The notes under the pieces are model-generated. The model did no database searches, was not told the DNA's origin, and saw only the letters and a list, made by a program, of their open reading frames with translations. A stretch of DNA of 64,000 nucleotides from Anthoceros angustus (lineage: Eukaryota > Plantae > Anthocerotophyta). Positions 1 through 64,000 of the stretch are shown here, piece after piece (position 1 is the first letter of the stretch; every line of letters starts with the position of its first letter). The DNA lies in assembly GCA_010909165.1 (NCBI GenBank), contig MU008191.1, forward strand, positions 310,001 to 374,000, in the 5' to 3' direction. Made by a program: the position numbers and the translations under genes.

Positions 1-3000
1 GACTTAGTTTACCAGAAAAGCGTGGGCTGCTTTATGTGCGTGGGTGTGAAATAATTGAAATGCATGATGAAGCTGGGCACCTTATGAATGACTTCACTGG
101 GAGAGTGAAAAGGGAGGAATGGAAGCCTCCAAAGGGGGAGGTGCGGACTGCTATTGTAGCTCTTGATACCGCCCAGTATCAGATGGATGTTGATGCAATG
201 ACAGACAAACATTCTGAGGATGTGTACAAGACATTCAATGTGCTGATGAGAAGAAAACCCAAGGAGAACAACTTCAAGGCAATATTGGAATCAATCCGTG
301 ACTTGATGAATGAGGACTGCATTGTCCCGGACTGGCTTTTAAATATATTCCTGGGCTATGGCGATCCAGGTGCTGCTCAATGGCGCAACATGCCAGATCA
401 GCTTGATGTTGTTGACTTCAAAGATACCTTCCTTGATGCTCAGCACTTGCGGGATAGTTTTCCCTCATGGGAGGTGAGTTATCTTCTGTGGCTAGCAATC
501 CACATGAGCTAATGGGTGCACGTGTCTGTGAGTTGGACTTTACTTAGAGAGTGCACCGGCCTTCATTGGTGGGTTACTTTGTCTGGTTCTTACTCGTGGC
601 GATGCTATTCTTGTTATTGGTTAACAGGTGCAGTTCATTAACCCTGATGGAGAAGAGGAAAGTACTCCCAAACCACCATTTCGTGTGACACTGCCCAAGG
701 GTAACCAGGTTTTGGGGTCAAAGATGAAGGGAGCAGGGAAAAGGAAACTGGTCAGCAGTGGTGAGGCGGGCATAACAGAGAAGGACATTGTAGTCGTAGA
801 ATCTTATGTGCCTCCAGATCCAGGACCGTACCCTCAAGACCAGCCCAGGAAAAATGCGGTGCTATTTACACCTGTTCAGGTATGAGTTGACTCTGTGCTG
901 TATTATTATTGATTTTGTAATGGACAGATTCAACTATGATGTTAGTCCGTGTTGCTGTTGGACTTACTGATGGAATATCTCTTATTTGTTTCGCCAGGTT
1001 GATGCTATATTATCAGGAGTACAACCAGGTTTGACCATGGTGGTTGGCCCTCCTGGCACGGGGAAGACAGACACTGCTGTACAGATACTGAATGTTCTTT
1101 ACCACAACTGTCCTTTGCAACGGACTTTGCTGATCACTCATTCTAACCAAGCTTTAAACGACCTGTTCGAGAAAATTATGCAGGTAATTTCGCTGTAGAG
1201 TGCTCATCATCATCTAGAGTGATATTTGCGAATTATTGTATGCACTAGTCGTATGTATGTATCGTTCTGCCTTCCTACTGAAGTAGTTGGGTCTTGGATC
1301 AGAGGGACGTTCCTGCACGGTATTTGTTACGACTCGGGCAAGGAGAGCAGGAGCTTGAGACAGAGTTAGATTTTAGTCGTCAGGGAAGGGTAAATGCAAT
1401 GCTTGCTCGGCGGCTCGAGCTTCTAGGTGAGGTTGAGCGACTTGCAAAGACACTCCAAGTGCCTGAAGATGCTGCGTACACTTGTGAGACGGCTGCACAC
1501 TTTTGGTTATTGCATGTACTTTCAAGATGGGAGGCTTTTCTGGCTGCCTGTGAAGCTGGTGCACAGAGCCCAGACATGGTGATGGAGCAATTTCCATTCA
1601 AAGATTATTTTTCGAACGCTCCGAGACAGCTGTTCACAGGGTCATCTTATGCTCTGGACATGCGTTCAGCAGAGGGATGTTTTAAACATCTTCAGACCAT
1701 GTTCCAAGAGCTTGAAGAGTGTAGGGCATTCGAGCTGCTTAAGTCTACAGCAGACCGTGCGAACTACTTGATGGCAAAACAGGCCAAGATCGTGGCTATG
1801 ACTTGTACTCATGCAGCTCTAAAACGACGAGATTTTTTGAAACTGGGCTTCAAATATGACAATTTGCTGATGGAAGAAAGTGCACAAATACTGGAGATTG
1901 AAACTTTCATCCCATTACTTCTGCAGAGACAGCAAGATGGTGCATCTAGGTTGAAAAGATTCATCATGATTGGTGATCACCATCAACTGCCACCCGTGGT
2001 CAAGAACATGGCATTTCAGAAGTACAGTCATATGGATCAAAGTCTGTTCACGAGGTTTGTGCGACTTGGTGTGCCGTATGTTGAGCTTAATGCACAGGGT
2101 AGAGCAAGACCCGGTATTTCCAAGCTTTACAATTGGCGGTACCGGAATCTAGGGGACCTGCCTTACTTGAAGGAGGAAAGGGCCTTCAATCTGGCAAATT
2201 CTGGGTTTGCATATGACTATCAGCTCATAGATGTTCCTGATTTTGAAGGGCATGGGGAGTCTGAACCCAGTCCTTGGTTTTATCAGAATTTAGGGGAGGC
2301 AGAGTATGTCGTGAGTGTCTTCCAGTATATGCGGCTCTTGGGGTATCCGGCAAACAAGATATCCATTCTCACTACATACAACGGCCAAAAGAGTTTGATC
2401 AGGGATGTGATTGAGAGAAGGTGTGCCAGACATCCATTGTTTGGCAAACCGAGCAAGGTAAGGAAATAGCTTGTGTGCAATTCGAGTGCTGTTCCTCTGA
2501 GTCAGTCTCACTGAACTGTTGGAGTTTGCAGATCACAACTGTGGACAGGTTTCAAGGACAGCAAAACGATTATATTTTGCTGTCGTTGGTTCGTACTCGG
2601 GTGGTTGGTCATCTCAGAGATGTACGAAGACTTGTGGTGGCTATGTCCCGTGCCCGCTTGGGGTTGTATGTTTTCTGTAGACGCTCGTTATTTGAACAAT
2701 GTTATGAGCTCCAGCCAACGTTTCAGCTGCTGCTCGAGCGCCCTGACAGACTAGCACTTGTGCTGGAAGAGAATTCTAGTCCAACCTCGAGGGTTGTCAC
2801 GGACACGGGTATGCCATACTTTGTCAGTGGCTTACAAGAGATGGCAGCGGTTGTGTCTAACAAGTTCAACTATCAGGTTGGTTTGTCATCCAGAAACTTC
2901 CATCCTGTTCAGACGTTGGTCGTCGTGTTATGACATGGGATCTGAGCTCGATGTGTATCGCAGGCGGAGATGGCTCGGTACCGGGCTGCTCAAGCTAGCA

Positions 3001-3302
3001 ATTACTTCATAGATGAAGGTGCTGCCGATGCTGGCGGTGAGCCAAAGGCAAATGGCAGTCATGAAGGTGATCTCGCCCCTGGTGTAGATTCAAGCAGCGT
3101 TCGGGATGCAGAGAAAGAGCAGGCCAGCATAGAGACAAGGTCTCTGGCGGCTATGGATGTCGATGCTGCTGATCTTAGTGGAGACACAGAGATGACTGCT
3201 GGGCCGGAGGCAGATGTAACGCAGTCTGCGGATGTAGTTCCAGGATCTGAGGTAGTGGATGGCGGCAGTGCGAGTCTGGGTGATGCAAAACTGGACTCTT
3301 GA
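1..3302 (+). CDS. AQR: Intron-binding RNA helicase Aquarius (SF1 spliceosomal helicase), 3' part; the gene begins before the window
   Basis: Exons ~1-473, 628-879, 998-1183, 1303-2457, 2532-2876 and 2964-3302 with GT-AG borders. Walker [38 protein letters not shown] and VAMSRAR are Upf1-like SF1/Aquarius motifs. Confidence 0.95.
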
Positions 3303-4143
3303 CCCTCCCACCTAGATGAGAGTGGCCCACGTCCAGAAAAGTCTTGACGGAGGCGCTAGGCGAGTTAAGGGTTGATAACAATGAATGGCCCCGGATTCTT
3401 CGTCATGGAGGCCGACATCTGACGCAGTGCAGATCGTGAGAGGTCTTGAATTGTATTGGAATTGGAGGCCGGGTGTGCTTTCTGCGCATTCCGTCGGAAT
3501 CCGCCTTGTTCAGCTTCCAAGGGACCATGATTTCGAGCAGAGGCTCTCTTTTAATATGCGCTCGGTCGTGAAGGCGATCTTGCGGCACGAATCTGGTGTC
3601 ATCTCCGTCCTTCTTGTTTTCCAGGCTCGTCTGCATCCGAGAGGTCGGTGGTGATAAGTTTGAACTGAGCGCTCTGCTCTTTCTTTGTCCATTCGGTAGG
3701 ATAAAACGTCATTTCTTCACCTGTCACCTAACCCTGGTTCACCTTTCACACGCAGTTCTGGTAGCCTTATCCATTTGCGGAGGTGGCGGTGGCTCCGGGA
3801 GGCAGCCTCACAACGGCTGCAGATTCCTCTCTCGCGGACTACTTTGCTTTTCTTCCCGTGCAGTCCCTCCTCCGCCATCTTTGCTGAATTTGCACGACTG
3901 CCACTGTGCTGTGTACCGTGCTCTGTTGTATAACTTGTCCCCGGAAGTCATCAACCAGTGTTTGTCCTCCTTGGCGTCTTCTGTCATATCAGTAAAGCGG
4001 TGGTTGCAGATCCTGCATGCTATTGAACGGTATCCTTGCGTAGACTACGGTCCACCTGTGTGCTCGACCGGGAGTGGAGCCGGTCGAGCTTCCCTGCATA
4101 AATCAATTTTTGCTCTGAGAGGACGTCGAACACTGCTTCCAAG

Positions 4144-5638
4144 ATGATGCTCGCCATGTTTGTACTGGGGGTGATTGGTGCGATCTGCGAACCCTACATT
4201 GTCAATGTGTACTCCTGCCCTCGCCAATTGGACAAAATCCCCTTCAAATGACTCCCTAGAATCCGCGAATTTTGTTGAAACAGGGTGGGAACTCGCAGGC
4301 CTTGATGTTTTTCTCTAATTTGTTGCAGGAAACATCACTTCCATGTTCTTGTTTCTCTCACCGACGTGCGTATCTATACCAACAACCAATCCAGCCCCTT
4401 CAGAACTTGTATTTCCTGCACATAAGTTTGTAACTAATAGGTGGTCTGCAGGGATGGAATAGCGTGTCTGGAAGAAATTAATAGCCTGCTTTAAATTTGT
4501 GTCACAATTGAATGTGAGCTTGAAGCTTCTACGCAAACCGATAAAACAAGCAAATGACATTTCAATATTTCAGGCCGACTTTCTTGAGAGTCTTGAAAAC
4601 AAGGAGCACCGGAGAATACTCGGCTGTACCATATGTTTGCACTCTGCTGAATTGCCTGCTATGGTTGCTGTACGGGGCGGTGAAATCTCTCACTTTGGTT
4701 CTTACCATCAACGGAGCTGGCCTTGTACTGGAGGCGATGTACCTGATCATCTTCTTGGCTCTTGCTCCCAAGAAGGGCAAGGTAAACTCCTCATGGCGTT
4801 CAAATTCCCGCCGATCTTTTCCCATCACAACAGTGAATAATCACTGCCGTGCTCTCATAAACGCGATTATTAGTGAGCCTTACGCATCTACCCGGTTTCA
4901 TTGTATGCAGCTTCATGTCTTCTACATGCTCCTGGCCGTGTCTGTATTCTACGCGATTCTGGTTTTGGTGGTGGTGTTTGCGTTGCCCAATGACTCACAA
5001 GGTGTAGTTGTAGGATCCATTTGCGTAATTATTGGGACCTTGATGTATGCTTCTCCTCTCGCAGCCATGGTAAGCTGCTATCTCAACTTCAATGATCAAT
5101 ACAATGCTGAGCACAGCACTCCACAACTGTTACAAACAGCTAACGCATGTTCTTGTTTCCACCAGAATCTGGTGGTGAAGACAAGGAGCGTGCAGTACAT
5201 GCCTTTTCTCTTGTCCTTGGCTTCCTTCCTTAACGGTTGCCTGTGGACAGCGTATGGATGCTTTGCAGCAGATGTGTTTATCATCGTAAGATGCTCCCTC
5301 GCCTGCCCTCGCAAATGCAGCGTAGCGAGAAACACCGCGTGTCCATACTGACATTTGTTTCATGCGAGTTGCAGCTTCCCAACGGCCTGGGAACCGTGTT
5401 AGGTGGAGTTCAGCTCGCGCTATACGCATACTACAAAAAGTATGGAGTCAAGGGCGGCATGGGAGAGGAGGAGACCGTCTCTCACGACCCGGAGCTTTGT
5501 GTTATCGAGTTCGATGAAAAGAAGATCATCATCAGCCCGATCAGTGCCGACCCAGAGAGGGCTCCTTCCCCTTCTCCTCCTCCTCCGGAAGCAACGGAAG
5601 CAACGGAAGCATCGGAAGCACCGGAACCGGAGAGCTGA
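4144..5638 (+). CDS. SWEET: SWEET (MtN3/saliva) sugar transporter
   Basis: Typical 6-exon SWEET structure: 4144-4177 (MMLAMFVLGVIG), 4329-4365 (NITSMFLFLSPT), 4574-4781, 4911-5069, 5166-5285, 5375-5638. Motifs PTF..YS.VPY, MYASPL, TRSVQYMPF, PNGLG. The C-terminal tail has a 9-bp EAT/EAS/EAP repeat. Confidence 0.95.
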
Positions 5639-5702
5639 GCCTGAGGTGCTTCGCATTTAAAAGCGATTTCTGTGAGGAACGTTTCGTTTCTTGGTTGCCA
5701 CC

Positions 5703-5737
5703 GGCATTCGGCATTCGCCATTCGCCATTCGCCAATC
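5703..5737. repeat. 7-bp tandem repeat (G[G/C]CATTC x5) in the SWEET 3' region
   Basis: ggcattc ggcattc gccattc gccattc gccaatc. Confidence 0.8.
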
Positions 5738-5992
5738 GGAGCCGCTTTGAAGTGTTTTGCAAAGAAGGGACCTGAATCTGCATCAAGACTTCTGCGACGC
5801 CCTCCTAGCTCTCATGCACGGGGATTTGAAGGCTCTGTGTCTTGTAATGCTCAACAAAATTCTGCCGTTAGCCACTTGCGCAATTCGATACTTTACACTT
5901 GTCAATAATTGATACAGCTCCCAAACGGGAATCCACATCACTAGACGTGACAATAATTCAAGGAAAAGAATGACGAGGACCTTATTCGGCCT

Positions 5993-8362
5993 CTACTGCA
6001 CGGAAAATTTTTGAAAACCTCCCACTCCGCCGCCCCTGGGCTTCTTGGACCTGGACCAGCTGCTCTCGTTTTGGATGACTTCCACATTCAGGGCCCCTTC
6101 TATCAGTCGTTCTGCTGTGGGCGCCATCTCTTGGACGTACTCAATTGACTCTGATAATCTTGACAGCAGGTTGAACAAGGCAATAACCTCATTCCGCTGG
6201 AGATGCAGCTGCCAAGCACATTGGAAGAGTGAGAACCTGCAAACAAAGGAAGGTGGATAGCAGATCTCAGATTACAAATAGGCTCACCTCGGTGCTTCGA
6301 GTATGAATCTCATTGTCCGCTGCAAACAAGATCTTCAGAGCCGTACCCAAACCTAGCACCTGTAGCTTACCCCACAGTCTACATTTCTCACAACCTACAC
6401 AGTCCATCAAGGCACTGCACAACTGCCAAGTCAGATCAGCCGTGCATCACGAAAACAACACTGCAAATATGATGTCCAGAGATGGGAGGTATGAACCACA
6501 CCTTATATTTCGGAAATGCTGCTGAATCTGCCCTTTCAGTTCAGCCCCATCTGCACCTTTCCACATCTGGGCTTCATTGAACGGAAGCGGACATGCCGAC
6601 CTCAGCTCCTCACTTTCGAGGAACTCCACAACCATCTGGTGTGTGGTTGCATCCTCTACCGGATCCCCAGTGCTGTACTCAGCTTGCGAGAGAAAGTCAC
6701 CAGCCTGTCAGAAAGAGAACAAGAGGGTGAGACATTATGTAGACATACGTTGTAACAAGTGAGTTGAACGAACATTCCTCCGTCAGAAGACACAGTACCA
6801 AAAGATCCAGAGACATTTGTGAATCAGAACCACTTCTCACCTTCATGATAGCTCTTAGGACAAAAAGGTAAGTGAAATACAAATTCTTGATCCGCCAGGG
6901 ATACTGCAGTACTCGCTCATAGAATAAGACTGGGTTGGGTCCCCACTGGACAAAAAAATATTAACATGAGCAATTGAGAAGAATGGCAGTGTATCTACGC
7001 ATACATCATTAAGCGGCTTTGCAAATCATTCACCTACTTTGTTTGTTGCCTCATCAAGAAGGTAGTCGGCAGCGATGTGTGTGGAAATCGATGTGTGAAG
7101 TCCTGAAATAAGGCGGAAAAACACTCGCCTTTCGGCGCAAGTATCTTCTGACTCATCTGATCAAGCAAAATGCAATCAATCATGAGCCTACTGACATTGT
7201 TGCTTTTCTTCTGAATTTCTTCTGAACATGTGACAAGCTTACTCACCGTAGAAGCAGTTCTCCTCGTATATAGCATTCCATATTCTGCGTGCAGAGGGTC
7301 CTGTGTAGCCCGTGTATCTTTCAGGATTACGAAGTAGATTCACGTAAGTCATTTCCCCTGCATCAGTCACACAGGTTGGGCAGTTAGCAAATCAATCCGA
7401 ACATCAAGCAACAGCGACAGCATACAACCCAGAAAGAATATTCACCTAAAACCATGATGTACTAACAGTGAACGGTTCACGAGATTACCATTGTCAGTTT
7501 CATCGTCGTAAGTCCACGGATTGTCCACTTCCATCCACCGCTTGAATGCAACATTGTCAAGAGTCCGATCGACAGTACCCTGTGGTTTGCCTTCTTGACA
7601 CACAGTATCCTCTGCTGAAAGGTGCCCCTTATTCCCCTTGAAAGCTTCAGGAAACTCATTGTCTGGACATTCACAGACACTGCAGTCCCTCAGACGGCAC
7701 ATGCCATCATCTGGCCAGAAAAGACAATCACACCATAGTCGTACCTGATTCATAGCGAGACACGGTTACCTAGCCTGTCTGAAACAAAAAACATCCACCA
7801 TGACAAAAGAAGGCAGATCTTACCTTAAAGTATCGGAAAAAAGGTTTTGTGACTAGTTCACGTAGGATTGGGCGAATCACATCATGATTCAGCTTAGTGA
7901 CAGTCTGATAGTCGCAACAGCAGTCCTCGACAACTCCGGTCAGATTCTGAAGTTGCTGCAAACAGACAAGCTGAAAACAATCAAACTACAAATTCCCACA
8001 AGCAATACACAATGATGAGCCTGAAGCCTACAAGCTGGATCCAAACCCTAGCTACCTTCCTTTGACTGGAATTTCTGAATAGCCGGCTGACACAAGCAAG
8101 GTTAACTGGATGTCGATGTACTGTAAGAAATTCTGGCCAAGGTAAGCTGGCGCTACACCGAGGAAACTGAAACTCGATTCAGTACCTTACAGCTGCAAGG
8201 CGGATCAGAAGCGGTTGAAGCCTTAAGAATAGGATTATAAAGCGGATGACGTGCGCCAGCCCATGCTATCGCGAGCACTGCTACCAAGGTGCTGATTACA
8301 ATAAAGGGCCGCACTCTGCAGGACGTCCTCCATTTGCTCACGGCCACATTCTCCCTCGCCAT
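5993..8362 (-). CDS. ERO1: Endoplasmic reticulum oxidoreductin-1
   Basis: Multi-exon. Motifs [14 protein letters not shown], [20 protein letters not shown], [34 protein letters not shown] (CxxCxxC) and [12 protein letters not shown]-terminal membrane anchor present. Confidence 0.95.
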
Positions 8363-9070
8363 TTCTCGTCTCCACCAACAATTAGAGTACCAGCATAGGT
8401 AGTCCAATTCGGGCTCCAAGATCTCAAGAACAGGTTATCGAGAACCGAAACCGATCCAAACAAGCACGACACTACTTCGGCATCCAAAGCCACACCTCCA
8501 GCTGGCCGCAGGGAGCAGAAGGAGAGCCAAACAGCAAGCGCCGTGCCATCCCCAGCTCGCCAGAACACTTCCAACCAGCTGTGGTCACCAATCGGCCCGG
8601 CTCAGCTCCCGCAACGGCCCACGGCCGAGTCTTCCACCGGCGAGCCTCACGCATCGCGGAAACACACGTGATTCGCAATTGGCAGAGGAACGAGTCCACA
8701 GGCGACGCGTCGAGGAAGGCGCAAGCTCGAAGCACCGGAGGAAGCAAGGACTGAGCCCATTGTGGCTGGCTTGGGCGTCACGACCGCGAAGCCGCGTCGC
8801 CTTGGCCCCGGAAGCGTCCAGAGACCCGAGGTTAGCCCGCAATTAGGTGCCACCCGATGAGATTAAATCGGTAGACCAAGCTGCCTCGTCGACAGGGCAG
8901 CCCACGTGGCGCCCGTGACCAGGTCACCTCTTATTAATTTTATTGTTAATGAACACGGAAATCTAAAATTACAAACCTACCAATACTGGTCAAACTTATA
9001 CCAAGACATACTTGTAAAACTCTAGCTATTCTTTCAATCACCATCATACCATAATTTGTAAAACACAAAG

Positions 9071-12000
9071 CTATTCTTTCATCACCTTTTGTAAGTGTTC
9101 AGTTCTCCAAAATACAAGTTGCCTTTTTGGATCAATGCCCTCCAGAGTAAGAGGTTTTGCAAGATACCCATAGAGAATGAGCTTAGCTTGATTTTTCTCA
9201 TCGATTCTTACAAGATCGATGGTCTCCTTCAATCCAGTTTCAGTTTTTGGAAGACTTTTCCAAACCGGACGAACTCTAATCCAATCAACGAAACCACGAC
9301 CATGGGAAGAGAATTGCTTGTGAAGATTATTGGCATCTTGCCAACCCTCCTGAGTAGGTGGAAATCTCAACAATACCTTGCCTCTATGCCCATGTTTGCC
9401 CATAATTGGAATGAATGATCCATTGCCTTTGTATCCAAGATCTAAAAAAACATACAACACAAAAATATAAGAATGAATAGATGTTTATTAGAGTTAAAAG
9501 CTTTGTTATGTGGAACCTAAGTGCATTTGTATGTGTATTCCAAGAGAACCAACCTTGAAGCATTAGACTTAGCTCAAAGTCGTTCAAGCCTACCCAACGT
9601 TTCTTCACATGACGAATCCGAGCATTTTCAATTATCACCATAGGAGGCCATACTATCTTCCTATGGTGATTTTTTCTAATGCCAGTCTTTGTTATCAATG
9701 CTGCACATTATATGAAACCACACAATAAATAGAAAATACAAAGCTTCATAAAAATAAAATAAATAATATATTTTATACAATAATACTTTTGGAAACAGCC
9801 TCATACTTACCAGCCATATCAATAGATTTTCCTACGTGGTCTAATCCCAGAACATCACATATTGCTCTTGCATATCCACGATGCTCTGGAAGTTTAGGTG
9901 CTTTAATTGCATGTCCATGTGCTACTAGAGATGGTACATCATGAAAGCTCTCTTTCCTGAAGTAGGCAAGGAATATATTCTCACTCAATAAATCTCATAC
10001 AATAGGAAAGGTCTCGTTTCTCAAAAAAGCAAAGAATATGTACTTACTTAATATATCCCATTAAATATATTATACCTGTTTAAGCTTTCACAAACATGAC
10101 AAAATAAATTTGTGCTGGTTTCCAAATCTATTTTCACAGAGTCATTATTGGTCAAAAAATTTGTAAACTCGACAACAGCCTTTTCTTCTCGTTCAAACAT
10201 TTCTTCATCATAGTCATTGGCTTCCTCTATGACCAAGGTTGTTTGAGGTGATTTTGGCCTATTTTGTTCCACTGAAGATCTATCTTGGACATTAATTGAT
10301 TTTACAGGTGATTCGACTTGCTCTATTGATGATCCATAGAGAAAGTTGGGTTTCCATATCAAGTGGGCATGTTTCTTCTTCGAATTCTTGTTGTAATCTG
10401 TATTATTCTGGTCACTTCTTTTACTGCTTGTAAATGCTTTTCCTTGAGAAACAGGTTCAGTAGTATTACTAACAGTTGTCGCATCACTACACTGTGTGTC
10501 ATGTTGATCCACTTCTTGCAATATGCCACAATTTTGCTCTATTCGTTCAAATTCCAATGAAGTATGCGAAAGTTCATCAGATATGCCATTATTACAGGAA
10601 ACTTTGGGTCTTTTTTTATCTTTATAATTGTTTTCCCTCTTATCACTTGATGCATTCTTTGTATCGCCATTGCTAGAACAAACAACTCCATGTTCATTTG
10701 AAAGAAGTTTGAGATTACTGTTAGCCTCATCCCATGTCTCCCTTAACCTCTTCTTTTTATGTGCTTGTTGCTCATGATTAAGTGCATCTACAAGGTAGTC
10801 AAAATCTTCAACCAAAATAGTTCCATCAATTTTTTCTGTCATGCTTGACATGTTGGTGATGATCTTCTCCGCGTCCTGGTTTGTGCTTGTCAAAAACATA
10901 TTTTTCTTCCCATATTTTTTATCATAATTTTCTTTACATTTCTTTTGACCACATCTTAACCAATTGGTACACACATCATGAGGACCATGTCGGTATTGTT
11001 CGTCAATAATATGCTTTTGCCCATTCTTCACACTCACATGTTGTAAGGGAGAATAATCTGGGGCTTCTATACTTGGACTTGGAATCTCAACAGAAAGTCT
11101 TTTATACTTGTTTTTTTGTTCTAAAATATGATTAAATGAAGGAAAATTTTGGGGAATTTCATTTTGTTGCAATCCAAAATTTTGGTTTGCATCATGTGAA
11201 CTAGATGGTTGGACATGACAATCTCCTATATTTTTAAAATATGTATTTTGAACAAAAGATTTGTTTTCACAATTTCGAAAATCATTCATGGGCCACAAAC
11301 CTGGTTTAGGCAAAAGTTCTCTTGGAGCTTTCAAAGTATTTGCTTCACTAAAGAACCAATTGTTTTCTTGACCAACTACCAAATTACTTAAATTTGTGTT
11401 AGACTCACCATTAGCTAATGACTTCCAAGTACCAAATGTATTGGCTGGGTTGCTACAAAACGCTCCCTGGTAGCCTTTGTTAACTGCATCAACTTCAACA
11501 GAGTACATGGGGAGGTTATACTTTCTTTCCTCAAAATCTTTATTAGGATTCGAGCAAAAGTGAGGATTAATATCACTAGATTGAAAAACATTGTCAATGG
11601 ACTTAGCTCTTAAGTTTTGAGGAACAAGTATATCAGACAAACTTGGAGTATTGAATTTTAGCCCGTCCACTTGGATCATTGAAGGGTAAGCAAATTCATC
11701 ATATGTTGGTAGTTTTAGTGGTCTCTTACTTGACAAATCCTTGTTGGCATCTAGAAAACTGTCTTGAGGGAATCTATCCAAAACAACCACACCCGAAGTA
11801 ACTTGGTTGCCACATTTATAAGGAAGTATATTCTTTGGAAAGATTGGACAAAAATTCTGATCTATACTTTTTGACCCAATATTGAGATCACTCTTCAGCA
11901 ATTCAGAGTACGCACCCGCATTTGAAAATGAAGTTGAGCTATATCTAGTATCTAAAGCACTTATAGGTGTGGACTTGGGATGGATACAAGATGTTATGTT

Positions 12001-12411
12001 TGTATCTAACCCACTGGAGACGTAATCTAATCCATCTAATCTAGAAGTTAAGGTAGTCATGGGGTTCTGACTTACAACATTTTGAGGCATAGAAAAAAAT
12101 CTGTGGCCTGAAAGAGTATCATAGTTTTCCTTTCTCGTTTCATTGAGATTAGAAAAAGTGGGATTGATGGCAGCACTTTGAGTGAGAGGATTCCCCAGAA
12201 GTAAAGAAGACACGTTTTGTGTGATTGTCTGTCCCATCATGCTTCCATCATTCATGCTATAAACTCCACCATATGATGTGCCATTTGCAATTGGAACTTT
12301 TTTTTCCAAAAGAGTTGCCACTTCATTCACTCTAAAACCAATCTCCATGTGACCATTCACTTCAACAGCAAATGGAGAAAGCCCATAGGAAGAATATTGT
12401 GAGTCCATCAT
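9071..12411 (-). CDS. XS-domain protein (SGS3/At3g22430-like) with a long low-complexity N-terminus and a C2HC-type zinc motif
   Basis: Exons 12411-10076, 9956-9811, 9700-9554, 9441-9071. FCHVC..FHDVPSLVAH..H..HRGYARAICDVLG is followed by WPPMVIIEN, GHRG..L.F..T.EGW.DA..L...F and LYGYLA (XS signature). The start codon is uncertain. Confidence 0.75.
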
Positions 12412-13080
12412 ATCACCACCACATTCCACTTCAATCCTCTCGAAATCGTGCAACCAGCCTCCTTTGAACAAGACTATACTGAGTGGCTCCCTATATATAA
12501 TCCATCATATCTAGTTGCACCATCTTTGTAGAGATGAGACTCTCAGCTCAAGCCAAGTATTTTTTTATTTCTAGTGACAAAGCCCAAGCAAAGATACATG
12601 TGTGTATATTAGTGAAGTGGATTTTCAGAAGGGGTTTTTTTATTGATCTGGTTTTTTATTACTTTTAGGTAAATAAATTAATACTGATTAATTTTGGCTG
12701 AACTCAGTTTCTTCAACAACTCGATCTATCGCCATCGATACCAATGACCCCTTTTTGTTGTTTTTATCGACACTCTTCCCAACACGCGTTCAACCGAGCT
12801 CCGATTCCAGCGCTCACAACCTTCGGAAAACGTAAGTTCCAGCAGCTCACAACTTTCGGAGAACTTGAGTTCCAGCAAATCTTGGGAGGAGAAATGCCTA
12901 GAGGCTCCACTGGCACACCTGATAAGAGTGCACTTGCGTTTGGAGGTAGGCACGTGAGGGAGCCATCTTGTGAGACGAGCTTCTAGGTTATCTCAATTTT
13001 AATTAGCTTGATCGGGAACGCTGCAGCTCATGGTGATTCTGGCAGAGCTGAACGTGAGAGAACTCGAATCAGCTGGAGGA

Positions 13081-15291
13081 TTACTCAGGAAGCTCGAGCG
13101 GCTTCCAGGCTGCAAGCAACTGGTCGGGGAAATCGGGACTCACGAATTCCTGCACCACCTCCGCCTGCAAAATCTCCAGCACTCTGGCCGAGGTGACGTA
13201 CCGCGGAGTCTTGTACTGGTTGCCTCCTCCCACGGACACCGCGTACTCCAGAAGCTTCCCGAAGGTGCCTTCCCTCACGACCCGCAGCTTCAAAGAGCCG
13301 ATGGTCTTCGCCACCCGGCCGCGCATATACGGGTTGTTGAAAGACTGGTCCAGCGAGGTGCAGCATTTCTGCAGGACTTCCTGCGGCAGATTTGTGCTGC
13401 TCTTGAGCTCCCAGTAGATGACGTAGCTGCCGGGCCTGGCCGTCATGTCGGCGTGGCTGGTGAAGTCGGACAGCTCCAGGCCCGCGTCCCTCAGTTGGAG
13501 GGCGGCCTTGGCGACAACCGCCATCAGCTCCGCCTCGTCCGTCTTGTCCGTGTTCACACTGAGTACCACGTTCTTTCTACACACGAACTCCACCTTCGGG
13601 GTCTGGTTGTAGAACCCCACCACCTTCACGATATCCGACATCCGGTACCTGTACAATCCTGCAGACACAGATTGCCGTCAGACTCTTCCTTCTCTCCAAC
13701 TGTAGACCAGCAAAACAAGGGGATCTGACAAGCTTCCGAACCTCCATGGCTGGTGGTGAACACCAGCTCGTAGATCTGCCCAACCTTCACATCCGCAATC
13801 CCCACAGGCGGGCCCTCCGAGTAATCGGCAGTGGCAGCAACGTGCAAATCTTCTCCCGCTCCTTCATCCGGCCTGTAAAGCGGGATGAACTCCATGTAAG
13901 CCACATCCGGCACCAAGGTGAAGACGGCGTCTTCCGGCCTGTTCCTAGGGTTCAGATTCGACCCCAGCCAGGCCTCGGAGGAGCCATAGTCTCCAGAAAC
14001 CTGCACACATTTCAACATGATCCGCCATTAATCTTGCCACTCCCGATCGATACTGCATACAGGGTTTCAATCCAAGCATTCCTCACCAAGGGCAAGTCCG
14101 GGCCGAGGTATCTCTGCAACACAGGCACGTACGGCCGCATCGCTCCCGTCACGATCCCGATGACAAACTTGGCATTCGGCCATAGCCGCTTCACGATCCC
14201 CTCCCACTCCCCGCCGGCACACTCCTCCTCCACTCTGCTCGCGGCCAAGGGATCCGGCCCGCTCAGAAGCTTCTCCACAGCCGCACGAATTTCCGGGTCC
14301 CGGACTCGCTCCCAACTCACCTCCCCGGTCCTGAGATCCTCCGCCAGCTCCCGCCACGCCTGCTCCAGGCACCGGAACCCTTCCACCAGCCCGTAGGCGA
14401 ACAGGGAGTTCAGGCTCTGGATCTCCCGATGGAGCTTCAACCCGCACAGCAGGTGGCAATACATGGACTCCCGGATGTCGTATCCGAGAATGACCTCGTC
14501 CGGGCTCACGGTGGCAGGCGGGTTTCCCACCCTGCCCCTCACCCTGTTCTTGAACATGTCACTGCGGAAGAAGGAAGTGCTGTCTGTCGCGGCCACCAGC
14601 CCGCCCTTGGTGGGAAACATCCTCCCAGCGTAGCTGAAGGACACGCATCTGGACCCGGGCTCCAGGGGATACACCCTGCAAGGCGAGCTCAGCACCAATC
14701 CATCCTCTGCCCGGGAACAATGTAGCAAAAGAATTCCAGCTGAGCTGAGCTCACTCACATGTTTCTGAGAAGATCATTCCGCTTGCCCATCTTGAATGCC
14801 GCCTCTCCCTTCCCCTTTGCCGTCACAGGGATCATCTTGGACTTGCCCCCGCTCGTCCCCGAGCTGCATCACAGATTGGGCAAACCGGAGTTCACCGGAT
14901 TTGCAGACAACTTCCTTGAACTCTGCTGCTGCATTTGCAATTCCATTGCCATAGCCATAGCCATAGCCATTGCCATTGCCTACCTCAGCGTGAGCCTGGC
15001 CACGGGCTCTGCAGTCAGGATAGGTGATTTGTCTCCGTCCATGATGCGCTGGATGTCGGCCTCGACGTCGGCATATGTGATGACAGGAACAGAGGCCTTG
15101 AAAGAGGCCTCGTCCGTCCTGCCATTGAGCTGCGTGCGGCGTAGGTACTCCGTGTCGGCATTCTCCTTGAGGATTTTCTCCAGGAGCTGCCTCTGCACCT
15201 CCACAGCGTTCTTCGTGACGTGCTGCAGATCTTCCCACACCTCCTTGTCCCCGGGCCTGAGCAACACCGGCTCCTCCTCAGCTCCTGCCAT
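13081..15291 (-). CDS. GH3: GH3 acyl acid-amido synthetase, copy 1
   Basis: Exons 15291-14984, 14863-14759, 14675-14087, 14000-13742, 13658-13081 splice in frame. Motifs SSGTSGGKSKMIP, DYGSSE, YRYRMSD and QYKTPR. Confidence 0.93.
14945..14980. repeat. Hexamer microsatellite (GCCATA/GCCATT) in GH3 copy 1 intron 1
   Basis: attgcc atagcc atagcc atagcc attgcc attgcc. Confidence 0.8.
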
Positions 15292-15462
15292 TTTCTGTGC
15301 TCTTGTCTAGAGCTGCAGACTCCTCCTTCTCTTGCGCACAACACACAGATGTTCACACCGTCAGCGAGACGCTCTTCATTCCTACCACGTGTCCTCCTGC
15401 GCCAGATAGACATATCCAATAGCACACCGTTTCCTTTCTGTGGACCAAGAATGGGCAAGGAA

Positions 15463-17772
15463 TCAGACAGTGTCCGGCAGAGGCTTCCAGGAGGCCAGCA
15501 GCGCGGCGGGGAAATCAGGGCTCTGGAACTCTTGCACCAGCTGGGCGTCGAGGATGGCCAGCACCTTCGGCGAAGTCACGCAGCGGGGGGTCTTGTACTG
15601 GCTGGCCCCGCCTCCAACGCCGAGGGCGAAATCCGCCAGCTTCCTGAACGATCCTTGCTTCACGACCCGGAGCTTCAAGGGGCCAATGGTGTTGGCTACC
15701 CGGCCGCGCATGTACGGGTTGTTGAAGGACTGGTCCAACAAAGTGCAGCATTTCTGCAGCACTTCCTGCCTCAAATTTGTGCTGCTCTTGAGCTCCCAGT
15801 AGATGACGTAGCTGCCGGGCCTGGATGTGATGTCGGCTTGGCTGGTGAAGTCCACCAGCTCGTTGTCCGCATCTGCGAGAAGGCGGGCTGCTTTGGCCAC
15901 CACAGCCATGAGCTCGGCCTCGTCCGTCTTGTCCGTGTTCACGCTCAGCACCACGTTCTTCCTGCACACGAAGGAGACCTTGGGGGCTTGGTGGTAGAAG
16001 CCCACCACCTTCACCACGTCGGACATGCGGTATCTGTAGAGGCCTGGGAAGATGGAGAGGGGGCCGGGTTCACACAGTCAGAGCTGCAGGGCCGACATGG
16101 GTTTTGCAGGGGAATTGGTTCAAGCTTGTGAGGAGTCGGATCATGGGATTATTACCAGCAAAGTTGGTGAAGACGAGCTCGTAGATTTGCCCAACCTTCA
16201 CATCAGCTATGCCCACAGGCGGACCTTCCAAGTAGACTGCAGTGGAGGCAACATGGACTTCCTCTTGTTCGTCCAGCCTGTAAAGGGGGACGAACTCCAA
16301 GTACACCACGTCAGGCACCAAGGTGAAGACACTGTCTTCTGGAGGATTTAGGGGGTCGAGGTTGGAGCCAACCCAGCCCTCACTGGCACCATAGTCTCCC
16401 GAAAGCTGCACGACACCATAGTCACCGCTTCACCACCTTTGCTCCACAGTGCATTGCTCTTCAAATCAGGACATACAGCAAACAACACAACGTTCACATG
16501 GTTAGAAAGAAACAGGCTGATGAGACTCTCACTCACCAGTGGCAGGTCCGGGCTCAAGTATCTCTGCAACACAGGCACATAAGGAGCCATGGCTCCAGTC
16601 AAGATGCACTTGACAAACTTGGCCCTGGGCCACAGCCTGTGCACCACGCCCTCCCAGACTCCCTTCCCACACTCCTCCTCCACCCTCCGAGCAGCCTCCA
16701 CATCCGGCCCGCCCAGAAGCTTCTCCACAGCCGCACGCATGTCCTGGTCCACCACACGCTTAGCACTCACCGTGCCCGTCCTCAGGTCTTCCACCAGCTC
16801 CCGCCAGGCCTGCTCCAGGCACCGGAATCCCTCAGCCAGCCCGTAGGCGAAGATGGAGTCGATGCTCTCCACCTCCTGGTACCGCTTCAGCCCACACAGA
16901 AGGTGGCAGTACATGGACTCCGGGATGCTGTACCCCAGAATCACCTCGTCCGGGCTCACCCAGGCGGGCGCATTCTGCACCACACTCCTCTCCCTGTTCT
17001 TGAACATGTCGCTCCGGAAGGCTATGGAAGTCCCGGCCCCTGCCTTGAGCCCTCCTTTGGTGGTGAAGACCTTCCCTGCGTAGCTGAAGGACAAGCTCCT
17101 GGAGCCCGGCTTGAGAGGGAAAGCCCTGCCATGGATCCAAGCTCCACCCACCCATGTCAGCAACAAGGCGTGATTAGACACCTGACATGCTCCAACTCTT
17201 TCTGCAATGATTCACCTCGAAGACAATTCTGTCAAGAGTCATCGGATTCTCACTCACATGTTCCTGGCCAGATCAAACCGCTTGATCATGAGGGGAGGAA
17301 AGCTGAGAGACCTGGCCGTGGTGGGGAGCATCTTGGCCTTGCCCCCGCTGGTCCCAGAGCTGCAGTGCAAAAAGGCCCTCAGCACTCAACCACAGCTCCC
17401 CAACTGCAGCGTGCTCAACAATTTCCACCATCACCACATCAGTCCATCTGACCTCAGAGTCAAGTTCAGCACGGGGTCCGCACACAGAATGGGCGACTTG
17501 TCCCCGTCCGCAATGCGTTGCACATCGGCCTCAATGTCCTCAAACGTGATGAGCGGCACGCAGGCCCGGAAGGAAGCTTCGTCGCTCCTGCCATTCAGCT
17601 GGGTGCGCTGCCTCAGGTACTCCGTGTTCCCGTTCTTCTCCAGGATCTCCTGCAGCACCCGCTTCTGCACCACCACCGCATTTTGCAGCTTGTACTGCAG
17701 ATCCTCCCAAATCTCCTTGTCTCCCGGCCTCACCAACAACTGGGCAACCCGGCCCGCCGCCATCTCCACCAT
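15463..17772 (-). CDS. GH3: GH3 acyl acid-amido synthetase, copy 2
   Basis: Exons 17772-17453, 17359-17258, 17125-16537, 16405-16156, 16043-15463, with the same intron positions as copy 1. Motifs SSGTSGGKAKMLP, DYGASE, YRYRMSD and QYKTPR. Confidence 0.93.
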
Positions 17773-17781
17773 CCCCTGCCC

Positions 17782-17809
17782 GGACTCGGACTCGGACTCG
17801 GACTCGGAC
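17782..17809. repeat. GGACTC hexamer repeat just upstream of the GH3 copy 2 ATG
   Basis: ggactc x4 plus ggac. Confidence 0.8.
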
Positions 17810-18081
17810 CTCTGGACTCAGATGAATTCATTCATGCCTTACAAGAATCTTATCCGATTGTAAGCTTCTTGGCTTGGATTATTTTACTCTATACATCACA
17901 TAGGTACTGCGATCTGCTTCGGGTTAGGTGATGTATCGGCTACCTGATTCTTTCGAAGAAGCCCCTCCCCTAGAGGGTGCAGAATGGGTTTCATCAGGTG
18001 TAAGTCCGGTCCCATTACGATAGACCGGCCATTCCCGCGATTAGAACCACACATTGCGGAGTTCCCAGAGTTCACCGGTCA

Positions 18082-19764
18082 TCAGATTCCCCGCCAGTAG
18101 CGCAAGAACTCTGGGTCCTTGTGCAGCTGATCCATCTGGTGGGGGAACAGCCGCAGAGAGGCATCGACGCTTCCAGGCCCGAGCATGCCCGGGTTCAGGA
18201 CCAGCACGAAGGGGAAGTTCTGGGTCACCTGGCGGACGCACGCAGGTTTACCCCACCCGAAATCGCACTCCATGGCGGGGAGCTTGTTGGATCCCATTGC
18301 AGCGGCCCCGTTTCTCGACACTATCGCATGGCTGAAGGCGTCGTGCTGCTCAGACTGCTGGATGAAGTCCGCAATCGCCTCGCTTTTGATGCCCTTGGCG
18401 ATGGCCTGGGGCGGACGGGAGTCAGTCCCGTTCTTCGGTCCATGCCACTGGAGAGGCGGGAGTGAAGGAGGGTGAAATCATCTCACCTGGTGGATGAGGG
18501 TGGCGGCGAAGGAAACAGGGCTGGTGAGGAGCTCCTGGGCCGTGGCCGTGGCCACCACGTTGTAGGCTGCGTTGCCGAAGTAGTTTTGCGGGAGGAAGGG
18601 GAGACGGTCCCGGCATCCGGCTGGGACGATGATGGGCGCTTCCTCGCCTCCGGCAACGTCGCGAGCCCGGGTGATGCATCTCCAGAACAGCGCACACACG
18701 ACCTGGTGACATGAGGAGATGTTGGATGAGTGCATGGCAGCAAGGGTCGTAAGGGGAACGGAGGGCTGGACGTATGTGCTCACCTCGTAGGTGGTGAACC
18801 AGCGGGGAGAATCATGGCCGATTTGGGAGACTGGGAGCGCGTCGGCCTTCAGCTGGCTCAGTCTGTCAGGGGAGAAGCAGAAGTATGTCTCCTTGGTGGG
18901 GGGTATGAGCTTGAGCCGCGACTTGGGGATCATGCCTCCTCCGTTCTTCACCTCCGTGGTGGACAGAAAGTTGAAGCGCTCGGCGATGTCCGAGTTCCCT
19001 GGCAGGATTGCATCGCTGAGCTTCTTCAGGCCGGGAGAGCTGGAAGGGTGCAATAGGGTCCGGTCGTGGAGAGGGGGACTAAGCAGTGGCAGGTTTCTGG
19101 CAATCTCTCCCCAGGATTTGACGAAGGTCCAAAACCCCGTCCCGTCTGCAACAACATGGTTGAAGGCTAGGCCCAGGGCAATGCCTCCGCATTTGAATCT
19201 TGTCACCTGCAGGATGATCAACTTGAGACGTGCATCACAGCTGCACGCGTACATCATTTTTTCATGCCTCTTTTGTACAACTTGGTTCCAAGGGTTTGGG
19301 AATGGTACCTGGATTGAAAGGAGGGGAAGCTTGTGAAAGGTCGTGTGATCACCTTCGGCGTCCGGGGCGGCGATGAGATTGTCAAACAGGTCAGGATTTG
19401 GTTGGAACTCTGGTAGCAGAGAATCCAGAGATGAGTCCGCCTCTGCTGTCACGAATGGAATGCCCGCATCATTGCACTTCAGGGATGGCCTTGCTCCGTT
19501 TTGGGAGTCGTCTATCTCTGTCAGACTTCCTGCAAACGGATAGAAATGCACCAAGGCATCCCCCAGGCTGGACTTCAGCTTCTCAACCAAGCTGGGGAAC
19601 GTGGGAGCCCCTCCTTGAGCCGGAAAGAACAGTAGCCGGCGGATGTAGGGAAAATGCCACATGCGCAGGTCAAAGCAGGATAGGAAGAGGCTTTGAGAGC
19701 CTGTAGGACTGGTGGGACTGATCGTCCAGGACTGCTGCAGGGTCACCATGTCCGCTCTGCTCAT
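18082..19764 (-). CDS. BAHD acyl-CoA acyltransferase
   Basis: Exons 19764-19309, 19206-18784, 18702-18487, 18405-18082. HVVAD (HxxxD), DFGWG, FYPFAG, QVTRFKCGG and YFGN motifs. Confidence 0.93.
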
Positions 19765-20084
19765 CGGATGTGCAATTCAACTTTGAAATAGAAGCCTGAT
19801 GCAGCCAAAGTCCTGAGGCACAGAATGTGAGACTTTGTCTCCAGGCGAGCAACATAGGGTGGAATCTCTCCAAAGTGCCCACCACCTCACAATGCGGTGT
19901 CTCCTGTGAAACAGAAGGGCTTTCTCACCAACCCATTCATGACTTCCAAGAATAGCACGAAGACGCATAACTATTCACGTGGTGCTCGGTATTCAAAGCT
20001 TGTCAGAATGATGCTCCCAGCAGTGGATGGCCGGTGTTGTGGGCTACCTCCCACGATCCAGACTACGTGCATAATTTTTAACCC

Positions 20085-22338
20085 CTACGCGTTGCCCGAT
20101 GCTGAATTCCCCGCTGTTAGCAACTGTTCTGGAAAATCAGGACTCTGAAACTCCTCTAATATTCGGCCATTCAGGATGTCGAGAAGCTTTGCTGACTTCA
20201 CACAGCGTGGGGTCTTGTAGTTACTGTCTCCTCCTCCAAGGCTTTTCACGTACTCGGTAATCTGCTCAAACGTTCCTCCCTGCAACACACGGAGCTTCAA
20301 TGGCCCGTGTGTTTTAGCAACCCTTCCAACCCTGTAGAAGCTGCCGAAGGACTGATCCATGACTGTGCAGCATGTCTGAAGGGTATCGATGGGCAAATTT
20401 TCATCCTTGTTGAGCTCCCAGTAGATTACGTAACAGCCTGGTCGGGAAGTCGTATCTGCATAGCTGGTGAAATCCACAACCTCCAACTGTTCTGCTTTCA
20501 GGTGTTTCGCTGCTTTGGCAACCACCGCCATGAGCTCAGCCTCATCTGTCTTGTCCGTGTTTACACTCAACACCACATTCTTCCGATACATAAATTTCAC
20601 AACCGGAGACTGGTGGTAGAAGCCTACTACCTTCAACACATCCCCCAAGCGGTACCTATACAGACCTGGTCAGGACAAACGTGCAGGTTTTAGATAAAAC
20701 GTGGTTCGGATAGTCTCTAGCATTGCTGGCTACGAGGACAGCGGACGCAGTCTTACCAGTGAAAGTAGTGAACACAGGTTCGTAGTCCTGCCCCACTTGG
20801 AGGTCCCCAAATCCCACAGGCTCACCCTCCGGATGATTTGCAGTGGCAGACACATGAATCTCATCTTGAACTCCAAGATAACCGTCCTTCGCCTTATGCA
20901 GTGGGATGAACTCCAAGTAAACCACATCTGATGCCAAAGTGAACACTGTGTCGTCTGGAGCATTGCGGGGGTTGAAGTTTGAGCCAATCCAACCCTCTGA
21001 GGCACCGTAATGTGCTGAAACCTGCAGGAAGCACAATTCTCATCCTCCTGCTCATAGTCTGAGGAAGAGTAGACGCAACAGATGCGAGCACATTGATGCT
21101 AAAACTAATTCTACTAGTATCCGTTGAGAGCTCACCAGCGGCAATTCAGGGCCTGCATATCTCTGCACCGCAGGCACGTACGGCTTCATGGAACCTGTGA
21201 TGATTGCTTGAATGTACGTCGCGCTTGGCCATAACCGTTTGGCAATTCCTTCCCAGTCTCCGCTTCCACATTCCTTCTCCACTCTAGCCGCAGCCTCAGG
21301 ATCCGGGCCTTCCAAAAGCTTCTCCACTGCAGCTCTCACTTCTTCTTCCGAGACTCGCTCCACGCTCACCGTCCCCGTCCTCAGATCCTCAGCGATTTCC
21401 TGCCACACGTGCTCCAGGAAGCGAAATGCTTCCGAGACGCGATACACAAATATGGAAACAATGGCTTCCACCTTCCGGTAGAGCTTCAGGCCGCACAGAA
21501 GATGGCAATACATGGCTTCCCGCGTTCTCCCAGCGCAAATCACCTCATCCGGGCTCAGCGAAGTCGGGAACGGGAACACTACGTTCTTTGGCCGATTCTT
21601 GTAAGCTGCGCTCCGGTAAAAGACGGCCGCGGCGGATCCGAGAGGGAGGCCGCCTTTTGAGGTGGATGCCTTGGATGCGTAGTTGAATCCCAAGACTTTG
21701 GCACCGGGAATGAGCGGGAATGCCCTGCCACAAGCGCTCAAAAAACATCAACCAGCTATCTCCACAGGATTCCTGCGACCTTCCGTCACAAGAAGCTGAG
21801 CAAGAATCAAACAAGGAGAAAGGTTCAAACATGTTCCGGAACAGGTCGCATCTCCTGAACATCTTGAAAGGAACACCAGCGATCTCTGCCGTCTGCGGTA
21901 TCATCTTCAGCTTCCCGCCTGAAGTTCCAGAGCTGCAGGCACACGCGATCAGTGCAACGAACTTCAATCTCACAATCGATCCAGGAGAAGAAGGAACCTC
22001 GCCAAATCCATCGCCTCCGACAACAATCACCTTAGATACATCGCAGAGATGCGGTCCGCGCACAGAATCGGAGAGGCGTCTCCATCTGCAATCCGCTGCA
22101 GGTCCTCCTCATAGTCCGCATGAGTTGTGAGGGGGATGCAGGCCTTGAAGGATTGCTCGTCGGTCCTGCCATCGAGCCGGTGGCGCTGCAAGTATTCCGT
22201 GCCAGCATTCTTCTTCAAAATGCTCTGGAGCAGCTGCCTTTGCACCTCCACAGCATTCCGCGTGGTGTACTGCACCTCATCCCAGATTTCTTTGTCCCCA
22301 GGCCGCAGCAGCACCGGTTCGAATTCCGCGCTGTCCAT
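20085..22338 (-). CDS. GH3: GH3 acyl acid-amido synthetase, copy 3 (more divergent)
   Basis: Exons 22338-22031, 21932-21831, 21724-21136, 21021-20757, 20665-20085. Motifs SSGTSGGKLKMIP, HYGASE, YRYRLGD and NYKTPR. Confidence 0.93.
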
Positions 22339-22339
22339 A

Positions 22340-22401
22340 GCGTCTCAAACACAGCATCCGGCGTCTCAAACACAGCATCCGGCGTCTCAAACGCAGCATC
22401 C
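22340..22401. repeat. 21-bp tandem repeat x3 directly upstream of the GH3 copy 3 start codon
   Basis: gcgtctcaaacacagcatccg x2 plus gcgtctcaaacgcagcatcc. Confidence 0.9.
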
Positions 22402-22564
22402 CCAGGTCTGAACGGTAAAACTGGAGCTTTCTAGTATAGAAAGTGTGTGGATATGCTGAAAGAGGAGATTCCAGGCTCGCTTGGCTTGCTTTGTTGCTGA
22501 AGGAGGGGATTCAAGCCTTGCAAGGCTTGGCTTGCTCTGTTGCTGCAGCAGCGCAGAGCTGGCG

Positions 22565-23772
22565 ATGGAATCCGGTGGGAGCTTTCCGGGAGGCTTCGAC
22601 ACGCTGGACCGGCTGCTGGAGGCGCATCTGCCACCGGAGGCTCTGGCGCAGGTGCGGAGAGTGATGCTGGGACTGAACGGGACGGAGCCGGCGGGAAGGC
22701 TGGAGCTCCCGAAGCTGCTCCGGACGGTGGCCAGTCTCGGGGACTTCGACATCCAGGGTACCAGTTCTCGGCGGCCAGGGAGGAGCTGCGGCTGCCGCGG
22801 CTGGTGCGGATCGGGCTCATCCAGAACGCGGTGGTGCTGCCTACCACGGCCCCGGTGGCGGAGCAGCGGAAGGCGCTGATGGAGCGGGTGGGAAAGCTGG
22901 TGTCCACGGCGGGGGAGGCGGGGGTGAACGTGCTGTGTTTGCAGGAGGCCTGGACAATGCCGTTCGCCTTCTGCACCAGGGAGAAGGGCTGGTGCGAGTT
23001 TGCGGAGGGCGTGTACGGGAAGAGCACGGCCTTTCTGCAGGCCTTCGCGAAGCGGTACAGCATGGTGGTGGTGAGCCCGATTCTGGAGAGGGACGAGTTG
23101 CACGGCGGGGTGCTGTGGAATACCGCTGTGGTTATTGGCAGCAAGGGGAACATCATCGGGAAGCACAGGAAGAATCATATACCCAGGGTGGGGGATTTTA
23201 ACGAGAGTACGTATTACATGGAGGGGGAAACCGGGCATCCCGTGTTCGAGACCGAGTATGGCAAGATTGCTGTGAATATCTGCTACGGGAGGCACCATAC
23301 TCTTAACTGGCAGGCGTTTGGGTTGAATGGGGCGGAGATTGTGTTTAATCCGTCTGCCACTGTTGGGGAGCTGAGTGAGCCCATGTGGGGCGTGGAGGCA
23401 AGGAATGCTGCTATTGCCAACAGTTACTTCGTGGGTGCTATCAATCGTGTGGGGACTGAGCATTTTCCCAGGCCCTTTACTTCCGGGGATGGCAAGCCTG
23501 CTCATACTGATTTCGGGCATTTCTATGGCTCCAGCTATGTGGCTGCCCCGGATGCTTCTTGCACTCCTAGCCTTTCTCGTTGCAAGGATGGGCTCATGGT
23601 TGCTCTGGTCGATCTGAACTTGTGCCAGCAAGTGAAGGACAAGTGGGGGTTTAGGATGACGGCTCGATATGATATGTATGCCCAGCTCTTTAACAGGTAC
23701 TTGCAGCATGGCTTCAAGCCGCAGATTGTCAGGGATCCTACTTTGGACGAGCATGAGCTGAAACCTTTCTGA
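22565..23772 (+). CDS. PYD3: Beta-ureidopropionase (nitrilase superfamily), intronless, with a 1-nt frameshift near 22757
   Basis: MES...[13 protein letters not shown]-type N-terminus, LQEAW (catalytic E), [13 protein letters not shown] (K), NICYGRHH (C), FNPSAT and HFYGSS. The frame changes at catccagggtaccag, where IQGYQF is expected. Confidence 0.9.
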
Positions 23773-24107
23773 GGTTTGATCAACATCCCTTCGTAATTGT
23801 AAAGAGCTACTTTTCGCCGAGGTGATTTTTGTATATGTAGAAGACCTGTTAGGTAAGAGCTTGCATTCAAAAAGGAGTTTTTCCGAAGTCCTTGACATGC
23901 CGCTGTCTCAGCAGGGAAAGCAGGGAGATGTTAATAGACCTTGCATCAGAGTGGGGCTGATACAGGTTACTCGGAAACTCGATTGTCAGGTTTGTAGGGA
24001 GCATTGAGGTGTTAAAAGTCAACTACCCTCCGTGTTTACATTGTACAGAACTTTTCCATGCAAGAAAGTGTACAAGGGGTCAAAGTTGTGTAAGCAGTGG
24101 ATGGTGG

Positions 24108-25844
24108 CTACAGCTGCAATTTGGTCCTCCACGTGCGGCCAACAATCTTTTTAGGAGAAGGATCATCAACACCTTTGTCCCTCTGGCCCGAAGTCACATA
24201 CAACCAGCCATCCCAGTAGGCAACCAACGCAGTTTTCACACGGTAGGGCAGCTGCCCGAGCGTTCTCCAAGCCTGAAAGGTGACATGGAAGGTGTGAGGC
24301 TGCCCTCTAATGGTCATTGACATGTTTTTCCATGTGAAAAAAGGGTAAGACGGTGAGGCAAGGAAGTCTTACCAGCTGCTTTGTGTCAAGCAGAAACACG
24401 TCTCCGATGAGTACCATTCTTTTGGTCACTGGATTCTTCTCTGTTGAACCACCAGCTGTGATGACCAGGTGCCCAGTTACTGCGGCTGCAAATTCTATAT
24501 GAGAAATAGGCTTGGGCACTGAAGGCAGGGAACCCCATTTGGAAGCCGCATCATCCAACATATATACGTCTCCGTAAACCGTCTGCAAAGTCAGGAAGTG
24601 TCAGCCGAACGCAGGTGCCACACGAGCATGCTGAAGGGGAGTGGAACCAACCTCTGGCTGACGAGAACACTTGAAGATCGGGGAACCTGGTTTGGCGACG
24701 AAGTCTCCCTCCTGCCCACCGATTACGTACAGACGGTCTTCAACCACCACAGAGGCTCTGCTTGCAACATATCACACTGGATTCAGTCGGCACCCAAAGG
24801 GTCCCAGGCCTTCAGATTTGCAACAATCTGCTGCTACCTGTGTGGGCCACCTCGGGGGATGGGAACTTCATTGCGCCACTCACTTTCAAGAGCCTTGCCA
24901 TGCTGTACAGCAAGGCTCCAGTGATCCAATGCAGGCTCTCGACGGTTCTCCTTGCTACCTCCCATAACATGCAGCCTCCCCTTCCATAGCTGGGTAGCAG
25001 GTGCGTATCTGTCGACCACGTCAAACCTATGTTAAACCACTGCATCCGACAAATCCACCAACAGAGGTTGTGATAAGCAGTTTTGGCTGCTTCTTGATAC
25101 CTTGGTACAGGGAGGGGAGGAAGGGTAGACCAATCTCCAGTGCGACTATCAAACACAAAATTGGCAGCTGTTGGTCCTCGACATTGTGGCCCATACTGGC
25201 CTGTGACAACGTAAATGTATTGGCCATCTGTGACCATTCCTAGGTGGGAATGCGCCATGCCCTTCGGCATTTTGATCTGCTTCCCCCAAGTATTATTCCT
25301 CAAGTCGTATACATCTACATGCGAATGCACCTGTTTCTCCAGCATCCAGGAGTGACCAAATCTTACTCAACACATTGTCCAAGACATTGCAACAAGACAA
25401 CTGTCCACTGCAGCTTCAATCACCTCATCAATTGTACTGTATCCTGCGAAAACAAACAAAAGACTGCCAATTTGCACGGCAGCTCCGTCCAGGCGTCTCA
25501 CAGGAGCCTCTGCAACCTCTTCCCACGTCAAGGTTGGCAAGTCTACCTTCTCCTCTTCAATATCCATCTCCTAACAGGTAGCAATTGCGCGAAATGCGCA
25601 ATCAGGTCTTTTCTTGCATGCCAGAATTGGAAGCATGGCAAAACTCTCACTAAATTACCGTGACGGCTTCTTCTACAGCAGGCCCGGAGTCACGGGAGTG
25701 GGAGCTCCATCCCGAAAACATGGCAGTCTGCGTGGAAGCCCACAGCAGGTTTGTGAGCACCACAACGCTGACCACGCTTGCGCATGCTCCTAGGACTGCG
25801 TATCTGCACCACCACCTCCCCTTGGCGTTGTTGGGGTGTCCCAT
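24108..25844 (-). CDS. Kelch-repeat (galactose oxidase superfamily) protein, At3g27220-like, with N-terminal membrane anchor
   Basis: Multi-exon. PVRRLDGAAVQIG..LFVFAGY, SHLGMVTDGQYIY, YAPATQLWKGRLHVMGG, IPRGGPHR and C-terminal WRTKLQL. Confidence 0.88.
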
Positions 25845-36574: not shown

Positions 36575-39500
36575 TTAAATCACCAAATTCTGCAATTGCA
36601 AGTTTGTTGGATAGAGCTGCCTTGCAAGAGCTATCCCAGCATGCATTCCATCTACAGCAGCACTTACAATACCACCTGCATAGCCTGCTCCCTCGCCAAT
36701 GGGGTATAAGCCTTGCATAGACACACATTGAAAGGTTGTCTCATGTCGGTCAATCCTCAGGGGAGAGCTTGTTCTTGTCTAGTAATCAAAACATAACACA
36801 ATGTCAATGGAGGGTACGTGCAGCCAATTTAAGAGGATGCGCCAGTGCCATCAAGGTTTGTTTTACCTCAACACCATGTAAAAGGCCACGTCTGTCAATA
36901 AACCCTGGCATCTGATTGATCATGCTGCTATAGTCAGTTCGAATATTGGTGCAAATCACTACAAGGCTACGGTGCAGTGCAGGTACGAGGCACAAACCTG
37001 ACGATCAAAATGTGCTAATCCTTCTTTCAAGGCCTCCGTGAGGTGAGGTGGAAGTATATCATGCAAAGGTGCGGCTCGCACACCAAGCCTGTAACTGGAA
37101 GATGGAAGCTCGTTTCCTGCCACTTGATCGATGTCAGTTCCTCTACAAACTCACTGTCATGTCACGGGAGGTTCAGGACCCTCGATAAGTCAGATTGCAC
37201 GAATACCTGACTGGACATCATCCAGAAAGTCTGGGACAGTTTGAGCAGGTGCCACAAGATGACCACCTCCTCGGCGGGCTGCTTCCTGCTCAATCAGCCT
37301 CTGGAATCATGAAGAACGGACGTGAGTATTCTTCAACAATGTAACCCTGCATTAAAAGCCTCAAGCTCATCTACAGCTCTAGTACCTGGAAGGCAACAGT
37401 TGGTAATGGATCAGTGTCCGAGACAAATGCCTTGCACTCAGACGCTGCCACAGACACTACGATAGCTGCATTGGCCCATTTAGATGAGCGATTTGAGAAT
37501 GACATTCCATTGATGCAGAGCTCTGTCTCAATTGTACTTGTTGGGACAACCTGCCCAAGACGAACGGTCGTAACAATACGCTGAGTAGTGGACGACAAAA
37601 CAAGAGGAAAGGCACAGCTACAGGCTCTCCTGAAGTACATCGAACAAAATCCAGAGTACCTGGCCCCCAGGGCACATACAGAATGAGTAGCACCCCCTGC
37701 TAGACTTGTCCTCACAAGCTGAGTGAGCAAGATTTGCGGCAACCTTATAGTCTGCGACAGGGACTTTTCCTCTTCCCCTTTGAACTTCTGCAGCCCATTT
37801 TCGATACTGTCACAAGGCAGCAGAGTCAGGGAGAAATCAGGCACAAATTACGAGGACGGAGTGAAACCACTGCCACATGGCGCAAGGCATAGGCATTTCT
37901 GCTTACTTGCATCTCATTAATAAGCTCCTGAGGATGCTCAACCCGAAAGCCAACCTGCCTAATTTACCGTGTGAGTTATAAAACTAGACCCAGACTTGGA
38001 GGAGAACCAGCAAGAAAATTCACCAAAGAATCCTACCGCAAAATCCTTTGGAGTCAAGAGAATATTATGAGAAAGAAGCTGCTCATATACATCACGCGCA
38101 GAGTGTCCCACACCCAGTACAACTGCATCAGCCTCAAGCAAGGCTTCCGGTTGTACCAGTGACTGGTTGATGGAGGTCACCTTGATCCCTACAGTCCGTC
38201 CGTTACGTACCACCAAATCTTCCATTTTTGTTCCAAACATAATCTTGACCTGAGAAGCAAGAATGTTGCCAAGGTTCAGCTCACTCCAGATGAGATAACA
38301 AGAGCAGGGAACCCGTGGTGGAATAAGCCCAAAACTATCAAGCCACATTATCAACACCACAAGCAAGTGGAACATAGAGGTGCAGGTTCACACACTAGAC
38401 ATTACCCCAAGGTCCTGCAAATGCAGCCGGAAAGCACGGAGTATGTGTATGAGCTTGTCAGTCCCAACATGCGGTTTCCCATCAATCAATATATGTGCAG
38501 GTGCTCCGAAGCGCACAAGAGTTGCAAGGATCTGAAAGGAAATTCACAACTTGAGATACAAACTGAGGCAATCTCAAACTGAGGCAAGGACAACTAACCA
38601 AGGCAGGGGAGGATACAACGTGGTTATCAGCTTACTGTTTGCACATTAACACCATTCTTCCCAGTCCGAGTTGTCAACTTTCCATCACTCCAAGTCCCTG
38701 CACCACCCTATAAAAAGAATCAGAATCAGCCAACGATGCAAATAACACCCAAATGAAAGGAACTCGGAGATGACATCTACCAATCGTACCATTAAAGGAT
38801 CTGAGAAAGCGGTGATGGACAAACCTCTCCAAAGCACAGATTACTGTCAGGGTTCAAAATGCTCCTAACCATGAGTGCCCCAATGTCCCTGCCCCTTCCC
38901 TGCACAGGCTGCCCCCTCTCCACCAATATGACCTCTACATTACATTCAGCAAGTGTCAGGGCTGCAAAAAGACCGGCAGGCCCACTTCCCACCACCACTA
39001 CCCTTGGTTTCCTAGGCTGCGTTGAGGCTAGATTTGAAGAAGTAATCCTAGATTGCATTAATCCAGGATCACGCATCCTGAGCTCATCACTGTGTGTATC
39101 CTGTGTCTGCATTTCTGACATCATGCCTCCAACCATGCCTTCGTGGAGGCGAGACATCAAATCAGTTGGCGTCCTTGATGTCTCAGAAAACTCTCGCTTC
39201 CCTGCTTTGGGCTTAATTCTTGAAAGAAATTGCTTGCTCCCAGGCCACAACTTTACCAGAACATCCACATGCATGTCAACTGTATATACAAACGTGGGTG
39301 GTTCCTATTCACAGCAACTGACAACATCAAGCTCCGCCCTCCTCGAACTCCCAGCTGATTCCATCTTCACGTTAAAACAAGTCGCAAAACCTTACCTGTC
39401 TAGCATCGAACGATTTTCGCACTATGGAGAATGCGCATCGTGGTAGACGATCAAACTGCAAATGTTACACGTTCTAATTTCAGAGAAAGACGTCAATCTT

Positions 39501-40062
39501 TCAGCAGACGAGATGAGATTTAGATAACACCTGTCGGCGACTCAGGCGAACACATTCAGGAACCACCAAGCATCTAACTCACTGGGATCAGTAGAGAGGC
39601 AGCAATAGCTTCCAAAAGTGCATCGAACACCGTGAAGTCATCCTTTCCCAAATCTTGCTCAACCGGTACTTCTATCTGGTAGATCCTCCATACTCCTGTG
39701 GCAATGTCAATTCCATCCACAGCCCTCCTACTATCGTGCTTCCTTCTCTTGGCCTTCGTGGGTGCATGATTTGTTGGCACCTCCTTCTTTGATAAGATCA
39801 CTTCCCGGCCCTTAGCTAGTGCAACTCTGCAACAGACAGTTGAAGAGATTCCACCTCGAAGTTTCTCGGCCTTGGGGAAAACTCTGGACCCAGGAGCTCT
39901 CACCGGGTTGGGCAGTTTGGACCCCTCAATGCCAAGAGAAGAGCCATCACTACCACAGGAACCATGCCTATGTTGAGACAGAATTGACGCAGGACTGCTG
40001 TGCAAAGGCTGGACTCCATACGAGCTGGCAGAGCACTGGTGGACTGCTGGCCATTCCCGCAT
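36575..40062 (-). CDS. FAD/NAD(P)-dependent oxidoreductase, probably plastid-targeted (At4g30720-like)
   Basis: About 12 exons. VVVGSGPAGLFAA Rossmann motif, FGEGGAGTWSDGKL, GFRVEHPQ, YSFCMCPGG, ETRTSSP and GEGAGYAGGIVSAAVDG. Confidence 0.9.
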
Positions 40063-40235
40063 TTTCACCCAGGAAGGAGTCCAAAATTCGTGTCGGAGTT
40101 GCTTGCTGTTCAGGAGAAGGCCCGAAATATCTGGAGGTTTAAGCTTAGGGTTCAGATTCCTGCTGATCTTCTCTACTGTGTGTTGAAGGTTGAAGCACCG
40201 ATGATCTTCTGCCAGTGTTGGTGATTGCTTAAAAA

Positions 40236-42698
40236 ATGCAGGCCTCGATGTATGCTGTGCCGGTTCCCTTTGGAGGGTGGGGTCGGGATGTTTTAGTTGC
40301 ATCTTGCTCTCAGGCCGTGGACACAGCTGACTGTTGGATGAGAACTGGTGTCGGGAGTGCTGGGTGGTATCACAAGGGCTCTGGATTGCTACGCCATTCT
40401 GAAATCCTGCATTCTATCGAGGATCGGTTGAGCAGCAAAAGCCGAGTTGGTATGAATATGTTGGATGTATACTGCGTTGGTTGTGCAGCTGGAATGCGAC
40501 ATGGAGGGTTAAAGGCTTCGTTGTCTCTTGCTTGAAGGTAGGCAAAGGCAGGGGATAATCTGTTCGATCACAAAAACTCGCCAACCCAATGTGGAAAAAG
40601 CTCCTGAGAATCTCGACAAGGAGCCACACAAGTACTTCGATCAAGTGGCGATCACAGTCCGGTCAGGGGACGGTGGCAATGGCACGGTGCTTACTATGCC
40701 TCGACCCTCTCTGCCAGGCAAAACAGCTCCTGGCCAGAAGAAGAGTAAAGAGCCGAAGAAGAAGACGAGTTCCTTGAAGAGGGGATCCGATGGCAATCTG
40801 GTTTTGCCCATGGGAGGGCATGGAGGGGATGTAGTGATTTATGCTGATGAAGGTGTGAGCAGCTTGCTGGAGTTTCACAGGAAGAGGAGGTACAACGCAA
40901 AACGTGGCTCCAACGTGGATGCCATGACAAAAGAGCTCTATTCCCATGTTCGTGATGGGATCCCAGCTCCTCCTCTCCGGATTCCTGTTCCCGTGGGTGA
41001 GGCTTTGAGGATTACTTTGCCTTCTCACCATCTGAGGCGCAGTTGGCTTGACCTCCGCGGTAATCGCTTGTTTGCTCCCGGTGCAGGAACTGTTGTCAAG
41101 AAGAAACGAGGTGGCAAGCTTCTGGCAGACTTAGCTTTACCAGGAGACGAAATTTTGGTGGCTCGGGGAGGCCATGGTGGGGTGAGTGGCTGTCGTTGGG
41201 CAAAATTGGGCTCTCGTGCTGATGGGGTGGAGGATCTAAGACTCGATGATGTGACCATATCAGATAAGCATTATGGAACTGCCCAAGAGCAATCGAAGTC
41301 ACCTTCGGCCAATCAATGCCCCCACTATGACAGATGCTGAAGACAAGGTGGCTTCTCCCTGCCTGTGATTTTGCAGAAGGTTCTGCCATGACGATGCACA
41401 ACTGCAGCCAAGGCAGGCTTTGTCTGAATATGTGACTCTAATGGCAGTGCAGGTTCTGACGATCGGCACTCCAGGAGAAGAGGTTGCACTGGAGTTGACA
41501 ATGCGTGTGGTGGCAGACCTCGGCCTTGTGGTGTGTCCCCCGTTGGTTGTTGCTACATTCTGTACAGTCAAGAGTGGCAGTACTTTAAGAATCTGAACAC
41601 TACGATTTTGTTGTGCGTGCAGGGGCTTCCAAATGCAGGCAAGTCATCGCTTCTTGCTGCTGTCACCAGAGCGAAGCCTGATATTGCAGACTACCCTTTC
41701 ACAACCCTCATGCCGAACCTGGGCCGTCTCGATGGGGATCCTGAGAAAGCTGATGGAGGACTGGCTATGGGTGCAACTGTGGCGGACCTCCCAGGGTTGA
41801 TAAAGGATGCTCACTTGGGGAAGGTGAGATCCTGCCACACGGTCCTAGAACCTCTGAGCATGTTTCATCACGAGAAGAATTTCGTTTCTGTAACCGTTCG
41901 TTCGCTCATTTGCCAGGGGCTTGGTCGCATGTTTCTACGACACTTACGCCGAACTAGGCTGTTGATCCACATTGTGGATGCAGCTGCTCCAGATCCTGTG
42001 GGGGACTACACAGTTCTCCGAGAGGTAAAAGAGTCCAAACCGAGGTTCCAGTAGGTGAAAGGCAATTGCCATGGAACTAACGTGCCTTGTCCAGGAGCTA
42101 CGAATGTACAACCCAGAATACGTGCGACGACCACACATTGTAGTTTTGAACAAGCTCGACCTTCCTGAGGTACAAAGCCACGAGATCCAACAGGCAGTAG
42201 CCACAGACTTGGGCCACTATTCTGTCATCTAACAGCATCACCCAACTCATCTCTGTTGGCAGGCAAATGGAAGGTTTGCAGCACTGAAGGACTCCATCCT
42301 CAACTTCCGAATCACCAGCACTGACGATGAAGGTCCCACCCAGCCAGTCTCCACCTCGGCCACCGACTTGGGTGGCACAACAGTGGCAACCCTCCCACAG
42401 CTTGAGCCTGACGCCGGAACTGAATCAGCCGAACCCGCAGCAGCCGAGGAGTTCCCTCCACCTGTTGCCGTGGTGGGCATAAGTGCCCGGTATGTTTCCC
42501 AACAAACCCATCCTCACAAGCTCCCCGTAGCCCTCCAGCTTACACATCCTAACTCTCCCTCCCTCTTGCAGGCAAGGCTTAGGCGTGGAAGATTTTCTGA
42601 AACAGGTCCGACAGGCTCTGAAGGACATCGGAAGCGAAACTAAGAAAGCACGACCAGAAAAAAGAGTGTTCTACAAACCGCCGTCTCTGCAACTATGA
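40236..42698 (+). CDS. Obg-family GTPase (OBGC2-like, probably plastid)
   Basis: Multi-exon. Gly-rich Obg domain (SGDGGNG, GGHGGDV), G1 [10 protein letters not shown]2 DYPFTT, G3 DLPGLI and G4 NKLD. The start codon is inferred. Confidence 0.88.
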
Positions 42699-43652
42699 TT
42701 CACCACTGCTCTTCAACACTCTCCGCCGATGCTTCTTCCATCAAATTTTCTGCCCTTTCTTGACGACTCAACAGACTAAAAAAATATCGTTCCGCCACTT
42801 TCGCCTTGTTCATCCTTTGGCGGCACTGTTTCCTTTAGGGCCCGGACTCCGGCACGTTGTAAGCAGGGAAGTCGAGGTGAGGAATCGCACGATGTGCGTT
42901 TTACAGTGCCGGAGCCTGCAGCGGCTGCGATGGCCGAGCACGCAGGGAGAGCGGGACGTGATATTTGCGGGAAGCGCATATCCCGACAAGAACGATGTGA
43001 ACGCAGAGCAGGATATTCCGAGCATGCTCCTGGGCTGACAGATAGCAAGAGAGCAGGGCGGGGACCGGGGTGTTGAGTTTCGCCGGCCGGCGACAGCGGC
43101 GAATTTGGCGGAAGCGGCGGACATGGAAAGCCAAGCGGAGACCTGGATACGGCTCGCCGGCCGCCCGCATTGCTCCTCCTCGCTCCCCGACCGCTCGCCC
43201 CGCCTAAGCCGCTAGGATAGGTAGGATCCACAGCGCTACAGTCCCAGTGCGCGGGGAGGTAGGCTCGTTAGACAGGCGCTCCGCGCAGCTGCTGCTGCTC
43301 CTGTGCAGCAAAAACGCTTTTCAAATTTCTTTTGACCTTTCCCGACAGCTTTCCGACCTGGCGAGCGATGGAGGAGGAGGAGGTGGATTCGAGGTGTATG
43401 TGGGATCTGTCCAGCGCGGGGCTCAGCTCTGCTGCTGCCAAGAGGTTTATTGTGGGGTGCGGCGGGTCGGGGAGGGGAATTGGGTGCTGCGGAGATGGGA
43501 GGGCAGTGTTTTTTGGGTTGATGGGAAGGAGGGCTTGGTAGGCATGGGGGATCTGGATTTGGTGAGGTTGGGAGCTGGCGGGGCGGGCTTCTTGGAGGGC
43601 GCGGCCTGACAGAACGCAATGCGTTTTTGGGACATGGGACGACGCCAGAGAT

Positions 43653-46600
43653 ATGGCGACACTCCGTGACCTAGTCGAGGAAGGGAAGAGGCGGGCGGTG
43701 GCGGTGGCCATCTGCGTGCTCGCTGTTGCGTATTGTATGACCCTGCCGAGTTCGTCTGTGTGGATCAATATCCCTGTTGCGCTCTGCGCTGTGGCGGGGT
43801 TGAGGTACCTTGTGCTGCAGCTAGAAATTCGGTGGAGGGTTCGGGAGCAGGAGGGTTGCAGCGTGTGGGAGGCTGCGGCGAGGCATCAGCAGACCCGGTC
43901 GAGGAATGGGGGAATGCGGGGCATGGGAAGGAGGGAGGTGGCGGCGGGCGGTGGACTCTCCTGTGGTGGAGGCTGCGATTGAGGAGTTCACTGACTGTGT
44001 TGTGAATGAGTGGGTGTTGCAGCTCTGGTTTTCGGCTTTGTCTCCGGATCTGGAGGTTCCGGAGGAGATCAGGCTGCTGCTGAATGGGGTGATTGGGGAG
44101 GTGGCGCAGAGGGCGAGGAAGGTGAACCTGGTTAGCCTGCTGACGAGGGATGTGGTGGATCTTGTGAAGGGCCAGCTGGAGCTTTTCAGGAGGACGCAGT
44201 CCAGGGTTGGCGCGGATGTGCTGGCCAGGCTCTCGTCGGAGAAGAGGGATGAGAGGTTGAAGCAGTCGTTGGTGGCGTCCAGGGAGTTGCATCCGGCTTT
44301 GGTGTCGGCGGATGCGGAGTATGAGGTGCTGCGGAGGCTGATGGGGGAGGTTGTGGATCTTGTGTTGCGGCCGCAAGATAAGCAGAACAAGCTGGTGCGG
44401 GGGCTTGCACGGGAGCTTCTGGGGTGTGCGGTGATGCGGCCTATTGTGAATTTGGCCAACCCTGGACTTATCAATCAGGTTATTGAGGGCCGTGTGCTGG
44501 CGGCGAGAAACAAGGTTCATATGGAGCAGCCTCTGAAGAGCACGGCGGTTCCTGTGAAAGTGAACAAGCTGGCGCGGACGGTTTCTGATGACTTGGCTTT
44601 GGAGATGTCGACCATGGTGGTTTCGGGGGAGGTGCCCTCTCCTGGTGTGCAGGCCCCTGCGGAGGCCAAGCCTGCCGTTGTTGGGGTCGCAGCAGGAGCT
44701 TCTGCCCAAGGGACTCGGTCTTATGGCGCTCCTAGAAGGCAGTCTAGTGCTTCCAAAGGCTGGGCGCGAACTGTTGATGTGGCGAGTAACAAGAGGACCC
44801 AAGTCCTTGCTCCGGAACACTTGGATAACATGTGGACTAAAGGGCGAAATTACAAAAAGAGGGAAGTGAAATCTGTGTCATCGAAGGCAGCTCAGCTAGT
44901 GCCAATCGCAGCACCAGGAAAGACGCAGGAATTGGAACCTCCGAGGAGTGCTTGGGAGCAGGTCCAGGAGGAGTACGAGGAAGAGATCGCGTCTCCTGCC
45001 AGCACAGGGAGCAGAACAGCTCCTTTGAATGTAGTGCACAGCAAGCAGAACAGTCAGAAGACATCAGATCAGAAAAAAAATGTGCAGACAAAAAATGGTC
45101 CTGTGAAACCGGTGCACGGCGCTGTCGGGAAAATGTTGCTTGACGACTATGACGAGGAAGATGTGCCTGGAATTGGGTTTGCTGGTGCTAAATGGAACAA
45201 AGCAACAGGGGCCAACAGTGCTGTAGGCTCCCATGTTAACGTTGAGCCCCTGAAGGTTTCTGAAGCAAAAAAGCACCCTCTCAGCTTCTTTGATGATATG
45301 CCACTCTCTGGTGAACATGCTTCGCAATCTCAGACTCAGAGAGCTCCACAGTCATCGTTGCAACACAGAAGGACCAGGAGCGGCTCAGGATTGGAATCCT
45401 GGCAACGAGGACTTGATCATCAGGATGGTCACTGGAATTCCTCCAGATGCTTAGATGCGAATGTGGTGAGTCCGAAAATGGAAGGACAGGGCCACAGTCT
45501 TGACAATCCTGTCAGTGTCAAGGCACCCGAAGAAGCAGGTTATGGATCTGGCAGCATGTCAGCATCTTCCCCTGATAAATTCTTCTGCAAAGTCGTGGGT
45601 TATCATATTGTTAAGGACGTTCAAGCAAAGCCCTTTGTAGTATACACTATCTCAGTCAGAGACTCTCTGAATCGAATCTGGAAAGTGCAAAGGAGATTCA
45701 GCAATTTTGAGAAGTTACATCGACGTTTGAAGGAGATACCTTACTATGATCTCAATCTTCCACCCAAGCGATACCTGTCTTCCAACATGGATGATGCTTT
45801 TATACTCGAAAGATGCCAACTTCTTGATGTGTACCTGCAGGAACTGTTATCCCGGCCAAGTATATCTGAGCAGCATGAAGTGTGGGACTTTCTCAGCAAG
45901 AACTCGGTGAATTATGGGTTCGATAGTGCTGCATCTATCATGAAGACTCTCGCTGGCAATGTCGATGATGCTGTCGATGATGTCTTCCGTCACATCCGGT
46001 GGGTGTCGGATGACCTTCAGGAAGTATTCAAGACGGCCGCTGGTATTAAAAAGCGTGTTAATGTTGGTTCAACGTCCTTGGTAGATTCCTCATTTCCTGC
46101 GTCAGATCTCCCGCAGACACTTCTCTTGACAGAGGCCGGTTACAGTGAGAGGGGACTAGCAGCTCATCTGCTGGATGACGAGGATCTGGGGGATCTGGAG
46201 AACAGGCCCCCTCCGGCACAGTATGACGGTGCTTATTCAGACAGCGAGTTGCCTTCTAGATCCTTTGCTCAACATCAAACAGGCAGGTATCAGGAATACA
46301 GGGGAAGAAAAACGGAAAAGGCCTTGTCTGAAGGGCACTCCCCAGTTGAATCATTAGGTGGGTCAGACACAATAGATGATGAGCTTGGCATACCTCAGGA
46401 ATGGGCGCCACCAAAACTGAGTGTTCCCCTTCTGAATCTAGTAGATGCTATTTTCCAGCTTCAAGCTCGTGGGTGGATCAGGCGGCAAGTGTTTTGGATG
46501 GCTAAGGAAGCACTGCAGCTAGTTATGGGAGACACCCTGGACGATTGGCTGCTCAGCAAAATTCAGTGGCTACGGAAGGAGGAAGTGGTTGCCTCTGGCA

Positions 46601-46977
46601 TCAGCTGGGTTAGAGGCATTTTGTGGCGGGATGGCCTCTTCATCACCAAGCGCAACGCGGCAAACAACTCTACACCGCGAGCAAACAATGGGCCTGGTAG
46701 CATGGGTCAGCCACAACCTCTAACATTCGAACAGCAGAGGGAGGCGGCTAGGCGGAAAGATGTCGTACGTGAAGTTTTGATTGACAATGCGCCTATAGCC
46801 CTGGTGAGCCTTATCGGCCGGAAGGAGTATCAGAGGTGTGCCAAAGACATATACTATTTTCTCCAGTCACCACTGTTTGTGAAGCAGCTAGGTTTTAGTC
46901 TTCTAGAGATTCTTATTCTTGCAGCCTTTCCTGAGCTCCACGATGTTGTCCTTGATGTCCGAAGCTCTGTATTGTGA
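43653..46977 (+). CDS. PXA-PX-Nexin_C sorting-nexin-like protein, intronless, with one frameshift near 43900
   Basis: N-terminal TM segment (SSSVWINIP), PXA (DSPVVEAAI..F...V.EWV..LWFS), PX (RRFSNFEKLHRRLK..P.Y.L.LPPK) and Nexin_C (GWIRRQVFW). The two frames overlap in a G-rich tract. Confidence 0.9.
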
Positions 46978-47210
46978 CTGCCCACCTGTCGTCCAAATCA
47001 GCCAATAAAGTTATTGATCAGACCGCGTACAAGAAGCGTCTCGTCGTACGTATGTAGTATTTCTTCCGCTGCTCCCACCTGCATTGCCAAGCATGTACAC
47101 CTCTGAAATCGGATTCTTGCGGACCTATGTAAGTAAGAACCGTGTGAGAAGTGTGAGCGTAAACTTCCTGCGTGCAATTGTGTATTTCAGGCTACTTGCG
47201 ACTCGGAAAG

Positions 47211-50200
47211 CTACGAGTACTGATTATGCTTTAGATGAATTTCCGCCCAAGGAGAAACTGGCAACAAAATGGAGTCTTTCTTGGGTCCTTTCACCGCTCC
47301 TGGGGGTTCGCTGACATCGCCAACAACCTCCAGCATGACGCAAGCCTTGGCCACACAAGCCGCAACGGGGACATCAACCACCTGAACAAGAATGGTCACC
47401 TGCTTACTCGTAGGATCCACATCTGGCAGGAGTTCTGTAGAGTCTCGTGTTATATCCCAGAATCCATTTCCCCTATTGTCGAGAAAGGTGAATTTTGGGG
47501 AACTGTTTTCCAACGCGAGCTGCACCCACAGCCTGGTCCTGGGGGTGGTGCTCATGTTCCTGAGTACGACATTCAATTGAATGCCCAGTGGCAGACCACC
47601 TACTATTTGCAGTGGATTTTCGCACGTGCTGTTTGGAGCTCTGATCTCTGCCTGCATTTCCCTGATAGTGCCTACATCGCCATAACCAGATATAACCAGC
47701 CTAGGCCAGTGGGACAGAGCAAAATTTCTGCCAGCATTCCTCAGCCTGGATAAGTATGAGACAGGATCGGCAGCAGTTTCTGCCACGAGCTCTTGCAATA
47801 TTCTAAAGGGCGATGCCTCTTCAGAACCGTACTGTCCCCGTCTGTCTGCATTAGCAACTGCTGAGCAAATATGATCCTTGAGAGTTGTCCAAGCGTCTGG
47901 AGCGGCAAGGACAGACAGTGACGCTTGCTTCCAAATCAGGACAAGAAAATCAAGCTCTTGCAAGAACTGTTCAATCCGTGGTTGGAGACCGATAAAACAG
48001 TGTTGCATCCGTCTAACTCGTGTCTCCAGCTTTTGGCAAAGCAGCTGCAGAGAGGTACCTTTCAGAGAGCTGGCGCCCTTCACAGTAAGACCAGCACGAA
48101 ACTGGGCAACCAAGGATATACAGTCCACATACAGCATTGTAAACTTGGCTGCCTCATTCCCGTCATAAGTTCTGCTTGCAATACCTTGCAAGTCCTGCCT
48201 ACAGACACTGTTACCAGAGTAGTCAGAATAACTCCTGAATGAACGACGTAGATCCAGACACCCCAATACAAATACTGCTGGTGAAACAACAGAAGTCTTA
48301 CCGGATGATTCTTAGGGACTCACGCAGCCCTTTGGATTCCAACAATGACAGGGACTTGGTTGCAGTTTCCACAACGCAAGAAACAGCATCAAACATGTGT
48401 GGTACTCTGAGATCTCCTCTAGGTTCCCCACTTCCATTGTCTTTGCTGCACAGAGATGCTCCTTTGACATCACCTTGTGGAGTTTGTATCCCCTCTTCTG
48501 CTTGCAATACTGAAGAACTGCCACGACTTTTAACCAATGCGTCCTCCCCAGGCATCCAAGTTACTTGTTTTGCATTACACCCGACTGAATGGATTTCAGG
48601 GAGCATTAATCCTTCCAGCAACTGATGGTTGTAGTTTCTAGCATACATGAGCAGGTTGGCTGGGACGATGGACAACACCGTAGAGGTCTCTTTTGAAGCA
48701 CCAATCAACAGCGCCAAAATTGCAGCAAAACGAGGTTCATCCAGGCCCACCTCACCATACAAGAATGTTTTCATCTAAAAAAGGATGACCACACGGATAA
48801 GCACTGAAACAAAATGAAACTGTCGGGTGCTGATGCACATCGGAAAGGAAAGATAAATTTCCTGATTTTTCCTGTTGCATAAAGAAATTCATGACCAACC
48901 TCATGGACAAGATCATCGGCAATGGACTCTGTTTGACTTCCATGTGCTGACCCGAACCTTGCAAGTGCTTGCACAACACTAGTCACGTCCTGCCGTTCCC
49001 ACAATGAATCAGGTTGAATCATCCTTCGCAGTTAGCTAGGAGAAACACAAATCAGAATTGATCCTTACTTCAGGATGTTGCTCCAAGCTGGCTAACAGCT
49101 TTTGGACAGTCGTGTGATAAGTTGGAATACTTGGGAGTCTGATCGCAGATAGCAAGTTGTGTACAGCCTTTCGCATCCCGGCATTTGAGTCTTCTAGAAC
49201 ACTGAGAAACTGTGACAAGTGAGCCATGCTAACGTGAACAAAGCCAGCTCCTGGAAACATTGGCCTCAAATTGAACGCCAGGGGCCACAGCAACCAAATT
49301 GGAAACAGGGAGTCTACCATGTGTAAATGATTTTCCTGGACCACAAGTTGATCTGCATGGGCCAAACCCAGAAATGCATCCATTGTTTGCATCCGCACAT
49401 TTGCTGCATGGTCATTCAGCATATCCACCAGAAGATCAACTGCGCCTTTTGACATTTTTTTGGAAATGATGCTCAACTTGGCCAGCGCCTCAACCGCTGC
49501 TGCCCGTACCTGGAATTGATCAGTTAATAATCAAATGTCTCCGCAACATTTGTATCCCAGTTGTGCTGGCAGATGATTGCGTAAACCAAGCAACGTCACA
49601 GTGCAAGAAGCTCACCTCGTAGTACTCATCCTCAAGTCCATGTACAAAAGCTCCTGCAGCACTGCTGTGAAACTGGACGCTGGCAGATTCAGACTTCGAA
49701 ATGTCAGATTCATGAACTGCCTGTGGTGTTCCAGATGCATCCTTTGAAAGAACGACCCTTTTGGTCAATGTCTGAAGCAGCACTGCTTCACTGACGAATT
49801 TCATGTTGCCTAATGTCTGGCACGCCACCTGCCTTACTCTGAAGCTCATATCAGTAAGCCTCTTGCAAACCTGCAAATGAACATAACTGGAAGCAACCAA
49901 GTTACTCTCAGCTGCAATAATTGAAACAAGTTGCACACACAGCTCAGCCACTGGATGAAACCAAATCCGGAAATTTATGCCTGACCTGAATAAAAGGATC
50001 GTCCATTTGATGAGTCTGGCACCCATCTTTTATGCACGAGTTGAGATGTGTTACCCACTGCCCAACCTGCACAGAAGACCCAGCAAAGGAAATGCTTCAA
50101 TACGAGCCCTTAGTGGTTTAGAGGACAAAGCCCCTCGAAATTCTCTCACCAGCTCAATGGCTGCAACACGAACTGTTTCGAACGTGTCATCAAGCAGCTC

Positions 50201-51130
50201 CACTGCTCGCTCATAACAGCCCCTGGTCAACTTCCATCCCTTTGAGCTGATTAATATCATGGCCCGCAAAGCAGCTTCCCTTACACCCGAATGAGGATCA
50301 TCAGTATATTCCTCCAAAGCACGAGCCAGCTGATACCCATAACCATGATCAGTCCCATCAGAGGCAGATTCTGCAGAGACCTGTGAATCCTTGACACTTT
50401 CAGCAAGCAGTCGAATCGCCCACAAGCGCAACCTTGGATTCGTGCTTCCCAGCTGCAAATTCACATGTGGTGCGATGGCTTCCCAGCTCAATGAAGAAGT
50501 TCCGATTGCAAGATGGTGCAAAGAGCGGAGAATTTGCAGCTTGACAATGTCTGCAATCTGGCCATGTCTAGTGGACAGGTACTTCAGCAGAACACTAGTG
50601 ATGTCTTCCAACATTGGAAGGTGTAAGTTCGTGTCATCCCTTTCCAATTCCTCAGTGTTGTGATTGAGGTCAATACCTTCCATATCCATCTCCGAACACC
50701 TGTCCTTGTTCAAATCTATCTCCTCAGTCTTCCGACATACATACCCTCCAGAACTAGCGGCACTTCCCAGTCCCGTAAATCCTCTAAGGCCACATCCAGG
50801 ATCTCCAGCTTGCTTCTCCAGGGCTGTGAGCTCACCATGGTGTTCGTTCTTACAGTCTGTAGAATGGTTAGCAGCTGTAGTAGCCAGTAAGGACAGACCG
50901 AAGACAATCTTCTCTAATACATAACTATTTTCCTCTTGCCACAGTTGCCTGATGAATACACCATGGATGAGCTTCACTGCCTCGCTATCGGGCTCCAGGG
51001 AGCCGATCTGTGCAATGATACACTGGACTGCCTCAGACCTAACCCAGACGTCACGATCGCATAGTCTGATCGCATGCTCACGGACCACTGCACTGGTCCT
51101 TGTCTGCGGTAGGGCTTGGACAAGCTCCAT
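47211..51130 (-). CDS. SIEL: Protein SIEL / Integrator subunit 4 homolog (HEAT repeats)
   Basis: Multi-exon. HEAT-type motifs DPHSGVREAAL, LLDDTFETVRVAA, AAGAFVHGLEDEYYEV and VDMLND....VR. The C-terminus has ENPLQIVGGLPLGI. Confidence 0.82.
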
Positions 51131-52441
51131 TGCTCTTCTTCCCTTTGTGATCAAGCCATTTTGCACTTCCGTTGGGGCTGAGCATTAGGCGCTTATTCGC
51201 TCAGACTCCACTTTATCCACTCCCGCCGACAAAGTGCTCATTAAACCCGGACAGGATTTGACAGGTTTAGGCACCTCACGTGGAGAACAGGTCTCAAACC
51301 CCGAACTGTTACCTCGACTGAGAGACGGGAAACATAAAGATATGTATAACGACTTTCATTCCAGGGAAACACTCGCTTAATTAAATAATCGACAAAACGA
51401 TTACAAGCAGTGGCCAAAGGCCAGCCCCGCAAAAAATTCTAGGTAGTGCGAGTGGCACTATTGACAAGTTGCATCTAAAGCTTCCCCAACTTTCTATCAA
51501 TTAACCAATTATTTATTATTTATTATCAAGGGCTGTAAGGGTCTTTTCCCATGTCCACCTTGCCTTCCCCCTTGGCCTTTGGAAATAGATCTACTCAACA
51601 TTGTCGTCACAAAAGCTGGAAATCCAAAAAAAAAGATAGGACGAAATAGTGTAAGAAGCAGCCATCCTGTAGTCCTGGAGGGGATGAGCTTGCCTTCAAT
51701 GACTTGTCGAATGGCTTTTGCTCAAACGGATCCTGTCACATTGCACTCGCTCAAGATAGGGAGACTTAAGGAAGATCTTGCCACCCGACAGCGGAATGCC
51801 ATATAGTGTCTTCCATGGGGAGAAGTACCTTAGTAATGAAAAATTTCCAATATTTAGTGGGGTTTTTATTCTCCTATTGTCCTTTGCTTCAATTGAGGAA
51901 TTATGTTCTTGATCTGCCTTTCTTATTAAGATATGTCGCTCTTGAGCGAGACCTCCATCATGTACTATATTTTTATCTATCTGTTTTGAGGATTTATGCC
52001 AGAGCTGAAGTTGTCCAAGGCTTGGCAACGCCACAAAATATAAGGAATAATGCCGAGCCAACGATTCATTTTACACACCAAATCCTAAGAAACGACAACG
52101 TGCACAAGCTGCGGATTTAGCTGCTGCTGAAAACGGGCAGAAAAGTTGTGCACTCAAGGATTACTTCTAAATTGCATTGCAGTCTAGTTCTTGAACGCTT
52201 CGTGTGTCACTCCATAATTCTTTCAAGAGTCTTGAAGTCTTCGCTTAACATTGAAACGCCCCTTTCCTCTGTTTCCAAAAGACTGATTTTCTTTATGCAT
52301 TATCCTTGGGGTTGTTGATTTGAAGAACTCAGATAGTTCGCAGATCGTCTTTGCACCTATTGTAGTCAATGTTTATTCACCAACGTTGCGCTTCGCCCAA
52401 GGTATAGAAGGGGAGCAGGGGGTGGGTATATACTCCATAAA

Positions 52442-53458
52442 TTATGAATCTCTATTTTTTCCTAAAAATGAAAATACAATTTGAAGAGCTTGATTGAATG
52501 TTTGTTTAGCTAAAAAACCTTTGGCCCGAAGTTTATTCTTCAATTCAATGTGCAATCCATTATAATATGTATTGATTAATTTGTATTCTGATATATTCTT
52601 ACAATGTGGTACTATCTCAAGGAAAAGCGACGTATATTCTTTCAAATTTCCATTATGCCTCAAATTTGTAAGAACAGTCAAGGGATAAAAAGCTAGAAGG
52701 ATTGAGTGTTTGAAAACTTGCCAATCCATACCATCTATAGGTGTTAGTGTCGTCACATTGGACCACCATAGAAGTGTCTCACCTACTAAATAGTTGTGTA
52801 TGAATCTCACATATAACTCCTCCTTCAAACCTCTTGCTTCAAAATATTCCTCCATGTGAACAAACCATGCCATCATACTTTTAGGATTACTATCCATAGT
52901 ACATATACACATGGGGGGTTTAGACAGTTTTATACATTCATTATCCCAAGATGTGCGATTAAAGTTTACCAAAACCTCATTACATTCATGTTTGCGTCTC
53001 TTGATCGTCCACGTATTGGTCTTGGAATAATAAGTTGAGAATATCATATTAGACTCCTCCACAATAAGCAATTCAAGCGAGTCATCCTCTAGTTTTATGA
53101 GGTTCCAATACGGTTTAGGCTCATAGAGATGAATTGGTGGTATATACCACCATTCTTTAGTATTGGGATTAAAAAGCACAAACTCAGTAAGTGCTGAGTT
53201 ATGGTTTCTCCAGCGGATGCATATAAAGTCACTCACCGTAATATATTCACGTAATTTCGCATTTGAGCTGTCAATAAATTTTGGAGGTAGGTAGCTCATA
53301 TCTATAGGCACATAAGTTGTAATTTTCTCTCCATATCTTCCTTCTTTTCGATGTTTCCGACATAGTGACGTACCATCAAGATTGAAATTCCATTCATATG
53401 GCCCATATTTAATAGTACCATAATAATTATTAACATCCCGTTGTCTTGAACACGACAT
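52442..53458 (-). CDS. AT-rich chimeric ORF: F-box-associated-like segment plus Ty3/gypsy Gag capsid domain
   Basis: Uninterrupted ORF of about 338 codons from the ATG. N-half FVLFNPNTKEWWYIPP...STYYSKTNTW. C-half WFVHMEEYF..YLVGETLLWW..DWQVFK..LRHNGNLKEY..F..YYNGL (Retrotrans_gag pattern). An acceptor-like AG upstream may indicate a further exon. Confidence 0.65.
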   Translation of the reverse strand: MSCSRQRDVNNYYGTIKYGPYEWNFNLDGTSLCRKHRKEGRYGEKITTYVPIDMSYLPPKFIDSSNAKLREYITVSDFICIRWRNHNSALTEFVLFNPNTKEWWYIPPIHLYEPKPYWNLIKLEDDSLELLIVEESNMIFSTYYSKTNTWTIKRRKHECNEVLVNFNRTSWDNECIKLSKPPMCICTMDSNPKSMMAWFVHMEEYFEARGLKEELYVRFIHNYLVGETLLWWSNVTTLTPIDGMDWQVFKHSILLAFYPLTVLTNLRHNGNLKEYTSLFLEIVPHCKNISEYKLINTYYNGLHIELKNKLRAKGFLAKQTFNQALQIVFSFLGKNRDS

Positions 53459-53670
53459 TTCCAAACCTACATCCACGTAAAATGTAAAAAATTATTAAAA
53501 ATATAATAATTAATGGAAACTGATGCTTAACAATAAATCAATCTAAATTGAAATCAACTCCCATTGTAAACAGATATTTTTAATATTTTAATAATAAAAA
53601 TTCACCATAAATCACTCAGCTTGAATCATATTTTATCACTAGTATACTTAGCTCAAATAGGTAGGAAATG

Positions 53671-53860
53671 ATATATATATATATATATATAGTCTTAAAG
53701 TCTTCAAGAGCTAATCTCAATTCTAATCAGCGATCTAATCCCAATTCTAATCAGCAGATTACCGACATACATAGCCTTAAGATCAAGAGCTAATCCCAAT
53801 TCTAATCAACAGATTACCGACATATATAGCCTTACTATCAAGAGTTAATCCGATTAAAAT
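53671..53860. repeat. (TA)n tract followed by a ~55-bp tandem repeat with an internal 24-bp duplication
   Basis: tcaagagctaatc[ct]caattctaatca..agattaccgacata.atagcctta at 53704, 53783 and a partial copy at 53838. Confidence 0.8.
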
Positions 53861-55302
53861 CAGGAAGAATTCGAAGAGGAAGGAGATAATTTATTATACT
53901 ATTAATTAAAAATAAATTATAACCTTACAACTAATTTTCTTAAAAAATCTTATGGAGATTATTTTTTAGATTAATACGTTAGATCATTTACCTATTAGAT
54001 TCTTTTTGCGTTCGGGTCTAGTCTAACCATTAGCCTCTTTATTTTTTACTTGCCAATGTAGCTCTAATGTTGACCAAGAAAGAGTACAATTGGCCCGTGT
54101 ATTACAACTCATAATGCCTTAGGGATTTTATTTTTGCAAAAGTATATGGCCTAGGCCTAGAGGGAGCGATGGTATGCCATAAGAACACGTCGTTGGTCAG
54201 AGCACCAAGCAATCAAGTTTTGGTAGGGGACGTGCTGCTCAAAAACCCTTCTTGTTACCCGTCCTTAAACAGCTTATCCTAAATAGTACGGGTTATTCTA
54301 AATTGTAGAACAGGTTATCCTAAATAATCTAAGTCGGGTCTGTATAGGGGATGGAGACGGACTACCTCTTCATGCCACTTACATTGGATGCTTGGCAAAG
54401 TACTTGGATATATTTATTATCCGGAAGGGAAGGCACGATGTAGGCTTATTTTTGTGCGGTCTATGGACAATGAGCGGCTATCTAGCACAATTGAGCCCAC
54501 CTACCACATGACAATCGGCTATTTATCAAGAATATGCAACAGAATTGTGTATAAAATTCTGCACCAAGGGTCGATTGTATGCTCCGACAGTGGGTGTGTT
54601 CATTGGAACCGACCAGGCCTTTTGGCTCTCCACCTGCGTGGGTGGCCCTTGGCCTTTGATCTGTTGAGGCCTGGAGGAGCAGATGCTCGAATATCCAACA
54701 GCGTTTGTGTAACCTGGACAAGTTTTTTGGGGATTGCATGATAGGCGTCCCGACATCGCCGATTGTTCAGTCTCCCTGAACAAGGCGAGCACAGAAGTGG
54801 TCATGGACCACCGCTTGGAACCAGTGTACGCATGTGGTAATTCTCGATACGAGCAGCATGATGATACATCTTGATACCCTAGCCGATGTCCACGGCCCTG
54901 GCCCTGCCAAAATCCCTCAAGGGTTTCTTGCTGCAACCGGTGCATGTGCAGCCAGAGATGGCCTAGTTCTTGCCTGCTCGGTGGCCAACAACTGGCCATG
55001 TTGGTTATGTATCACATGAAGCCTGTTGGTGATGAGGAGGAACACTTGTAAGCCTGCGGCAAGCGTTTACTGGCCTGGATTGAGTAACATATATCCTGCG
55101 ATGTCCACGTAAGCGCCATCCATACGATTGCGGTGGCCACAAATTCACACTTCCATTTCACGAGATGGCCAAGTGTTATCTGGGCGGTATTGAGGCGGGT
55201 TTGTCGGGTCAGATTTTGGATGGATCGTTGAGAGCGGGCTGGGCTGTGTGTTGGATTAGCTGGGCGTTCATTCCTTACCTTCTGCTGGCATCGGTGAGAG
55301 CG

Positions 55303-58352
<3,050 letters not shown>

Positions 58353-59082
58353 CATAGGTTGTAATTCACTGCAATCAGTGAGCCTCATTCGGACAATTCT
58401 TATCTCTCAATTCTTACTCAAGCACTTGCAAGGCAAACCTCGTTAGCTGGGCACGGGGATTATTACCTACCTACTTGCACCGGAGCCTCCGGCGGGTGCA
58501 TTCTGCCCAGAATCGCAAGGGTACAGTAAAACGGTAACAGTGTGTGGAACCTAGTGCATCTTTAGACCTCGAACCGGGGTGAGCCGAATGGATTGGAACA
58601 ATGCTCTTCCCTACCTACAAAATGTACGGCGGGTGAAGCAAGTCTGCCGATCAGAAGAATGCCTTCAGGAGGCCTGTGCTTTGTGACATACTGGCGGTCT
58701 TACTTTAACTCATGGGGCTAGTCCATGCTGCCCTGCAGGGATCCGTGTAGATAGTCAGCGAATTCATGAAATTCCTTGGTGAACAGTATGGTGCGATGGT
58801 TGTAAAGCTGCACTCTCCATAGCCCTGAATGGATTCCATGCCTCGAACATGCAAGACGTTGGAAATGCCACAAATCCGTTAGGGCCATGCCTTTCATTTC
58901 CCCAAGCATCTTCGCAATTAAATATTCAGCAATAACTTGAGTATTGTCCAAAGGGCGATTAAACAAATGGCGTCTAAATGAGACGCTGTCTTCCCCGAGC
59001 AGCGCGTGAAGGCGCTGCGGGCGAGGCGACAGACGGGGCGATGGTGAGGCAATCCGGAGGCTTGTAGAGGCCGGTCGACCAA

Positions 59083-60285
59083 ATGCTCAGCAATCCAAGG
59101 ATTTCCGCATCGGCAGGCGGCTGCTTACTGCGCCCGGTTCTTGGATCATTATTGCAGCGGTTGTACTGTGGTGTGGCTGCCACAATGGCGGCTACCGTGC
59201 CGACATGGAGGCCGAATTTTGTGTCAGTGGAGCGGGGAGGCGTGCCTTGGGAGGAGGCATGCGAGGAGCCAGGCACGAGCATCAGGATCGTTTCCTACAA
59301 CATTCTGGCCCAGGCTTATGTGAAGAGCGCCACGTTCCCGCACTCTCCTTCCGGCTGTCTCAGGTGGAAGGCTCGGTCCCGAGCGGTGCTGTCTAGGTTG
59401 CTGTCGTTCGATGCGGATTTTCTTTGCCTGCAGGAGTTGGACGAGTTTGAGAGCTTCTACAGGCAGCCTATGAGCAGGCAGGGATACGATAGCGTGTATT
59501 TGAAGCGTGGCGGGAGGAAGCGAGATGGATGTGGGATTTTCTTCAGGCGGTCTAGGTTTGAGTTGCTGGACAGGCAGGAGATTGACTATAACCGCCTTGT
59601 GCCAAACTCATCCGCTCAGGATTCCAGCGGATCCGAGGAGGATGAACTGTCGATGGAGAAGCTGGCAAACCCTAATGATCCGCGGGTCAGGTTGAAGCGT
59701 GACTGTGTTGGCATCATGGCTGCCTTCAGGTTTGTGGATGGCCCGCAGCATGTGCTACTCATAGCGAACACGCATCTGTACTGGGACCCGGCATGGGCCG
59801 ACGTGAAGCTGGCACAGGCGAAGTATTTGCTGTCATGCCTGGCAGAGTACCAGCAGACATTGTCGGAGAGATTCAAGGCTGCTCCGCTTGTCCTGGTGAC
59901 TGGAGATTTCAACTCTCAGCCTGGGGACGAGGTTTATTTGTTCCTCATTAGTGCCACCTCTAGCAACCACAAGGGGTCTGTTCAGATATCCTCCAGAGAC
60001 CAGACAGGTGATGAGTCGGTTCCCAAGGATTCTGAGCCATCTCCAGTCCAGCTGCGTAGCCTGTACGCTCAAGCTCGCGGGGAGCCTCCCTTCACAAATG
60101 TTTCCCCTGGTTTCACTGGCACGCTAGACTACATTCTGTTCAGCCCAAGCGAGCTGCTCAATCCCAAGTCTTTCTTGGAGCTACCGGACTCGGAGTCAGC
60201 TTCTGAGCTTGTTGGAGGACTCCCTAATCACTTTCATCCCAGCGACCATCTGCCTCTAGGTGCGGACTTTGTCATCCGTCATTGA
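59083..60285 (+). CDS. CCR4-like EEP-family deadenylase/phosphoesterase (CCR4 homolog 4-like), intronless
   Basis: SYNILAQ, LCLQE, NTHLYWDP, TGDFNSQP, GTLDYI and PSDHLPL. An alternative start lies at 59185. Confidence 0.92.
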   Translation: MLSNPRISASAGGCLLRPVLGSLLQRLYCGVAATMAATVPTWRPNFVSVERGGVPWEEACEEPGTSIRIVSYNILAQAYVKSATFPHSPSGCLRWKARSRAVLSRLLSFDADFLCLQELDEFESFYRQPMSRQGYDSVYLKRGGRKRDGCGIFFRRSRFELLDRQEIDYNRLVPNSSAQDSSGSEEDELSMEKLANPNDPRVRLKRDCVGIMAAFRFVDGPQHVLLIANTHLYWDPAWADVKLAQAKYLLSCLAEYQQTLSERFKAAPLVLVTGDFNSQPGDEVYLFLISATSSNHKGSVQISSRDQTGDESVPKDSEPSPVQLRSLYAQARGEPPFTNVSPGFTGTLDYILFSPSELLNPKSFLELPDSESASELVGGLPNHFHPSDHLPLGADFVIRH

Positions 60286-61032
60286 CTGTATGGAAGGCAC
60301 GTCTGGACATCACAGCGCGGGCTGGGCGGTTCAGTCACGGTGAAGCAGAGTGTTTTGGCAGCTCCTTAGGCACTCGCATCCATGGTGCCCACTTTGCCGA
60401 AACCCTTTGAACTGTATGCCGATCAAATTTTCAGTGCAATATGCAAGCGTGGAGCGCACACATCACTCCCGATTGAGTGCCGAAGAATCCCTCGTTGCAA
60501 GCAAGCAGGTAATGTCACAGCGCGGTCCCGTCCAAATAAAAGTCGTGTCCACTCCAACCGGTAACCGCCGGCCATCGCCTGCTTGAAAAATTAGGTGTAT
60601 AAAACTGAAGGTAGGTGTGATTGAAACCAATCCCACTCTGGGTCTAAATGGCATGAGGGTGGCCTTTAATCCCTAAAGAACGAACCTACTCAAATCTCAA
60701 ATTGAGTGGTTGTCGGTGCGTTCTGGGTGTGGGATTTTTTCAAAATCAATTTTTCAATCTCTCACCTTTGAGCATATGTGCCTGCCTGGCATAAAGCGGA
60801 AAACGTGGATTTTTAGAGCGAAAAAAACGGACATCATCTCCATGGAGGCGAGATTCCTGAAAGATGCCTCTACTTTATGGCAATTATGCCTCTACTTTAT
60901 GCTTTGCCTGTATATTACAAGAATGAGTGCAGTTTAGAACAATGCCAAAGAATTGGGTAATGATATTTGGATGCCAAAGACTAGGCATTGTTATGTAACT
61001 CACCGTCATGTTCAATGCGGGACGGGACTGGA

Positions 61033-61208
61033 ATGGAAAAACCCGGTGAAAGAGATCCACCATCTTCCGTGTGGCCCCAAAAATCTTGATAATATCCCAA
61101 GGAAAGAGGCCGAAGGTCGAAGATGGAAAAACCTGGTGAAACAGATCCAACATCTTCTGCGTGGCCCCAAAAATCTTGATAGCATCTCGGAGGAAGAGGC
61201 CAAAGGTA
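61033..61208. repeat. 90-bp tandem duplication
   Basis: atggaaaaacc.ggtgaaa.agatcca.catctt...gtggccccaaaaatcttgata at 61033 and 61123. Confidence 0.85.
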
Positions 61209-61267
61209 GGGGTGTGCCGTAGAAGACTTCTCGCCACCACGGCAAACCACCCTGGTCCCCCCACCCC

Positions 61268-61370
61268 AAGTTCCCCTTGGCAGCCTCATTCCAATCCCAC
61301 TACAAGTTCCCTGGGGCGGCCTCATTCCAATCCCACAACAAGTTTCCCTTGGCAACCTCATTCCAATCCT
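61268..61370. repeat. 36-bp tandem repeat x3
   Basis: aagttccccttggcagcctcattccaatcccactac and two variants at 61304 and 61340. Confidence 0.85.
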
Positions 61371-61740
61371 ATGAGGGCATGTGTTATTGTTGTTTGCATC
61401 CTAAGTTCACCTATCCATTCTTTAAGAGTTGATATTGTATTCAACTAATTGGAATCACTAGGGAGAAGAAAAAGGATAGGTGTTATGATAGTATTATTCG
61501 GATAACCATATATATATGTGGTACTTTAGTGAATTAATGATCATCTTTATTGAATTAATAACATGCATAGAACAAGATTGACATGTAGTTAATGATGTGT
61601 TTACTTGTTCTTTGGCCCTATTTATAACTTTATGTATCATCGTCAAATTGCACCACACCTATCCTATTCTAGATTTCACTGATTAGTTATCGATCAGATT
61701 AATAGCAAGCAAAAATGTAACACATAGGGTGATACTATTC

Positions 61741-62250
61741 TTATATCAAAATTTCATCTATTAAATCACTTATACAAAAATCTTGGTCTCTTCCTACATA
61801 ATTTTCGTACCTAATTATACAATCGATAACTTGGACAGTTGCACTACGAGCATATGGACAAGCTGCTACAAGCCGATTGTGGACAATTGCTACACAGGTT
61901 TCACACTGCAATGTGGTAACCATTGTAGGCTCTTTGGCATAGCAATCAACTTTACCCCATATTGCTGGAAATGATAATAAGCCATTTCTCATCTTGACTC
62001 TGCATTCATAAGGACTCGACGGGAAGTTTTTGGCTGCATTTTGTACTAGCAAATCTAGCACTATTTTGACTGCTTGTTCCCATGAAGTCCCTGGCGTGAA
62101 AGGTGGTCCACATCTAGTAAACAAAGAGGTAGTGTTTGGTGCGATAATGTCTGCCAAGATGTAGTGGACGCCTGTTGACATATGTAGATGAAAAATTAAT
62201 AAGATAAAGAAAAAAAAGTGGCTAGTACTATTTGCTCGAAGTCCTTTCAT
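61741..62250 (-). CDS. Secreted single-domain DUF26/Gnk2-like cysteine-rich protein
   Basis: Hydrophobic signal (FFFFILLIFH). WGKVDC..C..C..CP..RSATVQ..DCIIRYE matches the DUF26 fold pattern. Intronless and AT-rich. Confidence 0.75.
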   Translation of the reverse strand: MKGLRANSTSHFFFFILLIFHLHMSTGVHYILADIIAPNTTSLFTRCGPPFTPGTSWEQAVKIVLDLLVQNAAKNFPSSPYECRVKMRNGLLSFPAIWGKVDCYAKEPTMVTTLQCETCVAIVHNRLVAACPYARSATVQVIDCIIRYENYVGRDQDFCISDLIDEILI

Positions 62251-63533
62251 CTAGATTTCTATGGTTATGGTTCCAACTCATAGACATGATGATTCAAAAT
62301 ACTACAATCAAAATAGAAACATTGTTATCTTTATATAAAATAATCTATAGGCACAAGGAATCTCTTATAAACGAAGTATGTAGTGAGAGTTTACCTCACA
62401 AGGAGAAAATTTCCTCTAAATTAGTAGCGTTGAAATAGGATCATGAGAAGTCCTAGAGAATTTCTATGTCAAACTTGACTTGTTTGGCATAGTTTATTCT
62501 TTCTCACTTGTAAAGTATATGATGAATAGATAAAAATATATTTAAAATATTTTATTTGTAGAACGACATATTTCAATTATTCCAGGTAGGACAACAATAT
62601 AATATGTGGAGTTCCATATATACAATTTTTCCTGACAAAGTTATTATTGAGAATTTTAAAAGAATTAATAATTCTTTATATGAAGTATGATGTAATTCGG
62701 ATCACTACCTCTATTAATACATAAAGATACTCAGCTTATGTTTTGGTAGTTGGATAGATCTTTATCTAAAGTTCAAAGATGGGACGGTCCCATCTATATG
62801 AGAGAAGTTGGAAAGAAACCTATCACGGGTTGAGAACTATGCTCCATTATCACTAGTCAAAAATCTCCTACTTATGCCATAATCATCGAGCTTGTTGAAG
62901 AAACGCTCCCTACATTCATTATGTTCTTCCAAAGCATTATTCCTTGGAAAGTAATGAATATCATTGTATGATATGATGTATATACAAAGTTATTGGTTAA
63001 GAAAGTATAAAATAAATAAATAATATTATATTAACTAATTATATATTAAATGAAGATTGTATCGTTACATAAGAAAGATACAACAAAAGCCTCAACGCAT
63101 AGGATTAAGAGGCTTGATAAACTACATAGAATTAGGGTTTTAGTGGTGGTAAAAATCTCACCACTACCTTAGCTCGAGTTCAAGCTCCTAACAACAAAAA
63201 GGTGAAAAAACAGCTCACCCACCTCTCTTCCTTTCTTCGTGATCGTGGGGCTTCCACCTCCTACTTGGATGATAATTTCCCAGTTAAGGATCAGGTTCAA
63301 GCAAGCCAAAAAGGGCGGGAGTCGCAAGGTCCAAAGATACTAAGTAGAGAACGACGGACAGGGGAGGACATCATTTTCTTAGAACGGACCCACGCAAACC
63401 TTTGGACCAGTCCTTTTCTTATTCCACAGCTCTCAGTTGAAAAACGAATGACTGCCCAGGTGGTGGTCACTGCTTGCTGATGAATGACCGACCACGAGAC
63501 AAGATGAGCATACAACAGTTTGAGAGAGACAAA

Positions 63534-64000
63534 AGTCATCCCAGCTCATACGCGTTCCACTTGTAGAGCCTCCTCGATTGTTTCCTCAACAGTCCTTCGA
63601 CGTCTGCAAAAGGGGCCAGCTGCACGCAATGCACAGGAAGGCTGCAACCAACAGCAGCTGGCTTTTGGTAGTATTTGTAATTCCATGGCCTTTACAGGCC
63701 ACCAGTTGCACAAATGATGTCACAAGGAATCGTATATCTGTCTTAAACAGCTACTTACTCATGTTACATCCACCTGAAACTGTTTCACCAAAAATCCTTG
63801 AACCAGGGATGTGTCATGTGCAGCCAAGAGCCAACAATCAACGCAGTACAATAAAACATCGACCCTGAGGCAAGAACGCATCTGGTCGAAAGATGAAATG
63901 TCATGACCAGGGAAACAATAATCTTCACAAGTCGTGGTTGGTTTTCCTTTAAGCCTGGAGACTGCTTCACGTATGCTGCAAACTGCGGGATCATCACTCA
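63534..64000 (-). CDS. Possible 3' end of an unidentified gene entering from the window edge
   Basis: Frame 63998-63759 is open (SDDPAVCSIREAVSRLKG...LVKQFQ|gt) with a plausible downstream acceptor near 63610. The family was not recognised. Confidence 0.35.

Follow-up and report, generated by a model that had tools for sequence, protein, structure and literature searches.

Three GH3 genes, one BAHD acyltransferase gene and one beta-ureidopropionase gene (PYD3) lie side by side in the 64-kb stretch of Anthoceros angustus DNA analysed here (the window), raising the question of whether their products act in one biosynthetic pathway or whether the genes are simply neighbours. The initial annotation had described three intact GH3 genes and a BAHD gene, co-oriented within about 9.3 kb with gaps of about 170, 310 and 320 bp, and PYD3 head-to-head with the last GH3 gene. 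Splice-aware models bear out this layout: the GH3a-GH3b-BAHD-GH3c block spans 9.26 kb, all on the minus strand, with CDS-to-CDS gaps of 171, 309 and 320 bp, and GH3c and PYD3 are indeed head-to-head, 226 bp apart from ATG to ATG. The features are as follows.

13081-15291, minus strand: GH3a, 5 exons (15291-14984, 14863-14759, 14675-14087, 14000-13742, 13658-13081; 4 GT-AG introns), 612 aa, from Pfam and a splice model.
15292-15462: spacer of 171 bp between the GH3b stop and the GH3a start, from model coordinates.
15463-17772, minus strand: GH3b, 5 exons (17772-17453, 17359-17258, 17125-16537, 16405-16156, 16043-15463), 613 aa, from Pfam, a splice model and an RNA contig.
17773-18081: spacer of 309 bp between the BAHD stop and the GH3b start, from RNA contigs.
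18082-19764, minus strand: BAHD acyltransferase, 4 exons (19764-19309, 19206-18784, 18702-18487, 18405-18082), 472 aa, from PF02458, a model and RNA joints.
19765-20084: spacer of 320 bp between the GH3c stop and the BAHD start, from RNA contigs.
20085-22338, minus strand: GH3c, 5 exons (22338-22031, 21932-21831, 21724-21136, 21021-20757, 20665-20085), 614 aa, from Pfam, a splice model and RNA joints.
22339-22564: 5' region common to GH3c and PYD3, from TRF and RNA joints.
22565-23772, plus strand: PYD3, beta-ureidopropionase, about 402 aa in one coding exon, from CN_hydrolase and RNA.

A Pfam search recovered the GH3 N, M and C domains three times, PF02458 (BAHD) once and CN_hydrolase once. 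Every intron of the four minus-strand models is bounded by GT-AG, the catalytic motifs are intact, and the array genes are under purifying selection (dN/dS 0.09-0.22). No additional GH3 or BAHD copies or relics were found in the 64 kb by a six-frame HMM scan, nor does a P450, methyltransferase or glycosyltransferase occur within the window; an AT-rich 807-aa ORF next to GH3a matched nothing in Pfam and nothing reliably in the atlas. The presence of two enzyme families only, with no other tailoring enzyme in 64 kb, is an observation that counts against a metabolic module.

All three GH3 genes matched PF03321, PF23571 and PF23572, with HMM coverage of 1-593 in five exon pieces apiece. Each carries the P-loop SSGTSGGK and either YGSSE (as in GH3a) or YGASE, and the third motif reads LYRYRLGD in GH3c and LYRYRMSD in GH3a and GH3b, a Gly to Ser change. 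We take the GH3 adenylation motifs to be the P-loop (S/T)SGT(S/T)xG..K, YxxSE and a YRxGD-type Asp. The same Gly to Ser change is present in the GH3 of contig L002, hence it is old and tolerated. As judged from their sequences, the three predicted proteins carry every motif for adenylating a carboxylic acid and ligating an amino acid. Their substrate is not readable in the same way, because pocket residues alone do not set GH3 selectivity.

The GH3a model is based on the ORF, homology and dN/dS (0.22 against GH3b), and the RNA comparison covered GH3b to PYD3. For GH3b, a 1547-nt contig from the window's organism (record 1 of RNA run X1) stops precisely at 17453, the donor site of exon 1, and the 967 nt ahead of its exon-5 match correspond to the 941 nt of GH3b exons 2-4 and 26 nt more. 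All four GH3c introns were seen as RNA joints, in three to four runs.

The BAHD gene matched Pfam PF02458 with an E-value of 2.5e-59, and its introns of 102, 81 and 81 nt were all confirmed as RNA joints, both 81-nt introns in four of four runs and the 102-nt intron in two (X1 and X18). The HXXXD motif with its catalytic His reads FNHVVADG in the window and FNHVVTDG in the ortholog on contig L001, from another hornwort, and both proteins have ECDFGWGKP at the DFGWG motif. This ortholog is 59% identical and has an equal exon structure, and the best relatives that a database search returned from outside hornworts are 29-30% identical. By this comparison the BAHD is hornwort-specific, with nothing above ~30% identity outside the group. 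Its nearest solved or annotated relatives are HCT, SHT, RAS (rosmarinate synthase) and HHT, with scores of ~120 bits against HCT, SHT and RAS and 69 bits against EPS1, and a quick tree placed it with uncharacterised fern proteins and At3g50280-like 'acetyltransferases' on long branches. It resembles the clade-V-type hydroxycinnamoyl-CoA transferases in HXXXD, DFGWG and length, but is at most 30% identical to them and has Ser in place of the T-x-W oxyanion Trp. With HCT, SHT and RAS closest to it among solved proteins, a hydroxycinnamoyl-type CoA is the probable donor.

All four RNA runs contain GH3b, BAHD, GH3c and PYD3, their contig depths differing by no more than ~5-fold, a poor measure with no contrast between conditions. 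Contigs were continuous over GH3c-BAHD and BAHD-GH3b in three species. The 320-bp spacer between GH3c and BAHD is transcribed throughout, being crossed by record 11 of X2 (19307-20475), record 17 of X4 (19307-20194) and record 4 of X1 (19651-20663). The 309-bp spacer is wholly RNA-covered in related organisms; in record 6 of X18, 237 nt separate the last BAHD exon from exon 1 of GH3b, and contigs of X2 and X4 also link these two exons, with indels. Bridging contigs of this kind are expected anyway where the UTRs of close genes overlap. Those indels between species that were listed, all but 17, lie in the 320-bp spacer and the PYD3 5' region, and none of these is in coding sequence.

PYD3 changes reading frame at 22755 in the window, which lacks one G after this position. 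RNA of X1, X2 and X4 holds an extra G which restores the frame (depth 29/29 in the window's organism); the frameshift is a 1-nt deletion of the assembly or strain, and the gene is not broken. The protein matched CN_hydrolase (PF00795, E 6e-54) and the beta-ureidopropionases of Drosophila (E 7e-155) and human (E 5e-148), and contains the stretches CLQEAW, HRKNH and NICYGRHH, which we assign, on general grounds, to the Glu-Lys-Cys triad. Between GH3c and PYD3, TRF detected a 21-bp tandem repeat in three copies (22340-22401), which shows a 46-nt copy-number difference in organism B. It is followed by a PYD3 5'-UTR intron (22404-22522), for which the GT..AG joint from 22403 to 22523 was seen in an X1 contig beginning at or before 22363. 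Furthermore, record 18 of X4 runs from the GH3c exons through into PYD3, and no untranscribed spacer between the two genes is visible in the RNA contigs. We judge that PYD3 looks like a housekeeping neighbour sharing the GH3c 5' region, and not like a cluster member.

Conservation of the arrangement could be followed in L001, a Logan contig with a GH3 that clusters phylogenetically with that of Nothoceros; among distant relatives, genomic context was available for this one alone. L001 carries the BAHD ortholog and then a GH3c-type gene on one strand, 576 bp apart, so that the synteny in other hornworts to which the initial annotation had looked is present, as BAHD-GH3c-type adjacency, in this one distant relative. 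Relative to the window, the gene order is swapped and both flanks of the pair differ. The contig reaches 4.5 kb upstream and 2 kb downstream of the pair and contains no PYD3 in either part; likewise, neither PYD3 nor extra GH3 or BAHD relics were detected in L001 or L002, whose ends do not overlap and consist of low-complexity DNA in both. RNA contigs that bridge BAHD and GH3 show the two adjacent in two congeneric organisms as well. Searches used exon ORFs as queries, not whole spliced proteins; BAHD exon 1 returned the L001 fragment only, the GH3 exon search gave one further partial Nothoceros sequence (known as a transcript only), and a BAHD ortholog was not found in the Nothoceros transcriptome; the protein collections do not include Anthoceros. 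No BAHD lies within 10 kb of the two closest vascular-plant GH3 genes checked, Selaginella P0072 and Adiantum P0039, and the best BAHD and best GH3 matches in ferns are on different contigs. The GH3 and BAHD neighbourhood is real, expressed (GH3b, BAHD and GH3c) and old. Schafran et al. 2025 reportedly describe hornwort autosomes as conserved, hence the kept adjacency may be inertia.

A careful IQ-TREE analysis of GH3 proteins, rooted on distant GH3-like proteins and sampled as 50%-identity representatives matching one exon, united the window GH3s with those of L001 and L002 and the Nothoceros transcript in one clade (100/100). This hornwort clade is nested in the JAR1/GH3.10 group (18 rows, support 100/96), apart from groups II and III, with Selaginella P0072 as its sister, while the liverwort and moss GH3s in the sample, along with another GH3 of Nothoceros (P0069), fall in the other main clade. 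On this sampling the array represents an extra, lineage-specific GH3 lineage. GH3c pairs with the L001 GH3 as its ortholog (support 100/99), and on this tree the duplication separating GH3c from GH3a and GH3b is older than the split from the L001 relative. The best named database matches of the window GH3s are mostly JAR1, JAR4 or JAR6. With JAR1/GH3.11 and GH3.10 they have in common the GH3 superclade, the three-domain architecture and the adenylation motifs, but they are only ~38-46% identical, form a separate hornwort-only clade and differ in their tandem triplication and BAHD linkage.

Hornworts have little JA, lack JA-Ile and are unresponsive to both compounds, hence a JAR1 activity is unlikely in these plants. 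Arabidopsis group-I GH3s take JA and not OPDA, and since hornworts are poor in and insensitive to the substrate of this group, an ordinary hormone substrate is not obvious. A known bryophyte enzyme is MpGH3A of Marchantia, which forms dn-iso-OPDA-Glu/Gln/His conjugates and was compared here through the GH3s of Riccia and Marchantia paleacea (in the other main clade, together with Nothoceros P0069).

A succession of GH3 and then BAHD-family enzymes, the two families paired in the window, is known from PBS3 and EPS1. In Brassicaceae salicylic acid synthesis, PBS3 (GH3.12) makes isochorismoyl-glutamate and the BAHD-family EPS1 processes this product (PMC11605079). Ser367 of EPS1 aligns with the window BAHD Ser at the position of the AtHCT oxyanion-hole Trp371, but EPS1 is a lyase with Ser instead of the catalytic His of HXXXD, whereas the window BAHD keeps HVVAD; likewise, PBS3 belongs to GH3 group III and the window GH3s to group I. 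An EPS1-type isochorismoyl-glutamate lyase was considered and rejected, the BAHD His being retained and only the Trp371-to-Ser change common to the two. To our knowledge PBS3 and EPS1 are unlinked in Arabidopsis, whereas the hornwort genes abut.

We suggest that the GH3 and BAHD genes are a hornwort-specific two-family conjugation module of specialised metabolism, in which functional coupling is plausible, with a probability of roughly 45%. Tandem group-I-like GH3 copies would have been kept beside one hornwort-specific BAHD with its catalytic His, the putative GH3 step ligating an acid to an amino acid and the putative BAHD step transferring an acyl group from acyl-CoA. Anthoceros produces glutamate amides of benzoic and cinnamic acids, and our favoured guess at the products would be the N-(hydroxybenzoyl/hydroxycinnamoyl)-glutamates of Anthoceros, with oxylipin conjugates as the main alternative; the acylated N-acyl amino-acid amide of the initial annotation is no more than a reasonable guess. 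A fuller version, which we regard as a long shot, draws on the analogy with PBS3-then-EPS1. An independent GH3-then-BAHD pathway might have arisen by triplication of a JAR1-lineage GH3 (unrepresented among the few liverwort and moss GH3s sampled) and recruitment of a private BAHD, making or processing Anthoceros N-aroyl/cinnamoyl-glutamates, the family of the alkaloid anthocerodiazonin, whose enzymes have been unaccounted for since 1994, and the tight co-oriented spacing could then reflect read-through co-transcription. Our literature searches found no earlier description of the GH3 and BAHD combination as a cluster. The array is similar to plant biosynthetic gene clusters, for example a Marchantia monoterpene cluster (preprint 10.64898/2026.07.16.738752), in its co-located, co-oriented non-homologous genes and tandem duplicates, but it contains two specialised classes only (three GH3 and one BAHD within 9.3 kb), the third, PYD3, belonging to primary metabolism.

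It is also a serious possibility, though short of even odds, that these are independent neighbours, that is, an ordinary GH3 tandem array acting on some acid, hormone-like or other, with an unrelated BAHD inside it, held together by a compact genome and stable gene order and having no common pathway. Adjacent non-homologous plant genes are mostly unrelated in function, the families number only two, overlapping UTRs account for the bridging RNA contigs, and unequal crossing-over between the flanking GH3 paralogs, as direct repeats, could yield the swapped L001 order without selection. Yet in L001, where both flanks differ, the BAHD lies directly next to a co-oriented GH3 from the same clade, the GH3 and BAHD lineages are both hornwort-specific, and PBS3/EPS1 offer a precedent for GH3-then-BAHD chemistry. 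A special case of independent neighbours, which we consider unlikely, is that the array serves hormone homeostasis only, with the GH3s inactivating an oxylipin (OPDA, dn-OPDA) or auxin, as MpGH3A, and the BAHD being irrelevant. Formation of dn-iso-OPDA conjugates by bryophyte GH3s and the position of the hornwort clade nearest to the jasmonate-conjugating group I are consistent with this, but OPDA is not taken by the Arabidopsis group-I enzymes, JA is scarce and inert in Anthoceros, and Nothoceros P0069 groups with the liverwort and moss GH3s, so that the role may already be covered. Three conserved paralogs also exceed what bryophyte buffering needs, Marchantia having two GH3 genes in total.

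A pathway of all five genes, in which PYD3 supplies beta-alanine or beta-aminoisobutyrate, the GH3s ligate it to an acyl acid and the BAHD acylates the result, seems to us very improbable. The divergent PYD3 and GH3c have transcribed 5' regions which touch or overlap within 226 bp, hence common regulation would be possible, but closely spaced divergent pairs are commonplace in compact genomes, and PYD3 is a highly conserved enzyme of pyrimidine catabolism, as its match to the insect protein illustrates. We know of no report of a GH3 that prefers beta-alanine over other amino acids, which also counts against this pathway. Inclusion of PYD3 is unsupported because of its housekeeping-type conservation and its absence from the 4.5 kb and 2 kb that flank the L001 pair, the common 5' region being its only tie to the array. 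Of the three linked enzyme families in the initial annotation, GH3 and BAHD stand and PYD3 drops out.

If GH3 and BAHD are functionally coupled, the array would be, according to the literature searched, the first GH3 and BAHD cluster in any plant and among very few bryophyte metabolic clusters, and would provide four candidate genes for Anthoceros glutamate-amide chemistry or for a hornwort-specific hormone-conjugate route; if they are not, it would be an ordinary tandem array and a bystander gene. Cluster or no cluster, our tree suggests that GH3s of the JAR1 lineage may be older than vascular plants and still present in hornworts, and the age of this lineage bears on the evolution of jasmonate conjugation.

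The array was resolved with splice-aware gene models built on full-length GH3 and BAHD homologs, and has a beta-ureidopropionase gene, PYD3, head-to-head with its last ligase gene:

13081-15291, minus strand: GH3a, acid-amino-acid ligase, 612 aa, 5 exons
15463-17772, minus strand: GH3b, acid-amino-acid ligase, 613 aa, 5 exons
18082-19764, minus strand: BAHD acyltransferase, 472 aa, 4 exons
20085-22338, minus strand: GH3c, acid-amino-acid ligase, 614 aa, 5 exons
22565-23772, plus strand: PYD3, beta-ureidopropionase

On minus-strand ORFs (13.0-22.4 kb), Pfam detected three sets of GH3 N-terminal, middle and C-terminal domains and a single BAHD 'Transferase' gene; the plus-strand ORF 22540-23772 matched CN-hydrolase. 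All introns of the four minus-strand models have GT-AG borders, and the expected motifs are present (SSGTSGGK, YG(S/A)SE and LYRYR(LG/MS)D in each GH3, HVVAD and DFGWG in the BAHD), bearing out the initial annotation of three intact GH3 genes and a BAHD on one strand. The gaps it claimed for the array also agree with the models (171, 309 and 320 bp); GH3c and PYD3 lie 226 bp apart, ATG to ATG. A six-frame HMM scan of the 64 kb found no extra GH3 or BAHD copies or relics. Third-codon-position GC contrasts markedly among these adjacent paralogs (0.81 in GH3a and GH3b, 0.62 in GH3c; 0.73 in the BAHD), and hexanucleotide microsatellites occur in GH3a intron 1 ((TTGCCA)n, 14935-14980) and directly 5' of the GH3b ATG ((CGGACT)n, 17781-17819).

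Transcription was examined over 17420-23400, a stretch with GH3a outside it, using Logan contigs of four RNA runs: X1 from the window's own organism, X2 and X4 from one relative differing at ~5-10% of letters, and X18 from a third organism. RNA joints occur where predicted for every intron of the BAHD (three) and of GH3c (four). Each GH3c intron is joined in three or four runs; of the BAHD introns, the two of 81 nt are joined in all four runs and the one of 102 nt in X1 and X18. The GH3b model is validated by an X1 contig of 1547 nt that stops at the exon-1 donor: the 967 nt preceding its exon-5 cross-match to GH3c equal the 941 nt of modelled exons 2-4 and a further 26 nt. Unbroken contigs bridge the GH3c/BAHD spacer (19651-20663; X1, X2, X4) and run from the BAHD to GH3b exon 1 (17555-18404; X2, X4, X18), three organisms in all, hence successive transcripts overlap or read through; the contigs are equally compatible with overlapping UTRs and with read-through transcripts. 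The interspecies indels listed all fall in the GH3c-BAHD spacer and the PYD3 5' region, none being coding (17 more were not displayed).

As written, PYD3 mimics a frameshift, its N-terminus (frame of 22565) being one base out of register with its body (frame of 22756). At full depth (29/29 in the own organism), RNA of X1, X2 and X4 shows one more G than the window following position 22755. PYD3 is therefore intact, the window itself carrying a 1-nt deletion that leaves it one G short in a G-run at 22755-22756. In the third organism, an inserted A lies 3 nt beyond this site. A 119-nt GT..AG intron lies in the PYD3 5'-UTR (22404-22522, X1 RNA), and the exon upstream of it extends at least to 22363, which leaves 25 nt to the GH3c ATG; an X4 contig that includes spliced GH3c exons continues into PYD3. 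The divergent transcripts touch or overlap, the 226 bp being occupied by UTRs, the intron and three copies of a 21-bp tandem repeat (22340-22401), which sits immediately upstream of the GH3c ATG, within the first PYD3 exon, and differs in copy number in a related organism (46-nt skip).

A GH3 tree (library-wide phmmer with one exon, cluster look-ups, careful IQ-TREE run) placed the three window GH3s in one clade (100/100) with genes on two contigs, L001 and L002, of a distant hornwort relative and a Nothoceros aenigmaticus transcript. This clade is nested in an 18-row clade (100/96) with seed-plant JAR4-like and GH3.10-like proteins, fern proteins and Selaginella JAR1-1 and JAR1L4, which by this placement is group I, the JAR1/GH3.10 lineage. 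A second, 'setaphyte-like' GH3 of Nothoceros belongs to the other large clade, where GH3.12, GH3.17 and GH3.8 sit beside the GH3s of Riccia, Marchantia paleacea and Ceratodon. The position of the hornwort clade, with sampled liverwort and moss GH3s elsewhere, suggests that the JAR1 lineage may have arisen before vascular plants. Sampling covered solely representatives matched by one exon, and older papers reportedly placed moss GH3s near group I, so the clade's absence from mosses and liverworts is not established. The L001 gene is the GH3c ortholog (100/99), and the L002 and Nothoceros genes group with GH3a and GH3b (100/98); the c-a/b duplication therefore predates the divergence of the window's genus from a Nothoceros-like hornwort. 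All GH3 pairs have dN/dS of 0.09-0.22.

The nearest database relatives of the BAHD (29-30% identity) are fern hypothetical proteins and HHT-/SHT-annotated proteins; in comparisons with solved structures it scores ~106-120 bits against HCT, SHT and rosmarinate synthase and 69 bits against EPS1. In a quick tree its neighbours are At3g50280-like 'acetyltransferases' and fern proteins, with long branches between. The oxyanion-hole Trp of HCT is a Ser in its C-terminal exon, aligned with EPS1 Ser367. The catalytic His is present, so that by the defining feature of EPS1-type lyases the protein is not one of them. Anthoceros rosmarinate synthase and the roles of other Anthoceros BAHDs are still open (PMC8891189).

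Genomic context came from one distant relative (Logan assembly SRR33208241), where the 11.5-kb contig L001 carries, on the same strand:

4526-6515: BAHD ortholog, 59% identity, 467 aa, four exons and motifs as in the window
7076-9510: GH3c-type gene, 576 bp after the BAHD ortholog

The predicted linkage was thus recovered for the GH3 and BAHD part, with the order swapped (BAHD-GH3c against GH3c-BAHD-GH3b-GH3a), so that adjacency is kept while order and flanks differ. The L001 flanks (4.5 kb upstream, 2 kb downstream) hold no GH3, BAHD, PYD3 or match to other window genes. No BAHD lies within 10 kb of Selaginella P0072, a GH3 sister to the hornwort clade, or of the fern GH3 Adiantum P0039. On L002 a PPR ORF of 898 aa (3392-6088, minus strand) follows the a/b-type GH3 in convergent orientation; it is 40-50% similar to a window PPR gene beyond PYD3 (29585-32473), which may reflect family similarity or a rearranged neighbourhood.

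Other genes in the window are as follows:

helicase, SWEET, AT-rich ORF, Kelch, PPRs, FAD-binding fragment, OBG GTPase, sorting nexin, INTS4, gag ORF

No P450, methyltransferase or glycosyltransferase occurs across the 64 kb. The SWEET (MtN3_slv) sugar-transporter exon (4554-5351, plus strand) lies ~8 kb past GH3a, with no link to the array. Directly downstream of GH3a, an 807-aa ORF in a 35% GC island (10048-12471, minus strand) has no Pfam match and weak atlas look-alikes (zf-XS/SGS3-like, score <=0.74), and is possibly a gene specific to the lineage or a degenerate element at the array edge.

We put the probability that the GH3s and BAHD form a functional module at roughly 0.45. Adjacency survives a deep split despite local rearrangement, the genes are closely spaced and co-oriented with continuous transcription, and both lineages appear hornwort-specific. 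That the array and BAHD are independent neighbours sharing no pathway is an almost equally probable reading: only two families are linked, in one distant relative, unequal crossing-over between flanking paralogs can reorder genes neutrally, and overlapping UTRs of any close genes would give bridging RNA contigs. Hornwort gene order is reportedly stable, which also counts against a module. Inclusion of PYD3 in a five-gene cluster, as initially proposed, is very improbable; its protein strongly matches insect (E 7e-155) and human (5e-148) beta-ureidopropionase, marking a housekeeping enzyme, and the L001 flanks lack it.

For a GH3-BAHD module there is precedent in the Brassicaceae salicylic-acid pair PBS3 and EPS1, where a GH3 product is the substrate of a BAHD-family protein (PMC11605079), and a tomato 'EPS1' keeping the His is reported to be bifunctional (PMC12225020). 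An ordinary hormone substrate for the array GH3s is not obvious, because Arabidopsis group-I GH3s accept JA and not OPDA (PMC11663710), Anthoceros has little JA and is unresponsive to it (literature), and a hornwort GH3 separate from the array groups with liverwort enzymes, a family including the dn-OPDA conjugator MpGH3A. GH3 substrate choice is not reliably readable from sequence (PMC11253546), and the identity of a module product is a guess; the glutamate amides of Anthoceros would be exactly the product type of a Glu-using GH3 and/or an N-acylating BAHD. Full-text literature searches returned no description of this locus and no GH3+BAHD cluster, in line with the earlier statement that none was known from bryophytes. 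The locus is a candidate plant metabolic gene neighbourhood built upon a tandem array.
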